Origin: an uncultured Gaiellaceae bacterium
GTDB taxonomy: Bacteria; Actinomycetota; Thermoleophilia; Gaiellales; Gaiellaceae
Direction: 5' to 3'
NCBI GenBank assembly: GCA_963745775.1
Contig: CAVUYY010000012.1
Coordinates: 13,920 to 77,919, forward strand
DNA: 64,000 bases
Part shown: positions 1-64,000 of the stretch, piece by piece
Position numbering within the stretch: position 1 is the first letter of the stretch
How the letters are laid out: every line of letters begins with the position of its first letter
The notes under the pieces: generated by a model
Database searches by the model: none
The model's input: the letters and a program-made list of their open reading frames with translations, nothing else
What the model was told of the DNA's origin: nothing
Made by a program: the position numbers and the translations under genes

Positions 1-32
1 CGCGGGCGGTTTCCCTCCCCGATGAGATGCTG

Positions 33-1226
33 TTACGTGGAGTCGTTCGCGCGGATCACGCCGGCGGCTGCGAGGTGCTCGATCTCCGCCTCGTCGTAGC
101 CGGCCTCGCCCAGGATCTCGGCGGTGTGCTCGCCGAGGAGCGGCGGGGCGCTGCGATGAAGCAGCCGTTCGCCGTCAGCCGAGAGCGGCGGGGCCACGAT
201 CGTCTGGCCGCCCAGCTCCTGGAGCATCCCCGTCGCGAGCGTCTGCTCGTGGCTCGCGACTTCGCCGACGTCGAGAACCGGCGAGGCGGGAACGCCCGCG
301 GCTCGCAGCCCCTCGAGGAGGTCGTCGGTCGGCCGCCCGGCGAGCAGAGGTCGCAACAGCGAGACCAGCTCCGTGCGATGCGCGACGCGCTGTGGATTCG
401 AGCCGAAACGCGGGTCGACCGCCAGCTCCGGAGCGCCGAGCACCTCGCAGAGCGACCCGAACAGCCGGTCGTTGCCGGCGACGATCATCAGCTCGCCGTC
501 GGCCGTCGGAAAGACCTCGTACGGGGCGATCAGCGGAAATGCCGTTCCGTGCCTGCCGGGCGCGTCCGCGCCGGCGAGCACGTCGGAGAGCTGGTACGGA
601 AGCAGCGACAGCGCAGTCTCGTAGAGCGACAGATCGAGCGTGCGGCCGACTCCCTCGTGAAGCGCCGCCACGATTGCGAGCGCCGCCCAGACGCCGGTGC
701 CGATGTCGATCAGCGAGGCGCCGACGCGCACCGGCGGCCGATCCGCTTCGCCGGTCACGCTCATGATCCCCGCCGCCGCCTGCATCAGCGGGTCGTAGCC
801 GGGCTCCGCTGCGAGCGGCCCGCGCCGGCCGAACGCGCCGATCGTGCAGTAGACGAGCTTCGGATTGCGCTCGCGCAGCTCCTCCGGCCCGATTCCGAGC
901 CGCTCGGCCGTTCCGGGACGCAGGCTCTGAACGGCGACGTCCGAACGCTCGGCCAGCCGCAGCAGCGCCTCGCGCCCGCGAGAATCCTTGAGATCGAGGG
1001 CCAGCGAGCGCTTGCCGGCGTTGGCGGAGAAGAACATGACGCTGCCCCCCTCGAAGAACCTCGGGCCCCAATCCCGCGCCTCGTCGCCGCGCCCGGGATG
1101 CTCGACCTTGACGACGTCGGCGCCGAGCGCAGCCAGGATCTCGGTCGACGTCGGGCCGGCGAGCGAGCTCGTCAGGTCGAGCACGCGCACGCCCTGCAGC
1201 GGTAGGAACGGCATGACGCGCATCAT
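33..1226 (-). CDS. Family III CoA-transferase (CaiB/BaiF type)
   Basis: Last 397 codons of ORF 33..2231(-), from MMRVMPFLPLQGVRVLDLTSSLAGP. The N-terminal LxGxRVLDL and GAxVVKVE pattern and the length fit family III CoA-transferases. The 335 upstream codons of the same ORF are R/D/E-rich shadow sequence. Confidence 0.85.
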   Translation of the reverse strand: MMRVMPFLPLQGVRVLDLTSSLAGPTSTEILAALGADVVKVEHPGRGDEARDWGPRFFEGGSVMFFSANAGKRSLALDLKDSRGREALLRLAERSDVAVQSLRPGTAERLGIGPEELRERNPKLVYCTIGAFGRRGPLAAEPGYDPLMQAAAGIMSVTGEADRPPVRVGASLIDIGTGVWAALAIVAALHEGVGRTLDLSLYETALSLLPYQLSDVLAGADAPGRHGTAFPLIAPYEVFPTADGELMIVAGNDRLFGSLCEVLGAPELAVDPRFGSNPQRVAHRTELVSLLRPLLAGRPTDDLLEGLRAAGVPASPVLDVGEVASHEQTLATGMLQELGGQTIVAPPLSADGERLLHRSAPPLLGEHTAEILGEAGYDEAEIEHLAAAGVIRANDST

Positions 1227-1244
1227 GGCTGGAAGGATGGCCCG

Positions 1245-1850
1245 GTGTTCAACGCCATCGTGGACGCCGTCTCGGGGTCGAACTGGAGCTACCTGATCGT
1301 CTTCGGGGTCGCGCTCCTCGATGCCTTCTTCCCTGTCGTCCCGAGCGAGGCGACCGCGATCGCGGCGGGCGTCGTGGCCGGCGCGGGCGACCTCCGGGTG
1401 GAGCTCCTGATCCCGGCCGCCGCGCTCGGCGCGATCGTCGGCGACAACATCTCCTACGCCGGCGGCCATTTCCTCGGGGAGCGCATAACCAACCGCTTCT
1501 TCACCGGCGAGAAGTCGAAGAAGCGGCTCGCCTGGGCCGAGCGGATGCTCGCCGAACGCGGTGGCTATCTGATCGTGGTCGCGCGCTTCATCCCCGGCGG
1601 CCGCACCGTCACCACGTTCACGGCGGGCCTGGTCAAGACCTTCCGGTGGCGGCGGTTCATCGTCTTCGACGTGATCGCGGGCGTGATCTGGGGCTCGTAC
1701 ACGGTGCTGCTCGGCTACTTCGGCGGCAAGACCTTCGAGGAGGAACCCTGGAAGGGGCTCCTCCTCGCATTCGGGATCGCGGTCGCCGTTACTGCTGCGG
1801 TGGAGGTGTATCGGCACCTGCGAGCTCGTCGTGCGGCCGCCCACCCCTGA
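1245..1850 (+). CDS. DedA family (SNARE-associated) membrane protein
   Basis: 201-aa multi-TM ORF with FPVVPSE and ARFIPGGRT motifs typical of DedA proteins. Confidence 0.85.
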   Translation: MFNAIVDAVSGSNWSYLIVFGVALLDAFFPVVPSEATAIAAGVVAGAGDLRVELLIPAAALGAIVGDNISYAGGHFLGERITNRFFTGEKSKKRLAWAERMLAERGGYLIVVARFIPGGRTVTTFTAGLVKTFRWRRFIVFDVIAGVIWGSYTVLLGYFGGKTFEEEPWKGLLLAFGIAVAVTAAVEVYRHLRARRAAAHP

Positions 1851-2248
1851 GGCCGAGGTCGCGCATCCCGCGATGCGCGATGTACGCCGCATAGACGAGC
1901 ACGAGCAGCGCGAAGAGGCCGTGGAGGCCATGGATCGTACGCCGCCGACTCGCTGACTGCGTCGTCGTCGGGCGGGAGCAGGAAGATCTGCACGGTTCCG
2001 AGCGACGAAGAGCCCGAAGGTGACGCCGATCCAGCGCCACTGCTTCGGCCAGGCGCCGAACGCCGTCAGGAACACGAGCAGCTCGAAGCCGTGGATGAAG
2101 AGGAAGCCGATCAAGCCGTGGGCGTCGAGGGCGCTCTCGCCTTGAAGTCGCCGATCGCGTACGTGGCGATCAGGTACGCCTGCACGAAGATCAGCAGGAC
2201 GATCGGCGAGGCCAGCACGAAGTTGATCCACAGGAAGGTTCGTCTCAT
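1789..2248 (-). pseudogene. Small 4-TM membrane protein (DUF6220-like), readable only across three frames
   Basis: Minus-strand fragments in different frames join into one sensible TM protein: MRRTFLWINFVLASPIVLLIFVQAYLIATYAIGDFK / GESALDAHGLIGFLFIHGFELLVFLTAFGAWPKQWRWIGVTFGLFVA / GTVQIFLLPPDDDAVSESAA / TIHGLHGLFALLVLVYAAYIAHRG. The family assignment is from memory. The 3' end is uncertain. Confidence 0.35.
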
Positions 2249-2287
2249 AGCGGCGAGCCTAAACCGGCCGGCGGATAGCGTGCAACG

Positions 2288-3022
2288 GTGCGGCTTCACG
2301 TCACCGGCGCGACCGGGTATCTCGGCTCCGAGCTCGTCCGGCTGCGGCCGGACGCGACGAGCGAGCGGGTCGAGATTCGCGACGCGGACGCGGTCGAGGC
2401 GCTGCTGCGCCGGCTTCGACCAGAGGTCGTGATCCACACGGCCTACCGGCAGGACGGGCCGACGGCGCGCGCGATCAACGTCGACGGCGCCGAGAACGTC
2501 GCCCGGGCTGCGGCGCGTGTCGGCGCGCGGCTCGTCCATCTGTCCTCGGACGTCGTCTTCGACGGCCGGAAGGGAGCGGCGTACGTGGAGGAGGACGAGC
2601 TCTCGCCCGTCAGCGACTACGGACGCACGAAGGCCGAGGGCGAGCGCCGCGTCGCCACCGCGCATCCCGAGGCGCTGCTCGTCCGAACCTCGTTGATCGT
2701 GGGCGGCGAACGGCCGTCGAAGCACGAGCTCGCCGCAGCCGAGCCCCGAACGTGGTTCACGAACGAGATCCGCTCCCCCGTGCAGGTGACCGACCTCGCC
2801 GCCGCGCTGCTCGAGCTGGCCGAGCTCGATGTCTCCGGGCCGCTCCACGTGGCCGGCGCCGACGCGGTGTCGCGGGCAGAGTTCGCCGAGCTCGTCGCCC
2901 GGCGCCCTGTGGCAACCGCCGAGGCACCGCCGACGCGACCGCTCGACTGCCGGCTCGACTCCTCGCAGGCCCAGGCTCTGCTCCGGACGCGTCTGCGCGG
3001 CGTCCGCGAAGTCTTCGCCTAG
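2288..3022 (+). CDS. NAD(P)-dependent epimerase/reductase, RmlD-like SDR
   Basis: 244 aa with a GTG start. N-terminal Rossmann motif VTGATGYLGSEL and a YGRTK catalytic-type motif. Confidence 0.7.
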   Translation: MRLHVTGATGYLGSELVRLRPDATSERVEIRDADAVEALLRRLRPEVVIHTAYRQDGPTARAINVDGAENVARAAARVGARLVHLSSDVVFDGRKGAAYVEEDELSPVSDYGRTKAEGERRVATAHPEALLVRTSLIVGGERPSKHELAAAEPRTWFTNEIRSPVQVTDLAAALLELAELDVSGPLHVAGADAVSRAEFAELVARRPVATAEAPPTRPLDCRLDSSQAQALLRTRLRGVREVFA

Positions 3023-3774
3023 AAGGCGAACCGAACGAGCAGGATCACTCCGATCACGACCGCAGCGAGCAGGAGCAGCGTCAGCGCCAGGATCGTCAGG
3101 CCCGACGCGGCGAGCCTGAACGGCACATTCGGCGTCGAGTCGCCGCTGAACGACCGCTCGAGGTCGCGCTCCACCTGCCGCTTGATCCGCTCGGCCAGGG
3201 CGTCGCCGGCGTTCTTCGGTGCGTCGGTCTTCAGCGGCGGGAACGAGGAGGGGCCGCCGTCGACCGCGAGCTCGTAGATCCGCTGGTGCTGGATGTCCTT
3301 CAGCTGCGCCTCGCCATGGTCGTGGACGGTGACCCCCTCGGGGAGCGTGTTGCCGAGCAGCGCGCGGGTCGTCTCGGAGAGCAGGATCTGGCCCCCGTGC
3401 CCCGCAGCCGAGATCCTCGCCGCCCGGACGACGTCCAGCCCCAGATAGCCCTCGTCGCCGACCGACGGCTCGCCCGTGTGGAGGCCCATTCGCACCCGGA
3501 CCTCCGCACCGTCCGGCCAGGGGTGGGCGCGCAGGGCGCGTTGGGCAGCGACCGCTCCTCGCGCGGCGTCGCTCGCGCGCGCGAACGAGAAGAAGAAGGC
3601 GTCGCCCTGGGTGTCGATCTCGGTCCCGCCGGCGCCTCCGAGCGTCTCGCGGACGAGCCGCCGGTGCTCGCGAACGACCTCCGCGTAGCGATCTCCGAGC
3701 TGCTGCAGGAGCCGGGTCGAGCCCTCGATGTCCGTGAAGACGAACGTGACCGTCCCGCCTGGAAGTGCGCTCAT
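3019..3774 (-). CDS. Class III adenylate/guanylate cyclase with C-terminal TM anchor
   Basis: [12 protein letters not shown] ... GDAFFFSF ... VRMGLHTGE are class III cyclase motifs. The last ~30 residues ([27 protein letters not shown]) form a hydrophobic helix. Start taken at Met5 of ORF 3019..3786. Confidence 0.8.
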
Positions 3775-3788
3775 GGGACTATTCAAGC

Positions 3789-5669
<1,881 letters not shown>

Positions 5670-6587
5670 CCTCGCGCGAGTACCGCGGCATCGACGACCT
5701 GGGTGCCCTCCATGAGGTGGCTCGCGCGGTGTGGGCGCGCGACAAGCCGCGCGCGCTCCCGCACGTCGGCGACGTCACCTGGGGGCTCTACCAGCACGAG
5801 CCCGAGCTCGCCTGGCCGAAGCGGACGCAGATCTTCGAGCGCGACGGCGCGCCAATCGCCTTCGGGATTCTCTGGCTCCCGCAGACGCTCCAGAGCGCCG
5901 TCCATCCGGACCACCGCGACGACGCCGTCTACGACGCGTTGCTCGAGTGGTTCGAGGGCGCAGCCGGCGAGGACGTCGACGGCGGTCTGGATGCGCAGCT
6001 CCTCGAGAGCGACGAGGTGTTCGCTGCGTCGCTACGGCGCCACGGCTTCGCGCCCCTCGAGGGCGTCGACTGGTTCGAGCATCGTGTCCGCTCGCTCGTC
6101 GCGCCGGTCGAGTCCGCGCAGCTACCGGACGGCTACCGGCTCAGGAACGTCGCCGGCGACGTCGACCTCGAGCGCCGGGTCGACGTCCATCGCGCCGCCT
6201 TCCACCCATCCAAGGTGACGGTGCCCGGGTACCGACACCTGCAGACGCTGCCGCCCTACCGCGAGCAGCTCGATCTCGTGGTCGAGGCGCCCGACCGCAG
6301 CTTCGCCGCCTACGCGCTCGTCTGGCTCGACGAAGAGAACGGGGTCGGCGAGCTCGAGCCGGTCGGAACCCACCCGGAGCACCAGCGGCTCGGGCTCGGC
6401 AAGGCGGTGTGCCTCGAGGCGTGCCGCCGCCTTCGAGAAGCGGGTGCCGACACGGCCGTCGTCTACTCGGTTCACGGCTACCACGCGGGCAGGCTGTACG
6501 CGTCGGCGGGCTTCGAGTGCGTGGACCGCCAACTCGAGTTTCGTCTGACTACACCTCGGTTTGAGGCCTAACTTCGGCGTCCACGCG

Positions 6588-6616
6588 TTGTCTTACCCCT
6601 TGAAACTGCGTACAGT
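6588..6616 (+). promoter_or_regulatory. Candidate sigma70-type promoter (TTGTCT-17 nt-TACAGT)
   Basis: TTGTCT at 6588-6593, a 17-nt spacer, then TACAGT at 6611-6616. This lies ~50 nt upstream of the ATG at 6666, which has an AAGGAG Shine-Dalgarno at 6655-6660. Confidence 0.4.
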
Positions 6617-6665
6617 CGCCACGCGCGACTCTTATTCCTCGCTCTGTTCTCCAGAAGGAGTGTTC

Positions 6666-7931
6666 ATGCGTAGGGTCTCACTGGCTCTGCTGGCTCTCGT
6701 CGGGGCGCTTGCCCTCGCGATCCCGGCTGCGTTTGCGAAGGTGGAAGGTACGACGCAGGCAGTACCGGGAATCACTGCCAAGACGATCACGATCGGCGGC
6801 ACGTTCCCGCTGACCGGTCCGGTTTCGAGCTATGCGCCGATCCCGGCCGGGATGAAGGCGTACTTCTCGTACATCAACGCGAGGAGAGGCCCGGACGGGA
6901 AGCGCGGAATCTACGGGCGCCAGATCGTGTGGAAGTACTACGACGACGGCTACAACCCGGTCAACAGCATCCAGCTGACGAGGAAGCTCGTGCAGGAGGA
7001 CAACGTCTTTGCGGTCGTCGGCTCGCTGGGCACCGAGGTGAACCAGGCGATCCAGCCGTACCTCAACTCGGCGCGGGTGCCGCACGTGCTCGTCTCTACG
7101 GGAGCGAGCGACTTCGGCAAGGACTACAAGAAGTACCCGTGGACGATCGGTTGGCAACCGGACTACGTCGCGGAAGGTCGCCTCTACGGACTCGATATCG
7201 CAAGGAACAAGCCGAACGCGAAGATCGCGATCCTCTACCAGAACGACAGTTACGGCAAGGACTACGTCAACGGCTTCAAGTCTGCGCTCGGTAGCGCGAA
7301 GGCCAGGCAGCAGATCGTTGGTGAAGAGGCGGTCGAGGTGACGGCCCCGAGCCCCGCCTCGCAGCTCGTGAGGCTCCGTGCTAGCGGCGCTGACACCTTG
7401 ATGATCTTCGTCACGACGACGAAGACCTTCCAGACGTACGGGACGATTCGAGCGCTCGGGTGGAAGCCTCCCAACATCTACCTCAACTCGGTCACCGCGA
7501 CCGACGCTCTCATGGGGATCGCTGTCGCCTCCTCGAGTGCCGCCACTGTCAACGGCTCGATCAGCACGGCCTACCTGAAGGATCCCGCATCCCCGGTCTG
7601 GGCCAACGACGCGACGGTCAAGCAGTACGCCACGCTGATGGCGAAGTACAACCCGCGCGGGAGGGTCACCGACGGGCTCAACTTCTACGGCTTCGCCAAG
7701 GCGCACACATTCGTGCGGGCGATGTACAAGGCCGGGAAGAACCCGACGCGGGCAGGTCTGATGAGGGCGCTCCTCTCGTTCAACGAGACGAGCCCGTACC
7801 TGCTCCCGGGGTCACGCATCAAGACCTCGGCGACGGACCACTTCATGATCTCGCACATCCGACCGATGCGCTTCAACGACGGCAACTGGACGCTGTTCGG
7901 CAGTCTCGTCGACGGGCGCCCGCGCGGCTAG
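6666..7931 (+). CDS. ABC transporter substrate-binding protein (branched-chain amino acid / LivJ-like), orphan
   Basis: Signal peptide MRRVSLALLALVGALALAIPAAFA, then a type-I periplasmic-binding-protein sequence. It is paralogous to the SBP at 37213..38394 (shared PGITAKTI..GGT.PL, FA.V.S.GT, Y.ND.YG). Confidence 0.85.
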   Translation: MRRVSLALLALVGALALAIPAAFAKVEGTTQAVPGITAKTITIGGTFPLTGPVSSYAPIPAGMKAYFSYINARRGPDGKRGIYGRQIVWKYYDDGYNPVNSIQLTRKLVQEDNVFAVVGSLGTEVNQAIQPYLNSARVPHVLVSTGASDFGKDYKKYPWTIGWQPDYVAEGRLYGLDIARNKPNAKIAILYQNDSYGKDYVNGFKSALGSAKARQQIVGEEAVEVTAPSPASQLVRLRASGADTLMIFVTTTKTFQTYGTIRALGWKPPNIYLNSVTATDALMGIAVASSSAATVNGSISTAYLKDPASPVWANDATVKQYATLMAKYNPRGRVTDGLNFYGFAKAHTFVRAMYKAGKNPTRAGLMRALLSFNETSPYLLPGSRIKTSATDHFMISHIRPMRFNDGNWTLFGSLVDGRPRG

Positions 7932-7956
7932 CGGCACCTGCCACGATCGCTCGACC

Positions 7957-7979
7957 GGGGCCGGCGATTCGCCGGCCCC
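7957..7979 (+). terminator. GC-rich hairpin after the SBP gene
   Basis: GGGGCCGGCG-att-CGCCGGCCCC is a perfect 10-bp stem starting 26 nt after the stop. There is no T tract, as is common in high-GC actinobacteria. Confidence 0.5.
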
Positions 7980-7999
7980 GGTGCGTCTAGGGTGGCGTC

Positions 8000-9151
8000 G
8001 TGGATCTGACCCTCACGCCTGAGCAGGAGCTGATTCGCGAGTCCGCGCGGGATCTCTGCCGCGCCGAGCTCGTCCCGCACGCGCAGGCGTGGGATCACGC
8101 CGAGGAGCTGCCGCGCTCGCTCGTCGGCACGCTCGCGGAGGCCGGCTTCCTTGCGGCGGCGCTCCCGGAGGAGCTCGGTGGCGGCGGCCTCGACTCGGTC
8201 TCCTACTGCCTCCTTTGCGAGGAGCTCGGCAAGGCCGATTCGTCCGTACGCGGGATCGTCTCGGTCTCGAACGGGCTCTACGGGAAGACGATCGCGAAGT
8301 GGGGAAGCGACGAGCAGCGCGCCGAGCATCTGCCGGGGCTGGCGAGCGGCGAGTCGCTCGGCTGCTACGCGCTCACCGAGCCCGGCTGTGGCTCGGACGC
8401 CGCGGCGCTGGCGACGCGGGCCGACCGCGAAGGCGACGACTGGCTGCTGACGGGCTCGAAGGTCTTCATCACGCTCGGCTCGTGGGCGGCGACCGCGATC
8501 GTCTTCGCGCGCAGCGGCGAGCCGGGGCCGCGCGGGATCACGGCGTTTCTCGTCCCGACGGCAGCGGACGGTTTCACGGCCACGCCGATGAAGGGCAAGC
8601 TCGGCCTCCGCGCGCAGGACACGGCGGAGCTGACGCTCGACGGCGTGCGCGTCCCCGACTCGGCGCGGCTGGGCGAGGAGGGCCAAGGCTTCAAGGTGGC
8701 GATGTCCGCGCTCGACAACGGCCGGATCTCGCTGGCCGCCGGCTGTGTCGGGATCGCGCAGGGCTGCCTCGACGCGTCCGTGTCGTACGCGCAGGAGCGC
8801 GAGGCGTTCAAGCGCCCGATCGGCGGCTTCCAGCTCGTCCAGCAGCTCCTCGCCGAGATGCACGTCGAGACGGAGGCCGCGCGACTGCTGACCTGGAAGG
8901 CCGCGTCGCTCGCGGATTCCGGGCAGCCGTACACCACAGAGGCAGCGGTCGCGAAGTGGTACGCGAGCGAGGCCGCCGTCCGCGCGGCGAACGCCGCCGT
9001 CCAGGTGCTCGGCGGCTACGGCTACGTCGACGAGTATCCGGTCGCCAAGTACCTTCGCGACGCCCGCGTGACGACGCTCTACGAGGGCACGAGCCAGATC
9101 CAGACCCTGATCGTCGGCCGCGCCCTCACCGGCGAACCAGCTTTCACCTAA
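8000..9151 (+). CDS. Acyl-CoA dehydrogenase (short/medium-chain type)
   Basis: 383 aa with GCYALTEPGCGSDA, a catalytic-region YEGTSQIQ motif, and typical ACAD length. Confidence 0.9.
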   Translation: MDLTLTPEQELIRESARDLCRAELVPHAQAWDHAEELPRSLVGTLAEAGFLAAALPEELGGGGLDSVSYCLLCEELGKADSSVRGIVSVSNGLYGKTIAKWGSDEQRAEHLPGLASGESLGCYALTEPGCGSDAAALATRADREGDDWLLTGSKVFITLGSWAATAIVFARSGEPGPRGITAFLVPTAADGFTATPMKGKLGLRAQDTAELTLDGVRVPDSARLGEEGQGFKVAMSALDNGRISLAAGCVGIAQGCLDASVSYAQEREAFKRPIGGFQLVQQLLAEMHVETEAARLLTWKAASLADSGQPYTTEAAVAKWYASEAAVRAANAAVQVLGGYGYVDEYPVAKYLRDARVTTLYEGTSQIQTLIVGRALTGEPAFT

Positions 9152-9161
9152 GGAGAGAGAC

Positions 9162-10322
9162 ATGCCCGAAGCCGTGATCGTCAGCGCCGTCCGCACCCCG
9201 ATCGGGCGCGCCGGCAAGGGTTCGCTGATCGACGAGCGTCCCGACGACCTGCTCGCCTTCGCGATCCGCGAGGCCGTCGCGAAGGTGCCGGAGCTCGAGC
9301 CGAAGGACGTCGTCGACGTGATCGTCGGCTGCGGCTTCCCGGAGCAGAAGCAGGGGATGAACCTCGCCCGCCGCGCGGCGCTGCTCGCGGAGCTCCCGGA
9401 CAGCGTGCCGGGAACAACGGTCAACCGCTTCTGCGCCTCCTCGCTCCAGACGGCGCGGATGGCGTTCCACGCGATCAAAGCGGGCGAGGGCGACGTCTAT
9501 GTCGCAGCCGGCGTCGAGTCGATCTCGCAGGTCAACGGCTACCCGAAGGACGCCGAGGAGCTGCACCCGAAGCTGATGGGCGAGGGCGCGATCGCGGACG
9601 TCTACATCCCGATGGGGATGACCGCCGAGAACGTGGCGGAGCAGTTCGACGTCTCCCGCGAGGACATGGATCGCTTCGCCCAGCAGTCGCAGGAGCGCGC
9701 CGTCGCTGCGCAGGCCTCCGGTCATTTCGCGCGCGAGCTGACGCCGTATCCGCGCGCGGACGGAACGGTCGTCGACGCCGACGATGGCCCGCGTGCCTCC
9801 TCCACCTACGAGAAGCTGCAGGAGCTCGCGCCGGTCTTCCGCGACGACGGCAAGGTCACGGCCGGCAACTCCTGCCCGCTGAACGACGGCGCCGCCGCGC
9901 TCGTGCTCATGTCCGAGGAGCGTGCTGCCGAGCTCGGCGTCAAGCCGCTCGCGCGGATCATCGCGAGCTCGGTGACCGGGATCGGCCCCGAGATCATGGG
10001 CGTCGGCCCGATCAACGCGGTCAAGGAGGTGCTGGAACGCGCCGGGATGACGATCGACGACGTGGACGTGATGGAGCTGAACGAGGCGTTCGCCGCGCAG
10101 GTGCTCCCCGTCTGCCGCGAGGTCGGCGTCGATCCGTTCTCGGACAAGCTGAACCCGCACGGCGGCGCGATCGCGCTCGGCCACCCCTACGGGATGACGG
10201 GCGCGCGGATCATGTGCACGCTCCTCAACGACCTCGAGGCGATGGATCGGACGATCGGCCTCGAGACGATGTGCGTCGGCGGCGGCCAGGGGATGGCGAT
10301 GCTCGTCGAGCGGCTGCGCTGA
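9162..10322 (+). CDS. Acetyl-CoA C-acyltransferase (thiolase)
   Basis: MPEAVIVSAVRTPIGRAGKGSL, NRFCASSLQ (active-site Cys), NEAFAAQ and CVGGGQG are thiolase signatures. Confidence 0.9.
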   Translation: MPEAVIVSAVRTPIGRAGKGSLIDERPDDLLAFAIREAVAKVPELEPKDVVDVIVGCGFPEQKQGMNLARRAALLAELPDSVPGTTVNRFCASSLQTARMAFHAIKAGEGDVYVAAGVESISQVNGYPKDAEELHPKLMGEGAIADVYIPMGMTAENVAEQFDVSREDMDRFAQQSQERAVAAQASGHFARELTPYPRADGTVVDADDGPRASSTYEKLQELAPVFRDDGKVTAGNSCPLNDGAAALVLMSEERAAELGVKPLARIIASSVTGIGPEIMGVGPINAVKEVLERAGMTIDDVDVMELNEAFAAQVLPVCREVGVDPFSDKLNPHGGAIALGHPYGMTGARIMCTLLNDLEAMDRTIGLETMCVGGGQGMAMLVERLR

Positions 10323-11048
10323 GCGAGGCGCTGCGGGCGGTCGCGCTCGAGGTCGCAGCCGACTGGGGGCTCGAGCTCGGCGAGCCGTTCGCGCTCTCGT
10401 ACCACTCCTACGTCGCGCCGGCCGGAAACGACGCCGTTCTGAAGGTGACGCCGCCGGAGGACGACGAGTCCGACGAGGAGGCGGACGCGCTCGAGCTGTG
10501 GGGTGGCGACGGGGCTGTGCGGCTGCTTCGGCGCGACCGAGGGCGGCGCGCGCTGCTCATCGAACGCGCGGGTCGAGGACATCTCCGACCTGGCCGACGA
10601 GGAGGCGACGCGGATCGCCGTCGCGACCGGGCTCGAGCTCTGGCGGCCCGCTGCGGAGCCGTTTCGCTGGATCGGCGACCATGTGCCGAGGTGGCTCGAG
10701 AGGGCCGGCGGGCTCGAGCTCGCCCCGTTGGCGCGCGAGCTCTACGCGTCGCTCGACGTCGGCCGGGACACGCTCGTGCACGGCGACTTCCACCACCACA
10801 ACATCCTTCGCTCGGCGCGCGGGCCGGTCGCGATCGACCCGAAGCCGATGCTCGGCGAGCCGGAGTACGACGTGCCGTCCTTTCTCTGGAACCCGCTGTG
10901 GCACCGGCTGCGCCGCGACGTGACCGAGCGCCGGCTCGCCGCGTTCGCCGCGGCCGGGCTCGACGAGGAGCGGATGAGGAAATGGACGGTGATCCGCGGC
11001 GCCTATCTTCGCCCGGAGGAGGCGGAGGAGCTACTGGCGCTCGTCTAG
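10319..11048 (+). pseudogene. Aminoglycoside/streptomycin-6-kinase-like phosphotransferase, one frame change
   Basis: The N-terminal part (LSEALRAVALEVAADWGLELGEPF...GRRALLIERA) is in the frame of ORF 10214..11128. The C-terminal part (VEDISDLADEEA...VHGDFHHHNIL...IDPKPMLGEPEYD) is ORF 10503..11048. The frames switch near 10565-10575. The start codon is unclear. Confidence 0.6.
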
Positions 11049-11697
11049 GTAGGGCCGGAACTGCTCCCAGTAGTCCTCCATCGTCGTCTCCCGCGCGGGG
11101 TGGAGCGGGTCGTAGGGGATGTAGTTGACGGTGCGGACGATCCAGCCGTCGTCGCCCAGATCGAGGACGTTGATGCACGCCGGGCGCCTGCTCGAAGGTG
11201 CCGAAGTAGGTGCGGTCGCCGGAGAGGGCGTGGGAGATCACGATCCGGTTCACGCCGCCGTGGAGGACGGCGAGCGCGGTCTCCCACTCGCGCGCGACGA
11301 GTCGCTCCAGGGCGGGATGGACGCGGTCGAGCGCCTCGCCGAGCGACTCGCCGCCGAGGAAGCGCTCGGCTTCGTCCTTGATCCGCAGCGCTCCCACGAA
11401 CGCGCGCTCGAGCTCCTCGGGCGGGATCGCGTCGAGCCGGCCGCCGCGCCACTCGGCGAGCTCCGGCCAGCGCTCGACCTCGTGGCCGGGCGCGACGAGC
11501 TCCGCGGTCTCGACCGTGCGAGGGAGGTCGCTCGCGACGACGAGGTCGAGCTCGACCCCGGCCAGGGCCTCGCGGGCCGCGACCGCCTGCGCCCGGCCGG
11601 TCTCGGTCAGCGGCACCTGCTCGGGTCTGATCGGCCGTCCGGCGTCGTCGACATACGACACCTCGGCGTGCCGCATCAGGTAGAGCCGCCGCCTCAT
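11031..11697 (-). pseudogene. Histidine phosphatase (phosphoglycerate-mutase-like) family protein, one frame change
   Basis: MRRRLYLMRHAEV (RHG motif) ... VLHGGVNRIVISHAL ... FEQAP is followed, after one extra base near 11178-11184, by CINVLDLGDDGWIVRTVNYIPYDPL...YLDERQ*. The length of 667 nt equals 3n+1. The ATG overlaps the nadR stop (ATGA). Confidence 0.7.
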
Positions 11698-12662
11698 GCG
11701 AGTGCGGCCAGGACCTGCTCGACCCGCTCCTCCACCGAGCCGGTCACGGCCGCGTAGGGGATCCCGCGCCGGTCGAGATCCCGGATCTGCTGCTCCTGGA
11801 ACTCGCCCGACGCTGCGCCCACCATCTCGCGCGTCCCGTCCTGGATCCAGCCGAAGTCGTTGGCGCAGAGGAACCACGTGTAGTCGGCGACGGTGCGATC
11901 GACGAGCTCGTGCAGGCGCGCGTCGGCGGTGCCGTACGAGCGCAGCGACCAGTGCAGCGTCGTCCAGGCGTTCGTGTCGCAGAAGAGGAACCTGCGTGCG
12001 TGCCGGGAGGCGGCGTCCTCGCGCTGCCGTTGCCGTCGTGCCATCTTCAGATGGTCGGCGAACGAGCCCTCGAGGTCCTGCGCCTCCCAGAGCTCCCGGC
12101 CGAACTCGTGCGTCCAGAGCGTGCCGAGCTCCTCTGCCAGCCGCTTTGCGAGCGTGGATTTCCCGGTCGACTCGGTCCCGACGAAGACGACGCGCTCGAT
12201 CAGGGACGAGTAGACGAGCGGATCGAGCCAGCCGCGGTAGGCGTACGGGTCGGAGCGGATCACGGTGCCCGAGGTCGGCACGAGCGTCCGCGCCTCGTCG
12301 ACGAGGACGTGCTGGGCGCCGAGGAGCCCCGCAAAGCGCTCGTAGCCTCGCTCGCTCGAGAACACCTTGTCGAAGCGGCCGAGGAACGCGACGCCTTCCG
12401 CATAGACCTCCGCGTGCGCGGGATCGTCGGCGTCGAGGTGCTCGGCGAGCGGATCGTCGAGCGCGAGGATGTTCTCGACGTCCGGGTAGAGCTCGCGGAG
12501 CCAGCGGAGCCGGAGCTCGATCGGCATCCGCTCTCCGTCGGGCCGGCGGCTGTCGTAGACGACGATCGTCAGGTCGTCCACCTGCGAGAGCGCCGTCTCG
12601 ATCATCAGCTGGTGACCGCGATGGAGCGGCAGGAACTTCCCGAAGACGAGGCCGCGCTTCAT
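11694..12662 (-). CDS. nadR: NadR-type NMN adenylyltransferase / ribosylnicotinamide kinase (no HTH domain)
   Basis: The N-terminal nucleotidyltransferase motif GKFLPLHRGHQ and a later P-loop GTESTGKST match the two-domain NadR layout. Confidence 0.75.
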   Translation of the reverse strand: MKRGLVFGKFLPLHRGHQLMIETALSQVDDLTIVVYDSRRPDGERMPIELRLRWLRELYPDVENILALDDPLAEHLDADDPAHAEVYAEGVAFLGRFDKVFSSERGYERFAGLLGAQHVLVDEARTLVPTSGTVIRSDPYAYRGWLDPLVYSSLIERVVFVGTESTGKSTLAKRLAEELGTLWTHEFGRELWEAQDLEGSFADHLKMARRQRQREDAASRHARRFLFCDTNAWTTLHWSLRSYGTADARLHELVDRTVADYTWFLCANDFGWIQDGTREMVGAASGEFQEQQIRDLDRRGIPYAAVTGSVEERVEQVLAALA

Positions 12663-12828
12663 GCGGCGATGGCCGCGTGCAGGAGCGGGCTTCCGACGTG
12701 GCGCCCGAGCCGATCGATCATCTCGCCTCCTTGTTGGTTTGCCGCTCGCGCGGCTTCGGGCTCCCGACGAGGGGCCCAGGCGGCTCGATCAGGAACGCCG
12801 CCCGTCATGAAGACGCCTTCAGCGTAGC

Positions 12829-13146
12829 TCATTGAGCTTGGTCGTACTTGGCCAGATAGCGCGGATTCGAGACGCGCAGCTTGGCCGCCACCTGCTCCTT
12901 CAGGAGCGCGACTGCGTTCTCGGGGACATCGCCGGCGCGGATCCGGCGGGCGAGCTCCCAGTCCTCCTCGCGTGCGGGCGTGGTCTCCGCGAGCTCGCGC
13001 TCGGCGATCCCGAGCCCGTTGATCGCGACGAGGGTGCGGAACTTGAGCCGGTGGTCGTCGAGCGTGGGGAGGATCTCCGCCTCGAGGAACTCGCGGACGG
13101 CCTCGGCGAGCTCCTGCGGCGTGGGCCGGTCATGCTGGGCGGTCAT
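12829..13146 (-). CDS. Small conserved protein (DUF6285-like) partnered with the upstream kinase
   Basis: Last 105 codons of ORF 12829..13980 ([22 protein letters not shown]...). The ATG overlaps the upstream stop (ATGA). The family name is from memory. Confidence 0.65.
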   Translation of the reverse strand: MTAQHDRPTPQELAEAVREFLEAEILPTLDDHRLKFRTLVAINGLGIAERELAETTPAREEDWELARRIRAGDVPENAVALLKEQVAAKLRVSNPRYLAKYDQAQ

Positions 13147-14060
13147 GCGGCGTGGTCGATGAGGTCGAGCAGCTCGTACTCCATCTCGGCGGCGAGGCGG
13201 CCGAGCACGGCGAGCTCGACCGAGCGCTCCTGCCCGTTGAAGTGCCGCCGCGACTGGGTCAGGCAGCCGGTCGCCCATTTGACGTTGCCGAAGACCTCCC
13301 AGACGACGAGCTCCTCGAGCGAGACCTCGCGGCCGGTCAGCTCGGCGTAGCGCTCGAGGTAGGGCTCGGCGTCCGCGATTCCGCCCAGCCGGCGCTCGTC
13401 GGCGCCGAAGCGCCACGCGCGGACGAGCGGCCAGGCGAGATCCTCGACCGGATCGGCGAGATGCGCGAACTCCCAGTCGAGCACGGCGACGAGGCCGTTC
13501 TCGTCGACCGCGACGTTGCCGATCCGCCAGTCGCCGTGCGAGACGACCGGCTGGCGGTCGCGCGGGAGCCGCTCCTTGACCCAGTGGAGGCCGAGCTCGA
13601 TCGCGGGATGCGGCTCGCCGACCGAGTCGAGCTCGTCGTAGAAACGCGCGACGGCGTCGCCCTGCTCGAGGAACGGGAGCCGCTCGCGCGGGATCGCGTG
13701 GATCTTCGCGAGCTCCTCGGCGAGCTGGAGATCGAGGCCAGGCGGCGGGTTCTTGACGATCCGGCGGCCGATCGTCTCGCCGTGCACGCGCTCCATCACG
13801 AACGCCTCGCGTCCCTCGACGTCGCCGAGGTAGGCGATCGGCTCGGGGACCTTCACGCCCGCCTCGTGCGCGGCGCGGAGCACTTCGAACTCCTGCTCGA
13901 GCGAGAGCGTCGCCTGGTGGATCACGCCGCCGGCGGCGCGTCGGATCAGGAGCTCGCGCCCGCCCGCATCGACCGCCCACGCCTCCTTCGAGGCGCCTCC
14001 CGCCAGCAGCACCGCCCGCTCGACCGGCTCCCCGAGCGCTGCGGCGAAGGCGTCCCTCAA
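13143..14060 (-). CDS. Phosphotransferase family protein (APH/choline-kinase fold)
   Basis: [10 protein letters not shown] ... VLDWEF is the Brenner/APH catalytic motif pair. TTG at 14060 overlaps the upstream stop (TTGA). An alternative GTG start lies 16 codons downstream. Confidence 0.75.
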
Positions 14061-15055
14061 AGCACGAGCTCCGCCATCACCTGGAGCGCCTCGGGCTGCC
14101 TGACCTGGAGCACCATCGTCGAGATCTCCGCTTCGCGCCAGGCCTCGAGCCGCTCCGCGATCCGCTCCTTCGGCCCGACGAGCGCGACCTCGTCGACGAG
14201 CTCGTCCGGAACGGCCATCGCCGCCTCGCCCTTCTGCCCGTCGAGATACAGCTCCTGGATCCGAGCCGCGGCCTCCTCGTAGCCGTAGCGCTGGGTGAGC
14301 GTGTTGTAGAAGTTCTTCCCGCGCGCGCCCATGCCGCCGACGTAGAGCGCGAGCATCGGCTTCAGCAGGTCGCGGCACATCTGGACGTCGTCGCCGACGA
14401 CGACGGGGCAGAGTGGAGCCACGTCGAAGCCGTCGCGCGCGTGCTCGAGCGAGGGGCCGTGCACCTCCTGGAAGCGCTGCGGCGAGAAGAAGATCGGGAT
14501 CCAGCCGTCCGCGATCTCGGCCGCGAGCGCGACGCTCTTCGGCCCGATCACTGCGAGGTAGATCGGGACGTCGGCGCGCAGCGGCTTCACGATCAGCTTC
14601 AGCGGCTTGCCGAGCCCGGTCGCGCCGTCGCCGGAGTAGGGGATGTCGTAGTGCGGGCCGTGGTGCTCGACGGTCTCGCGGCGGAGCGCCGAGCGGACGA
14701 TCTCGACGTACTCGCGCGTGCGGCCGAGGGGCTTTCCCCAGGCGACGCCGTGCCAGCCCTCGACGACCTGCGGGCCGGAGGTGCCGAGTCCGAGGAGGAC
14801 GCGGCCGCCGGAGAGGTGGTCGAGCGTCGCGACGGTCATCGCCGTCGCGGCCGGGGTGCGTGCCGGCATCTGCATGATCGCGGTGCCGATCCCGATCTGC
14901 TCGGTGGTCGCGGCGATCCAGCTCGCGACGGTGACGGCGTCCGTGCCGTACGCCTCGGACGTCCAGGCGGAGTGGAAGCCGAGCCGGTCGGCCTCCTGCG
15001 CGAGCGCGACGGCGGACTTCGGATCGTCGTAGCCGAGCTGGAGGCCGAGCTTCAT
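14057..15055 (-). CDS. LLM-class (luciferase-like) F420-dependent oxidoreductase
   Basis: 332 aa. MKLGLQLGY ... [13 protein letters not shown] ... [16 protein letters not shown] is typical of F420-dependent LLM enzymes. Confidence 0.85.
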
Positions 15056-15071
15056 CCGGCGATCCTAATTC

Positions 15072-15094
15072 CTGGCTGAGGAACGCTCAGCCAG
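15072..15094 (-). terminator. Perfect 9-bp hairpin at the 3' end of the sigma/anti-sigma operon
   Basis: CTGGCTGAG-gaacg-CTCAGCCAG. One arm contains the anti-sigma stop codon. No U tract follows, so this may be a stabiliser rather than a terminator. Confidence 0.4.
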
Positions 15095-16277
15095 AGGCGC
15101 CGGGTTGCGTCACCCTCCGCTGGCCGCTGCCGTCGGCGTTCATCACGTAGACCCCGTACTTGCCGTCGCGGTTGCTGACGAAGGCGAGCTTCCGCCCGTT
15201 CGGCGACCAGGTGGGATCGGCGTCGAACGCCGGGTTGCGCGTCAGGTTCCGCTGCCCGCTCCCGTTGGCGTTCATGACGTAGATCTCGGAGTTGCCGTCG
15301 CGGTCACTGACGAAGGCGAGCTTCCGCCCGTCGGGCGACCAGACAGGACCGGAGTGGATCCCCACCGGCTTCGGCGTCAGGTTCCGCAGCCCGCTGCCGT
15401 CGGCGTTCACGACGTAGATCGGATTCCAATCCCCGATGCTGGTGTTGAGTCGCACGAATGCGAGCTTCCGCCCGTCGGGCGACCAGGCAGGATCGGATGC
15501 GGGACCGCGCCCAGGACCACTGCTGTGGCCGGCCAGCTTCGACGTCAGGTTCCGCAGTCCGCTCCCGTCGCTCTCCACGACATAGAGGCTGAAGCAGAAG
15601 TCGCCGCAGCCTGATTGGCTGAGGAAGGCGAGATTCCGTCCGTCGGGCGACCACGCAAGAGATCGCTGCCGCCCTCCCACCACCGGCTTCGTCAGGCGCC
15701 GGTGCTCGCTCCCGTCGGCGTTCATGAGGTAGATGTTGGGGCCGCTGAAGAACGCGATCTTCCGCCCGTCGGGCGACCAGGCAGGAGCGTGCCCGTTGCG
15801 CGCCAGCCTCCGCTGCCCGCCTCCGTCGGCGTTCACGACGTAAACGCCGGTGGTGCCGTTGCGGACGCTTTCGAAGGCGAGCTTCCGCCCGTCGGGCGAC
15901 CAGGCAGGAGTGGCGGAGTTGCTCGCGTCGCGCGTCAGCCTCCGCTGCCCGCTCCCGTCGGCGTTCATGACGTAGAGCGCCTTGTTGCCGTCGCGCCGGC
16001 TCAAGAAGGCGATCCGGCGACCGTCGGGCGACCAGGCAGGAGTCTGAACGTCGGGCCGCCCGGGTGGGCTCTGGATCAGCTCGAGGAGGCGACTGCCGAT
16101 GCTGAGCGCCGGCGTTACGAGCAGCCCGCCCACGAGGATCACGGAAGCGACAGCGACCACGCTCCGGCGCGTGGTTCGCGGCGAACGCCGCCCGGCTTCG
16201 ACGTGCGCGCTAAGCAGGGAGCGCTGCCGCTGGGCTGCCTCCTCGGGAAGCGGAAACTCGTTGGGAATCTCGGTCAT
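15087..16277 (-). CDS. Membrane-anchored PD40 (TolB-like beta-propeller) repeat protein, probable anti-sigma factor
   Basis: Cytoplasmic N-terminus, one TM ([15 protein letters not shown]), then about 8 repeats of the [12 protein letters not shown]...YVMNADGSG type. The ATG overlaps the sigma-factor stop (ATGA). Confidence 0.8.
15105..16050 (-). repeat. In-frame coding repeats (PD40 blades)
   Basis: The string cgtcggcgttca(t/c)ga(c/g)gta recurs at least 5 times at roughly 110-135-nt intervals. All copies are in the reading frame of the PD40 protein. Confidence 0.7.
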
Positions 16278-16882
16278 GTCTCTGCGATCCTCTCCGGCTC
16301 CATCTCGACCTGCTTATGTCGCGGAGCGCCGTCGAGTTCCGCCAGGGGGGAGTCCAGGGAGGCGCGAGCTCGCGAGAGGCGCGAGCGGACGGTCCCGACC
16401 GGCACGCCCAGGGCGGCGGCGGCTTCCTCGTAGCTGAGTCCGGACCAGACGCAGAGGGCGATGACGTCCTGCTGCTGGCGCGGCAACTTGGCGATCCGCT
16501 TCAAGACCGAACGCATCTGCTCGGCGGCTTCCGAGCGGGCGGCGGCGTCGGGCGTCACGTCGGTGCCCGGCTGGCTCGCCAACTGTGCGACCAGATGGCG
16601 GTGACGCCAGAGCGCGCGCCGGCGATTGCGAAGCACGTTCGTCGCGATCCCGTAGAGCCAGGGCAGAAGCTTGCCCTCGACGACGACGACGTCCGATCGC
16701 CGCCGGAATGCCTCGAGAAACACGACCGCGGTGAGATCCTCCGCCTCCGACCAGTCGGCCAGGCGGCGGAAGAGGTAGTTGTAGATCGTGCGTGCGTGAC
16801 GCTCGTAGAGCTCGGTGAACGCACGCTGGTCGCCGTTTGCGCTCGCCTGCAGGAGGGACTCGTCGCTCGGACTGAGCGGCAT
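16274..16882 (-). CDS. ECF-type RNA polymerase sigma factor
   Basis: Region 2 ([31 protein letters not shown]) and region 4 ([24 protein letters not shown]). Start taken at Met7 of ORF 16274..16900. Confidence 0.85.
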
Positions 16883-16977
16883 TCGGCGATCACCGGTCAC
16901 ACGGAGCTGATGTTCGCGTGACCTCGAAAAGTTCCATTTGGCTCAAGATCACTGTCCGTCTGGCGAAGAGTCTGGCT

Positions 16978-17655
16978 CTAGAGCTGCGGCACCATTCCCT
17001 CGGCGCCCTCGACGCGCGGGCCTGGGACGTTCGGGAACTTGAACTTCAGCGGCTCGCGGCCGGGCTGGCAAACCCACGCCTGGCCGGTCTCCTCGCTCCG
17101 GCCGGCGGCCAGGATCGCGGCGGCGATCTGCTCGGGCTCCATCAGCGGGAAGCCGGCGGCGTCGAGCGTCGGTTGCGCGTCCTCGGTCATCGGCGTCCGC
17201 ACGATCCCGGGGCAGACGAGGTTGATCCGGATCCCGCGCGGCTCGAGCAGCGGCGCCATCGAGCGCGCGTAGCCGACGACGGCGTGCTTCGTGAGCACGT
17301 AGAGCGGATCCGACTCCATCGGGATCAGGCCGGCGAGCGACGCCGTGACGACGAACGCGCTTCCTTCGGCCATCCTCGGCGCGAGCGCCTGGACGCCGAA
17401 GACGACGCCGTCGACGTTGACCGCGAGGATCCGCCGGTAGTCGTCGATCGTTCCGTCGCCCTTCGCGAGCACACCGGCGTTCAGGCAGACGAGGTCCGCC
17501 GCTTCGACGCCGAGCCACGCCTGCGGATCGGAGACGTCGAAGCCGTCGGCGAGATCGAGCCCGCGCACCTCCGCCCCCTCGGACTCGAGCAGCTCCACGA
17601 GGGCGCGGCCGATCCCGCCGGCCGCGCCCGTCACGACAGCGGTCTCAGGGAACAA
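16978..17655 (-). CDS. SDR family oxidoreductase
   Basis: TGAAGGIG Rossmann motif and YVLTKHAV (YxxxK). TTG start. Confidence 0.85.
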   Translation of the reverse strand: MFPETAVVTGAAGGIGRALVELLESEGAEVRGLDLADGFDVSDPQAWLGVEAADLVCLNAGVLAKGDGTIDDYRRILAVNVDGVVFGVQALAPRMAEGSAFVVTASLAGLIPMESDPLYVLTKHAVVGYARSMAPLLEPRGIRINLVCPGIVRTPMTEDAQPTLDAAGFPLMEPEQIAAAILAAGRSEETGQAWVCQPGREPLKFKFPNVPGPRVEGAEGMVPQL

Positions 17656-18558
17656 GAACGACCTTGCCGGTCGAGCGGCGCGACGGCGACAGCTCGTGCG
17701 CGGCCTGCGCCTCTGCGAGCGGATACTCGGCTCCGACGACGGGCCGGATCGAGCCGCGCCGCCAGAGCGCGATCAGCTCACGTGCCTGATCCTGAACGAG
17801 CCGAGGCTCGAAGCGCATCAGCCGCCCGAGGTAGAAGCCCTGCACGCCGACATTGCGGCCGACGAGCCGCGCCGGGTCGACCGGTTCCCACGCGCCGCCG
17901 GCGAAGCCGATTCCGATCGCGACCCCGAGCGGCCGCAACGTCTTCAGGCAGGCCGAGAAGACCGGCCCGCCGACGGGATCGAGCGCCACGTCGACGTCGT
18001 CGAGCTCGCCGATCTCGTCGTAGGAGATCGTCGCCTCGGCGCCCAGTTCCCGCGCGAGCGCGTGCTTCTCCTCGGAGCCGGCCGCCGCCGTGACGCGCGC
18101 GCCGAGATGGCGCGCGATCTGGATCGCTGCCGTGCCCACACCTCCGCCCGCCGCGGTCACGAGCACGTGCGAGCCCGGCCGGATGTGCGCCTGGCGGACG
18201 AACGGGAGCCAGGCAGTCAGGAACGTCGTCAGGAAGGATGCGCCCTCGGCGTAGCTCGCCTCCGGCGGCAGGTCGAATAGCCACTCGTCGTCGACGGCAA
18301 CCCGCTCCGCATAGCCACCCGCCGGTTCCGGGCGAATCCGAGCACGCGGCGGCCGTCGAGGTCGCCGGAGATCTCGTTTCCGAGCACGGCCGGCAGCGGC
18401 GGCGGCTGCGGATAGTGACCGAGCCGGATCAGGACGTCCGCGAAGTTGATCCCCGACGCACGCACCTCCACCAGCGACTGTCCCTCGGCCGGGTCTGGCT
18501 CGGGCATGTCCTCTACGGCCAGCGGGCCGCCGATCTCGTGGAGGACGGCCGCCTTCAT
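17645..18558 (-). pseudogene. NADPH:quinone oxidoreductase / zinc-type ADH family, one frame change
   Basis: The N-terminus MKAAVLHEIGGPLAVEDMPEP...VLGNEISGDLDGRRVLGF is in the frame of ORF 18229..19308. The rest (PAGGYAERVAVDDEWLFDLP...VLVTAAGGGVGTAAIQIA...) is in the frame of ORF 17645..18166. The length of 914 nt equals 3n-1. The switch lies near 18328-18335, in a C run. Confidence 0.75.
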
Positions 18559-19345
18559 CGACCGGTGAATTGCGGCTTGCGCTTCTCGAGGAACGCCGTC
18601 ACGCCCTCGGTGCCGTCCTCGCTCCCGAGGATGCGGAGAAACGCCTGAGCCTCGGCCCGAAGCCCCTGTGCGAGGCTGAGATCGCGCGTCTCCGAGGCCA
18701 GCTGCTTGACGATTCCCATCGCGAACGGCGAGCGCTCGGAGAGCGTCCGCGCCAGCTCGAGCGCCGCATCCATCAGCTCCGCCCTCGGCACGGCCCGTTC
18801 GACGAGCCCCCACTCGTACGCCTGCGCGCCTGAGATCGGATCGCCGCTCAGGTTGAGATAGAGCGCGCGGCCGTGACCGACGAGCCGTGGCAGCCGCTGC
18901 GTGCCGCCCGCGCCGGGGATCAGGCCGAGCTTGATCTCCGGCTGCCCGAGTTGCGCGTCCTCGGCCGCGATCCTGATGTCGCAGGCCATCGCGAGCTCGA
19001 GCCCGCCACCGAGGCAGTAGCCGTGGATCGCGGCGATCACCGGGGTGCGACCCGCGTCCATCCGCCCGCCGAGCTTCTGGATCCCGCGCGCCGAGCCGCC
19101 CTCGGCGGCCTCCTCGATCGCCGCGCGCAGCGCCGGGAACTCGGAGATGTCGGCGCCTGCGACGAACGCCTTCTCGCCGGCGCCGCGGAAGACGAGCGCG
19201 CGGATCTCGTCGGAGCGGTCGAGGCGGTCGTACTCCTCCTCGAGCTCCTCGACGAGCTGGCTGACGAGAGGGCGTTGACGGGCGGGTGGTCGAGCGTGAC
19301 GATCGCAACGGCGCCGTCCTCCTCGACCTTCACGAGCTCTGCCAT
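18555..19345 (-). pseudogene. Enoyl-CoA hydratase (crotonase), one frame change
   Basis: MAELVKVEEDGAVAIVTLDHPPVNALS (ORF 19037..19345) continues as QLVEELEEEYDRL...FVAGADISEF...GYCLGGGLELAMACD in the frame of ORF 18555..19892. The switch lies near 19260-19267. Confidence 0.75.
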
Positions 19346-19363
19346 GAATCTCCTTTTGAGTAG

Positions 19364-20053
19364 TTAACGAGGTCCCATGCGAAGGGCTCCGTCGAGGCGG
19401 ATCACCTCGCCGTTCAGGTACTCGTTCTCGACGATGTGCTTGACGAGCGCGGCGAAGTCCTCGGCCCGGCCGAGCCGCTTCGGGAACGGGATCTGCGACT
19501 CGAGGCTCGAGCGGATGTCGTCGCGCATCGGGCCGAGCATCGGCGTGTCCGACGGTCCCGGCGCGATCGTGACGACCCGGATCCCCTTCGAGGCGAGATC
19601 GCGCGCGACCGGCAGCGTCATCCCGGCGACGCCGGCCTTCGACGCCGAATAGGCGGCCTGGCCGATCTGCCCGTCGAAGGCGGCGTTCGAGGCGGTGTTC
19701 ACGATCACCCCGCGCGTGCCCTCCTCGTCCGGCTCGCCCTCGGCCATCTTCGCGGCCGCCAGCGAGAGGACGTTGAAGGTGCCGATCAGGTTCACCTCGA
19801 TCACCTTGCGGAAGCGGTCGAGCGGGAAGCCGATCACGCGGGCGCCGCCGCCGATCCCAGCGCAGTTGACCGCGCCGTGGAGCTCGTCGCACGAGTCCAC
19901 GAGCGCACCCACGGCGTCCGCATCCGTGACGTCCGTCTCCGGCAGATCGGCGATCACGACCCGGGCGCCCTCGCGCTCGAGCAGCGCCGCCGTCGCCTCT
20001 CCGAGCCCCGAAAGACCACCGGTGACGAGGAACGTCTTGTCGCGAATCCTCAC
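19364..20053 (-). CDS. 3-hydroxyacyl-CoA dehydrogenase-type SDR
   Basis: [17 protein letters not shown] and YSASKAGV motifs. It resembles HSD17B10/FadB2-type short-chain dehydrogenases. Confidence 0.85.
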
Positions 20054-20063
20054 TGAGTCGTTG

Positions 20064-21666
20064 TCATTGGGCGACAGGCGACGTCGGGAACTGCTCGCGC
20101 AGCGCCGTCTTGCGGAACTTGCCGACGGCCGTCTTCGGGATCTCGTCCACGAACACGTACGCGTCCGGGAGCCAGAACTTCGCGAAGTCCGGAGCGAGGA
20201 ACTCGCGCAACTCCTCGGGGCTCGCGCTCTTCCCCTCGCGGCAGACGCAGACCGCGAGCGGCCGCTCGTCCCACTTCTCGTGCGGGATCGAGATCACCGC
20301 CGCTTCGGCGATGCACGGGTGCGCCATCAGCGCGTTCTCGAGGTCGACCGAGGAGATCCACTCGCCGCCGGACTTGATCACGTCCTTCGAGCGATCCTTG
20401 ATCATCACGTAGCCCTTCGGATGGAAGGACGCGATGTCGCCGGTCTTGAACCAGCCGTCGTCCGTCCAGCGGTCTGCCTGCTCGGGCGTGTCGTAGTAGC
20501 CGGCTGCGACCCAGGGGCCGCGCACGTGGAGCTCGCCCATCGCTTCGCCGTCCCAGGGAATCTCGTTGCCGTCGTCGTCGATCGCACGGAGCTCGACGAG
20601 CGGGAGCGGGAGGCCCTGCATCGCGACGACGTCGAGCTGCGTCTCCTCGTCGGCGTCGCGGAACTCGGCGACGTAGTCGGAAGCGGTGGCGAGCGGTGAG
20701 GTCTCGGTCATGCCCCAGCCGTGCACGACGGTCTTCCCGTGCCGCTGGCGGAAGCCCGCGATCATCGCGCGCGGTGCCGCCGAGCCGCCGACGAGCATCG
20801 AGTGCAGCGTCGAGAGATCCCAGCGGTCGGGCTCGGCGTCGAGCATCCCGAGGATCCCCATCCAGATCGTGGGCACACCCGCCGTGATCGTGACGCGCTG
20901 CTGCTCGAAGTCCTCGAGCAGCGTCTCCGGATCGAGGAAGGGGCCGGGGAAGACGAGCTTCGCGCCGACCATCAGGCACGTGTACGGATAGCCCCACGCG
21001 TTCGCGTGGAACATCGGCACGACCGGCAGGAACGTCTCCTTCTCGGTCACGTGGAGGCCGAGCGGCGCCGCGAGCGCCTCACCGAGCGTGTGCAGGACGG
21101 TCGAGCGGTGCGAGTAGAGGACGCCTTTCGGCATGCCCGTGGTGCCGCTCGTGTAGCACATGGCCGCGGCGGTGTCCTCGTCGAGCCTCGGATCCTCGTA
21201 GGCGTCCGCGTCGGCTCCCGCGAGCAACTCCTCGTAGGAATCCTCGACGACGAAGACGTGCTCGATCGACGTCTTGTCCGCGAACTGCTCCCAGAGCGGC
21301 AGCAGGCTCCGATCGACGATCACGACCTTGTCGTTCGCATGCGTCGCGATGTAGCCGAGGTCGTTCGGGTGCAGCCGCAGGTTGAGCGTGTGGAGGACGT
21401 AGCCCGCGCAGGGAATCCCGAGATACGCCTCGAGGTGCTGGTAGTGGTTCCAGCAGAGGGTGGCGACGCGGTCGCCCGGCTCGAGCCCGAGGCCCTTTCA
21501 GAGCCACCGCGAGCTGCCGGGCGCGCTTGCCGAAGTCGGCGAACGTGTAGGTGTGGAAGCTCCGGTCCGGCATCCGCGTCACGATCTCCTGGTGGGGGAA
21601 GTACGTCTCCGCGCGCTTGAGGATCGTGGGCAGCGTCAGCTGGAAGTCCATCATCAGGCCGTTCAC
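20064..21666 (-). pseudogene. Medium/long-chain fatty-acid--CoA ligase, one frame change
   Basis: The first 57 codons (VNGLMMDFQLTLPTILKRAETYF...RQLAVALK) are in the frame of ORF 21079..23613. The remainder (GLGLEPGDRVATLCWNHYQH..., AMP-binding motif YTSGTTGMPKGV) is in the ORF 20064..21323 frame. There is one extra base near 21490-21496. AAGGAGG sits 8 nt upstream of the GTG. Confidence 0.8.
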
Positions 21667-22065
21667 GACGTTGTCCTCCTTCGTGCTGAGGCTCTGCCGA
21701 AGGGCGAGCTCCTCGTCGCTCGTCACGTGGCCGTCGCGCTCCACGTAGCCGTCCTTGCCGCCGACGACCAGGAGCACGAGCTCGTCGTCGCCGACGTTCG
21801 AGATCCGGCGCGGGGTGGTCGACTCGACGTGAAAGAGGCCTCCAGGGCCGAGTGTCCGCTCCTCGCCGTCCACCTCGACCCGCGCCGTGCCGCTGTGGAC
21901 GAAGTAGAGCTCGTCCTGGGTGTCGTGGTAGTGGTGGACGCCGGGAAAGCCGGGGGGATAGACGACGCCGTTGACCCCGAATGCGGTGATCCCCATCGGG
22001 CCGCGGATCTTGCGGAAGCCGGGGCCGTCGCCCAGCTCGTCGAGCGACGAAAACGCATGAGTCAT
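21667..22065 (-). CDS. Cupin-domain protein (no stop codon before the ligase start)
   Basis: 133 codons, MTHAFSS...GVHHYHDTQDELYFVHSG...GGLFHV (cupin motifs 1 and 2). The ATG shares one base with the upstream stop (TGATG). The frame runs straight into the ligase GTG at 21666. Confidence 0.6.
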
Positions 22066-22535
22066 CAGGAGGACCTCCCGTTGTCTGAACGGCGGGGCAT
22101 GTCGGTGTAGACGCGCTCGCCCTTGAAGCGCCGCGCCTCTCGGTCCCAGGGAAAGAAGATCGCGTTCCGCCAGGTCATCGTCTCGCCCGTCGGCTCGTTG
22201 TCGAGCCACTTTGCGCTGTGCGTGCCGGTCACGATTGCCTCCTCGACGACGCCCTGCGGGCCGATCACGATGTTCTGGAGCTCGAAGACGATGTCCGGGA
22301 ACGCGGTCAGGAGCTCGGTGTAGAAGCGCGCGGCGCCCTCGTGCCCGTGCCAGGAGACGTCGTCGGGGTAGACCGTGTAGACGCAGTCCTCCGAGAGCGT
22401 CGCAAGCAGGCCCTCGATCGAGCGGGCGTCCTCGGCCTTCGAATGCGCCTTCCAGAGCTCCCGGATCTCGTCGACCTCGGCCGGATCGACGTCCATCCGC
22501 ATCAGCTCGAGCACTTCCGCCTTCGGTACGGGCAT
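22065..22535 (-). CDS. SnoaL-like / NTF2-fold (ester-cyclase-like) protein
   Basis: 156 aa. AHSKAEDARSIEGLLATLSEDCVY ... GHEGAARFYTELLTAFPD is typical of the SnoaL/NTF2-like family. Confidence 0.7.
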   Translation of the reverse strand: MPVPKAEVLELMRMDVDPAEVDEIRELWKAHSKAEDARSIEGLLATLSEDCVYTVYPDDVSWHGHEGAARFYTELLTAFPDIVFELQNIVIGPQGVVEEAIVTGTHSAKWLDNEPTGETMTWRNAIFFPWDREARRFKGERVYTDMPRRSDNGRSS

Positions 22536-22544
22536 GGGTTCCCT

Positions 22545-23418
22545 TCAGTCGAGGAGGGCTGCGGCGACGACGGCGCGCTGCACGGCGGCGTGGCCGCCGA
22601 ACGCGTCGAGCCACTGCGCGCGCTTGTAGTAGCGGTGCAGCGGGTGCTCCCAGGTGAAGCCGATCCCGCCGTGCACCTGGATCGAGCGCTCGCAGGCCGC
22701 GACGGCGGTCTCGGCACAGAACGACTTCGCCGAGGCGACCGCGACGGCCGCTCCCTCGTCCTCCTCGGCGACGCTGAACGCGGCCCAGTAGGCGAGCGAG
22801 CGCGCGAGCTCGGTCTCGACGTAGGTGTCGGCGAGCGGATGCGAGACGGCCTGGTAGATCCCGATCTTCTTCCCGAACTGCTCCCGGTCGGAGACGTACG
22901 CGATCGCAAGCTCGAGCGCGCGTTGGGCGATCCCGACGGACTCGAGCGCGAGCGCGGCGAGGAGGCGGAGGCGCACCGGCTCCCACTCCCCGTCGACGGT
23001 CTCGCCGTCGGACGGACGTGAGCCGCCCGAGCGGCCGCGTCTCGTCCATCGTCGCGAGCATCTCGCCCTCGGCCGGAACGGACTTCATCTCCTCCGTGAG
23101 CACGCGGTCGACGTGGAGCAGATCGGGCACGAAGCCGTCGACCTCGACCGACCACGCCTGCTCGTCGACCTCGGGCAGCGCGGGGAGGACGACCGCGGTC
23201 GTCAGGAACGGGCCGGAGTAGAGCGCGCGGCCGGCCTCCTCGAAGAGGATCGCCTCGTCGAGGAACGAGAGGCCGCCGCCGCCGCGCTCCTCGGGAACGG
23301 AGACGCCGAGCCAGCCGAGGTCGCGCAGCTCGCCGAGCGGCGCCTCGGGGTTCGCCTCGAGGAAGGCGCGGGCCTCGCGCCGCAGCTCCTCCTGCTCCTG
23401 GGTGAACGCGAAATCCAT
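22545..23418 (-). pseudogene. Acyl-CoA dehydrogenase, small (beta-like) subunit of a FadE pair, one frame change
   Basis: MDFAFTQEQEELRREARAFLE...TMDETRPLGRLT is followed, after a frame switch near 23013-23019, by PSDGETVDGEWEPVRLRLLAALALESVGIAQRAL...IQVHGGIGFTWEH (ORF 22545..22976). The length equals 3n+1. Confidence 0.7.
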
Positions 23419-24548
23419 CAGCGACTCCGGGGGAGGCCGAGGACGCGCTCGGCGATGATGTTGCGCAGGATCTCGGAGGTGCCGGCCTCGATCGTGTTCC
23501 CGCGCGAGCGAAGCTGCTGGTGCTGCCAGTAGCCGTTCTCGCCGACGACCTGCGCCTCCGGCCCGAGCAGCTCGAGCGCGAGCTTCGTCACGCGCTGGTT
23601 CGCCTCCGACCACCAGAGCTTCGCGCCCGATCCTTCAGGCCCGGGGATCCCGGTCTTGATCAGCGTCGTCAGCGAGCGGTAGGTCGTGTAGCGCACGGCC
23701 TGGAGGCCGATCCATTCGCTTGCGATCGCGTCACGCTGTGTCTCGGTCGCCCCGCGCTCCTTGGCGAGCGCGATCAGCTTCCGGATCTGCGCCTCGAGCG
23801 CCGCGGTCAGCGCGAAGCCGAGCGTTCCGCGCTCGTGCAGCAGCGTCGTCATCGCGACCGCCCAGCCGCCGCCGACCTCGCCGAGCACGTTCTCGACCGG
23901 CACCTTGACGTCGGTGAAGAAGATCTCGTTGAACTCCGCCTCGCCGGTGATCTGGCGCAGCGGCCGCACCTCGACGCCGGGCGAGTGCATGTCCACGATC
24001 AGGTAGGTCAGGCCCGCGTGGCTCTGCGAGTCGGGATCGCTCCGCGTGACGAGGATGCACCAGTCGGCGATGTGCGCGAACGACGACCACACCTTCTGGC
24101 CGTTGACGACGAAGTGGTCGCCGTCCTGGCTCGCGCTCGTGCGGACGGCGGCGAGATCGGAGCCGGCGCCCGGCTCGGAGAAGCCCTGGCACCAGATCTC
24201 GTCGGTCGAGAGGATCGCATCGAGGCGCGCCTTCTTCTGCTCCTCGGTTCCGTGGGCGATGATCGTCGGGCCGGCCATTCCGAGCCCGATCACCCCGAGG
24301 TGCGAAGGCGCCTCCGCGCGCGCCATCTCCTCGAGGAAGATCGCCTGGTGGCTGTAGGGAGCGCCGGCGCCGCCGTACTCCTTCGGCCAGGTGAGGCCCG
24401 CGTAGCCGGCGTCGTAGAGCTTGCGGCTCCAGTCGCGCCCGGCCTCCTCGAACCGGCCACGGCGCACCTCGTCGGTCAGGTTCTCGCCGATCCACGCGCG
24501 CAGCTCAGCCCGAAAGGCCGCTTCCTCAGGCGTGTCCCGCAGGTCCAC
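23418..24548 (-). CDS. Acyl-CoA dehydrogenase, large (alpha-like) subunit of a FadE pair
   Basis: 376 aa with WCQGFSEPGAGSDLA, FNEIFFTDVKVP and IEAGTSEILRNIIAE (catalytic Glu region). Confidence 0.9.
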   Translation of the reverse strand: MDLRDTPEEAAFRAELRAWIGENLTDEVRRGRFEEAGRDWSRKLYDAGYAGLTWPKEYGGAGAPYSHQAIFLEEMARAEAPSHLGVIGLGMAGPTIIAHGTEEQKKARLDAILSTDEIWCQGFSEPGAGSDLAAVRTSASQDGDHFVVNGQKVWSSFAHIADWCILVTRSDPDSQSHAGLTYLIVDMHSPGVEVRPLRQITGEAEFNEIFFTDVKVPVENVLGEVGGGWAVAMTTLLHERGTLGFALTAALEAQIRKLIALAKERGATETQRDAIASEWIGLQAVRYTTYRSLTTLIKTGIPGPEGSGAKLWWSEANQRVTKLALELLGPEAQVVGENGYWQHQQLRSRGNTIEAGTSEILRNIIAERVLGLPRSR

Positions 24549-24575
24549 GGGCGTGACTCTAGACGGAACCCGGAC

Positions 24576-25676
24576 TCAGGGCACGACGATCTGGCGGACG
24601 ACTGCGCCCTCGGCAAGCGCGTCGAGTGCTCCGTTCAGGCCCTCGAGCGGGAGCGTGTCTCCCCGCAGCCGTTCGACCGGCAGCCGTCCCGCCTGCCAGA
24701 GCGACACGAGGAGCGGAATGTCGCGCTGCGGGACGGCCGAGCCGAGGTAGGAGCCCTTGAGCGTCCGGCTCTCGGCGACGAGCGAGAGCGCGTTCAGGGT
24801 CAGCTCGCGCGTGGGGTGGGGCAGGCCGATTGCGACGGTCGTGCCGCCTCGGGCGGTCGCGCGGTAGGCGGCCTCGAGTACAGCAGGGTGACCCGCCGCC
24901 TCGAAGGCGTAGCGGACGCGAAGGTCGTCGACCTCGTCGGGATGGAGTGCAGCCGTCGCGCCGAGCTCGAGCGCCAGCTCCCGCTTGAACGAGATCGGGT
25001 CGACCGCGACGATCGGGCCGGCGCCTGCGAGCGCGGCGCCCATGACCGCCGCGAGGCCGACCCCGCCGAGCCCGAAGACGGCGACCGAGTCGCCCGGCCG
25101 CACCTGCGCCGTGTTCAGCACGGCCCCCGCGCCGGTCACGACCGCGCAGCCGAAGAGCGCTGCGAGCTCGAGCGGGACCGACGGATCGATGACGACGGCG
25201 GAGGGTCGCGCCACGACAATGCGCTCGGAGAAGGCGGAGACGCCGAGGTGGTGGTGAACCTCGCGGCCGTCCGAGTCCATGAAACGCCGCCCGCCGCCGA
25301 GCAGACGCCCCTCGCCGTTCGCGGCCGCCGCGGCGGCGCAGAGGATCGGCTCGCCGCCGGCGCACTCGGCGCAGAGTCCGCAGCTCGGAACGAAGGAGAG
25401 GACGACGTGGTCGCCCTCGCGGACGTCGGTGACGCCCGGGCCGACCGCCTCGACGACGCCGGCCGCCTCGTGACCGAGCGCCATCGGCACCGGTCGCGGG
25501 CGCGTTCCGTCCACGACGGAGAGGTCGGAGTGGCAGAGCCCGGCGGCGGAGACGCGAATCAGCAGCTCGCCGTTCCCGGCCGGCGCCAGCTCGAGCTCCT
25601 CGACGCTCAGCGGGCGGCTCTGCTCGTAGGGCCGCTCGGCGCCGAGGTCGCGCAGAACCGCCGAGCGCGTGATCAC
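24576..25676 (-). CDS. Zinc-dependent alcohol dehydrogenase (class III / NDMA-dependent type)
   Basis: GLCHSDLSVVDG, ALGHEAAGVVEAVG, the structural-zinc cysteines CGLCAECAGG..ILC, and GLGGVGLAAV. The GTG start overlaps the upstream stop (GTGA). Confidence 0.85.
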   Translation of the reverse strand: MITRSAVLRDLGAERPYEQSRPLSVEELELAPAGNGELLIRVSAAGLCHSDLSVVDGTRPRPVPMALGHEAAGVVEAVGPGVTDVREGDHVVLSFVPSCGLCAECAGGEPILCAAAAAANGEGRLLGGGRRFMDSDGREVHHHLGVSAFSERIVVARPSAVVIDPSVPLELAALFGCAVVTGAGAVLNTAQVRPGDSVAVFGLGGVGLAAVMGAALAGAGPIVAVDPISFKRELALELGATAALHPDEVDDLRVRYAFEAAGHPAVLEAAYRATARGGTTVAIGLPHPTRELTLNALSLVAESRTLKGSYLGSAVPQRDIPLLVSLWQAGRLPVERLRGDTLPLEGLNGALDALAEGAVVRQIVVP

Positions 25677-26434
25677 GAGAGGAACTCGGCGACGGTGCGG
25701 TTGAACCTCTCCGGAGATTCGAGGAAGAGGAGATGGCCGCCGCCGGCGAACCGCTCGAAGCGCGCGCCCGGGATCCGTCGCGCGAGCTCGACGCCGTTCT
25801 CGTACGGGACGATCCGGTCGGCGTCGCCGTGGACGACCAGCGTCGGCGCCTCGATCTGCTCGACCGGCGAGACCTGCTCGACGAAGCGCCAGCAGGCGTC
25901 GTACTGGGCGCGCCAGTACTCGGGCGGCGTCGGGTGCTCGAGCCGGTCGGCGAGGAGCTGCTCGAACTCGTCCGGATGCTCGTCCGTCCAGCCGGGCGCG
26001 AAGGAGAGCGGCATCGAGGCGCGGGCGAACTCGGGCGGCGGTCGGTCGGCATGCGCCTCCCAGGTCTCGATCGTCTCGTCCGGGGTGGGCAGATGGCTCG
26101 GGCCGCCGGTTGCCGTGCAGACGAGCACAAGCTTTTCGACGAGCTGCGGATGTCGGAGCGCGAGCGTCTGGGCGATGTAGCCGCCCATCGAGAAGCCGGC
26201 GATGTGCGTCCGACGGCCTTCGAGTGCCTCGGCGGCGTCGTCGGCCAGCTCCTCGATCGAGTACGGCCCCGGTGGCTTCGGCGAGCGGCCGGCGCCCCGG
26301 TTGTCGACCGCGATCACGCGGAAGCTCCGCGACCACTCCGGGATCTGGCGCTGCCACGACCAGATCGCGTACCCGAGCCCCGCAATGAGGAGCAGCGGCG
26401 GGCCGTCGCCGTGCTCCTCCCGATAGAGCTTCAC
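25673..26434 (-). CDS. Alpha/beta-fold hydrolase
   Basis: 253 aa with the GFSMGG nucleophile elbow, HGDADRIVP and GGGHLLFLE. Confidence 0.85.
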   Translation of the reverse strand: MKLYREEHGDGPPLLLIAGLGYAIWSWQRQIPEWSRSFRVIAVDNRGAGRSPKPPGPYSIEELADDAAEALEGRRTHIAGFSMGGYIAQTLALRHPQLVEKLVLVCTATGGPSHLPTPDETIETWEAHADRPPPEFARASMPLSFAPGWTDEHPDEFEQLLADRLEHPTPPEYWRAQYDACWRFVEQVSPVEQIEAPTLVVHGDADRIVPYENGVELARRIPGARFERFAGGGHLLFLESPERFNRTVAEFLS

Positions 26435-27579
26435 GTGACCGCGCTCGGGTCGAGATCACGGATCGAGTGACCGCCCGTGAGCGCGAGCGCGATGTCGACC
26501 TCCGCCGCAAGCTGCCGGATCACGGCCTCGACGCCCGCTGCTCCGCCGACCGCGAGCCCGTAGGCGTAGGGACGGCCGAGCAGGACGGCGTCGGCGCCCA
26601 GCGCGACGGCCTTCAGGACGTCCGAGCCGGTGCGGATGCCGCTGTCCATCAGGACCGTGGCGTCGGCGCCCACCGCGTCGCGCACCTCGACCAGCGCATC
26701 GAGGGCAGCGACGGCGCCGTCCACCTGCCGGCCGCCGTGGTTCGAGACGACGATCCCGTCGACTCCGTGCTCGAGCGCGATTCGCGCGTCCTCCGCGGTC
26801 AGCACGCCCTTGACGAGGATCGGCAGCTCGGTTCGTTCGCGCAGCCAGGCGAGATCGGCCCAGGTCAGGCCGAGGTTCGAGAAGACGGAGAGCGCACGCA
26901 CCGAGGCCGTGAGAACGTCGTCCTCCGGCGGCTCGTCGAGCCAGCCGCGGAAGACCGGATCGCTGAAGAACTGCGCCAGCCCCTCGCCCTGAAGGAAGGG
27001 CAGGTAGCCGTTCCCGAGGTCGCGCGGCCGCCAACCGAGCATGAGCGTGTCGAGGGTGACGACGATTGCGCCGTACCCGGCCGCGCCGGCCCGATCGACG
27101 ATGCTGCCGACGAGCTCGCGATCGTCGAACCAGTAGAGCTGGTACCAGCGCGGCGAGTCGCCGAGCTCGGCGGCGACGTCCTCCAGCGAGCTCGACGCGG
27201 CGCTCGAGAGCACCATCGGCACGCCCGTCGAGCGGGATGCGCGAGCAACTCCGAGCTCGGCGTCCGGGTGCGCGATCGAGAGGACGCCGATCGGCGCGAG
27301 CAGGAACGGCACCGGCGAGCGGAGGCCGAGCACCTCGACGGAGAGATTGCGCTCGACGTTGCCGGCGAGCATCCGAGGTCGCAGGCGACGACGCTCGAAC
27401 GCCTCCAGGTTCGCGCGCATCGTCGCCTCCGAGCCCGCACCGCCCGCGATGTAGCCGAACGGCCCCGGCTCGAGCGTCTCCCGCGCACGCTCCTCCCAGT
27501 CCGCCGCCGTGATCGGCCACTCGGCGCCGCCTGCGAGGTAGATCGAGTTCTGGACCTGAGCTCCGGAGTCGAGCGGCAC
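26431..27579 (-). CDS. FMN-dependent alpha-hydroxy-acid oxidase/dehydrogenase (lactate 2-monooxygenase-like)
   Basis: ILVKGVLTAEDA, VSNHGGRQVDG and DSGIRTGSDVLKAVALGA are FMN-dependent dehydrogenase signatures. The GTG start was chosen at Val of VPLDSGAQ. Confidence 0.85.
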   Translation of the reverse strand: MPLDSGAQVQNSIYLAGGAEWPITAADWEERARETLEPGPFGYIAGGAGSEATMRANLEAFERRRLRPRMLAGNVERNLSVEVLGLRSPVPFLLAPIGVLSIAHPDAELGVARASRSTGVPMVLSSAASSSLEDVAAELGDSPRWYQLYWFDDRELVGSIVDRAGAAGYGAIVVTLDTLMLGWRPRDLGNGYLPFLQGEGLAQFFSDPVFRGWLDEPPEDDVLTASVRALSVFSNLGLTWADLAWLRERTELPILVKGVLTAEDARIALEHGVDGIVVSNHGGRQVDGAVAALDALVEVRDAVGADATVLMDSGIRTGSDVLKAVALGADAVLLGRPYAYGLAVGGAAGVEAVIRQLAAEVDIALALTGGHSIRDLDPSAVT

Positions 27580-27597
27580 TGTGAAAGACTCTACGCC

Positions 27598-28803
27598 GTG
27601 ACCGAGCTCGCGATCGAACCGCAGGTCAAGGAGCGCCGCGCCCAGGTGCGCGCGTTCATGGAGGAGCACGTCTACCCGAACGAAGCCGCGCTCGACCGCG
27701 AGGACGACGCGGCCGACGAGCTGATCGCCGACCTGCGTGAGCGGGCAAAGGAAGCGGGAATCTGGGCGCCGCACCTCCCGCGCGATGCTGGCGGAACCGG
27801 CTCAGGCTTCATCGAGTACGCGCTCCTGAACGAGGAGATCGGGCGGAGCATGTGGGCGCAGCTCGTCTTCAACTGCCAGGCGCCCGACGCCGGGAACGGC
27901 GAGATCCTCCACCTCTTCGGCACCGACGAGCAGAAGGAGCAGTTCCTGCGGCCGCTCGTGGAGGGGACAGCGCGCTCGTTCTTCTCGATGACCGAGCCCG
28001 ACGTCTCGGGCGCCGATCCGACCGGGCTCCAGACGCGTGCGGTCGCCGACGGCGACGAGTGGGTGATCGACGGGCACAAGTGGTTCTCGTCGTCGGCGCA
28101 GGGCGCGACGTTCGGGATCGTGATGGCTGTCACCGATCCGGACGCGCCGCCGCACCGGCGGATGAGCCAGATCCTCGTCCCGGCCGACACGCCGGGGGTC
28201 GAGATCGTCCGGCCGATTCCGGTGATGGGCCACGAGGGCCGGGGCTGGTCGACGCACTGCGAGGTGCGCTACACGGGAGTGCGGGTGCCGCTCGGGAACG
28301 TCCTCGGCGAGCCCGGCGACGGCTTCCGGATCGCGCAGAAGCGGCTCGGGCCGGGACGGATCCACCACGTCATGCGCTGGCTCGGCCAGATGGAGCGCGC
28401 CTTCGAGCTGATGTGCTCGTACGCGCTCGAGCGCGAGATCGGCGGCGCGCCGCTCGCCGAGAAGCAGACCGTCCAGAACTGGATCGCCGACTCGGCCGCC
28501 GAGATCCAGGCCTGCCGGCTGATGACGCTCGACGCAGCGCGCAAGCTCGACGAGGGCGACGAGGCGCGCATCGAGGTCTCGCTGATCAAGTTCTTCGCGG
28601 CGCGCGTCCTCCACGACGTGATCGACCGCGCGATCCAGACCCACGGCGGTCGCGGCCTCACCGACCTCAGCCCGCTCGGCCAGATGTACATCCACGCCCG
28701 CGGCGCCCGGATCTACGACGGCCCGGACGAGGTGCACCGGATGGTCGTCGCGCGCAGGATCCTGAAGACGTTCGCCGCCGGCGGCATCTACACGTTCGAC
28801 TGA
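27598..28803 (+). CDS. Acyl-CoA dehydrogenase
   Basis: 401 aa from the GTG, with FSMTEPDVSGADP, WFSSSAQGA and IYDGPDEVH. It is divergent from the FMN-enzyme gene, with only ~18 nt between the chosen starts. Confidence 0.85.
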   Translation: MTELAIEPQVKERRAQVRAFMEEHVYPNEAALDREDDAADELIADLRERAKEAGIWAPHLPRDAGGTGSGFIEYALLNEEIGRSMWAQLVFNCQAPDAGNGEILHLFGTDEQKEQFLRPLVEGTARSFFSMTEPDVSGADPTGLQTRAVADGDEWVIDGHKWFSSSAQGATFGIVMAVTDPDAPPHRRMSQILVPADTPGVEIVRPIPVMGHEGRGWSTHCEVRYTGVRVPLGNVLGEPGDGFRIAQKRLGPGRIHHVMRWLGQMERAFELMCSYALEREIGGAPLAEKQTVQNWIADSAAEIQACRLMTLDAARKLDEGDEARIEVSLIKFFAARVLHDVIDRAIQTHGGRGLTDLSPLGQMYIHARGARIYDGPDEVHRMVVARRILKTFAAGGIYTFD

Positions 28804-28859
28804 CGGTCGCCGGCACAGCAGCCTGCGTCACGGCCTGTCCTGAGGCGTAGGGTCGCCCT

Positions 28860-31800
28860 ATGACCTGCGGTTCTTGCGGGCGGGAGAACGGCGCCGACGC
28901 TCAGTTTTGCGCCGCGTGTGGCGCGCCGCTCGTCGGCCGGCCAGGCGCGACCGAGACGCGGAAGATGGTCACGGTCGTCTTCACGGACGTCGCCGACTCG
29001 ACGGCGCTCGGCGAGCGGCTTGATCCCGAGTCGCTGCGGCGGGTGATGTGGCGCTACTTCGACACGATGCAGGCGACGCTGGAACGGCACGGCGGCACGG
29101 TCGAGAAGTTCATCGGCGACGCGATCGTGACCGTGTTCGGCGTACCTGCCGTGCACGAGGACGACGCGCTCCGCGCCGTGCGGGCAGCGCTCGAGATGCG
29201 GGAGGCGCTGGAGAGCGTCAACGAGAGCCTCTCGCGCGAGTACGGGGTTCGCATCGGAGCGCGCACGGGCGTGAACACGGGCGAGGTGATCGTCGGGAAC
29301 GCAGTCGCGGATCAGAAGCTCGCGACCGGCGACGCGGTCAACGTCGCGGCGCGACTCGAGCAAGCTGCCGAGGCGGGTGCGATTCTCATTGGCGAGACCA
29401 CCTACGGCCTCGTCCGGGATGCCGTCGTCGTCGAGCCGGCAGCGGACGTGCTCGCGAAGGGTAAGAGCCGGCCGCTTCCCGCCTGGAGGCTGCTCGGCCT
29501 GCGGCCGGACGTGCCCGCCTTCACGCGTCCGATCGCCACTCCCTTCATCGGTCGGCGCCGCGAGCTCGACGGGGTCCGCGAGGCCTTCGAGACTGCGGCA
29601 CGCGAGTCTTCGTGCCGGCTAGCCACGATCGTCGGGCCGCCGGGAATCGGGAAGTCCCGGCTCGCGCGGGAGCTCATCGGCTCGTTCGAGCAGGAGGCGC
29701 GTGTCGTCGTCGGGCGCTGCATCGCGTACGGCGACGGGATCACCTATCTCCCGCTCACGGAGGTCGTCCGCGAGATCGGCGGCGTCGACCCCGCGTCGAA
29801 GCTCGAGAAACTCCTCATGAATGTCGAACGAGGCGCGGTCGCGACCCGGCTGATCCTGGGTGCGATCGGCGCGAACGACGAGCCTGGCTCGCCGGAGGAG
29901 ACCGCGTGGGCGTTCCGGCGGCTCTTCGAGACGCTGGCGCTCTCGCGACCCCTCGTCGTCGTGGTAGACGACATTCACTGGGCCGAGCCGGCGCTGCTCG
30001 ACCTGCTCGAGTACGTGCTCGGTTTCTCGAGCGGCGCCCCGATCCTGCTCCTCTGTCTCGCGCGCCCCGACCTCTTCGACACCCGGCCCTCCTGGGCCGC
30101 GCCCAGGCCACAGACGAGCCTCGTCTCACTCGCTCCCCTGAGCGCCGACGAGTCCAACGATCTGGTCGAGGGGCTGCTGACCGCTGGAGCGGCCGCTCCG
30201 GCGGTCCGCGACCGCATCGTCGACGCGGCCGAAGGCAACCCGCTGTTCGTCGAGCAGATGCTCGCCATGCTCGCCGACGATCCCGACGTCGCAGACGACG
30301 CTTTGCCGGCGACGATTCATGCGCTCCTCGCCGCCCGAATCGAGCGCCTCGAGCCGGGTGAACGGACGGTGCTCCAGCACGCTTCGGTCGAAGGTCGACT
30401 GTTCCACCGCCGCGCCGTCGCGGAGCTCCTTCCGCCGCCCGCTCAGATGGGCTGGGCCGACGGACTGGGCGGGATCCTCCTCGCCCTGACGCGGAAGGAG
30501 CTGCTGCGACCTGACCGCTCGCTCTACGAGGGCGACGATGGCTTCCGCTTCAACCACGTCCTGATCCGAGACGTCGCCTACGCATCCATGCCCAAGGGGC
30601 TCCGAGCCGACCTCCACACACGGCTCGCTTCCTGGCTCGAAGCGCAGCCCGGCGCCCAACTCGGCGGTCAGGAGGAGATCGTCGGCTACCACCTCGAACA
30701 GGCGTACCTCGCGCGAGCGGAGCTCGCCCGGCTGGACACCGACGCTCACGTGATCGGCCTGCGAGGAGGTCGCCTGCTCGGACGCGCGGGACGACGCGCA
30801 CTCGATCGCGACGAGTTTGCGGCGGCCGCATCGCTCCTCGGTCGTGCGTGCGCGCTCTTCGGCGTCGAGCTCTCCGAACGTACGGCCCTGCTCCCCGAGC
30901 TCGGCCGAGCGCTTCGCGGCATCGGAGCGCTCGAGGCCGCCGACGAAACGCTGGCCGAGGCGATCGAGAACGCCAGGCTCCATCACGACGAGCCGACCGA
31001 GCTCCGGGCCGAGCTGGAGCGCGCCCACGTCACCTTCATGCGCGATCCTCCCGATCCTGACGCACTGCGCGAGATCGCTCGGCGGGCGATCGACGTCTTC
31101 GAGCCGATCGGGAGCGATGCCGACCTTGCGGACGCCTGGCAGCTCATGGGTATTGCCGACCTCGCGGCGCGCGATCGAGACGCGCAGCTCCGGGCGTGCC
31201 TGAAGGCTCGCGAGCATGCACTCGCCTCCGGCGACATGCGGCGCCAGATCGAGGCCTGGAACGAGGTTGGGGGCGCGATGCTCTTCGGGCGGACACCCGT
31301 CGACGAGGTGCTCGCCTTCCTCGACGAGGAGCTCGCCTGGGCGCACGAGCGAGGACTCGCCGCGGTCGAGGCGGACGCGCTCCTCGGGGGCCCGTACCTG
31401 TACGCGCGGCTCGGCCGGTTCGACGAGGCGCGCGACCGCCTCGAACGCTCGAAGGCGATCTGCCGTGAGCTCGGGATTGCGTACGGGCTTGCGGAAGCGC
31501 ACATGGCAGGAGCCGAACTCGAGCTACTCGCCGGGGACGCCGTCGCAGCCGAGCGCGAGCTACGCGACGCGATCCGTGTCGCGACGGAGATGGGCGCGTT
31601 GCGGTACGTCGCCCTCTACCGCACCCGCATCGCCAATGCGCTACTCGAACAAGGTCGGGACGACGATGCTCTCGCCGAACTGGAGCAGGCAGAGCACATC
31701 CAAGGAGACACGCCGTCCTGGAAGGCCGCCCATGCACGCGTACTCGCGCGCCGCGGGAGCACGAAGCAGGCGGTCGCGCTCGCCCGCGAAGCAACAGCCT

Positions 31801-32015
31801 CGCTCGACCACGACGGCAACATCACAGCGCACGCAGAGACCCTCGTCTTCCTTGCCGAGGTGCTTCGCGCGGACGGCGACAACACCGGCGCTGCCGCCGC
31901 GCTTGCCGAGGCCGTCGTCCTCCACGAACAGAAGGGAAACCTGCTTCCCGCCGAGCAATGCCGCCGGCTTCTGGCGGCGGTCGGAGCGGAAGGGTCGATA
32001 GCAGCGCCCAACTGA
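28860..32015 (+). CDS. Zinc-ribbon / class III adenylate cyclase / NB-ARC-like P-loop ATPase / TPR (STAND-type) protein
   Basis: CGSCGRENGADAQFCAACG (zinc ribbon), VTVVFTDVADST...GDAIVTVFG (cyclase), GPPGIGKSRLAREL and VVVVDDIHWAE (Walker A/B). A ~500-aa helical-repeat C-terminus follows. No LuxR HTH is seen at the end. Confidence 0.85.
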   Translation: MTCGSCGRENGADAQFCAACGAPLVGRPGATETRKMVTVVFTDVADSTALGERLDPESLRRVMWRYFDTMQATLERHGGTVEKFIGDAIVTVFGVPAVHEDDALRAVRAALEMREALESVNESLSREYGVRIGARTGVNTGEVIVGNAVADQKLATGDAVNVAARLEQAAEAGAILIGETTYGLVRDAVVVEPAADVLAKGKSRPLPAWRLLGLRPDVPAFTRPIATPFIGRRRELDGVREAFETAARESSCRLATIVGPPGIGKSRLARELIGSFEQEARVVVGRCIAYGDGITYLPLTEVVREIGGVDPASKLEKLLMNVERGAVATRLILGAIGANDEPGSPEETAWAFRRLFETLALSRPLVVVVDDIHWAEPALLDLLEYVLGFSSGAPILLLCLARPDLFDTRPSWAAPRPQTSLVSLAPLSADESNDLVEGLLTAGAAAPAVRDRIVDAAEGNPLFVEQMLAMLADDPDVADDALPATIHALLAARIERLEPGERTVLQHASVEGRLFHRRAVAELLPPPAQMGWADGLGGILLALTRKELLRPDRSLYEGDDGFRFNHVLIRDVAYASMPKGLRADLHTRLASWLEAQPGAQLGGQEEIVGYHLEQAYLARAELARLDTDAHVIGLRGGRLLGRAGRRALDRDEFAAAASLLGRACALFGVELSERTALLPELGRALRGIGALEAADETLAEAIENARLHHDEPTELRAELERAHVTFMRDPPDPDALREIARRAIDVFEPIGSDADLADAWQLMGIADLAARDRDAQLRACLKAREHALASGDMRRQIEAWNEVGGAMLFGRTPVDEVLAFLDEELAWAHERGLAAVEADALLGGPYLYARLGRFDEARDRLERSKAICRELGIAYGLAEAHMAGAELELLAGDAVAAERELRDAIRVATEMGALRYVALYRTRIANALLEQGRDDDALAELEQAEHIQGDTPSWKAAHARVLARRGSTKQAVALAREATASLDHDGNITAHAETLVFLAEVLRADGDNTGAAAALAEAVVLHEQKGNLLPAEQCRRLLAAVGAEGSIAAPN

Positions 32016-32078
32016 CGGGAGAGGGGAGCAGCAAGCTCGACATCCCACCGCCGCAGCGCTCGCCGAAACGACGCGGAG

Positions 32079-32696
32079 CTAGGCGAGCTCAGTCTCGATC
32101 GCGCGCGCCAGCTCTGCCGGGTCGAAGCCGTCGGGGCCGCGGCCGCCCTGGAAGGCGACGCGCCCGTCGCGGTCGATCAGGTAGAGCCGGTCGGGCCAGC
32201 CGCCGTAGGCGAGAGCGCAAGCGTCGTCGACGTCGTCGAGGAGCACCGGGATCCGCGTCTCGAGCCGCGCCACGCACTCAACGGCGACCGCCGCGCGCTC
32301 CTCGAGCGAGGTGGGATCCGTGACCGCGATTTCCTCACGGCGGTTGTCGGCGAGCACCCAGCCGTCCTCGGGATGCGCCTCGCGGATGTAGACGATGAAG
32401 AACGCGACCTCGGCCCCGTGTCGCTCGTAGAGCTCCTCCAGCTCGCCCAACTGGCGGCGGAAGGGCGGTCAGGTGTACGAGCCGAAGACGAGCGCGACCG
32501 GCGTGCCGGCGAGATCGGCGAGGCGAATCCGCTCACCGCTCGGTCGGTGCGACTCGGAATCGAGCCGCGGCAGATCGAAAAGAAATGCATTGTCGCCGGG
32601 CCGGAGCTCGGGTGTCATCAGGCTCCGGTAGGTGGGCGAGCCCATCACGTCCTCGAGCGAGAGCGGTGAGTCGGTTGGCGTCTCGGGCGCGCTCAT
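32079..32696 (-). CDS. Deiodinase-like thioredoxin-fold protein with in-frame TGA (candidate selenoprotein; otherwise a nonsense pseudogene)
   Basis: ORFs 32469..32696 and 32079..32450 are in the same frame. They are separated only by TGA (32469-32471) plus 6 sense codons, reading ...PVALVFGSYT-TGA-PPFRRQLGELEELY...VYIREAHPEDGW...WPDRLYLIDRDGRVAF. Confidence 0.6.
32435..32457 (-). promoter_or_regulatory. Candidate bacterial SECIS hairpin
   Basis: On the mRNA, 11 nt after UGA: CCGCCAGUU-GGGCG-AGCUGGAGG. This gives about 9 pairs with one G-A mismatch and one G-U wobble. The G-rich apical loop starts 20 nt after UGA. Confidence 0.35.
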
Positions 32697-32708
32697 GGGT
32701 CCGGCGCC

Positions 32709-33593
32709 TCAGCCGACGAGGCGGCGGCGCTGCATGTCGACGCTCGGCGTGTTCACCTTCCATACGAGCCCGACGCGGCGCATGCCGCGGATCACGAGTC
32801 CGCCGATGTCGAGCTCCCACGGTTTGAGGCCGTGGAACGCCGACGACGGGAATGCGTGGTGGTTGTGGTGCCACGACTCGCCGAACGAGATCCACGAGAG
32901 CCACCAGACGTTGCGCGACTCGTCCTTGACCTGGAAGCGCCGTGAGCCGACGAAGTGGCACACCGAGTTGACCGACCACGTGATGTGGTGGAGCAGGAAG
33001 ATCCGGATCAGGCCGCCCCAGAACATCGCCTGGAGCCCTGCACCGAGCGTCCCTCCCCAGATCCAGCCGGCCACGAACGGGAGTAGCAACGACGCTGCTA
33101 CCCAGGCCGGGAACCAGCGTGAGATGAAGACCATCCCGCGGTCGGCGAGCAGGTCCTTGGCGTACTTCGTCCACTCGGCGCGGCCGACGGTGCGGAAGAG
33201 CCAGCCGATGTGGGCGTGCCAGAGCCCGGCGAGCTTGCCGCGTAGGCCGGGCTCGAAGCCGGCGTGCGGCGAGTGTGGATCGCCTTCCCGGTCGGCGAAG
33301 TTGTGGTGCTTGCGGTGGTCGGAGACCCACCGGATCACCGGCCCCTGCACCGCCATCGAGCCGAGCACGGCCAGGCTGTAGCGGATCGACTTGTACGTCT
33401 CGTAGGAGCGGTGCGTGAAGAGCCGGTGGAAGCCGATCGAGATCCCCAGCGTCGTCAGGGCGTAGCCGACCGCGAAGATCGTCAGGTCGCGCCAGGTCAC
33501 GTAGCTGCCCCAGAAGAGGAAGATCGACGCGAGGAAGGCGGCGAAGGGCAGCGTCACGCCGATGAGGTTCGTGATCTTCTGGCCGCGGCTCAT
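32709..33593 (-). CDS. Membrane acyl-CoA (stearoyl-CoA delta-9 type) fatty-acid desaturase
   Basis: The three His boxes HRLFTH, HRKHH and HNHHAF occur in a multi-TM protein. Start at Met57 of ORF 32709..33761. Confidence 0.9.
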   Translation of the reverse strand: MSRGQKITNLIGVTLPFAAFLASIFLFWGSYVTWRDLTIFAVGYALTTLGISIGFHRLFTHRSYETYKSIRYSLAVLGSMAVQGPVIRWVSDHRKHHNFADREGDPHSPHAGFEPGLRGKLAGLWHAHIGWLFRTVGRAEWTKYAKDLLADRGMVFISRWFPAWVAASLLLPFVAGWIWGGTLGAGLQAMFWGGLIRIFLLHHITWSVNSVCHFVGSRRFQVKDESRNVWWLSWISFGESWHHNHHAFPSSAFHGLKPWELDIGGLVIRGMRRVGLVWKVNTPSVDMQRRRLVG

Positions 33594-33660
33594 CCTCGCC
33601 TCCGTGCTCGCGACCTCGCTGGGAGCAACGCTCACCGGAGGAGAGTAGCGCCAGGTTCGG

Positions 33661-33675
33661 CGAGACGCGGTCTCG
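33661..33675. promoter_or_regulatory. 15-bp palindrome in the desaturase/liv divergent intergenic region
   Basis: CGAGAC-gcg-GTCTCG lies 40 nt upstream of the livG ATG and 68 nt upstream of the desaturase ATG. It is nested inside a longer GGAGAG...CTCTCC inverted repeat. Confidence 0.25.
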
Positions 33676-33714
33676 TTGCCTCTCCTACCCCCGGACCATA
33701 AGATCCGCCGACGC

Positions 33715-34485
33715 ATGGCCCTCCTCTCGCTGCGGAACGTCACGCGCCGCTTCGGCGGCATCGTCGCCCTCGACGGAGTCTCCTTCGACGTGGGCGAGGG
33801 TCAGATCGTCGGTCTCATCGGTCCGAACGGCGCCGGCAAGACGACGGCCTTCAACGTGATCACGCGGCTCTACACGCCGAACGAGGGCGAGGTGGAGTTC
33901 GCCGGCGAGAACCTCCTGAAGGCGCCGGTGCACGGGATCGTCACCCGCGGGATCGCTCGCACCTTCCAGAACGTCGAGCTCTTCAAGACGATGTCGGCGC
34001 TCGAGAACGTGCTGATCGGCGCTCACACCCGCGGTCGCGACTCGGAGCAGGAGGCACTCGAGGCACTGGACTACGTCGGACTGGCAGCGGTCGCCCGCCG
34101 ACCGGTGGCGGGACTGCCGTTCGGGACGCAGAAGCGCGTCGAGCTGGCGCGCGCCCTGGTCGCGAAGCCGAAGCTCCTGCTCCTCGACGAGCCCGCCGGC
34201 GGCCTCAATCACGAGGAGGTCTCCGAGCTCGGTCGCTTCATCCAGCAGATCCGCGACGACCGGAAGCTGACGGTGCTCCTCGTCGAGCACCACATGAATC
34301 TCGTGATGGGGATCTCGGATCACGTCCACGTGCTCAACTTCGGGCGCCAGATCGCCGACGGCAGCCCCGCCGAGGTTCGAGCGAATCCGGACGTCGTCGA
34401 GGCCTATCTCGGAACCGAAGACGAGCACGCCCCGAGCAAGAACGGCGACGCGCCCGCTCCGGAGGTCGCAGATGGCCCTGCTTGA
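33715..34485 (+). CDS. livG: Branched-chain amino-acid ABC transporter ATP-binding protein
   Basis: GPNGAGKTT, LPFGTQKRVELARAL and LLLLDEP. The LivG-type N-terminus RFGG..AL..VS is present. Confidence 0.85.
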   Translation: MALLSLRNVTRRFGGIVALDGVSFDVGEGQIVGLIGPNGAGKTTAFNVITRLYTPNEGEVEFAGENLLKAPVHGIVTRGIARTFQNVELFKTMSALENVLIGAHTRGRDSEQEALEALDYVGLAAVARRPVAGLPFGTQKRVELARALVAKPKLLLLDEPAGGLNHEEVSELGRFIQQIRDDRKLTVLLVEHHMNLVMGISDHVHVLNFGRQIADGSPAEVRANPDVVEAYLGTEDEHAPSKNGDAPAPEVADGPA

Positions 34486-35176
34486 GCTGCAGGACGTCGA
34501 GGCGCGCTACGGGCAGGTCAGGGCGCTCCACAGCGTCTCGCTTGCGGTCGAGGAGGGGCAGATCGTGGCCGTGCTCGGCGCGAACGGCGCGGGCAAGACG
34601 ACGACGCTGCGCGCGATCTCGGGCACGGTGCGGCGAACCGGCTCGATCTCGTTCGCCGGCAAGAAGCTCGCCCGGCACGGGCCGGAAGCGGTGGCGAAGC
34701 TGGGTGTCGCGCACGTGCCCGAGGGTCGCGGCACGTTCGCCGAGCTGTCGGTGGAGGAGAACCTGCGGCTGGGCGCCTACACCCGCCGCGGCTCGCTCGA
34801 CGACGACCTGAAGCGGATGAGCGGCTACTTCCCGTGGATCGGGGAGCGGGGCGACCAACACGCCGGCACGCTCTCCGGCGGCGAGCAGCAGATGCTCGCC
34901 CTCGCCCGGGCGCTGATGAGCCGGCCGAGACTGCTCCTCCTCGACGAGCCCTCGCTCGGCCTCGCACCGCTCGTTACCCGTGAGATCTTCCGGATCGTGC
35001 GCGAGCTGAACGAGGAGGACGGGCTGACGGTGCTCGTGGTCGAGCAGAACGCGGCGATCGCGCTCGAGGTCGCCGCCCGCGCCTACGTGCTCGAGGTCGG
35101 CCGTGTCGCCGTGTCCGGGACGAGCGAGGAGCTCGCTCGCGACGAGTCCGTCCGCAAGTCGTACCTGGGCTATTGA
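34472..35176 (+). CDS. livF: Branched-chain amino-acid ABC transporter ATP-binding protein
   Basis: GANGAGKTT, LSGGEQQMLALARAL and LLLLDEPS. It overlaps livG by 14 nt. Confidence 0.85.
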   Translation: MALLELQDVEARYGQVRALHSVSLAVEEGQIVAVLGANGAGKTTTLRAISGTVRRTGSISFAGKKLARHGPEAVAKLGVAHVPEGRGTFAELSVEENLRLGAYTRRGSLDDDLKRMSGYFPWIGERGDQHAGTLSGGEQQMLALARALMSRPRLLLLDEPSLGLAPLVTREIFRIVRELNEEDGLTVLVVEQNAAIALEVAARAYVLEVGRVAVSGTSEELARDESVRKSYLGY

Positions 35177-35183
35177 GCGGACG

Positions 35184-36068
35184 TTGGCGGCTTTCTTCCA
35201 GCAGGTCGTCGCAGGTCTGGCCACCGGGTCGATCTACGCGTCGCTCGCGCTCGCGCTCGTCCTGATCCACCGCGCGACCGGAGTGATCAATTTCGCCCAG
35301 GGCGAGATGGCGATGTTCACCACCTACATCGCCTGGACGCTGACCGCGAACCATGGCTGGTCGTACTGGCCCGCCTTTGCCGCCACCCTGCTCTTCGCCT
35401 TCGTGCTCGGCCTCGGGATCCAGCGGATCGTGATCCGGCCGGTCGAGCGCGGCCCGATCCTGACGACCGTGATCATCACGATCGGGCTCGTCCTCATCTT
35501 CAACGGCGCGGCGGGCTGGATCTGGTCGGCAGAGGTGCGTGCGTTCCCGAGCCCCTTCCCGAACGACACCTGGAACGTCGGCGGCGTATCGATCTCGGTG
35601 CAGGACGTCGGCACGATCGCGGTCGTCCTCGTGCTCGTCGTCGCGCTCGCGGCCTTCTTCCGGTTCACGAAGATCGGCCTGGCCTTACGTGCCTCGGCGC
35701 TGAATCCGGAGGCGAGCCGCCTCGTCGGCGTCCGCGTCGGCTGGATGCTAGGGATCGGCTGGGGGCTTGCCGCAATGCTCGGGGCGGTGGCGGGCATGCT
35801 CGCGGCGCCGACGATCTTCCTCGATCCGAACCTGATGCAGGCGATCCTGATCTACGCGTTCGCGGCCGCCGTCCTCGGCGGGATCGACTCGCCGCTCGGC
35901 GCGGTCGCCGGCGGGCTCCTCCTGGGCGTCGGCCTGAACCTGATCGAGACCTACGTCGACTTCATCGGCGCCGACCTCGGCCTGCCCGTGGCGCTTCTGA
36001 TCATCCTCGTGGTGCTGCTCGTCCGCCCCGCCGGGCTCTTCGGCAAACCGATCACGAGGCGTGTATGA
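35184..36068 (+). CDS. livH: Branched-chain amino-acid ABC transporter permease
   Basis: FFQQVVAGLATGSIYASLALALVLI is a typical LivH N-terminus. The TTG start was chosen just after the livF stop. Confidence 0.8.
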   Translation: MAAFFQQVVAGLATGSIYASLALALVLIHRATGVINFAQGEMAMFTTYIAWTLTANHGWSYWPAFAATLLFAFVLGLGIQRIVIRPVERGPILTTVIITIGLVLIFNGAAGWIWSAEVRAFPSPFPNDTWNVGGVSISVQDVGTIAVVLVLVVALAAFFRFTKIGLALRASALNPEASRLVGVRVGWMLGIGWGLAAMLGAVAGMLAAPTIFLDPNLMQAILIYAFAAAVLGGIDSPLGAVAGGLLLGVGLNLIETYVDFIGADLGLPVALLIILVVLLVRPAGLFGKPITRRV

Positions 36069-37201
36069 GGCGGCCGCAGTTCACGAGGCTGGAGCTCGTT
36101 CAGATGGCGCTCTTCGTCGTCGCCGTGGCGGCCGTGCTGCTCCTGCCGCGGCTGATCAGCGACTTCCGGGCGCAGCAGTTGGCCTACGTCGGCATCTACT
36201 TCATCGCCCTGCTCGGGCTCAACGTCCTCACCGGCTTCACCGGCCAGATCTCGCTCGGCCACGGCGCCTTCATGCTGATCGGCGGCTACACGACCGCGAT
36301 CCTGATGTCGAACGAGGATCCACCGCTCGAGCTGCTCGGCCATTCGTTCACGGGCGACGTGCGCGATATCTGGACGATCCCGATCGCCGGCGTCGTCGCA
36401 GGTCTCGCGGGCTTTCTCTTCGGCTTCCCGGCGCTTCGCCTGACCGGCCTCTACCTCGCGCTCGCCACCTTCGCGATCGCCGTGGCCGCGCCCGCCGTCG
36501 TCAAGAAGTACGAGGGGACGACCGGCGGCGGCAGCGGGATCAACCTCTTCGACCTCGAGACACGCACCCGCGTGATCGAGACGACCGATCCGGTCACCTT
36601 CGAGCCGATCTCGGAGCCGATCAGCATTCTCGGAGTCGAGGTTCCCAGCTTCAACGAATGGCTGTACTACCTCTGCTGGACGGTCGCGCTCGTGATGTTC
36701 GTGATCGCGTGGGCGCTCCTCCGCGGCCGGACGGGGCGGGCATTCAGGGCCGTCCGCGACAGCGAGCTGGCGGCTGCCTCCTCCGGCGTCAACCTCGCGC
36801 GCTACAAGACGCTCGCCTTCGGGATCAGCGCGTTCTACGCGGGCATCGCGGGCTCCCTGCTCGCGATCGCGACGACGTTCGTCAACCCCGACACGTTTCC
36901 GGTCACGCTCTCGATCTTCCTCCTGGTCGGCGTCGTGGTTGGCGGGCTCGGCTCCCTTTGGCCGCTCGTTTTCGGCGCCGTCTTCATCCAGTTCCTGCCG
37001 CTCTGGGCGCAGCAGCTCAACGGCCCGCTGCCCGACTCGATCGGACCGTTCACCGTGCCCGACTTCAAGGCGCCGGGTGCCCCCGCCGTGGTCTACGGCG
37101 TGGTGCTGATCCTGATCATGCTGGCCTTCCCCGGCGGAGCCGCCAGCGTCGTGCGCAGGTTGAGCGCCGCTGCGAGCCGCCGCTACCAGCGCGCCCGCTG
37201 A
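36065..37201 (+). CDS. livM: Branched-chain amino-acid ABC transporter permease
   Basis: LNVLTGFTGQISLGHGAF and RDSELAAASSGVN are LivM motifs. It overlaps livH by 4 nt. Confidence 0.85.
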   Translation: MRRPQFTRLELVQMALFVVAVAAVLLLPRLISDFRAQQLAYVGIYFIALLGLNVLTGFTGQISLGHGAFMLIGGYTTAILMSNEDPPLELLGHSFTGDVRDIWTIPIAGVVAGLAGFLFGFPALRLTGLYLALATFAIAVAAPAVVKKYEGTTGGGSGINLFDLETRTRVIETTDPVTFEPISEPISILGVEVPSFNEWLYYLCWTVALVMFVIAWALLRGRTGRAFRAVRDSELAAASSGVNLARYKTLAFGISAFYAGIAGSLLAIATTFVNPDTFPVTLSIFLLVGVVVGGLGSLWPLVFGAVFIQFLPLWAQQLNGPLPDSIGPFTVPDFKAPGAPAVVYGVVLILIMLAFPGGAASVVRRLSAAASRRYQRAR

Positions 37202-37212
37202 CGCGCTCACCG

Positions 37213-38394
37213 ATGCGTCGTCCAAGGCTCATCGTCTGCCTGATTGCGCTCACCGGGCTGATCGTCACCGGGGCGACGGCTTCGTCCGGCGCCGATCCCG
37301 GGATCACGGCGAAGACGATCCTGCTCGGGGGAACGGCGCCGCTCTCGGATCCGGCGTCCGCGTCGGTCGCGCGCGGCGCGGACGCCTACTTCAAGTACGT
37401 GAACGCACGCGGCGGCGTCAACGGCCGCGCGATCGCCTTCACGGTCGCCGACGACGGCTCGAGCTCGACTCAGGCTGTCGAGGCGACGCGGCAGCTCGTC
37501 GAGGAGGACCGCGTCTTCGCGATCGTCAACTCGGTCGGCACCGACGCGAATCTGGCGACGCGGGGCTATCTGAACGGGCTGCGGGTGCCGCAGCTCTTCG
37601 TCGGCTCTGGGGCGAGCAGCTTCGGGCGCGAGCACAGGCGCTATCCCGCCACGCTCGGCTTCCAGCCGAGCTACCGGGCCGAGGGAAGGGTCTACGGCGC
37701 CTATCTCGCCCGCACGAAGCCTCGCGCGCGGGTCGGCGTCCTCTTCCAGAACGACCCGTACGGCAGAGAGCTGCTGGCCGGACTCCGCGAGGGGATCGGC
37801 CGCTCCAGGGTGAGGCTCGTCGCTGCGGAGGGGTACGCCGCAGCATCGGCTGACGTGCAGACGCAGCTCGAGCGGCTGAACACGAGCGGCGCCGACACGC
37901 TGGCGCTCTTCGCGACCCCGGCGATCGCGCGCGTCGCGGCTGGATTCGCGGCCCGCCTCGGCTGGCGTCCGCTCCTCCTCGTGAGCGCCGACGCGAGCGA
38001 CTCGACCCCGATCGAAGGCGCGATCTCGATCGCGTATCTCAAGGATCCGCGCGACGCCGCCTGGCGCTCCGATCCGGGGCTGAGGCTCTATCGCACGGTC
38101 CTGGCGAGATACGCAAAGGGCGCCAATCCAGGCGAGATCGGCCACGTTCGAGGGATGGCGGTCGCGCACGAGACGGTCCGGCTGCTGAAGGCCGTCGGTG
38201 CGACCCCGACGCGTGCCGCCGTCACGGCGCAGCTTGCGAGGCTGCGCGACGCATCCAACCCATTTCTCCTGCCCGGGATCGTCGTCCGGACGAGCGCCAC
38301 AGAGCGCTTCCCGATCGAGCAGGCCCAGCTCCGGCGCCACACGAGGGGCTCGTGGAAGCGCTTCGGCGGGCTCTGGGACCTCTCCGCGGGCTGA
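37213..38394 (+). CDS. ABC transporter substrate-binding protein (LivJ-like)
   Basis: Last 393 codons of ORF 36061..38394. Signal peptide MRRPRLIVCLIALTGLIVTGATASSGA. Type-I PBP, paralogous to 6666..7931. Confidence 0.85.
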   Translation: MRRPRLIVCLIALTGLIVTGATASSGADPGITAKTILLGGTAPLSDPASASVARGADAYFKYVNARGGVNGRAIAFTVADDGSSSTQAVEATRQLVEEDRVFAIVNSVGTDANLATRGYLNGLRVPQLFVGSGASSFGREHRRYPATLGFQPSYRAEGRVYGAYLARTKPRARVGVLFQNDPYGRELLAGLREGIGRSRVRLVAAEGYAAASADVQTQLERLNTSGADTLALFATPAIARVAAGFAARLGWRPLLLVSADASDSTPIEGAISIAYLKDPRDAAWRSDPGLRLYRTVLARYAKGANPGEIGHVRGMAVAHETVRLLKAVGATPTRAAVTAQLARLRDASNPFLLPGIVVRTSATERFPIEQAQLRRHTRGSWKRFGGLWDLSAG

Positions 38395-38454
38395 TCGCGA
38401 ACGGTTCAGCCACACGCAACGTCCAGGCTCGATCCGGAACGTAAGCTGACGCCG

Positions 38455-40836
38455 ATGGAGCACGCCGACCTGCTCGACGCGCCGCCGGCCGATCTGCTCG
38501 CCGCGGCCCGCGAGCGCCGGCGCGGCGGCGGCCTCGTCACCTACTCGCCGAAGGTCTTCATTCCGCTGACGACGCTGTGCCGCGACGTCTGCGGCTACTG
38601 CACCTTCGCCCGTCCGCCGCGGCGAGGGGAGCGGGCGTACCTGAGCGAGGACGAGGTGCTTGCGATCGCCCGCGCCGGCGCCGCGGCCGGTTGCACGGAG
38701 GCGCTGTTCACGCTTGGCGACAAGCCGGAGCTCCGCTACAAGGTCGCGCGCGAGGAGCTCGCCGAGCTCGGGTGCGCGACGACGATCGAGTACCTCGCCC
38801 GCGTCGCGAAGCTCGTGCTCGAAGAGACCGGCCTGCTCCCGCACCTGAATCCCGGCGTCATGACCCGCGCCGAGCTCGAGCTCCTTCGCCCGGTCTCCGC
38901 CTCGATGGGGATCATGCTCGAGACGACCGCCGATCGACTCGCGGAGCGCGGTGGACCACACTGGGCCTCGCCCGACAAGCTGCCCGCCCGCCGGCTCGAG
39001 ACGATCGAGCTCGCCGGCGAGCTTCGGATCCCCTTCACGAGCGGGATCCTGATCGGGATCGGCGAGACGCGGGCCGAGCGGCTCGAGGCGCTGGAGGCGC
39101 TCGCCGGGCTCCACCGCCGCCACGGCCACCTCCAGGAGGTGATCGTCCAGAACTTCCGCGCGAAGCCCGGCACGCGGATGGCCGACCACGCCGAGCCGTC
39201 GCTCGACGACCACCTCTGGACGATCGCCGCGGCGCGGCTGCTCTTGCCCGCCGACGTCTCGGTGCAGGCGCCGCCGAACCTCGCGTACGACGACTTTCCA
39301 CGCCTCCTCGACGCCGGCATCGACGACTGGGGCGGCGTCTCGCCGGTCACGATCGACCACGTGAATCCGGAGGCACCGTGGCCGGAGCGCGAGCGGCTCG
39401 CCGACGCGACGCGCTCGCGCGGGCTCGAGCTCGCGCCGCGGCTGCCCGTCTACCCGGCCTTTCTCAGCGGCGAGTGGCTTGCGCCGCAGATCCTGACCCG
39501 AGCGCTCCGGAGCTCCGATTCGCTCGGGCTCGCGCGCGAGGATGGCTGGCATCCAGGCGAGCGCGGCGCCATCCCCTTCACCGTGGCGCGCGATCCGCTC
39601 CCGCTCGAGACGAGCGACGAGCTGGGGGAGGACGAGCTCGTCCGGCTCTTCCGTGCGCGCGGCGAGGAGCGGCAGCGCGTCTTCGCCGCGGCCGACCGGC
39701 TCCGCCGCGAGGTCTGCGGCGACGAGGTCACCTACGTCGTCACCCGGAACATCCAGTACACGAACGTCTGCTACTTCCGCTGCGGCTTCTGCGCCTTCTC
39801 GAAGGGGAAGCTCGCGGCCAACCTGCGCGGGGCGCCGTACCTCGTGCCGCTCGAGGAGATCGTCCGCCGCTCCCGCGAGGCCTGGGAGCGCGGCGCGACC
39901 GAGGTCTGCCTCCAGGGTGGGATCCATCCCGCGTTCACGGGCGACTACTACGCCGACGTCGTCGCCGCGATCCGGGCCGAGCTCCCGGATCTGCACATCC
40001 ACGCCTTCTCCGCGCTCGAGATCTGGCAGGGCGCGACGACGCTCGGCTTGCCGGTCGAGGACTATCTCGAGCGGCTGCGGGTGCTCGGGCTCGGCTCGCT
40101 CCCCGGCACCGCCGCCGAGATCCTCGACGACGAGGTGCGCGCGCTCATCTGCCCCGACAAGGTCTCGACCGAGCAGTGGCTCGAGGTTCACGCCGCCGCA
40201 CACCGAGTCGGCCTGCGCTCGAACGTGACGATCATGTTCGGGCACGTCGAGTCGCCGAGGCACTGGGCTCGGCACCTGCTCCGAGCGCGCGCCCAGCAGC
40301 AGGCGACGGGCGGATTCACCGAGCTCGTACCGCTGCCGTTCGTCCACATGGAGGCGCCCATCTGGCTGAAGGGGCGAGCGCGCTCGGGGCCGACGTTCGG
40401 CGAGACGCTGCTCCTCCACGCCGTCGCCAGGCTCGCCCTCCATCCGCACATCACGAACATCCAGGCGTCGTGGGTGAAGCTCGGGCCGGCCGGTGTCGCA
40501 GCGGCGCTCGCCGCGGGTGTCAACGACCTCGGCGGCACGCTGATGAACGAATCGATCTCACGCTCGGCCGGCTCCGAGCACGGTCAGGAAATGGCTCCAG
40601 AGGCGATGGAGGCGCTGATCCGAGCGAGCGGCCGGACCCCGCGTCAGCGCACGACGCTCTACGGCGAGGTTCCGGCCGAACGGCGGGCGGCATCCTTCGG
40701 AGCAGCCCCTCTGGCAGAGCCGCTCAGCCCGCACGTCCGGGAGGCGAGGCTCCAGGCGCCGCCGAAGCTCGCCAGGCCCGGGCATGTTGGCATCTGGGCC
40801 AATCGCGCGCTAGGCTGCGCGTCCGATCAGTCCTAG
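38455..40836 (+). CDS. fbiC: Bifunctional FO synthase (CofG+CofH), F420 biosynthesis
   Basis: 793 aa with two radical-SAM CxxxCxxC motifs (CRDVCGYCTF and CYFRCGFCAF). Length and order are typical of actinobacterial FbiC. Confidence 0.9.
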   Translation: MEHADLLDAPPADLLAAARERRRGGGLVTYSPKVFIPLTTLCRDVCGYCTFARPPRRGERAYLSEDEVLAIARAGAAAGCTEALFTLGDKPELRYKVAREELAELGCATTIEYLARVAKLVLEETGLLPHLNPGVMTRAELELLRPVSASMGIMLETTADRLAERGGPHWASPDKLPARRLETIELAGELRIPFTSGILIGIGETRAERLEALEALAGLHRRHGHLQEVIVQNFRAKPGTRMADHAEPSLDDHLWTIAAARLLLPADVSVQAPPNLAYDDFPRLLDAGIDDWGGVSPVTIDHVNPEAPWPERERLADATRSRGLELAPRLPVYPAFLSGEWLAPQILTRALRSSDSLGLAREDGWHPGERGAIPFTVARDPLPLETSDELGEDELVRLFRARGEERQRVFAAADRLRREVCGDEVTYVVTRNIQYTNVCYFRCGFCAFSKGKLAANLRGAPYLVPLEEIVRRSREAWERGATEVCLQGGIHPAFTGDYYADVVAAIRAELPDLHIHAFSALEIWQGATTLGLPVEDYLERLRVLGLGSLPGTAAEILDDEVRALICPDKVSTEQWLEVHAAAHRVGLRSNVTIMFGHVESPRHWARHLLRARAQQQATGGFTELVPLPFVHMEAPIWLKGRARSGPTFGETLLLHAVARLALHPHITNIQASWVKLGPAGVAAALAAGVNDLGGTLMNESISRSAGSEHGQEMAPEAMEALIRASGRTPRQRTTLYGEVPAERRAASFGAAPLAEPLSPHVREARLQAPPKLARPGHVGIWANRALGCASDQS

Positions 40837-40849
40837 GGGAGTGGAGAAC

Positions 40850-43042
40850 ATGACTATTTGCGGCTACAACGTGCGTATGCGTGCCCGGTTCCTGCGGCTC
40901 GGCGGCGCTCTCTGCGCGCTCGGCGTTCTCCTCATCCTGCCGGCCTCCGGCGCCCAGGCGGCGTTCCCGGGCACGAACGGGCTGATCGCGTTCGAGCGCG
41001 GCGGGGACATCTACACGGTGACCTCGGACAGCTCTCACACCGTCAGCTCGTCGGCGCTCGTACCGGGCGCGAGCGACCCGGCCTGGTCGCCGGACGGTGA
41101 GCAACTCGCCTTCAGCCAGGGCGGCTCGATCAAGATTCTGACGATCGACGATTCGGCCGCGGCGACGCTCGACACCGGAACGTCGCCGGCGTGGTCGTCC
41201 GACGGGAGCCTGCTCGTCTACGAGAAGGGCTCCGATATCTGGGTCATCTCGGCAGACGGCACCGGCGTCGGCCGCAACCTCTCGAACAGCGCAGAGCGTG
41301 GAGGACGATCCCGCCTGGTCGGCCGACGACGACGTGATCGCGTTCACGCGGACGCCGAGCGGCGGGGCAACGCCGACATCTACACGATGACCGCGCCGAC
41401 GAGCGCGACGACGGGCGGCGGCGGGAGCCTGACGGCCCGGACAACCGTCTCGTCGAACGAGTCCGATCCCTCGTGGTCGCCGGACGGCGAGACGATCGCG
41501 TTCACCTCCGACCGCGCTCCGCACGCCGGGGTCGACCAGATCTACACGATCGCCGACGGCGCCGCTCCCGGCACCGAGGTGCGACAGACGATTTCGACCG
41601 TCGACGACGCAGAGCCGGCGTACTCGCCGGATGGGAGCCAGGTGGCTTTCAGCCGTGCCGGGGGCGGGATCACGGCGGCCGGCACCCCGATCACGCTGAC
41701 TTCCGGCGACGCGAATCCCGACTGGGGGACGAGGTCGAACAGCGCGACGACACCGCCCGCGAGCTCGGCGCCGGTCAACACCTTCCCGCCCAAGGTGATC
41801 ATCTTCGGCAGCACGGGAATCCCCCAGGTCGGCGTCACCGTCTCCTCGTCGATCGGATCGTGGACCGGTGGCTCGCTGACCTTCACCTACCAGTGGAAGA
41901 AGTGCCAGCCGAAGGACGGCCCGTGCTACCGGATCCTCACGCCGGCTGCGAACTTCTCGACCTTCCTCCCGACCGGGGATCTGATCGGCTGGTCGCTGCG
42001 GGTCGAGGTCACGGCGAAGAACTCGTTCGGAGAGACGACGGCGCAGTCCGAGTCGACGCCGCTCGTGATCGGGAATCCGCCGGTGAACACGGTTCGCCCG
42101 CAGATCTCCGTCTGGTCGACGAATCCCACGGTCGGCCAGGAGCTCACCGTTACCAGCGGCAGCTGGACGGGCCTCTCCCCGCTCACGTACAGCTACCAGT
42201 GGCGCCGCTGCGATCCTCCGGGGACACTGCCGAGCTGCGTTCCCATCGCCGGCGCCAACGGGACGAGCTACACGACGACCGAAGCGGATCTCGGCGTGAC
42301 CCTGCGCGTCTACGTCACCGCGACCAACGCGGGCGGCTCGACGACGGCCTTCTCCGACCACACCTTCCCGACGATCCCCGCGCCGCGGTTTGCTCCCTCG
42401 GTGACCACGCCGCCGACGGTCACGGGGGTCGCGGAGCTGGGGCGCACGCTTGTCGGGTCGCGGGGAACGTGGTCGGGCTTCGCCCCGATCCGCTACGTCT
42501 CGACGTGGCAGCGGTGCGACGCGACGGTCACCGTCTGCAAGGCGGTCAAGAGCGTCAAGGGAATGAACTACAAGCTCGGATCGGCCGACATCGGTTACCG
42601 GATCCGTCTGTCCGTGGTCGCGGTGAATTCGATCGGCAGCCTGCGCGCGCCTTCCGAGGCGACCGAGTCGATCATCCTCGGCCCGCCGAAGCCGAAGGGC
42701 CGGCAGGTCGTCGGCACGTCCGCTCACGACTACGTCCCCGGCGGTGGCGGCGATGACGTCCTCAGCGGGCTCGCCGGGAACGACACGCTGATGGGCGGCA
42801 AGGGCGACGACAAGATCACGGGCGGCGCCGGGAACGACTACGTCGATGCCGGTGGGGGAGTCGACAACGTGGATGCCGGCGCGGGCAGCGACACCGTGCT
42901 CGTCGCCGACGGCGAGATCGACACGGTCGAATGCGGCGAGGGGAACGACCGCGTGATCGCAGACGCGTCCGACCGGCTCAGCGGCTGCGAAGCGGTGAGC
43001 TTCCCGGCCACGACGCCGACTCCGACGCCGACGAGCCCGTAG
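40850..43042 (+). CDS. Secreted PD40-repeat / three Ig-like repeats / RTX Ca-binding repeat protein (contains a compensated double frame change)
   Basis: Signal peptide ...RFLRLGGALCALGVLLILPASGAQA. PD40 blades of the [10 protein letters not shown] type. Three ~100-aa repeats (GSWTG...Y.YQW.RC). C-terminal GGxGxD nonapeptides (GGGGDDVLSGLAGNDTLMGGKGDDKITGGAGNDYV). The ATG at 40850 has GGGGAG 8 nt upstream. Confidence 0.7.
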   Translation: MTICGYNVRMRARFLRLGGALCALGVLLILPASGAQAAFPGTNGLIAFERGGDIYTVTSDSSHTVSSSALVPGASDPAWSPDGEQLAFSQGGSIKILTIDDSAAATLDTGTSPAWSSDGSLLVYEKGSDIWVISADGTGVGRNLSNSAERGGRSRLVGRRRRDRVHADAERRGNADIYTMTAPTSATTGGGGSLTARTTVSSNESDPSWSPDGETIAFTSDRAPHAGVDQIYTIADGAAPGTEVRQTISTVDDAEPAYSPDGSQVAFSRAGGGITAAGTPITLTSGDANPDWGTRSNSATTPPASSAPVNTFPPKVIIFGSTGIPQVGVTVSSSIGSWTGGSLTFTYQWKKCQPKDGPCYRILTPAANFSTFLPTGDLIGWSLRVEVTAKNSFGETTAQSESTPLVIGNPPVNTVRPQISVWSTNPTVGQELTVTSGSWTGLSPLTYSYQWRRCDPPGTLPSCVPIAGANGTSYTTTEADLGVTLRVYVTATNAGGSTTAFSDHTFPTIPAPRFAPSVTTPPTVTGVAELGRTLVGSRGTWSGFAPIRYVSTWQRCDATVTVCKAVKSVKGMNYKLGSADIGYRIRLSVVAVNSIGSLRAPSEATESIILGPPKPKGRQVVGTSAHDYVPGGGGDDVLSGLAGNDTLMGGKGDDKITGGAGNDYVDAGGGVDNVDAGAGSDTVLVADGEIDTVECGEGNDRVIADASDRLSGCEAVSFPATTPTPTPTSP
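41777..42682 (+). repeat. Three tandem ~100-codon Ig-like coding repeats
   Basis: Repeat cores: SIGSWTGGSLTFTYQWKKC, TSGSWTGLSPLTYSYQWRRC and SRGTWSGFAPIRYVSTWQRC. Each is followed by a ...LRV.VTA.N..G type strand. Confidence 0.65.
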
Positions 43043-43043
43043 C

Positions 43044-43640
43044 TCAGGTCTGATCGCCGGTGGCTCGCCGCAGGCCGGCGAGCCACCGCGGGATCCGGCG
43101 ACGCGCGTGGGCGAGCGCGTCGTCGACCTCGGCCGCGGCGGTGTCGCCGTGCCGGCCTTCGCCATGTCCGACGAGCACGTGCTCTGCGCCGAGACCCCGC
43201 AGCGCCTGGGGCGGGAAGAGTCGTAGGAACGGATGCACGCCGATCGGCTCCGCCCCGGCGCGATAGAACGGGATCGTCCCCAGCGCATCGGCGTTGACGA
43301 GGATCCGCCGCTCGGGCCACCAGAGCGCTACCTCCTGCCAGAGCCGCCACGACGACACCGGTAGGAAGGTGAAAGGCGTCTCGGGCAGCGAGCGCGGCAC
43401 GACGTGATGCGGGACGCCGAGCTTCCAGGCGAACGCGGCGCAATCTCGAGCGTGCCGGTCGAGCAGCTGGATCACCCCTGCCGGCTCGCCGAGGGCGCGG
43501 ACGCGCTCCTCGAGCCCCTCCAACTCGAAGGGGTCGAGCAGCCAGACACGGCCGTCCACGGCGAGCGCGTGCCCGGTTCTCCGCAGCCGCGCGTCCTCGA
43601 CCCAGCCGAAGCCGTCCTCGATCTCGTCGACCCAGCTCAT
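43044..43640 (-). CDS. Hypothetical protein, possibly a degenerate metallo-beta-lactamase-fold protein
   Basis: The 198-aa ORF has good coding character. QLLDRHARDC sits where an HxHxDH motif would be, but it is degenerate. No confident family call. Confidence 0.55.
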   Translation of the reverse strand: MSWVDEIEDGFGWVEDARLRRTGHALAVDGRVWLLDPFELEGLEERVRALGEPAGVIQLLDRHARDCAAFAWKLGVPHHVVPRSLPETPFTFLPVSSWRLWQEVALWWPERRILVNADALGTIPFYRAGAEPIGVHPFLRLFPPQALRGLGAEHVLVGHGEGRHGDTAAAEVDDALAHARRRIPRWLAGLRRATGDQT

Positions 43641-43754
43641 CGCTGCACGCTAACCGGCTCGGGGATCGTGAAGCGGCCGCACCAGATCGCGCTCTAGAGC
43701 TACGCGCCCTCGAGCCGAGCAGACGGCAGGTGCGGCAGAACCGGTGGACGAGAT

Positions 43755-43792
43755 GTCACGAAATCGAGACCCTTCCGTTCCACCTGCGTGAC
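43755..43792 (+). promoter_or_regulatory. 11-bp-phased pentamer array C
   Basis: GTCAC-gaaatc-GAGAC-ccttcc-GTTCC-acctgc-GTGAC, with units starting at 43755, 43766, 43777 and 43788. Confidence 0.3.
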
Positions 43793-43875
43793 GCCATCCT
43801 CGATAGCGTTTCGGTAGGGACACCCGGGGTGCCCCTGGGGGCACGTAGGGGAACGTCGCGGTCGCCAAGCCGGCG

Positions 43876-45135
43876 TCAGATCTCGCGCAACAGCAGGTCC
43901 TCGACCGTCTCTCGCCGCAGGATCTCGCGCGCCGCGCCGTCCCGCACCAGCACCGCTGCCGGTCGCGGCACGCCGTTGTAGGTCGAGCCCATCGCGAGGG
44001 TGTAGGCGCCCGTCGCCGGCACGGCGAGCAGGTCTCCGCGCTTCGGCTCCGGCAGGCGGACGCTCTCGATCAGGACGTCGCCCGACTCGCAATGCTTTCC
44101 CGCCACCGCGAACGGCTCGTCCGCCGGCTCCTCGTCGGCGCGGTTCGCGAGCAGCGCGGCAAAGCGGGCGTCGTAGAGCTGCGGGCGGGGGTTGTCGGAC
44201 ATCCCGCCGTCGATCGCGACGTAGCTCCGATCTCCGGCTCGCTTGCTCGCGCCGATCGTGTACAGAGTGCAGGCGGCGGAGCCGACCAGCGACCGTCCCG
44301 GCTCGAGGATCAGGCGGGGCTGCGGCAAGCCGCGCGCCTCCCAGGCGCCGCCGACCGCGTCGACGATCGAGCGCACGAGCTGCGCGAGCGGCGGCTCCGG
44401 CTCCTCGAGCACGTACCTGATCCCGAAGCCGCCGCCGACGTCGACGATCGCCGGCGTCCAGTCGAGCTCGTCTCGCGCACGCCCAGCGAAGTCCGCGAGC
44501 AGCTCGACCGCCTGCAGATGCGCTTGCGCGTTCAGGAGCTGCGAGCCGACGTGGACGTGCAGCCCTTCGACCTCGATCCCCGTCGCGCGCGCCCGCCGGA
44601 TCGCTTCCAGCGCGTCGTCCGCGTCGAGCCCGAACTTGGAGCCGCGATGGCCGGTGCGGATCGCCTCGTGGGTCTCGGCCTCGACGCCGGGCGTCACGCG
44701 CACGAGGGCCCGCCCGACTCCGGCCGCCGCAGCGCGCTCGGGCTCGTCGAGCGAGTCGAGCACGACGAGCGCACCCACCTCCGCCGCGGCCCGAAGCTCC
44801 TCGTCCGACTTGTTGTTGCCGTGGAAGAGGATCTGCCCGCCCTCGATCCCAGCCGCTCGCGCGAAGGCGAACTCCCCGAGCGTCGAGACGTCGGCTCCGA
44901 TCCCCTCCTCCGCGAGCAGCCGCAGCAGCGCGACGTTCGCGAACGCCTTCGTCCCGTAGACGACGAGCGCCTCGGGGGCGGCGGCGCGAAAGAGCCGCGC
45001 GCGCTCCCGGAGCGACCGCTCGCAGTAGACGACGAGCGGCGTTCCGAACCGCTCCGCCAGCGCGCACGCTCCGAGCCCGCCGATCGTCAGCTCGCCGTCC
45101 TCGATCCTGGCCGTTTCCGGGAACAGTGCTAGCAT
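43876..45135 (-). CDS. lysA: Diaminopimelate decarboxylase
   Basis: Last 419 codons of ORF 43876..47754, with YGTKAF (PLP Lys region), HVHVGSQ, GGGFGI and CESGD motifs. The upstream ~870 codons of that ORF are antisense to leuS. Confidence 0.9.
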   Translation of the reverse strand: MLALFPETARIEDGELTIGGLGACALAERFGTPLVVYCERSLRERARLFRAAAPEALVVYGTKAFANVALLRLLAEEGIGADVSTLGEFAFARAAGIEGGQILFHGNNKSDEELRAAAEVGALVVLDSLDEPERAAAAGVGRALVRVTPGVEAETHEAIRTGHRGSKFGLDADDALEAIRRARATGIEVEGLHVHVGSQLLNAQAHLQAVELLADFAGRARDELDWTPAIVDVGGGFGIRYVLEEPEPPLAQLVRSIVDAVGGAWEARGLPQPRLILEPGRSLVGSAACTLYTIGASKRAGDRSYVAIDGGMSDNPRPQLYDARFAALLANRADEEPADEPFAVAGKHCESGDVLIESVRLPEPKRGDLLAVPATGAYTLAMGSTYNGVPRPAAVLVRDGAAREILRRETVEDLLLREI

Positions 45136-45205
45136 CCGGGCCAGTGAAGCAGCTTCTTCCGTAGCGCAGGAAGCGAACGCGGCCCCGCCGCGGCAGCTTC
45201 CCCCG

Positions 45206-45229
45206 GCCTCTCTCGCGAGAGGCTTTTTT
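45206..45229 (+). terminator. Canonical intrinsic terminator-like hairpin with T6 tract, upstream of leuS
   Basis: GCCTCTC-tcgc-GAGAGGC followed by TTTTTT, oriented for the plus strand. It lies 26 nt before the first possible leuS start. Confidence 0.55.
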
Positions 45230-45264
45230 GTACCCCAGAGATGTGACTGGGCCAGGTGACGCCG

Positions 45265-47688
45265 ATGACCGAGCGATACGACCCGAAGGCGATCGAGGCG
45301 AAGTGGCAGCGCGTCTGGGAGGACGAGCAGGCCTTCGCGGTTGCGAATCCCAGCGAGTCGGACTCGCGGCCCAAGAGTTACGTGCTCGAGCAGCTTCCCT
45401 ACCCGTCCGGCAACCTGCACATGGGCCACATGCTCGTCTACACGATCGGCGACGTCGCGACCCACTTCCGGCGCCGGAACGGCTATCGCGTCCTCCACCC
45501 GTTCGGGTTCGACTCGTTCGGGCTGCCGTCCGAGAACGCCGCGATCCGCGAGGGCCGCCACCCACGCGAGACCGTGGAGCGCAACATCGAGGCGATCCGA
45601 GCCTCGATGCGGAAGATCGGCTGGTGGATCGACTGGTCGCGCGAGCTCTCGACCCACGAGCCCGGCTACTACCGCTGGCAGCAGTGGCAGTTCCTGAAGT
45701 TCCTCGAGCGCGGCCTCGCCTACCGCAGGCCGGCGCCTGTCAAGTGGTGCCCGAACGACCAGACCGTGCTCGCGAACGAGCAGGTGCTGCCGGACGGGAC
45801 CTGCGAGCGCTGCGGCGCCGAGGTCGAGTCGCGGCTGATGGAGCAGTGGTTCTTCCGGATCACCGACTACGCGCAGGCGCTGCTCGACGATCTCGAGACG
45901 GTCGACTGGCCGGACTCGATCAAGGCGCGGCAGCGCAACTGGATCGGTCGCTCGGAGGGCGCCGAGGTCAGCTTCCGGATCGACGAGTGGGACGAGGACG
46001 TCGCGGTCTTCACGACCCGGCCCGACACGCTCTTCGGCGCCACGTTCTTCGTGCTCGCGCCGGAGCACGAGCTCGTCGCGCGGATCGACTCGGAGACAGT
46101 GCGGGACTACGTCCGCCAGACCGCTGCCAAGAAGACCGAGGAACGGGCGGCGGCCGAAGAGAAGACGGGTGTCTTCACGGGCCTGCACGCGATCAACCCG
46201 GTCAACGACGAGCGGATCCCGATCTACGTCGCCGAGTACGTCCTGACCGACTACGGGACGGGCGCGATCATGGCGGTGCCCGCCCACGATCGCAGGGACT
46301 TCGACTTCGCCCGCGCGTTCGAGCTGCCGATCCGCCAGGTGGTGAAGCCCGTCGATCGCGACGTGGACGAGAGCGAGCCGTACACGGAGCACACCGAGGG
46401 TGAGGTGCTCGTCAACTCCGGTGAGGTCGACGGCCTCGCGGCGCCTGAGGGCGGACGCAGGCTCGTCGAGCGGCTCGAGCGCGAAGGGCGCGGGCGCTTC
46501 GCGGTCAACTTCCGGCTGCGCGACTGGGGCTTCTCGCGTCAGCGCTACTGGGGCTGCCCGATTCCCGTCGTTTACTGCGACGGGTGCGGAATCGTGCCGG
46601 TGCCGGAGGCCGAGCTGCCCGTCGTGCTCCCCGAGATCGAGGACTTCAAGCCGCGGGGCCGGCCGCCGCTCGCGCAGGCCGAGGAGTGGGTGAACGTGCC
46701 GTGTCCTTCCTGCGGTGGGGCGGGCCGGCGCGAGACCGAGACGATGGACACCTTCGTCGACTCGTCGTGGTACTTCCTCCGCTACTGCGACCCCGACAAC
46801 GATGCGGCACCGTTCGATCGAGCGCTCGTCGACTACTGGAACCCGGTCGACCTCTACATCGGCGGCGTCGACCACGCGACGATGCACATGATCTACGCCC
46901 GGTTCTGGGTCAAGGTGCTGAACGATCTCGGCCTCGTCGGCTTCCGCGAGCCGTTCGCGAGCTTCTATTCGAACGGCTGGGTCACGATGGGCAAGACGAA
47001 GATCTCGAAGCGCTCGGGCGGCGCGTCCATCGGCCCGGACCAGTTCGTCGACCGCTACGGCGCCGATGCGGTGCGGCTCGGCATCCTGTTCCTCGGCCCG
47101 GCCGACCAGGACATGGAGTGGACCGAGGATGCGGCCGAGGCGATGGCGCGGTTCGTGCGACGGCTCTGGAGCGTCGTGAGCGAGGTGGCGGAGGGCGCTC
47201 CGCACGGCGAGTCCGCGGGCGGCCCGCTGGCGCGCAAGGCCCACGAGACGATCGCGAAGGCGACCGACGACATCGGTCGTCGCTTCGCGTTCAACACCGC
47301 GATCTCGGCCGTGATGGAGCTCGTGAACGAGCTCTCGCGCGATCGCACCGGGCCGGATTCTCGGTTCGCGGCGGAGACCGCCGTCTCGCTGATCCAGCCG
47401 TACGCGCCGCACGTGGCCGAGGAGCTCTGGAGCGTCCTCGGGCGGGAGCGGCTGTGGCTCGAGCCGTGGCCGGTCGCCGACGAAGCGATGCTCGCCCGCG
47501 AGACGGTCGAGATCGTCGTTCAGGTGAACGGGAAGGTGCGCGATCGGCTGCACGTCTCGGCCGCCACAGCCGAGGCGGAGCTTGTCTCGCTCGCTCGCGC
47601 GTCCGAGCGCGTGCGGGTGCATCTGAACGGCGGTGAGCCCCGGAAGACGATCGTCGTGCCGGGCAAGCTCGTCAACTTCGTCGTCTGA
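45265..47688 (+). CDS. leuS: Leucine--tRNA ligase
   Basis: PYPSGNLHMGH (HIGH), editing-domain sequences and KISKRSG (KMSKS variant), about 807 aa. ATG at 45265, or GTG at 45256. Confidence 0.92.
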   Translation: MTERYDPKAIEAKWQRVWEDEQAFAVANPSESDSRPKSYVLEQLPYPSGNLHMGHMLVYTIGDVATHFRRRNGYRVLHPFGFDSFGLPSENAAIREGRHPRETVERNIEAIRASMRKIGWWIDWSRELSTHEPGYYRWQQWQFLKFLERGLAYRRPAPVKWCPNDQTVLANEQVLPDGTCERCGAEVESRLMEQWFFRITDYAQALLDDLETVDWPDSIKARQRNWIGRSEGAEVSFRIDEWDEDVAVFTTRPDTLFGATFFVLAPEHELVARIDSETVRDYVRQTAAKKTEERAAAEEKTGVFTGLHAINPVNDERIPIYVAEYVLTDYGTGAIMAVPAHDRRDFDFARAFELPIRQVVKPVDRDVDESEPYTEHTEGEVLVNSGEVDGLAAPEGGRRLVERLEREGRGRFAVNFRLRDWGFSRQRYWGCPIPVVYCDGCGIVPVPEAELPVVLPEIEDFKPRGRPPLAQAEEWVNVPCPSCGGAGRRETETMDTFVDSSWYFLRYCDPDNDAAPFDRALVDYWNPVDLYIGGVDHATMHMIYARFWVKVLNDLGLVGFREPFASFYSNGWVTMGKTKISKRSGGASIGPDQFVDRYGADAVRLGILFLGPADQDMEWTEDAAEAMARFVRRLWSVVSEVAEGAPHGESAGGPLARKAHETIAKATDDIGRRFAFNTAISAVMELVNELSRDRTGPDSRFAAETAVSLIQPYAPHVAEELWSVLGRERLWLEPWPVADEAMLARETVEIVVQVNGKVRDRLHVSAATAEAELVSLARASERVRVHLNGGEPRKTIVVPGKLVNFVV

Positions 47689-47725
47689 CGATGTCGGGCG
47701 CGGTGCGCCGTGGTGTGCAGCGACT

Positions 47726-47763
47726 GGCACAGAGTCGGCACGAACTCGTGACACACCTGTAAC
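47726..47763 (+). promoter_or_regulatory. 11-bp-phased pentamer array A
   Basis: GGCAC-agagtc-GGCAC-gaactc-GTGAC-acacct-GTAAC, with units starting at 47726, 47737, 47748 and 47759. The array ends 24 nt before the comEA ATG. Confidence 0.35.
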
Positions 47764-47786
47764 AGGTTCGCCGCCAGGCTCTCGGC

Positions 47787-48365
47787 ATGCCCTCCCTGCC
47801 CGTCTCGCGAGGTCGTGCCCTCGTCCTCGCGGGCGGGCTCCTCGTGCTCCTCGTCCTCGCCGGGCGTACGTTCGCGGGCGGAGGCGAATCCGCGAGTCGA
47901 CCGGCCGCGGCGCTCGTACCGGAGCGTCCGGCCGAAGGTACGACGAGGCTCGTGATCCACGTCACCGGAGCCGTGACCGAGCCGGGTCTCTACCGGCTGA
48001 AGGAGGGCAGCAGAGTCGCCGACGCCGTCGCCCGTGCGGGCGGAGCGACGCCGTCGGCCGACACCGCAGCCGTGAACCTCGCCGCACCGCTCGCCGACGG
48101 GATGCAGGTCCTGATACCGAGTCGGGTCGCCGGTGTGGCGGGGACGGCGGCGGAAGCGCCGACCGGTGCGGGCGCCCGCGTCAGCCTCAACGCCGCGAGC
48201 GTCGCCGAGCTCGACGAGCTGCCGGGGGTCGGTCCGGTCACCGCCCAGAAGATCGTCGACTACCGCGCCGCCCACGGCGGATTCAGAACGGTGGACGACC
48301 TGGATGCGATTCCGGGGATCGGGCCCGTCCGGATCGACCAGCTCCGCGAGCTCGTGGGACCGTGA
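47787..48365 (+). CDS. comEA: ComEA-family DNA-binding competence protein
   Basis: N-terminal TM, a SLBB-like middle region, and a C-terminal helix-hairpin-helix pair: LNAASVAELDELPGVGPVTAQKIVDYR...IPGIGPVRIDQL. Confidence 0.85.
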   Translation: MPSLPVSRGRALVLAGGLLVLLVLAGRTFAGGGESASRPAAALVPERPAEGTTRLVIHVTGAVTEPGLYRLKEGSRVADAVARAGGATPSADTAAVNLAAPLADGMQVLIPSRVAGVAGTAAEAPTGAGARVSLNAASVAELDELPGVGPVTAQKIVDYRAAHGGFRTVDDLDAIPGIGPVRIDQLRELVGP

Positions 48366-50638
48366 TCGAACGGGCAGGCCCGACGGTGCTCGTCGTCGCC
48401 GCCTGCCTCGGGTTGGCGGTCTCGAACGCATACCGGTCTCCCGGATTGGAGCTGGTCGTTCTCCTCCCGGCAGGCGCTGCTCTGCTCGTCGCCGCTGTCG
48501 GGCTCTCGCGTCGGGCGCGCTTGCCGACGTTCGTCCTCGTGCTCGCACTCGTCGGCTGGTGGTGGGGAAGCGCTCGACTCGAAGCTCTCGACCGGAGCGT
48601 TCTCGCCTCCCACGTCGGCCGCTCGAGCGAGGCCGAAGTCGTGATCACCGGACCGGCCAGGAGAACGCGATTCACGCTGCGGATGCCGGCTGATGCACGT
48701 CGCTTCGCATCGGAGCGGGTGGGGGAGCCCGTCCTCCTCGAGCTGCCGCTCGGTCGATCCCCGCCCCAGGGCTCGATCCTCGCCTTGCAAACGACGGTCG
48801 TCGCGCCGCGCTCGTCCGAGAGCGGCTTCGACGAGCGGGGCTGGCTTGCGCGGCGCGGCGTCCACGTGATTCTCCGCGGCCGGGACTGGCGCGTGGTCGG
48901 ACACCGCGGCGGGATCGGTGGGCTCTCCGACCGGCTGCGTGGACACGTGGCCCGCTCGATCGCGCCTGGACTCGAGGGCGAGCGTCGCGCCGTGCTGGCC
49001 GGGATCGTGCTCGGCGAGGACGAGGGTCTCTCCGAGGAGCTCCAGGCCAGCTTCAAGGCGGCCGGCCTCTATCACCTGCTCGCCGTGTCCGGGCAGAACG
49101 TCGCCTTCCTGGCCGGCGCCGTGCTCGTGCTCGCCTATCTCCTCGGGATCTCGCGCCTGCCCGCCGAAGGGGTGGCGATCGGCGCGATCGTCGCGTACGT
49201 GCTCGCGGTCGGCTGGCAGCCGTCGGTGGTTCGCGCCGGGGTCGCCGGCGTGCTCGCCTCGCTCGCCTGGCTGGCCTCGCGCCCACGCGATCGCTGGCAC
49301 TTCATGGCGCTGGGCGCCGCCGTTCTCCTCGCGTGGACGCCGGCGACGCTCTTCGAGCCGGGTTTCCAGCTCTCGTTCGCAGCCGTGGCGGCGATCTTCC
49401 TCCTCGTCCCGCGTCTGAGCAACGTCCTCGAGGGCTATCCCATCCCCGGCTGGCTCCGAGACGCACTGGCGATCTCGATCGCCTGCGGTGTGGCGACGGC
49501 GCCGATCCTCTGGCTCCAGTTCGGCTCCATCCAGGTCTATGCGCTCCTCGCGAACGCACTGGTAACCCTCGCGATCGGGCCGTTGCTCGGGATCGCTCTC
49601 CTCGGCACGCTGCTCGAGCCGATCCTCCCGTCCGCCACGGTCGCACTCGCCTGGCTCAACGGCTGGCTGGCCGCGTACATCGCGGCGTGCGCGCGGATCG
49701 TGGGCGGCCTGCCGCTCGCGGAGACGTCGTCGGGGCTCGCGGTCGCAGCGTTGCTCCTCGGCCCAGTCGCAACTCTCTTGCTGCGGCGCTTGCCGCCGTG
49801 GCGCCGGCCGCTTGCGCTTGCTTGCGTCGCCGCCGCGCTCCCGGCGCTCCTCCTCTGGCTGCTCTGGCCCTCACGTCCGCCCGCACCGCCGGAGGGCCTG
49901 AGGATCACCGTCCTCGACGTCGGCCAGGGAGACTCGATCCTCGTCCAGGTGCCGGAGGGCTCGATCCTCGTCGACCAAGGGCCGCCGGAGGCACGCGTCG
50001 ACCGGCAGCTACGGGAGCTCGGGGTCCGGCGGCTCTCGGCCCTCGTGCTCACAGACGGCCAGCGCGACCACACGGGTGGCGCCGAGCAGGTTCTGCGAAG
50101 GGTCGCGGTCGAGCGGGTGCTCGATCCTCGAATCGCGAGCATCAGCCCACACAGGAATCGAGCACTGGCCGTCGCCGCGGATCGTGGCGTTCCCGTGATC
50201 GAGATCCGGGCCGGGTCGTCGTGGCGGCTCGGGGAGCTTCAGCTCCGCGTGCTCTGGCCCGACGGACCCGGCTTACCGAGCGACGACCCCAACCGGCGCA
50301 CAGTCGTCCTCCTCGCCCGGTACGGCACCGTCGACGCCCTCCTGAGCGCCGACGCGGAAACGGACATCACTGCGCGGCTCCTGAGCCAGCGCGTCGAGAT
50401 CCTCAAGGTCGCCCATCACGGCTCCGAGGATCCGGGCCTCGAGGCGGAGCTGAAGGAGCTGCAGCCGGCGGTCGCCGTCATCTCGTGCGGCCGCGACAAC
50501 CGCTACGGCCATCCGCGGGCGGAGACACTCGCCGCGCTCGCCACCGTTCCGGGGCTTCTTCTCCAACGCACCGACAGCAATGGACGCGTGGTCGTCGAGT
50601 CCGACGGCGCGCGCGTCTGGGTCCGGTCCGACCGTTAA
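48362..50638 (+). CDS. comEC: ComEC/Rec2 DNA internalisation channel with C-terminal metallo-beta-lactamase domain
   Basis: The GTG overlaps the comEA stop (GTGA). Multi-TM competence domain (FKAAGLYHLLAVSGQNV), then MBL motifs VLDVGQGDSILV and VAHHGS. Confidence 0.88.
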   Translation: MIERAGPTVLVVAACLGLAVSNAYRSPGLELVVLLPAGAALLVAAVGLSRRARLPTFVLVLALVGWWWGSARLEALDRSVLASHVGRSSEAEVVITGPARRTRFTLRMPADARRFASERVGEPVLLELPLGRSPPQGSILALQTTVVAPRSSESGFDERGWLARRGVHVILRGRDWRVVGHRGGIGGLSDRLRGHVARSIAPGLEGERRAVLAGIVLGEDEGLSEELQASFKAAGLYHLLAVSGQNVAFLAGAVLVLAYLLGISRLPAEGVAIGAIVAYVLAVGWQPSVVRAGVAGVLASLAWLASRPRDRWHFMALGAAVLLAWTPATLFEPGFQLSFAAVAAIFLLVPRLSNVLEGYPIPGWLRDALAISIACGVATAPILWLQFGSIQVYALLANALVTLAIGPLLGIALLGTLLEPILPSATVALAWLNGWLAAYIAACARIVGGLPLAETSSGLAVAALLLGPVATLLLRRLPPWRRPLALACVAAALPALLLWLLWPSRPPAPPEGLRITVLDVGQGDSILVQVPEGSILVDQGPPEARVDRQLRELGVRRLSALVLTDGQRDHTGGAEQVLRRVAVERVLDPRIASISPHRNRALAVAADRGVPVIEIRAGSSWRLGELQLRVLWPDGPGLPSDDPNRRTVVLLARYGTVDALLSADAETDITARLLSQRVEILKVAHHGSEDPGLEAELKELQPAVAVISCGRDNRYGHPRAETLAALATVPGLLLQRTDSNGRVVVESDGARVWVRSDR

Positions 50639-50647
50639 CCTGGCTCG

Positions 50648-51652
50648 ATGGCCGACACCACCGAGCTCGAGCCCGTCTATCTGCTCACCGGCAGCGACCG
50701 GCCGAAGATCGAGGTTGCGCTCCAGCGGCTCCGGCGCCATTTCGTCCCGGAGGCGGTGGAGCTGACGACCGCCCAGGAGCTCCCGGGAGCAGAGGTCGTG
50801 GCGCTCTGCAACGTCGGCAGCCTCTTCGGCGATGCTCGCCTCGTCGTCGTCGAGCACATCGATGGCGTCCGGGGCAACGAGGGTCGGTTGACGAGAGGCT
50901 GGAAGGTCGCGGACGTCAAGGCGGTGGAGAGCTATCTCGCGGCGCCGGCGCCGGCGACCACGCTCGCGCTGGTTGCAGAGGAGTTGAAGAAGGACGCCCC
51001 GCTCTACAAGGCGTGCACCAAGGCCGGCTCGGTGCTCGACTTCTCGGTCGCGAAGAAGAGCCTCACGCCTTGGATCTCCCAGCAGTTCGCGGCTCGCGGC
51101 GCACGCGCCGAGCCCGAGGCCTGCGCCGCCCTCCTCCAGCTCGTCGGCGACGACCTGCGCCAGCTCGCGAGCGAGATCGACAAGCTCGCGACGTGGGCGG
51201 CGGGGGAGCCGATCGGAGAGGGCGAGGTGGAGGCACTCGCGACCCCCGTGGCCGAGACGTCCGATTACAAGCTCGCCGACGTCTGGAGTCAGCATGACGC
51301 TGCTGCGCTCCTTCGGCTCAGTGAGGCGATCTTCGACCGCGACTCAAAGGCGAGCCGGGACGTCAGCGCTCGCCTCTCGGCCCGCTTCAGCGGCCAGGTG
51401 CTGGCGGTCGCGCGCGCGAAGCGGCTGAAAGACGCCGGGGTCACCGTCTCTGCGGCGCAGAAGCCGCTCGGCCTCAGGTTCGACTGGCAGGTTCGCCGGG
51501 CCTACGCGCAGGCGGATGCGTTCTCGCAATCGGAGCTCGACCGGGCGATCGTGCGCGTCTCCGAGCTCGACCTGGCACTCAAGGGCAAGAGCCGGCTCGC
51601 ACCGGAGCTCGAGCTCCAACGAGCCTTCGTCGATCTCGGCCGGCCCGGCTAA
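50648..51652 (+). CDS. holA: DNA polymerase III delta subunit
   Basis: 334 aa in the conserved position after comEC. The N-terminal PVYLLTGSD pattern is typical of HolA. Confidence 0.85.
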   Translation: MADTTELEPVYLLTGSDRPKIEVALQRLRRHFVPEAVELTTAQELPGAEVVALCNVGSLFGDARLVVVEHIDGVRGNEGRLTRGWKVADVKAVESYLAAPAPATTLALVAEELKKDAPLYKACTKAGSVLDFSVAKKSLTPWISQQFAARGARAEPEACAALLQLVGDDLRQLASEIDKLATWAAGEPIGEGEVEALATPVAETSDYKLADVWSQHDAAALLRLSEAIFDRDSKASRDVSARLSARFSGQVLAVARAKRLKDAGVTVSAAQKPLGLRFDWQVRRAYAQADAFSQSELDRAIVRVSELDLALKGKSRLAPELELQRAFVDLGRPG

Positions 51653-51666
51653 GAGAGGCTGTCGGG

Positions 51667-51927
51667 CTAGGAGGGGCGGGCGAGGCGTGCAGCCCGCGCC
51701 TTCTTGCGCGCGGCGGTGTTCTTGTGCAGCGCGCCCTGTGAGGCGGCCTTGTCGATCGTCCGCACGAGCAGAAGGTGCTCGGCGGCGATGGTCTCCTGGT
51801 CGCCGTCTGCGGCCGCGGCCTCGAGCCGCCTCGTCAGCGTCTTCACCGTCGAGCGGTAGCGGAGGTTCTCCTCGCGCTCGCGCTCGGCAATCCGGACCCG
51901 CTTGATCTGTTGCTGGATGTTCGGCAT
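51667..51927 (-). CDS. rpsT: 30S ribosomal protein S20
   Basis: MPNIQQQIKRVRIAEREREENLRYRS...KNTAARKKARAA; 86 aa. Confidence 0.92.
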   Translation of the reverse strand: MPNIQQQIKRVRIAEREREENLRYRSTVKTLTRRLEAAAADGDQETIAAEHLLLVRTIDKAASQGALHKNTAARKKARAARLARPS

Positions 51928-52023
51928 CTCAGAGAAAGGCCCGCGCTCGGCGGGCGCCGCTGATCGTAGCAGAGGCCAGTTCGCGCAGAAGCTGCGCGCC
52001 TACCCCATTCCTATACTCGCCAC

Positions 52024-53595
52024 GTGGACGAGCGAGCCAACGCGCGCAGGCTCGCCGTCTCGACCGCGATCTTCTCCGGCGCAACCGGTCTTTCCCGCCT
52101 CCTCGGCCTCGTCCGCGAGATCGTCGTCGCGAACTATTTCGGTGCACGTGGCTCGATCAACGCGTTCACCATCGCCTTCCAGATCCCGAACCTGATTCGC
52201 GCGCTCGTCGCCGACGCCGCGCTTTCCTCGGCCTTCGTACCGGTGTTCAGCGAGCTGCTCGAGAAGGGGGAGAAGGCGCGTGCCTGGCGCGTCGCCTCGA
52301 CGATCTTCTGGCTGTTCCTGCTCGTCGGCACTGGGCTGACCGCGCTCTTCATCCTCGCGGCGCCGGTGCTCATACCGCCCCTCACCGACGCGTACGACGA
52401 CCTCGCAGTGACGCTCTCGCAGATCCTCTTCCCGATCGTCGTCCTGCTCGGCCTCTTCGGGATCGTGACCGGGATCCTGAACAGCTACGAGCAGTTCACC
52501 ATCCCGGCGCTGACGCCCGTCTTCTGGAACCTGGCGATCATCGCCGGGCTCGTGATCGGCGTGCCGCGCGCCGACACGGACAGCGGCAAGCTCTACGTCT
52601 ACGCGGGTTCGATCGTCGTCGGCACCGTGATCCAGCTCCTCCTCCCGCTTCCCTGGCTCCGCGGCCTCGACGGCCGCCTGCGGCTCGCGCTGGACGTTCG
52701 CGACCCGGCCGTGAGGCAGGTGTTCAAGCTGATGATCCCCGTCATGCTCGGGCTCGGCCTGATCAACGTCAACGCGGTGATCGGCACCGTCTTCGCGTCG
52801 AAGCTGATCGACCCGACGATCGCCCCGAACGCGATCGACAAGGCCTTCCGCGTCTACATGCTCCCGCAGGGGATGTTCTCGGTCGCGGTCGCGACGGTGC
52901 TCTTCCCCTCCCTCGCGCGGGCGGCGACGCGAGGCGACATGGCGGGCTTTCGCGACACCGTCTCCCGCGGGCTGCGCCAGATCAACTTCCTGCTCCTGCC
53001 GGCGAGCGTGCTCTCGGCCGCCCTCGCGCTGCCGATCGTGCGTCTCCTCTACGAGCGGGGCGCCTTCGATCCCGAGGAGACGCGCGTGGTCGCCGGAGCG
53101 CTCGCCGCCTTTTCGCTCGGTCTCGCCTTCAACGGGATGATGCTGATGCTGAACCGCGGGTTCTTCAGCCTCCAGGCGCCGTGGGTGCCCACGCTCGTCG
53201 CCCTCGCGAACCTCGTCCTGAACACGGCCCTCTACGTCGTCTTGTATCGGGTCGGCACCTGGGGGATTCCGCTTGCGATCTCGCTGGCGAACATCGCCGC
53301 CGTGCTGCTCCTCCTCGTGCTGTTGCGCCGCCGGATCGGGCCGATCGACCTCTCGGCCACGATCCGCACCTTCGTGCTCGCGACGATCGCGTCGGTCGTG
53401 CTCGGCCTCGTCGCCTTCGGGATCTGGTGGGCGCTCGACGAGCTCCTCGGCCGCTCGTTCCTCGGTCAGCTCGGCTCGCTCGGAACGGCGCTCGTCGTCG
53501 GCGGCGCCGTCTATCTGCTCGTCGCTCGGGCGCTCGGGATTCGCGAGATGCAGGCGCTAGACTCGCTCAGAGGCCGCTTCCGCAAGGCCCGATGA
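52024..53595 (+). CDS. murJ: Lipid II flippase MurJ (MviN)
   Basis: 523 aa with about 14 TM segments. GLSRLLGLVREIVVANYFGA...NAFTIAFQIPNLIRAL is the MurJ N-terminal signature. GTG start. Confidence 0.88.
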   Translation: MDERANARRLAVSTAIFSGATGLSRLLGLVREIVVANYFGARGSINAFTIAFQIPNLIRALVADAALSSAFVPVFSELLEKGEKARAWRVASTIFWLFLLVGTGLTALFILAAPVLIPPLTDAYDDLAVTLSQILFPIVVLLGLFGIVTGILNSYEQFTIPALTPVFWNLAIIAGLVIGVPRADTDSGKLYVYAGSIVVGTVIQLLLPLPWLRGLDGRLRLALDVRDPAVRQVFKLMIPVMLGLGLINVNAVIGTVFASKLIDPTIAPNAIDKAFRVYMLPQGMFSVAVATVLFPSLARAATRGDMAGFRDTVSRGLRQINFLLLPASVLSAALALPIVRLLYERGAFDPEETRVVAGALAAFSLGLAFNGMMLMLNRGFFSLQAPWVPTLVALANLVLNTALYVVLYRVGTWGIPLAISLANIAAVLLLLVLLRRRIGPIDLSATIRTFVLATIASVVLGLVAFGIWWALDELLGRSFLGQLGSLGTALVVGGAVYLLVARALGIREMQALDSLRGRFRKAR

Positions 53596-53598
53596 GCC

Positions 53599-55386
<1,788 letters not shown>

Positions 55387-55407
55387 ACCGCGGGGCCGTG
55401 GGCGGAA

Positions 55408-55445
55408 GTCACGAAATCGGCACGAATGCGTCACACCCCCGTGAC
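55408..55445 (+). promoter_or_regulatory. 11-bp-phased pentamer array B
   Basis: GTCAC-gaaatc-GGCAC-gaatgc-GTCAC-accccc-GTGAC, with units starting at 55408, 55419, 55430 and 55441. It lies between lepA and hemW. Confidence 0.35.
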
Positions 55446-55489
55446 GGTTCTCCGCATACCGTTCCAGAAGGGGGCCTCCGCGCCCCCCA

Positions 55490-56682
55490 GTGGGGGGCTG
55501 GTCCCGGGCGGCTGGTCCCGGGGCGACGGTCGAGCAGCGGGACGGTGAAGTCCGACCCAGCGCCGCGGCTCAGCACCTCTACGTGCACCTGCCTTTCTGC
55601 GCCCACCGTTGCGGTTACTGCGACTTCGTCACGGCGGTAGGCAAGCAGGACGAGCACGCTCCGTACGTCGAGGCGCTTCTCGTGGAGCTCGCACTCGAGC
55701 GCGATCTGCTCGCGGACGATCTGCAGACGATCTTCCTCGGCGGCGGCACGCCGACCTTCACCGAGCCCGCCGCGCTCGCGCACCTCCTCGCCGCGCTTCC
55801 CACCGCCGGAGAGGTGACCGTCGAGGCAAACCCCGAGACCGTCACGCCGGAGCTCGCAGCGCTCCTCCGCGAGCACGGCGTCAACCGCGTCTCGCTCGGG
55901 GCGCAGAGCTTCCAGCCGCACCTGCTCGAGGTGCTCGAGCGCCGCGCGAGCCCCGCGGAGGTGCGCGCCGCCGTCCCGACGCTCCGCGAAGCCGGCTTCG
56001 ACAACCTCTCGCTCGACCTGATCTACGGGATTCCCGGCCAGACGAACGACGACCTGGCGCGTGACCTCGAGGCCGCGCTCGCGCTCGAGCCCGAGCACCT
56101 GTCCTGCTACGAGCTCGAGGCGAAGCCCGGAACGCGCTTCACCCACGCCCATGGCGCCGAGCTGGAGCGGCAGGCCGAGGCGCTGGAGGGCTATTTCGAA
56201 GCGGTCGTCGAGATCCTCACCGCGCCGGCTACCGCTGGTACGAGACGGCGAACTTCTGCCGCCGCGACCCGGATCGCGACCTCCGCGCCCACCACAACCT
56301 CGGCTACTGGCTCGGCAGCGACTACCTCGGCGTCGGAGTCGGCGCCGTCTCGACGGTTGGCGGAGTCCGCTGGCGCAACGCTCCCAGCATCGGCCGCTAT
56401 GTGTCGGCGCTCGCGGGTGGCGAGCGCGCCGCCCCGCGAGCTCGAGCCGCTCGGCGCTGACATTCAAGCTCGGGAGCGCGTTCTCCTGGGGCTCCGCCTC
56501 GACGAGCCTCTCGCGACAGCCGGGCTCCGCGACGCTCTCGACGCAGACGCGATCGAGCGGCTCGCACGGCCTCGGCCTCGCGCGGCTGCTCGACGACGGC
56601 GCGGCCATCGAGCTGACCGCCGCGCGGCCGCTTCCTCGGCGGTGGAGTCACGGCGGAGCTGCTCGCCGACTCGCCCAGCTAA
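55490..56682 (+). pseudogene. hemW: Radical-SAM heme chaperone HemW (HemN-like), four frame changes
   Basis: LYVHLPFCAHRCGYCDF...GGGTPTF...EANPETV...SLDLIYGIPGQT is in the frame of ORF 55490. Next comes GYRWYETANFCRRDPDRDLRAHHNLGYWLGSDYLGVGVGAVS in the third frame. Then the reading returns to the first frame (PRELEPLGADIQARERVLLGLRLDEP...AIERLA). It then moves to the frame of ORF 56061 (GLGLARLLDDGAAIELTAA), and finally to the third frame (RGRFLGGGVTAELLADSPS*). The N-terminal start is uncertain. Confidence 0.7.
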
Positions 56683-56693
56683 AATCCCTGCAA

Positions 56694-57720
56694 ATGGCCG
56701 AGCTGACCGAACGGAAGCGCGAGATTCTCCGCCGCGTCGTCGCCGAGTACATCGCGACCGGCGAGCCCGTCGGCTCGAAGTCGCTCGTCGCGAGCTCGGG
56801 GTTGCCCTTCTCCGCCTCGACCGTCCGGAACGAGCTGGCCGAGCTCGAGTCGCTGGGGCTCCTGACGCATCCGCACACGTCGGCGGGGCGGATCCCGACC
56901 GAATCCGGTTACCGGTTCTACGCGACGGAGGTACTCGAGGCCGTGGAACCGCGGCCCGCGCGTTTTCCGCTCGACCTGACCACGATGCGCAGCGAGATCG
57001 AGGCCGCACTGCAGTCGACGACGGAGATGCTCTCGCAGGTCACCCGCCTGCTCGCGCTCGTCTCGGCGCCGGGCCTCCAGACGGCGACGGTCCGCCACGT
57101 CGAGGTGCTCGTGCTCCAGCCGCGCGTGGTGATGGTCGTGACGATCACCTCGACGGGCGGCGTCGCCAAGCGCCTCTTCGAGTTCGAGCAGCCCGTCGAC
57201 CCCGGCCTTGCCGCCTGGGCGAACGAGTACCTGAACGAGCGCGTCGCGGGCGTCCAGCTCGGCACCCATCTGCTCCGGCGGCGGATCGAGGACTCGAGCC
57301 TCTCAGCCTCGCGAGCAAGGGTTCCTCGACGCGCTGCGGCCCGCGTTCATCGATCTGGCGGCACCGACAGCCCAGCTCTTCTACGTCGGCGGCGCCGCTT
57401 CGCTCCTCGACGACGTGCGCACCGACGAGCTCGAAGCCTGCCGGCAGCTCCTCTCCGTCCTCGAGCAGCGAGCCGCCGTGCTCGAGCTGATGAGCGACTC
57501 CTTCGACGCGCGCCGCCCCTTCGTCCGAGTCGGCCTCGACCATCCAGGCCTTCAGAGCGTGTCCCTCGTCGGCGCCACCTACGGGCTGCCAACGCGCACG
57601 CTCGGCACCGTCAGCCTGCTCGGGCCAGTGCGGATGGACTACGCGAAGGCCGTGCGCACCGTTCGCGCCGCCGCGCTCGAGCTCTCGCGGCTCGTCGAGG
57701 TCGCGTACGAGGAGAGCTGA
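56694..57720 (+). pseudogene. hrcA: Heat-inducible transcription repressor HrcA, one frame change
   Basis: MAELTERKREILRRVVAEYIATGEPVGSKSL...STVRNELAELESLGLLTHPHTSAGRIPT is in the frame of ORF 56061..58877. After a switch near 57303-57310 it continues PREQGFLDALRPAFIDL...VRMDYAKAVRTVRAAALELSRL (ORF 57415..57720 frame). The length equals 3n+1. Confidence 0.8.
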
Positions 57721-57758
57721 GCGCAGCCGAGTCCGCCGCACCATCTACCCTGGCAACG

Positions 57759-58877
57759 ATGGCGACGGCGGAACGAGACCTCTACGAGCTGCTCGGCGTC
57801 GAGCGTGGCGCGAGCGACGCGGAGATCAAGAAGGCGTTCCGCAAGCTCGCGCAGAAGCTCCATCCGGACGTCTCGCAGGAGCCCGACGCCCAGGCCCGCT
57901 TCCGCGAGGTCGCCGAGGCCTACGAGGTGCTCTCGAACGCGGAGACGCGCCGGCTCTACGACCAGTACGGCCACGCCGGCCTGAAGCGCGGCGGCTACAC
58001 CCCAGGCAACTTCGACTTCGGCAACCTCGGCGACATCTTCTCGGCCTTCTTCGGCGACGACCTGATGGGTCGCGCCGGCCGCGCGGGCGCCGGTCGAGGC
58101 GGCGATGTCGGGATCGCGGTCGAGCTCGAGCTCGAGGAGGTCTTGACGGGCGTGACGCGGCGGGTCGAGCTCGAGGTGGCTCTGACCTGCGACCGCTGTG
58201 ACGGCGACGGTGCCGAGCCGGGCACGACTCCGATCACGTGCGGCACCTGCGCCGGCGCCGGCCGAGTTCAGCAGGTCTCGCGAAGCGTCCTCGGCGAGTT
58301 CGTACGAGCACGAACCTGCCCTACCTGCGACGGCAGCGGGCGCGTCTCGGAGACGCCGTGCCGCGAATGCGCGGGCGCCGGCCGGACGACGCGCGAGAAG
58401 TCGCTCGAGGTGAAGATCCCCGCCGGAATCCACAGCGGGCAGCAGATCCGGATCCGCGGCGAGGGTCACGCCGGAACGCACGGCGGCCCGGCCGGCGACC
58501 TTTACGTCGAGGCGCGAGTCGCGCGCCACGAGCGGTTCGAGCGGGACGGCGACGACATCCTCGCGAGCATCGACCTGACGGTCGTCCAGGCCGCCCTCGG
58601 CGCGCGGGTGTCGGTGCCGACGCTGGAGGGTGAGGTCGAGCTCGAGTTCGAGCCGGGAACGCAGCCCGGCGAGGTTCGCGTGCTCAAGGGCAAGGGCATG
58701 CCGGCGCTCCAGCGCTACGGACGGGGCGACGTGCGGCTACTGGTCAACGTCGCGGTGCCGCGCCGGCTCACCGCCGAGCAGCGCGCGCTCCTCGAGCAGT
58801 TCGAGCAGCATTCCACCGACGAGACCTACAAGCGCGACGAGGGGTTCTTCGAGAAGCTCAGAAGCGCGCTCCGTTGA
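57759..58877 (+). CDS. dnaJ: Molecular chaperone DnaJ
   Basis: J domain DLYELLGVERGASDAEIKKAFRKLAQKLHPD, a G/F region, and four CxxCxGxG zinc-finger motifs. Confidence 0.92.
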   Translation: MATAERDLYELLGVERGASDAEIKKAFRKLAQKLHPDVSQEPDAQARFREVAEAYEVLSNAETRRLYDQYGHAGLKRGGYTPGNFDFGNLGDIFSAFFGDDLMGRAGRAGAGRGGDVGIAVELELEEVLTGVTRRVELEVALTCDRCDGDGAEPGTTPITCGTCAGAGRVQQVSRSVLGEFVRARTCPTCDGSGRVSETPCRECAGAGRTTREKSLEVKIPAGIHSGQQIRIRGEGHAGTHGGPAGDLYVEARVARHERFERDGDDILASIDLTVVQAALGARVSVPTLEGEVELEFEPGTQPGEVRVLKGKGMPALQRYGRGDVRLLVNVAVPRRLTAEQRALLEQFEQHSTDETYKRDEGFFEKLRSALR

Positions 58878-59635
58878 AGCTGCTCCGGCGGGTTTCCGTC
58901 ACGGTGCCGCCGGCGCGGGCCGAGCAGGCTCGCGCGGTCATGCTCGAGCTGTTTCCGACGGGCTTCGAGGAGGTCGACCACGACGGCAGCCTGGAGCTCG
59001 CCGCGTACACGAACTCCGCCGGCGAGGAGCGGATCTGGCAGGCCTTCGGCGGGGCGGCGGGTTCCGACGTCGACACCGGCTGGGAGGAGCGCTGGCGTCA
59101 ATTTCACAAGCCGTCGCGCGTGGGGGAGCTGTGGATCGGGCCGCCCTGGGAGCGTCCCGACGCGGACGCGCTGCCGGTCGTCATCGACCCGGGTCGCGCC
59201 TTCGGTACCGGCGGGCACGCGACGACGCGGCTCTGCCTCGAGCTCCTCGCCGACGAGCCACGAGGAAGCGTGCTCGACGTTGGTTGCGGCTCCGGGATCC
59301 TCTCGATCGCCGCTGTCAGGCTCGGCTTCGCGCCGGTTTCGGGGATCGATTTCGACCCGCAGGCTGTCGAGGCGACCGAGCGCAACGCGCGCGACAACGG
59401 CGTCGACGTCGTCGCCCGGCTCGCGGATCTGCGCGACGAGGTGTTGCCCGAGGTCGATCTGGCCCTCGCGAACATCGCCGCCGAGGCCGTGCTCGCGCTC
59501 GGGCCGAAGCTCCGTGCGGCCCGAGCGATCACCTCCGGCTACCTCGTCTCGGACGAACCCGACCTCGAGGGTTACCGCCGCGAGCGGCGGATCGGCGTCG
59601 ACGGCTGGGCCGCCGACCTGCACGTGCGTCGGTAA
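58874..59635 (+). CDS. prmA: Ribosomal protein L11 methyltransferase
   Basis: IDPGRAFGTGGHATTRLCLE and VLDVGCGSGILSIAA (SAM motif). The TTG start overlaps the dnaJ stop (TTGA). Confidence 0.88.
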   Translation: MKLLRRVSVTVPPARAEQARAVMLELFPTGFEEVDHDGSLELAAYTNSAGEERIWQAFGGAAGSDVDTGWEERWRQFHKPSRVGELWIGPPWERPDADALPVVIDPGRAFGTGGHATTRLCLELLADEPRGSVLDVGCGSGILSIAAVRLGFAPVSGIDFDPQAVEATERNARDNGVDVVARLADLRDEVLPEVDLALANIAAEAVLALGPKLRAARAITSGYLVSDEPDLEGYRRERRIGVDGWAADLHVRR

Positions 59636-59648
59636 GAATCGCGCTCTG

Positions 59649-59978
59649 ATGACCGCCGATTGCCTCTTCTGCAAGCTCTTCCGCGAGGGCGACCACGTCG
59701 CGACGACCGACGGCTTCGTCGCGATCCGCGACATCAATCCGCAGGCCGACGTCCATCTGCTCGTGCTCCCCGAGCGGCACGTCGACACGTTTCGCGACGT
59801 CGGCGAGTTCACCCCGGACGAGTCGAAGCGAATGCTCGAGTTCGTCGCGGAGGTCGCCCGCGACGCGGGTCTCGAGGACTACCGCGTGCTCGTCAACGTC
59901 GGCCCGGGCGGCGGCCAGACGATCTTCCACCTGCACTGGCACGTCTTGGGTGGGAAGATCAGCGGGATGCCCGAATGA
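59649..59978 (+). CDS. HIT-family (histidine triad) nucleotide hydrolase
   Basis: CLFCKL N-terminus and the HLHWHVLGG histidine triad; 109 aa. Confidence 0.85.
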   Translation: MTADCLFCKLFREGDHVATTDGFVAIRDINPQADVHLLVLPERHVDTFRDVGEFTPDESKRMLEFVAEVARDAGLEDYRVLVNVGPGGGQTIFHLHWHVLGGKISGMPE

Positions 59979-60418
59979 GCCTCATCGCCGAGATCGAAGC
60001 GCAGCTCAAGGATGCGATGCGCGAGCGCGACGACGCGCGCCGCGACGCGCTGCGGCTGATCCTCTCGAGCCTGCGCGGCGCGGAGAAGGAGCTGCAGCGA
60101 GGGCTCTCGGAGGACGAGGAGCTCCAGGTGCTGCAGCGCGAGCGCAAGAAGCGGGTCGAGGCCGCCGAGGCGTTCCGGAGCGGCGACCGCGCGGAGCAGG
60201 CCGAAAAGGAGGAGGCGGAGCTCGAGGTGCTCGAGGAGTTCATGCCCGAGCCGCTCTCCGAGGAGGAGATCGAGGAGATCGTGGACGACGTGATCGCCGA
60301 GGTCGGCGCCACGAGCATGCGCGACATCGGCCGTGTGATGGCCGACGTGATGCCGCAGATCGCGGGCAGAGCGGACGGCTCGGCCGTGAGCCAGCTCGTC
60401 CGCGAAAAGCTCGCCTAG
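59975..60418 (+). CDS. GatB/YqeY-domain protein
   Basis: 147 aa. IEAQLKDAMRERDDARRDALRLILSSL ... MRDIGRVMADVMPQIAGRADGSAVSQLVREKL. The ATG overlaps the HIT stop (ATGA). Confidence 0.85.
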   Translation: MSLIAEIEAQLKDAMRERDDARRDALRLILSSLRGAEKELQRGLSEDEELQVLQRERKKRVEAAEAFRSGDRAEQAEKEEAELEVLEEFMPEPLSEEEIEEIVDDVIAEVGATSMRDIGRVMADVMPQIAGRADGSAVSQLVREKLA

Positions 60419-60420
60419 CT

Positions 60421-63400
60421 CTAGTCCGGCGCGTCGACGAAGAGGTCGAAGTCTCCGGCCAGAACGCGGTCGATCCGGCCGGTGCGCATCCCCGTCGTGT
60501 TGCGGACGAGCGGCGAGGGCTCGTGGCGGTAACGCCGGACGATTCCCGGCTCGGGCCGATCCGGTGGCGGCGCGTTCTTGCCGTCGCCCGCCGGCGCCAC
60601 GTCGACGAGCACGGTGACGCGGTCGAACGAACGGTTCTCCTCGTGCGGGAGCTCGAGCACGTGCAGGCCGATCTCTTGCTTCAGCAGCGTGTAGGCGCCA
60701 AGCCCGGAGACGTCGAGGACGACGACGCCGTCGCCGCCGTTTCTGCGAATCCGCATCCCACGGCCGTCGGCCCAGCCGACGTACATCGTCGCGAGCTCTT
60801 GCACGAACCGATCGCAGGCGGCCGCATCCTCGGACTTGCCCGCCCGGACCGTGAGCGTCGCGTCGCTCGCCTCGCGCGCATCGAGACCTGCGAGCGCGGC
60901 CGTGAGCACGTGCAGGCGCGTCGCGAGCAGGCGGAGCAGCTCGGTCGAATGGGCCTCGCGCGCGGAGGAGAGGCGCGCACCAAGCCGTTCTGCCGTCGCC
61001 GTCGCGGCCCCCAGGCGATCGAGGTACTCGATCAGGCTCAGCACGTTCTGTCGATCCTCGGACTGCCAGAAGGCCGGCTCGCGCGCCTCCGCCAGCGCGT
61101 CCTCCTTGGCGTCGTCCCATGAGCGTACGCGCTCGCCGAGCGAGGCGAGCGCGCTCAGGAGGAAGGTCCCCTCGGCCTCCGTTCCGTCCGGCTCGAGCGC
61201 GACCCGTGCGACCGTGAGACCGCCCGGGTCGACCGGCTCCTCCGCCGCCGTGGCCGACTCCGGCTCGCCCGCATTCGGGTCGACGAAGGCGACGTCCAGT
61301 CCGGTCCCGTCGCGCGCGGTGATGAAGAGGAACTGATCGCCTTCCGGGAACTGCCGCTCGACGATCGCGGTCGCGATCCGTGTCAGCAGGTACCGCTCGA
61401 CGGCACGCTTGAGCGGGCGTGCGCCGAGCTCGGCGCTGAAGCCCTGCTCGATCAGGAAGTCGATCGCGGCCTCGTCCCACTCGACCGCCCACGGGTGCAT
61501 CCGGAAGCCGCGGCGTTCGAGCACGTCGTTGAGCTCCTTCTCGAGCAGTCCGCGCATGATCTCGCGGCCGAGTGGGCGGAAGACGACGACGCGGTCGAGG
61601 CGGTTCAGGAACTCCGGCCGGAACGACTGCTCGACCGACTTCGTCACCGTCGCGGGGTCGAACTCCCCCGAGCGTCCGGTGAACCCGACGCCGGGACCGC
61701 GTGGGATTGCGGAGCCCAGGTTGGAGGTCAGGATGATCACGCAGTGGCGCAGGTCGACCGTGCGCCCGTTGCGGTCGGTCAGGCGCCCGTCGTCGAACAC
61801 CTGCAGGAAGACGTCCCACACGTTCTGGTGTGCCTTCTCGAACTCGTCGAGCAGGAGCACCGTGAACGGCTGCTTGCGCACCGAGGAGATCAGCGGAGCG
61901 GCAGACTCACCCTCGGCGGAGTCGCCGAGCAGGCGCTCCAGGCTCTCAGGGGTCTGGAACTCGCTCATGTCCAGCCGGACGAGCCGGTCCGGAGAGCCGA
62001 AGAGGAACTCGCTGAAGGCCTTTGCGATCTCGGTCTTGCCCGTGCCGGTAGGCCCGACGAAGAGGAAGACCCCGAGCGGCCGGGTCGGGTCGGTCAGCCC
62101 GGCCTTCACCAGCGCGACTCGGTCGACGAGGCACTCGACCGCCTCCGGCTGGCCGAGCACGCGGCTCTCGAAGAACGCTCGCACGTCGTCCAGGCTGAGG
62201 GGCGAGCGTGGATCGAGCACGTGCAGCGGCAGGCCCGTCGCGGCGCTCAGCGTCGCGATCACGCTCTCGGTCGTCACCTCCGTCGCGAGCCCGCGCGTGA
62301 CGCGGTCGAGAACGAGCTCGAGCAGGCGAAGGAGGTTCCCCGGCGCGGCCGTCCCGGGGAGGTAGTGGTTCGCCAGGTCGAGCGACTCGGCCAGCGTGTG
62401 CTCGTCGACGTCGACGCCGTAGTCGCGCGACCAGCCGCGCGCGACCTCGAGTGCGTCCTCGTCCGTCATCGGCGCCAGGCGGATCACCTCGAAGATCCGC
62501 GTCACGCGCGGCCGGCTCTGGGCCAGCAGCTCGTAGGCAGTGGGATCGATCTCGCCGATGACGGCGATGTCGTGGGCCTCGATCGCCGGGAGCATCGCGT
62601 CGAGGAGCCCGTGCGGGCTGCGTGAGTGCTGACCTGCGTAGAGCGCCTCCTCGAAGCTCGGGAAGAGCCAGACGATCGAGCGCCGGCTCATCCGCCCGAC
62701 GATCTCCTGGACGCGTCCCTCGAGCTCGCCGATGTAGATCTGACCGGCATTCACCTCGGACGCGCTCGCCTGGAACGCGATCCACGGCTGCTCCAGGCGG
62801 CGTAGCGCCTCGACGACCAGGGTCGTCTTGCCGACGCCCTGCTCGCCGACGAGGAGCACGGAGCGTGGGCTGCGCGGCGAGAGCGCCGCTGCGACCGCGT
62901 CGACCGCCGCGACGCGCGAGCCTACGAGCGTGGCCTGGGGGTGGTCGTCGACCTTGACGAGCCGCCCGAGATCGCGGAAGAAGCCGGTGTCGATCGACTG
63001 CTCCCGCCACTGATCGAGGGCGGGCGAGAGGAGGGTCCGCGTCGCCGGGGTGGCAGCCTCGAGCAGCTCGCCTACGAGCGGCTGCAGGCCGACGTCGAGC
63101 GTCGCGAGGTCGGCGGCCTTCAGGCGCTCGCCCTGCGCGACGCGCGCGTCGAGGAACGGCGAGACTGCCTTGGCGAGCGGGCTGCCGCTCCAGTCCTCCT
63201 CGGCCGCCTCGAGCACGGCCAGGATGCGACTTGTTCGGCACGACCGCGAACGCGCGTAGCAGCAGCACGCGCTCGCCCCAGTCCGCGCGCGCGAACCGCT
63301 TCTTCGCCCGGTCGGCCCAATCAGCAGGCGGCGTGCGCCCGGCTGCGATCGCCCCGAGCGTGCCCGCGCGGAGGAACTTCGAGGCGTCCCGGGCCGCGAC

Positions 63401-63568
63401 GGAGAACGCATCGTGGTTGACGCGGCCGGGGTTGCACAGCAGCACGACGAGGCGTCCGAACAGCTCGTCGTCTTCGAGCTCGTCGGCGTCGAGCCAGTCG
63501 TGGTTCTCGGCCAACTGCTTCGCCAGGGCCTTGGCCTCGGCCAGGCCGTCCGCTTCGTGCCGTGCCAT
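60421..63568 (-). pseudogene. ClpB-like double-AAA+ ATPase with C-terminal GGQ-less release-factor-like domain (one frame change near the N-terminus)
   Basis: The N-terminal 114 codons come from ORF 61946..63568 (MARHEADGLAEAK...AFAVVPNKS). After a switch near 63224-63229 the gene continues in ORF 60421..63411 (RILAVLEAAEEDW...). Motifs: GEQGVGKTT; GPTGTGKTE / LLLDEFEKAH / RPEFLNRLD. The C-terminal RF-like blocks are described in the findings. Confidence 0.75.
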
Positions 63569-63648
63569 CCCTCGTCTTGTACTCGAAACGCGTGGCCGTC
63601 GCGAGCGTGCGAGCCGTCGACCGCGCCGACCTGCCTACACTGAGCCGG

Positions 63649-64000
63649 GTGCAGGAAGTTCTATCCGTCCCGAACGAGGTCGCAGCGGAGCTCGCCGGCG
63701 TCGGTGACGGCGTGCTCGATGCTCTGCGCGGGCGGCTTCATTGCACTCTGCGCCTACGCGGGAACCAGCTCACGATCGAGGGCGGCGACGAGCAGGTCGC
63801 GGCGGCGCGCGCCGTCGTGGACGAGCTCGTCGAGCTGGTCGAGGGCGGCCATGAGATCGGGCCGGACACGGTCGGCGCGGTCGTAGCGGCTCTCGACCAG
63901 ACCGAGGACATCCGGCAGGTCTTCGACGACGTCGTCTGGCGCCACCGGGGCAAGAAGATCGCGCCGAAGACGGTCACGCAGAAGCGCTACGTCGACTCGA
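63649..64000 (+). CDS. phoH: PhoH-family ATPase, 5' part (runs off the window)
   Basis: The open frame from GTG 63649 reads VQEVLSVPNEVAAELAGVGDGVLDALR...LRGNQLTIEGGDEQVAAARAVVDELV...GKKIAPKTVTQKRYVD, which is the typical PhoH N-terminal region. The frame is not in the ORF track because no stop is reached. Confidence 0.8.
   Translation, partial: MQEVLSVPNEVAAELAGVGDGVLDALRGRLHCTLRLRGNQLTIEGGDEQVAAARAVVDELVELVEGGHEIGPDTVGAVVAALDQTEDIRQVFDDVVWRHRGKKIAPKTVTQKRYVDS

Follow-up and report, generated by a model that had tools for sequence, protein, structure and literature searches.

Introduction

On the minus strand of the window, the 64,000-nucleotide stretch of DNA from an uncultured Gaiellaceae bacterium that was analysed here, two open reading frames (ORFs) follow one another in the same frame with a TGA codon between them. 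This arrangement raises the question of whether the TGA ends a gene or is read as selenocysteine (Sec) within one. An earlier note on this DNA had proposed a candidate selenoprotein, namely a deiodinase-like thioredoxin-fold protein with Sec at its redox-active site. The candidate is supported by alignment with deiodinases (Dio), by conservation of the TGA, by Cys homologues and by a covarying hairpin. It is thus highly probable, as judged from comparative sequence evidence, that positions 32079–32696 (−) form one gene for a soluble deiodinase-family thioredoxin-fold protein of about 22 kDa, in which UGA 76 is read as Sec.

One reading frame across an in-frame TGA

A single frame of 205 codons occupies 32079–32696 (−), from an ATG at 32696–32694 to a TAG at 32081–32079, and the TGA at 32471–32469 is its sole interruption. 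The upstream ORF (32469..32696) has 75 codons and ends at this TGA. The downstream ORF (32079..32450) lies in the same frame, begins with a TTG at 32450 and encodes 123 amino acids. The claim that the two are split by TGA alone is therefore borne out, and the read-through product, ...VALVFGSYT-[TGA]-PPFRRQLGELEELYERHG..., matches the 205-residue product quoted earlier. The 205 sense codons include the presumed UGA-Sec as codon 76, which stands in the motif FGSYT-U-PPF (32460–32486, −). A scan for promoters and terminators gave nothing informative. The features of the locus are collected in Table 1.

Table 1. Features of the putative selenoprotein locus in window coordinates.
Feature	Position	Strand	Basis or content
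Deiodinase-like gene, predicted selenoprotein, complete	32079..32696	−	Single frame, PF00837, Dio3 match, purifying selection across TGA
In-frame TGA, inferred Sec codon U76	32469..32471	−	Dio catalytic-column alignment, TGA invariance, Cys homologues
SECIS-type hairpin inside the coding sequence	32435..32463	−	MFE structure, covariation, synonymous-site constraint
Apical loop AGUUG	32448..32452	−	Contains UUG 32450–32448 (Leu83), false ORF start
Y103-I-R-E106-A-H108-P-E-D-G-W113 motif	32358..32390	−	Alignment; Y, E, H and W invariant in 147 sequences
Cys141 codon TGC	32274..32276	−	Sole invariant cysteine, C in 147/147
Desaturase–selenoprotein spacer, 12 nt	32697..32708	−	Contains GAGG; desaturase stop TGA 32711–32709
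Membrane fatty-acid desaturase	32709..33593	−	PF00487, E 2e-20; His boxes HRLFTH / HRKHH / HNHHA

An invariant codon under purifying selection

All 164 of the related loci carry the TGA of codon 76; they come from independent assemblies of Gaiellaceae/Thermoleophilia and a few other phyla and show 54–93% identity. The TGA column has zero variation across 152 distinct sequences, an invariance far beyond chance. Other homologues carry Cys at this column, as FGSYT-C-PPF (P0004–P0012 and P0054), and the corresponding codon is TGT or TGC in loci L166–L169. The alignment therefore contains what the earlier note had expected of homologues, either TGA or a Cys codon. Since the window is a single sequence, an error of sequencing or assembly in one base of a TGC, TGT or TGG codon might be imagined, but 163 independent loci, which stem from many different projects and assemblers, have the identical codon, and the probability of such an error is therefore negligible.

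The sequence on either side of the TGA behaves as one coding region. In codons −10 to −1 and +1 to +4, entropy is zero at positions 1 and 2 and reaches up to 1.5 bits at position 3, and the changes in the flanking codons on both sides fall almost only at third positions. The PPFR codons, located after the TGA and ahead of the supposed TTG start, belong to this zone of third-position-only variation. By codon-position entropy, purifying selection thus acts in one frame and is continuous across the TGA.

These patterns bear directly on a pseudogene, in which the TGA would be a true nonsense mutation and the two ORFs the remnants of a Cys-type gene. Such a reading could draw on the lack of any Sec machinery gene within the window and on the annotation of the gene as fragments by pipelines. 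It is effectively refuted by conservation, as the TGA is shared by all 164 loci in several phyla, variation on either side of it is confined to third positions, and the RNA hairpin described below is conserved together with it. Moreover, neither half contains frameshifts or extra stops, and the decayed downstream sequence in relatives that the earlier note had named as a refutation is not observed. A de novo scan of 1.7 Mb for further genes with in-frame TGA returned only neighbouring genes in a common frame. Taken on this comparative basis, the TGA at codon 76 very probably encodes selenocysteine.

Protein family, active site and fold

The product matches the deiodinase family PF00837 with 101.7 bits against a gathering threshold of 27 (E 5.1e-29), over profile positions 86–234 of 237, and its best sequence matches in the PDB are Dio3 (E 1.5e-26) and Dio2. 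The TGA aligns with the catalytic residue, Sec replaced by Cys, of Dio structures 4tr3 and 9h48. Residues S73, T75, Y103, E106, H108, W113 and C141 show no variation across 147 sequences. In the alignment, Y103, E106, H108 and W113 correspond to Tyr197, Glu200, His202 and Trp207 of Dio3, at the proton relay and the edge of loop D; the roles of the deiodinase relay residues have been described (PMC11592359). The relay is only partly deiodinase-like, because the positions of the second relay His (Dio3 His219, Dio2 His182) and of the distal resolving Cys (Dio3 Cys239, Dio2 Cys205) are taken by the invariant Pro128 and Pro150. Cys141 may act as the resolving residue of a selenenylsulfide.

As a proxy for the fold, the predicted model of the Cys homologue P0004 (60% identical, pLDDT 79) was used. 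Its best PDB matches are 9h48 and 4tr3, with TM scores of 0.81 and 0.77, and AhpE is found among the lower-ranked structural matches. The equivalent of Cys141, C159 of P0004, is placed on a long helix (residues 149–163) after the Dio insertion. The N-terminal 60 residues of the window protein are hydrophilic (MSAPETPTDSPLSLEDVMGSPTYRS...), with no transmembrane anchor evident, and the N-terminus of the P0004 model consists of short helices and disorder, with no long hydrophobic helix. A weak match to AhpC-TSA (PF00578; 30.7 bits against a cutoff of 26) was also obtained; the position of the nucleophile fits this family, and the PxxxT/SxxC motif is not evident. Membership of NCBIfam NF038285 was rejected, as the score of 188.6 bits lies below the cutoff of 250 and covers positions 192–340 of 347 only.

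A conserved hairpin downstream of the TGA

The mRNA can form a hairpin that spans nucleotides +9 to +37, where the U of UGA is 1, with a lower stem UUCC/GGAG and a covarying core helix that pairs nucleotides 14–19 with 25–31 (32441–32458, −). The stem has 4+2+5 bp, in that a 4-bp upper stem is extended to 11 bp, and a like fold was obtained for 61 of 65 distinct relatives. Published limits for bacterial SECIS (bSECIS) elements are a loop of 3–9 nt, an upper stem of at least 4 bp, a G in the first two loop positions, a distance of 16–37 nt from the UGA and an MFE of at most −7.5 kcal/mol (PMC13188914). The hairpin lies within all of them, with a 5-nt loop that begins 16 nt after the UGA, a G at loop position 2 followed by U, and −15.8 kcal/mol.

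By folding energy, the region is no stabler than dinucleotide shuffles (z = −0.8 and +0.6). This test is uninformative because the sequence is 70% GC, and comparative tests were therefore used instead. Compensatory changes are seen in two registers. The pair counts are GC57/CG27/AU3/GU3 for pair 17–27 and CG77/GC12 for pair 15–30; the sequence classes A and B behind these counts were picked by requiring partial pairing of the helix, which inflates the percentage paired, and pairs 14–31 and 15–30 lie outside that choice. Controls in slid registers were at most 49% paired. Additionally, the hairpin forms in 95% of real sequences compared with 30% of synonymous re-encodings, and it is absent from two of three Cys lineages. 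Relatives show two or three alternative registers, with loops AGUUG, AGUU and GGU. A scan against Rfam at gathering and permissive thresholds found no family for the hairpin, only chance matches.

A different pairing had been put forward in the earlier note, CCGCCAGUU-GGGCG-AGCUGGAGG. Its geometry is correct, in that it starts 11 nt and its loop 20 nt after the UGA, but its register is not conserved: it is paired at 69% compared with 71% in shuffles, and its covariation is below that of shuffles. In the conserved hairpin, these nucleotides pair in a different register, and the loop is AGUUG. From its geometry and covariation, we infer that this hairpin is a bacterial SECIS.

The loop also explains the apparent start of the second ORF. 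The Leu codon at the loop position is TTG in 125 of 125 cases, whereas TTG makes up 3.3% of Leu codons in the rest of these genes, and this rare codon at residue 83 is present because the hairpin loop requires UUG. A split gene has to be considered at this point, in which translation of a 75-residue peptide stops at the TGA and a separate 123-residue peptide starts from the UUG at 32450, the two perhaps assembling. The conserved UUG 18 nt past the TGA and the calling of both ORFs by gene finders would agree with it. However, the loop requirement already accounts for the UUG, and 31 sequences have GUU, GUG, UUC or GUC in its place, of which UUC and GUC are non-start codons. The six codons from TGA to UUG (P-P-F-R-x-Q) would be untranslated in a split gene, yet they are constrained as protein, with synonymous changes only. 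Splitting would furthermore delete the catalytic residue and cut the β1–α1 active-site turn, and a split gene is accordingly very unlikely.

Selenocysteine machinery and other forms of read-through

The Sec trait is known in Actinobacteria, including Rubrobacter (PMC1794560), and a literature search on Sec use in Gaiellales/Thermoleophilia found nothing specific. ARAGORN detected no tRNA-Sec in the 64-kb window or in the loci of relatives (about 1.66 Mb of flanks). Pfam scans of the 24 larger ORFs of the window, which were the only search for selA, gave no SelA, SelB or SelD domains. A rough tblastn probe of the window and the flanks of relatives, with approximate E. coli SelD and SelB queries, gave no SelD match, and the SelB-like match in the window proved to be LepA/EF4. 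The selA, selB, selC and selD genes are presumably located elsewhere in the genome.

As the Sec machinery is a prediction, and as some database proteins show W at the TGA column, the UGA might instead be read without Sec: by near-cognate Trp, Cys or Arg insertion stimulated by the hairpin, by Cys insertion via the Sec pathway, or under a variant code. The W forms, however, are TGA translated by another code table, and TGA is the main ordinary stop here, as it terminates 24 of 39 genes in the window and also ends the desaturase 12 nt upstream of the selenoprotein ATG. Codon 76 corresponds to the family's catalytic Sec/Cys site, where Trp, Arg or Gly as the nucleophile would be inactive. Together with the SelB-type SECIS geometry of the hairpin, its G-U loop and its minimal spacing, these points make non-Sec read-through unlikely.

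Sec insertion at codon 76 is thus the predicted outcome. In this process, the hairpin, with its G-U-U loop 16 nt past the UGA, would recruit SelB-GTP-Sec-tRNA(Sec), leading to Sec incorporation and not to a stop.

Association with a fatty-acid desaturase

The gene lies directly downstream of a membrane desaturase whose His boxes follow the delta-9/SCD-type pattern; the start of the desaturase is uncertain, and the longest ORF extends to 33761. The claimed 12-nt gap between the two genes proved exact, and in relatives the genes are separated by 12 nt or share a 4-nt overlap. The desaturase stands directly upstream on the same strand in 45 of 45 close-clade Gaiellaceae loci (82–99% identity), compared with 0 of 64 distant Sec-type loci. 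The pairing that the earlier note had singled out as unusual is therefore real, tight and conserved, but it is limited to one Gaiellaceae clade and cannot define the function of the family, because it is absent from the 64 more distant loci. Within this clade, the selenoprotein gene is, on the evidence of gene layout, translationally coupled to the desaturase, which suggests that its function is tied to the O2-activating desaturase or to its lipid products. No conserved neighbours of the distant Sec-type genes were found. Adjacency to a P450 gene was observed in one Cys lineage only.

Proposed catalytic role

The chemical steps proposed here draw on the deiodinase and peroxiredoxin literature and on the invariant residues. 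A hydrogen-bond network of S73, T75, Y103, E106 and H108 would activate the U76 selenolate, which may then attack an electrophilic substrate atom (the oxygen of a peroxide, or a halogen). The Se-OH or Se-X so formed would be resolved by the invariant Cys141 or by an external thiol, and the selenenylsulfide would be reduced by a thioredoxin-type system.

A peroxiredoxin-like reductase of (lipid) hydroperoxides is the preferred role, a preference that is held tentatively. The main alternative, reductive dehalogenation, appears rather unlikely. It is also speculative, and on present grounds doubtful, that the Gaiellaceae enzyme is a dedicated Sec partner of the delta-9 desaturase, which would reduce the lipid or hydrogen peroxides of that enzyme or act on halogenated or oxidised acyl chains. 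If so, the clade-specific Arg186, at the Dio3 carboxylate-clamp position, would bind the acyl or carboxylate substrate. Such a partnership would represent a new type of redox accessory for fatty-acid desaturases and the first physiological role for a bacterial deiodinase homologue; in the literature, no characterised bacterial deiodinase homologue and no biochemical data for any bacterial member were found.

Annotation and implications

The expectation that gene callers would split the gene is confirmed by its relatives, dozens of which are called as 123-residue proteins. This recurrent fragment arises when the loop UUG is mistaken for a start codon by gene callers, and some JGI calls show Trp in place of Sec. 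With 446 matches among GTDB species representatives, hundreds of soil Thermoleophilia genomes carry the gene, and public sets show a 123-residue "hypothetical protein" with the active-site half missing. The locus is part of a large soil-actinobacterial branch, routinely annotated as a fragment, of a family known since 2005.

If Sec insertion is confirmed, the Gaiellaceae, which are abundant in soil and have hardly been cultured, would count as users of selenium, a point that bears on the selenium ecology of soils. Compared with the marine UxxC forms that reviews cite, the clade has kept a larger part of the active site of animal deiodinases (TUPPF, YIxEAHPxDGW, GGRGPDG). This retention, together with the desaturase operon link, offers a testable handle on the role of the deiodinase fold before thyroid hormones.

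Comparison with known systems

The first description of bacterial deiodinase-like selenoproteins came from the metagenome of the Sargasso Sea (Zhang, Fomenko and Gladyshev 2005, PMC1088965); they also appear in reviews of 2022 and 2026 (PMC9312934, PMC13188914), and the earlier note is correct in stating that such proteins have been reported (PMC1088965; PMC13188914). The window gene shares with them PF00837, an in-frame UGA for Sec at the thioredoxin-fold active site, Cys homologues, an in-ORF bSECIS whose small apical loop contains a G, and a presumed redox function. The family motif given in the reviews is UxxC, whereas the window clade, like animal deiodinases, shows T-U-P-P-F and lacks a Cys at +3; it is by this review-given motif that the clade was set apart from the published representatives MFL2763324.1 and MBO99264.1. 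The known bacterial members are from marine plankton, in contrast to the soil Gaiellaceae/Thermoleophilia of the window clade, one clade of which has the two-gene unit with the desaturase. In comparison with the bSECISearch model and the E. coli fdhF paradigm, the hairpin is likewise directly 3' of the UGA within the ORF, with a 5-nt loop and G-U at positions 2–3. It differs in that its spacing is the allowed minimum, its sequence is unrelated to fdhF and relatives use alternative registers.

The resemblance to vertebrate Dio1–3 includes identical core motifs, FGS.T-U-PPF, YI.EAHP.DGW and, in the window clade, GGRGPDG(F/Y), which covers the Dio3 Arg275 position, as well as the Dio-specific insertion loop. 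The window protein differs from Dio1–3 by having no N-terminal membrane anchor, Tyr74 in place of the proximal Cys and a distinct invariant C141, and from Dio3 by the two prolines at His219 and distal Cys239. Its SECIS would lie in the ORF, in contrast to the 3' UTR position in vertebrate Dio. Thyroid hormones are not expected as a substrate. With NF038285 ('deiodinase_rel', 347 aa), the match covers the C-terminal 150 residues, and the window protein lacks the ~190 residues with which members of that family begin.

Peroxiredoxins (1-Cys AhpE and atypical 2-Cys Prx) share the thioredoxin fold with an N-terminal extension and a nucleophile at the start of helix α1, and the lone conserved distal Cys of the window protein could be a resolving residue, as is the later-helix Cys of atypical 2-Cys Prx. 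Unlike peroxiredoxins, the protein shows no evident PxxxT/SxxC peroxidatic motif around U76, and its deiodinase match is much stronger than that to Prx. Overall, the gene is most likely a selenoprotein gene and a new member of the known deiodinase-like family, with a function that is most likely peroxiredoxin-like.

Reading frame and annotation

The deiodinase-like gene is a single minus-strand frame encoding a 205-residue product, with its one internal stop at codon 76. The frame was re-derived from the sequence, and the coordinates and peptide quoted in the earlier note proved correct throughout. The note's expectation that gene callers would split the gene also held. Among the 1343 homologues from the protein search, the close ones, at 80-93% identity, almost all appear in annotation as fragments roughly 123 aa long that comprise the post-TGA part alone; in Gaiellaceae bacterium MAG52_C11, for instance, the fragment is labelled "hypothetical protein". 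Full-length database homologues (53-66% identity) carry Cys at the catalytic column, with a few W or S. The UUG in the loop of a hairpin downstream of the UGA is mistaken for the start of the 123-aa ORF, and this is the source of the annotation error.

Coordinates of the features discussed (window positions, unless the handle of a related locus, L, is given; P, homologous protein)
Feature	Position	Strand	Remarks
Read-through frame	ATG at 32696 to TAG 32081-32079	minus	sole internal stop TGA 32471-32469
ORF before TGA	32469..32696	minus	75 aa, mechanical ORF list
ORF after TGA	32079..32450	minus	123 aa, TTG start, mechanical ORF list
Hairpin	32463-32435	minus	
R186 codon	32139-32141	minus	in GGRGPDGF
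Desaturase stop codon	32711-32709		TGA, 12 nt ahead of the ATG
Fatty-acid/acyl-CoA cluster	8000-28800		
Fused FO synthase	38455-40836	plus	793 aa
DUF255 protein	3765-5669	plus	634 aa
AAA+ protein	60421-63411	minus	996 aa
Cytochrome P450	L167:2-1087, L168:2-1120		
Cys-type homologue	L169:361-990		P0054
TGA-containing homologue	L170:666-1295		P0048
Ser-type homologues	L171:446-1054, L172:446-1054		P0050
TypA/BipA-like frame	L130:12912-14480		in-frame TGA at 14082

Translation of the TGA codon

Homologous DNA came from long contigs, 80 metagenome loci and 80 species-representative genomes (of 446 matches), the last being mostly MAGs of Gaiellaceae and other Thermoleophilia, with Limnocylindria, Dehalococcoidia, Eisenbacteria and Acidimicrobiia also present. 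The catalytic-column codon is TGA in 164 of the 164 loci with a locatable motif. Across 152 distinct sequences this codon shows zero variation, and the ten codons before it (P-V-A-L-V/I-F-G-S-Y-T) and four after it (P-P-F-R) have entropies of 0-0.23 bit at positions 1 and 2, except for a Val/Ile alternation at codon -6. Third positions of the same codons reach 1.5 bits. Such third-position-only variation on both sides of the TGA indicates a single continuous translated frame.

A decaying pseudogene would not give this pattern and is ruled out. Two separate peptides, as the ORF list would have it, are excluded as well, because constrained PPFRxQ codons sit between the TGA and the TTG taken as a start. 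Nor is a variant genetic code involved, since TGA otherwise serves as an ordinary stop in the window more often than any other codon, ending 24 of the 39 ORFs that are confidently coding. Tryptophan stands at the Sec column in three database proteins (P0048, P0014 and P0051), which is an annotation artefact: the DNA at the P0048 locus has TGA, gene calling there had used a code with TGA=Trp, and translation with table 11 differs from the stored protein. The invariant UGA at the nucleophile position, the Cys homologues and a selected SECIS-type hairpin together support the earlier proposal of a candidate selenoprotein.

The hairpin downstream of the UGA

The window mRNA forms the hairpin CUUCC-GC-CGCC [AGUUG] GGCG-a-GC-u-GGAGG (-15.8 kcal/mol), 16 nt from the UGA. 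A published model of bacterial SECIS elements specifies a loop of 3-9 nt, an upper stem of at least 4 bp, an MFE of at most -7.5, a G in the first two loop positions followed by G or U, and a distance of 16-37 nt from the UGA (PMC13188914); the window hairpin satisfies every one of these constraints. Of 65 distinct 3' flanks, 61 have an MFE hairpin whose loop (AGUUG, AGUU or GGU) starts at nt 20-21, with the U of UGA as nucleotide 1.

Two registers account for 110 of 112 distinct 42-mers. In register B (20 sequences) 95.7% of cells are paired, against 29-61% in its slid controls; in register A (90 sequences) pairing falls to 16-49% when the 3' arm is slid by 1-3 nt. Formation of the top pairs was part of the definition of both registers, which makes the paired percentages partly circular. 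This circularity spares compensatory pair types and pairs unused in the class definition. Pair 17-27 of register A is GC in 57 sequences, CG in 27, AU in 3 and GU in 3, and pair 15-30, unused in the definition, is CG in 77, GC in 12 and UG in 1; register B has two-sided changes at three pairs.

Codon choice shows the same constraint. All 125 leucines at the loop codon are encoded by UUG, which accounts for 3.3% of Leu codons in the remainder of these genes, and valine there is mostly GUU, likewise A/U-ending. A hairpin over nt 21-23 forms in 95% of real sequences, compared with 30% of the same peptides re-encoded with family codon usage. By itself, folding energy is not informative in this 70% GC sequence, with no excess stability over shuffles (z = -0.8 and +0.6), and an Rfam search of the hairpin region matched no family. 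The covariation and codon choice establish a hairpin of SECIS geometry under selection. The earlier note had therefore placed its SECIS element at the right location but in the wrong register: its stem with loop GGGCG is 69% paired versus 71% in shuffles, with covariation below shuffles.

Cys and Ser lineages

The Cys-type loci L166 (TGT) and L167/L168 (TGC) have CAA-CUG or GGG-CUC at the loop site, without such a hairpin. The Cys-type gene of L169 (TGT) keeps a "fossil" hairpin, GGCGUC-AGUUG-GACG, together with the UUG codon, which suggests a recent Sec-to-Cys conversion. In L171 and L172, two independent assemblies, the catalytic codon is TCA (Ser) and the hairpin GCCGGC-AGUU-GCCGGC is fully intact, identical to that accompanying TGA in L150; a recent Sec-to-Ser change may have occurred here.

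Selenocysteine machinery

The Sec trait is known among Actinobacteria, one carrier being the deep-branching Rubrobacter xylanophilus (PMC1794560); a literature search for Sec use in Gaiellales found nothing. The 64-kb window holds no tRNA genes, and ARAGORN found no tRNA-Sec in 1.66 Mb of window and related flanks. Rough tblastn probes with approximate E. coli SelD and SelB queries gave no SelD match and a SelB-like window match that is LepA/EF4 (941 bits to TIGR01393). In the larger ORFs of the window, Pfam scans recognised genes of fatty-acid metabolism, a Liv-type ABC transporter, the FO-synthase fusion, LeuRS and MurJ, and no SelA, SelB or SelD domains.

A de novo scan of 1.7 Mb yielded no further in-frame-TGA genes. 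The TypA/BipA-like GTPase frame in L130 is broken by a TGA with coding signal on both sides but without Cys/Sec context, and is probably a sequencing error or pseudogene.

Family and fold

With Cys at the TGA position, the product scores 101.7 bits to Pfam T4_deiodinase (PF00837; cutoff 27, E 5e-29), and far less to the AhpC-TSA and Redoxin profiles. The top PDB sequence matches are the catalytic cores of mouse Dio3 (E 1.5e-26) and Dio2 (E 1.3e-20). In these alignments the TGA column meets the catalytic Sec (Cys in the crystal) of FGSCT-C-PPF, YIREAHPEDGW aligns with IYIEEAHPSDGW, and GGRGPDGF with GGRGPDGY. Profile and alignments agree with the assignment first proposed, a deiodinase-like thioredoxin-fold protein with TGA at the redox-active site. 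The NCBIfam model NF038285 (deiodinase_rel) gives 188.6 bits against a cutoff of 250, with its C-terminal part alone covered, so the protein falls outside this family of longer proteins.

As a stand-in for the window protein, a structure was predicted for P0004, the nearest natural full-length Cys homologue (60% identical), with core pLDDT mostly 88-98. Its best structural neighbours are Dio2 (9h48, TM 0.81) and Dio3 (4tr3, TM 0.77), ranking above ResA/TlpA-type oxidoreductases and the 1-Cys peroxiredoxin AhpE. The gene product has the deiodinase-family fold and active-site motif.

Genomic neighbourhood

Upstream lies a membrane desaturase (PF00487) whose His boxes HRLFTH, HRKHH and HNHHA follow the delta-9/SCD-type pattern. 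The 12-nt spacing reported earlier is confirmed and recurs in L005. L001-L003 show a 4-nt overlap of the pair (ATGA). The arrangement occurs in 45 of 45 testable close-clade loci (Gaiellaceae, roughly at least 70% identity), with desaturases 82-99% identical, but in none of 64 more distant Sec-type loci, which have no other neighbour in common. A convergent 1051-aa regulator with adenylate-cyclase and AAA_16 domains lies downstream and a divergent Liv transporter upstream of the desaturase, which delimits the transcription unit to desaturase and selenoprotein.

In L167 and L168 the Cys-type homologue is preceded on the same strand, at a distance of about 35-40 nt, by a cytochrome P450 with the haem motif FGGGSRTCIG. 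This is a second pairing with an O2-activating enzyme, though a single anecdote confined to one Cys lineage.

Elsewhere in the window, a dense fatty-acid/acyl-CoA cluster (several acyl-CoA dehydrogenases, a thiolase, an AMP-dependent ligase, an alpha/beta hydrolase and SnoaL-like proteins) lies mostly on the strand of the desaturase unit, its synteny retained in L001 and L004. Both loci also carry, at the same position, the double radical-SAM CofG/CofH protein (fused FO synthase, F420 biosynthesis). The DUF255/Thioredox_DsbH thioredoxin-like protein (E 2.5e-78) is unrelated to the selenoprotein gene. The AAA+ protein (AAA_2, ClpB_D2-small) has a C-terminal PCRF release-factor domain match (E 1.4e-6), an unusual combination.

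Proposed mechanism and relation to known deiodinases

SelB would bind the hairpin, bringing Sec-tRNA(Sec) to the UGA. In a peroxiredoxin-style cycle, the selenolate would attack either a halogen or the oxygen of a peroxide. C141, the single invariant cysteine in 147 sequences, or an external thiol would resolve the Se-OH or Se-X so formed, and a thioredoxin-type reductant would regenerate the enzyme. A literature search found no characterised bacterial member of the deiodinase family. A role as a (lipid) hydroperoxide reductase is tentatively favoured because of the desaturase coupling; reductive dehalogenation is the main alternative and appears less likely.

Selenoproteins of the deiodinase-like kind have been known from bacteria since 2005 (PMC1088965), together with their Cys homologues and SECIS elements inside the ORF, and reviews of 2022 and 2026 list them as an established family (PMC9312934, PMC13188914). 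The earlier note was right that such bacterial proteins had been reported. The window gene is a real case of this known kind. What is new is modest: a very large clade from soil Thermoleophilia, a well-supported predicted SECIS with an invariant G-U-U loop, an explained systematic annotation error, and a desaturase operon specific to one clade.

Residues S73, T75, Y103, E106, H108 and W113, invariant in the 147 sequences, occupy positions of the Dio proton-relay/loop-D network (PMC11592359). R186 takes the place of the Dio3 carboxylate clamp Arg275 and is Arg in 23 of 147 Sec-type sequences, the window's included, the rest having E, V or P. In contrast, His219 and the distal Cys239 of Dio3 align with invariant prolines in the bacterial sequences. 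Whereas the review-listed bacterial family has UxxC, the soil clade carries the animal-like T-U-P-P-F.

Follow-up and report, generated by a model that had tools for sequence, protein, structure and literature searches.

We describe here an uncharacterised family of Clp/Hsp100-type AAA+ ATPases, double-ringed and widespread, in which the tail is a paralogue of the release factors (RFs). The member under study, called Clp-RF below, is encoded in the window, the whole 64-kb stretch of DNA from an uncultured Gaiellaceae bacterium that was analysed. Its last 270 aa are a class-I RF paralogue, which retains domains 1 and 2 and, to judge by its predicted fold, domain 4, and has lost domain 3 together with most of the residues that read stop codons. 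A first-pass annotation had proposed a protein in four parts, and this architecture is borne out: Pfam matches the families AAA, AAA_2, ClpB_D2-small and PCRF in the window protein as well as in eight members from six other phyla. The RF-like end of the protein is laid out as follows.

61180..61287, minus strand: acidic Pro-rich linker from D2-small to the RF-like module (aa 761-796)
60880..61179, minus strand: helical bundle like RF domain 1 (aa 797-896), including EPAFWQSEDR; helices in the AlphaFold2 model, Foldseek matches
60592..60861, minus strand: alpha/beta part like RF domain 2 (aa 903-992)
60544..60591, minus strand: short linker at the position of RF domain 3/GGQ (aa 993-1008)
60424..60543, minus strand: strands and helix like RF domain 4 (aa 1009-1048), with beta-beta-beta-alpha topology in the AlphaFold2 model

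All 27 members tested match Pfam PCRF (PF03462), scoring 28.7-32.3 bits where the cut-off is 24, and none of the 27 matches RF-1 (PF00472), even at E<=10. The repaired window protein likewise matches PCRF, AAA_2 and ClpB_D2-small, and GGQ is not found in its sequence, so that the GGQ-less, RF-like tail of the first-pass annotation stands. A profile of the family retrieves only RF2 and RF1 from the PDB (best E=1.7e-10), and hhalign aligns the family with E. coli RF1 at a probability of 94.9% (E=4.5e-8). The likeness to RFs lies well beyond what chance would give. The predicted structure of the tail (AlphaFold, pLDDT 91.7) leads to RFs only: the top 50 Foldseek matches are all RF1, RF2 or mtRF1 (best E=9e-11), and the alignments cover about 350 RF2 columns, that is, all of RF2 with a gap at domain 3.

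The domain-1-like bundle aligns by profile with RF2 residues 28-130. In the domain-2-like part, E965, G967, H969, E972 and R983 vary little or not at all among 217 family sequences from several phyla (the set to which all counts out of 217 refer), and P974 aligns with the Pro of PxT. Where RFs carry domain 3, the window protein has 37 aa from GLHVLE to VRRYR; the spacing ranges from 31 to 63 aa across the family, and E. coli RF1 has 121 aa. The best-conserved stretch of the module, VRRYRxxPSPLVRD...RTGRxDRVLxGxFD, lies at the extreme C-terminus and, with the five domain-2 residues, points to functional constraint. An alignment of this end with RF1 had been proposed from the start; it falls in the expected place (hhalign sets family positions 19-43 on RF1 317-341) but is weak by sequence (P=0.009). 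An HMM of the last 42 aa finds nothing at E<=10 among PDB sequences. The predicted fold and topology agree with domain 4, but its sequence by itself is no proof of it.

The module has the helical bundle of domain 1 in common with RF1 and RF2 and, in its predicted fold, the beta-sheet superdomain formed by domains 2 and 4, along with the motifs FW..s..R, D-A-x-[LVI]-x-[VIL]-R, MY..WA..RGM, E-x-G-x-H and, in the domain-4-like part, R..Y...P...V.D; its best match in both sequence and fold is RF2. Unlike RF1 and RF2, which stand alone, it is joined to a 780-aa ATPase, it has no domain 3/GGQ, and a short linker takes the place of the switch-loop region. Nor are the stop-codon-reading residues conserved, whether the GxxE of helix alpha5, the Thr of PxT or the His-Thr of RIHTS. 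The PxT/SPF tripeptide, earlier reported absent, is down to one residue: hhalign sets ELP-H-E on RVP-A-T, and the Thr is not conserved, but the Pro aligned to PxT is kept (171/217), the sole conserved residue there. The 'decoding scaffold' of the first reading was thus an overstatement, and canonical A-site recognition is not to be assumed.

About 100 full-length homologues were found, and the family is present in at least 202 species genomes of at least seven phyla. Its distribution is patchy; carriers are widespread among soil bacteria and belong to abundant, mostly uncultured lineages, among them Gaiellales/Thermoleophilia, Acidobacteriota, Planctomycetota and Gemmatimonadota. The fusion of RF module and ATPase is obligate: across 396 cluster representatives (50% identity, E<=1e-30) the module always lies C-terminal to this ATPase. 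Short matches that might have been stand-alone GGQ-less RF-like proteins proved to be fragments at contig edges. Databases name family members only 'AAA family ATPase' or 'ClpC', names that conceal the RF-like module. As the first-pass annotation had supposed, no paper in the searchable literature describes a Clp ATPase with an RF tail, and a 2019 survey of RF evolution that followed the hydrolase domain (PMC6514570) does not mention the family.

The gene itself is interrupted in the window, and its surroundings are as follows.

60421..63568, minus strand: whole Clp-RF gene, 1048 aa once one extra base is removed
60421-60423, minus strand: stop codon of the Clp-RF gene
63226..63227, minus strand: single-base insertion that splits the reading frame, from alignment with intact relatives
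59975..60418, plus strand: yqeY, convergent neighbour, which ends 2 nt before the Clp-RF stop codon
63592..64000, plus strand: 5' part of phoH, divergent neighbour, with start codons 23 nt apart

Two minus-strand ORFs were recovered (60421..63411 and 61946..63568), the first 114 codons lying in one frame (63568..63227) and the remainder (63225..60421) in the -1 frame. When the DNA is aligned with that of two close relatives, the window has one additional base (AAGTC[G]CATCC versus AAGTC-CATGC). The ORFs had been read as one protein joined across a single frame change, which is correct; skipping the base gives 1048 aa. The orthologue P0001 is unbroken, has 1048 aa and is 98% identical to the repaired window protein, and the other copies of the 90% cluster, all on long-read MAG contigs, have their frames disrupted at differing positions. 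Because sister copies are broken at different sites and P0001 is intact, the frame change in the window copy most likely reflects an indel of the assembly and not decay. Between this copy and its nearest orthologue there are 19 synonymous and 25 non-synonymous differences, too few to inform. No promoter or terminator came up in scans of the gene's surroundings, and Rfam and tRNA/tmRNA scans of the window returned no matches. The layout is monocistronic, as first described, the gene being convergent with yqeY and divergent from phoH.

In Gaiellaceae the Clp-RF gene is syntenic within a core-gene cluster, divergently paired with phoH-ybeY-...-era, which are genes of 30S maturation and quality control; as context this lends weak support to a role at the ribosome. 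The translation and ribosome-biogenesis neighbourhood pointed out earlier is confined to Gaiellaceae, to which the yqeY/phoH context is specific: 63 loci from other lineages have no recurring neighbour and no translation-related neighbourhood, and clpP is adjacent in none of the loci outside Gaiellaceae. No conserved operon partner emerged from all-against-all ORF clustering of 80 loci or from a Pfam census of 103 immediate neighbours. An upstream ORF of about 223 aa that seemed to recur as a partner was rejected, as it stands for unrelated proteins (a nitroreductase, a PaaC-like protein, endonuclease III and an ABC permease).

The N-terminal and ATPase parts of the protein comprise the following features.

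62893..63568, minus strand: N-terminal domain (aa 1-225), an all-alpha ARM/HEAT/TOG-like solenoid (AlphaFold2 pLDDT 91.2)
62158..62892, minus strand: AAA+ module D1 (aa 226-470), Pfam AAA/AAA_16, aligned to the D1 of ClpB, ClpC and ClpA
62821..62847, minus strand: D1 Walker A GEQGVGKTT, with GxxGxGK[TS] conserved and Lys in 209/217
62713..62751, minus strand: D1 pore loop NAGQIYIGELEGR, counterpart of ClpB AGAKYRGEFEER
62641..62676, minus strand: degenerate D1 Walker B IVWLFPSFEEAL, with Pro in 199/217 sequences
61288..62157, minus strand: AAA+ module D2 and D2-small (aa 471-760), Clp/Hsp100 type
62029..62055, minus strand: D2 Walker A GPTGTGKTE
61882..61935, minus strand: D2 pore-loop region RLLGDSAEGESAAPLISS, in which the GYVGY of ClpB/ClpC is deleted
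61828..61857, minus strand: D2 Walker B LLLDEFEKAH, with D in 215/217 and E in 216/217
61681..61689, minus strand: V-G-F tripeptide, aligned to VGF of B. subtilis ClpC and IGL of ClpA

Every AAA+ motif quoted in the first-pass annotation is present (GEQGVGKTT, IVWLFPSFEEAL, GPTGTGKTE, LLLDEFEKAH, TSNLG, RPEFLNRLD and ARPLKRAVE). The Clp-type D2 is confirmed by Pfam (AAA_2, E=3.6e-42; ClpB_D2-small, E=9.5e-14) and by ClpB/ClpC matches in the PDB (E about 1e-70), and from its motifs we take this module to be catalytically intact. The GYVG tyrosine of its pore loop is missing family-wide, and no member has an aromatic residue there. In D1, HMMER places 'PS' on the 'DE' of the ClpB Walker B, so that the degeneracy seen from the first is real and, by the Pro count listed above, general; the pore-loop aromatic is retained (Y in 153 and F in 50 of the 217 sequences). 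D1 would probably bind nucleotide, but ATP hydrolysis there appears unlikely. The roles of the two rings are split, with a putatively hydrolysis-competent D2 that has no pore tyrosine and a D1 that has the pore aromatic and no Walker B; hydrolysis and pore aromatic on different rings make for unusual Clp mechanics. The term 'unfoldase' is not assured for a protein whose D2 GYVG tyrosine is deleted and whose aromatic pore loop is found only in the seemingly non-hydrolysing D1.

The label 'ClpB-like' also has to be abandoned. A ClpB-type M-domain is absent, about 50 aa separating the D1 sensor-2 region from the start of D2, and HMMER joins query position 422 onwards to ClpB 512 onwards, bypassing the M-domain. 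At the ClpP-docking position there is a nearly invariant [LIV]-G-F loop (G 214/217, F 216/217); in Clp ATPases (L/I/V)-G-(F/L) is the ClpP-binding tripeptide (PMC8745299). These features place the ATPase with ClpA/ClpC and not with ClpB. It has in common with ClpC and ClpA two AAA+ modules, D2-small, the [LIV]-G-F loop and the lack of an insertion the size of the ClpB M-domain, and differs from them in having an ARM/HEAT-like N-domain instead of Clp_N, in the loss of the D1 Walker B, in the deletion of the D2 GYVG and in the addition of a 290-aa C-terminal extension. Its score with the NCBIfam ClpA model (TIGR02639) is far below the cut-off (261.3 bits versus 993). The highest D2 similarity is to ClpB (257 bits with the T. 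thermophilus protein), and the NCBIfam ClpB model (TIGR03346) gives 287.6 bits against a cut-off of 1232.1, over D2 only. Compared with ClpB/Hsp104, Clp-RF has no coiled-coil M-domain, bears a ClpP-type loop that ClpB lacks, and has a presumably inactive D1 (DE replaced by P-x) and a D2 without the pore tyrosine.

What could a release factor deprived of its hydrolase do at the end of a Clp motor? Ribosome targeting and ClpP coupling are both things that we infer, and a ribosome-directed function, already inferred in the first-pass annotation, keeps that standing. The dead RF module may be a targeting device, docking as RF domains 2/4 do at the decoding centre or A site, on the 70S or the 30S, with no stop codon required. 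Contacts with rRNA would be made by the Arg-rich, nearly invariant motif of domain 4 (RRYR...RTGR), docking would recruit the hexameric ATPase to the ribosome, and ATP hydrolysis by D2 would drive remodelling or extraction of a protein or factor bound there. Should ClpP be bound by the [LIV]-G-F loops, the protein pulled out could be handed to it for degradation. Stalled or defective ribosomes would then have a system for their quality control, rescue or disassembly. That the RF module targets a Clp motor to ribosomes, for quality control, rescue or disassembly, is a tentative proposal, to which we give somewhat less than even confidence. It is possible, if doubtful, that the protein is a surveillance machine, in which the dead RF paralogue senses an aberrant state of the A site or decoding centre, with no stop codon needed, and couples it either to the ATP-driven removal of ribosome-bound proteins and their degradation by ClpP or to taking the ribosome apart.

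Against the ribosome it can be said that no translation-related neighbourhood occurs outside Gaiellaceae, and that the homology of domain 4 is weak at the sequence level. Nor is the substrate of Clp-RF obvious, given the distance between the A site and the exit of the nascent chain. An RF-derived module exapted for another ligand is to be considered, whether a binder of RF1/RF2 (RF3, PrmC or an ArfA/BrfA-like factor), a tRNA, an mRNA, a substrate or an adaptor; the machine would then regulate or degrade that ligand, or the module would serve the ATPase only for regulation or oligomerisation. New family-specific motifs are indeed invariant while the stop-codon-reading residues are not conserved, the translation-related neighbourhood is confined to one family, and a module that never occurs alone is what one would expect of a domain acting solely in cis with its ATPase. 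However, in the model, which is of high confidence, the full fold of domains 1, 2 and 4 is kept and matches RFs only, conserved arginine clusters suggest nucleic-acid binding, and we know of no function of RF domain 1 and the 2/4 superdomain except on the ribosome; exaptation seems unlikely to us.

As for ClpP, the pore-loop tyrosine of D2 drives translocation in ClpA, ClpC and ClpB. With this residue missing from D2 and D1 apparently unable to hydrolyse ATP, processive threading into ClpP is doubtful. The protein may accordingly be ribosome-directed and independent of ClpP, a non-threading remodeller or segregase that parts factors or subunits, the [LIV]-G-F loop serving some other contact; in its favour are the deleted D2 tyrosine, the dead D1 Walker B and the fact that clpP adjoins the gene in no locus examined. 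Yet the tripeptide sits at the exact position of ClpC VGF and ClpA IGL, and its near invariance is hard to explain without a partner bearing a ClpP-type hydrophobic pocket; this variant seems to us distinctly unlikely. The patchy distribution over at least seven phyla and the resemblance of D2 to the DolB and PDC-M37B defence-ATPase profiles might suggest a horizontally spread anti-phage or abortive-infection effector that halts translation. The PADLOC matches, however, go no further than the generic AAA_2 core (131-280 of the 375 profile positions), the genes nearby serve housekeeping or metabolism and include neither a recurrent partner nor defence genes, tblastn found no copy in plasmid and phage collections, and in Gaiellaceae the gene sits in its core-gene cluster; we reject membership of the Dodola DolB/PDC-M37B system, and consider any defence role very improbable. 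Hardly credible is an artefact, be it a pseudogene or a chimeric assembly of a clp gene with a prfB fragment. The frameshift in the window copy could be read that way, but it amounts to one base with sister copies broken elsewhere, and intact orthologues of the same length exist in hundreds of independent assemblies and in the isolate genome of Rudaea sp. 3F27F6, which rules an artefact out for the family.

To our knowledge, every known RF-derived rescue factor (ArfB/ICT1, PrfH and the ArfA/BrfA-RF2 pairs) keeps the GGQ hydrolase; Clp-RF has discarded it, and a candidate ribosome-docking part is wired to an ATP-driven Clp motor. ArfB/ICT1 and PrfH are derived from RFs and specialised for non-canonical ribosome states (PMC6514570). 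In them the hydrolase domain with GGQ is retained, and what has gone is domain 1 or the decoding domains. Clp-RF is the reverse, with the hydrolase lost and domains 1, 2 and, by its predicted fold, 4 kept. In eukaryotes, Vms1/ANKZF1 with Cdc48/p97 provides a case of an RF-type module and an AAA+ unfoldase acting on stalled ribosomes (PMC6514570). The likeness is conceptual only, since the RF fold of Vms1/ANKZF1 (aeRF1 type) is unrelated and catalytically active, and the two partners are separate proteins interacting through a VIM motif whereas Clp-RF is a fusion. Should the surveillance reading be true, Clp-RF would unite in one bacterial polypeptide what eukaryotes do by pairing an RF-like factor with Cdc48. 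If the module docks on ribosomes, the family would represent a new pathway for the quality control or turnover of ribosomes in soil lineages, and a natural example of AAA+ machines gaining targeting domains. A cultured carrier, Rudaea sp. 3F27F6, makes the question experimentally accessible.

The N-terminal domain stands apart from these comparisons. A Pfam search of aa 1-225 gave no family, hence no Clp_N match, and Foldseek returned weak matches to repeat proteins alone (E about 0.1). Such a result reflects generic alpha-solenoid likeness and so offers no functional lead; the domain occupies the position that Clp_N has in other Clp ATPases.

The gene for the Clp ATPase with a release-factor (RF)-like tail, here called Clp-RF, appears in the window as two overlapping open reading frames, which the first-pass annotation had joined into one protein across a single frame change:

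60421..63411, minus strand, first of the two overlapping open reading frames
61946..63568, minus strand, second of the two overlapping open reading frames

From the ATG at 63568 the first 114 codons read as plausible protein, and downstream of 63225 the other frame does. Dropping one base does fuse the two frames, into a protein of 1048 aa, and the extra base shows up when the DNA is aligned with that of the two nearest relatives (AAGTC[G]CATCC in the window, AAGTC-CATGC in the relatives). The nearest orthologue (P0001, 98% identity) runs over 1048 aa without interruption, and a protein search returned about 100 more homologues, full-length at 1035-1085 aa. Other proteins in the 90% cluster of P0001 (P0270-P0278), on 100-550-kb contigs of long-read soil MAGs, are each truncated at different points, and several related loci of that MAG series are interrupted too, every one at another position. 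Because sister and related copies are broken at different places, the frame change is most likely an assembly indel error; a genuine recent mutation of the source strain is the less probable alternative. That we are dealing with an artefact or a pseudogene is hardly credible. In the MFD series of long-read soil MAGs, many copies are interrupted at varied positions (loci L001, L007, L008, L009, L011, L035, L063 and L066, and proteins P0270-P0278), a sign that indel errors are frequent in these assemblies.

Is the tail homologous to release factors? The Pfam PCRF domain scores 28.7 bits on the full window protein and 32.3 bits on the isolated module (gathering cut-off 24), and it also clears the cut-off in 27 of 27 diverse members and in 8 representatives of other phyla. 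A family profile, built from an alignment of the last 270 aa (A1) and run against 177,635 PDB sequences, matched RF2, RF1 and mitochondrial RF1 alone (best E=1.7e-10, profile positions 37-193 on RF2 residues 28-201), and hhalign placed family positions 98-220 on residues 87-214 of E. coli RF1 (probability 94.9%, E=4.5e-8). The AlphaFold2 model of the module (pLDDT 91.7, pTM 0.88) has its elements in RF order: four long helices, beta-alpha-beta-beta-alpha-beta-beta, a 16-residue linker and beta-beta-beta-alpha. All top 50 Foldseek matches of this model in the PDB are RFs (best E=9e-11), the alignments covering about 350 columns of 360-residue RFs, with both RF ends aligned and about 90 columns gapped at domain 3, the GGQ peptidyl-tRNA hydrolase. 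The Pfam RF-1 domain (domains 3 and 4) was found in 0 of 27 members, even at E<=10, and GGQ is absent from the window protein. From G-x-H-[VIL]-[LFY]-E to [VILT]-[RK]-R-Y-[RK] the window protein has 37 aa, and family members have 31-63 aa (median 46); in RF1 the corresponding segment, from GGHRVQ to NRTYNF, takes up 121 aa, with GGQ inside at 233-235. The initial description of an RF-like tail that has lost its hydrolase domain is thus borne out. For domain 4, the assignment depends chiefly on the predicted structure. By hhalign, the last 25 residues fall on RF1 317-341, the spot first proposed, with P=0.009, and an HMM of the C-terminal stretch alone found no match in the PDB; on inspection, the RF hallmark R-x-Y...P...V-x-D is retained as R-R-Y-R-x-x-P-S-P-L-V-R-D. 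Outside Gaiellaceae, the linker that replaces domain 3 (60544-60591 in the window) is 10-25 aa longer and carries a weakly conserved Ala/Arg-rich segment (...A..AL...), which could be a short helix remnant of domain 3 or of the alpha7/switch region.

The module descends from RF1/RF2 and would work like them; it is set apart from them by the absence of the GGQ/RF-1 domain and of the full tripeptide. Across the 217 full-length sequences, E965, G967, H969, E972 and R983, the counterparts of RF E-x-G-x-H and G-R, are invariant or nearly so, and P974, which hhalign pairs with the Pro of PAT, the RF1 tripeptide, is kept in 171. The positions matching the helix-alpha5 GGDE, the Thr of PxT and the His-Thr of RIHTS, which we take to be the stop-codon readers in RF1/RF2-ribosome crystal structures, are variable. 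Conservation within the module peaks in the Arg-rich domain-4 motif V-R-R-Y-R-x-x-P-S-P-L-V-R-D-x-x-x-x-R-T-G-R-x-D-R-V-L-x-G-x-F-D. Conserved motifs beside variable codon-reading positions indicate a module under strong constraint, but for something other than canonical stop-codon reading or peptide release. Of the decoding scaffold without hydrolase proposed at first, the missing hydrolase stands; the codon-reading residues are lost, apart from the Pro at 974.

The ATPase part of the window protein matches Pfam AAA_2 (E=3.6e-42) and ClpB_D2-small (9.5e-14), with a weaker match for the first AAA module. It reaches 288 bits against NCBIfam ClpB (cut-off 1232) and 261 bits against ClpA (cut-off 993), so far under both cut-offs that it is a Clp/Hsp100 relative and a member of neither family. 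For residue-level evidence we used HMMER alignments to ClpB, ClpC and a ClpB/ClpA chimera, and column counts over the 217 members, which come from several phyla. In the first AAA+ module (D1), Walker A (GxxGxGK[ST]) is kept, and the ClpB-like pore loop A-G-Q-x-[YF]-[IV]-G-E is retained; the Asp-Glu of Walker B has become Pro-x (Pro in 199/217), so that the non-canonical D1 Walker B reported for the window holds family-wide. The second module (D2) has intact Walker A and B motifs (Walker B D 215/217, E 216/217) and has lost its pore tyrosine: the GYVGY loop is deleted, and the stretch replacing it is without an aromatic residue in all 217 members. In the loop after TSNLG, the family conserves [LVI]-G-F (G 214/217, F 216/217), exactly aligned with VGF in B. 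subtilis ClpC and with the ClpA IGL grafted into the chimera; it is through an (L/I/V)-G-(F/L) tripeptide that Clp ATPases dock to the hydrophobic pockets of ClpP (PMC8745299). Judging from these motifs, the ATPase should be called ClpA/ClpC-like, with a ClpP-docking-type loop and an atypical motor, in place of the earlier 'ClpB-like'. ClpC/ClpA is nearest in organisation and ClpB in D2 sequence; apart from its scores under the curated cut-offs, Clp-RF differs from the former in lacking Clp_N and from the latter in lacking the M-domain, the HMMER alignment running directly from the end of D1 to ClpB residue 512. That the protein is an unfoldase, as first proposed, is not assured for a motor with a deleted D2 pore loop and no D1 Walker B. 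The first 225 aa match no Pfam family and are modelled as an all-alpha solenoid (pLDDT 91) with weak resemblance to ARM, HEAT and TOG repeats. In one homologue of 1109 aa (P0112), the N-terminus opens with the hydrophobic stretch MAEVLGGIIFFGGTALFVWALFSGL, which may serve that lineage as a membrane anchor.

Clp-RF is a widespread, uncharacterised fusion family. With one genome scanned per GTDB species, the module turned up in 202 genomes; the best 80 loci belong to Gaiellaceae, other Actinomycetota and Thermoleophilia, Calditrichia, Thermodesulfobacteriota/Desulfobacterales, Acidobacteriota, Planctomycetota and Gemmatimonadota, and include one isolate, Rudaea sp. 3F27F6. Intact ORFs at family loci span 1050-1280 aa, and eight distant members share the same Pfam architecture. 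The fusion is obligate: among 1.8 billion cluster representatives searched with HMMER, the module is C-terminal in every one of the 396 matches at E<=1e-30, and no stand-alone module was found after inspection of the short matches, which start within D2 or the linker (one, examined individually, stays open up to the contig edge and begins with the linker motif FVDPD). Databases name these proteins just 'AAA family ATPase' or 'ClpC'. The MAG MFD10007.bin.3.89 holds two full-length members of about 1065-1128 aa on separate contigs (L079 and L080); some genomes therefore have two paralogues.

The truncated RF paralogues ArfB/ICT1 and PrfH retain the hydrolase and shed other parts, whereas the Clp-RF family does the reverse. 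A 2019 survey of RF evolution followed the hydrolase domain and does not include the family (PMC6514570). In function, the eukaryotic Vms1-Cdc48 pair offers the closest analogy; it differs in having an unrelated RF fold and in being separate proteins (PMC6514570).

In the window, the gene lies between two blocks:

One flank: lepA - hrcA - dnaJ - prmA - HIT - yqeY, with Clp-RF next on the opposite strand
Other flank: phoH - ybeY - dgk - cdd - era

This arrangement recurs around P0001 and in about 16 Gaiellaceae loci, where the translation/ribosome-biogenesis neighbourhood first described is indeed present. It is absent from 63 loci of other lineages, which have no recurrent neighbour: their neighbours are metabolic or regulatory genes, the commonest flanking Pfam family being proline racemase (5 among 103 flanking proteins), and clpP, translation-factor and defence genes are never adjacent. 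A defence effector is a very unlikely reading: PADLOC matches to DolB and PDC-M37B are restricted to the generic AAA_2 core, and no plasmid or phage copies occur in the collections searched.

What would such a protein do? In the picture that we tentatively put forward, the RF-derived module would be a domain that targets the protein to the decoding centre or A site on 70S or 30S particles, independently of stop codons; D1 would form an assembly or nucleotide-sensing ring, D2 would power remodelling, and the [LIV]-G-F loops would couple the hexamer to ClpP. Against this combination stand contextual support confined to Gaiellaceae, a remodelled codon-reading head, a motor without the usual translocating tyrosine and the lack of a clear substrate. 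Exaptation of the module to bind a non-ribosomal ligand, or to regulate the protein internally, is a rather doubtful alternative, to be weighed with both the remodelled head and the retained RF fold. A ribosome-directed remodeller independent of ClpP, to be set beside both the absence of clpP next to the gene and the conserved docking-type loop, we consider unlikely. What the first-pass annotation observed is borne out, and its interpretation for the most part, with corrections on the ClpB label, the motor, the decoding residues and the neighbourhood.

The gene is monocistronic, as first described; it converges with yqeY, leaving 2 nt between the stops, and diverges from phoH, with 23 nt between the starts. 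Beyond its stop codon lie three tightly packed genes with overlapping or abutting ends (58874-60418):

58874-59635, plus strand, prmA
about 59643-59978, plus strand, HIT-family gene
59975-60418, plus strand, yqeY, ending 2 nt ahead of the convergent Clp-RF stop codon

We found no sigma70-like promoter or intrinsic terminator in 60200-64000, and no tRNA or tmRNA gene or Rfam family at gathering score in the whole 64-kb window. The ATG at 63568 (minus strand) and the phoH GTG at 63592 (plus strand) have the same 23-nt spacing at the orthologous locus L081. Neither Clp-RF nor phoH has space for a 5' UTR in this gap, which suggests that their transcripts are leaderless or their starts mis-called.
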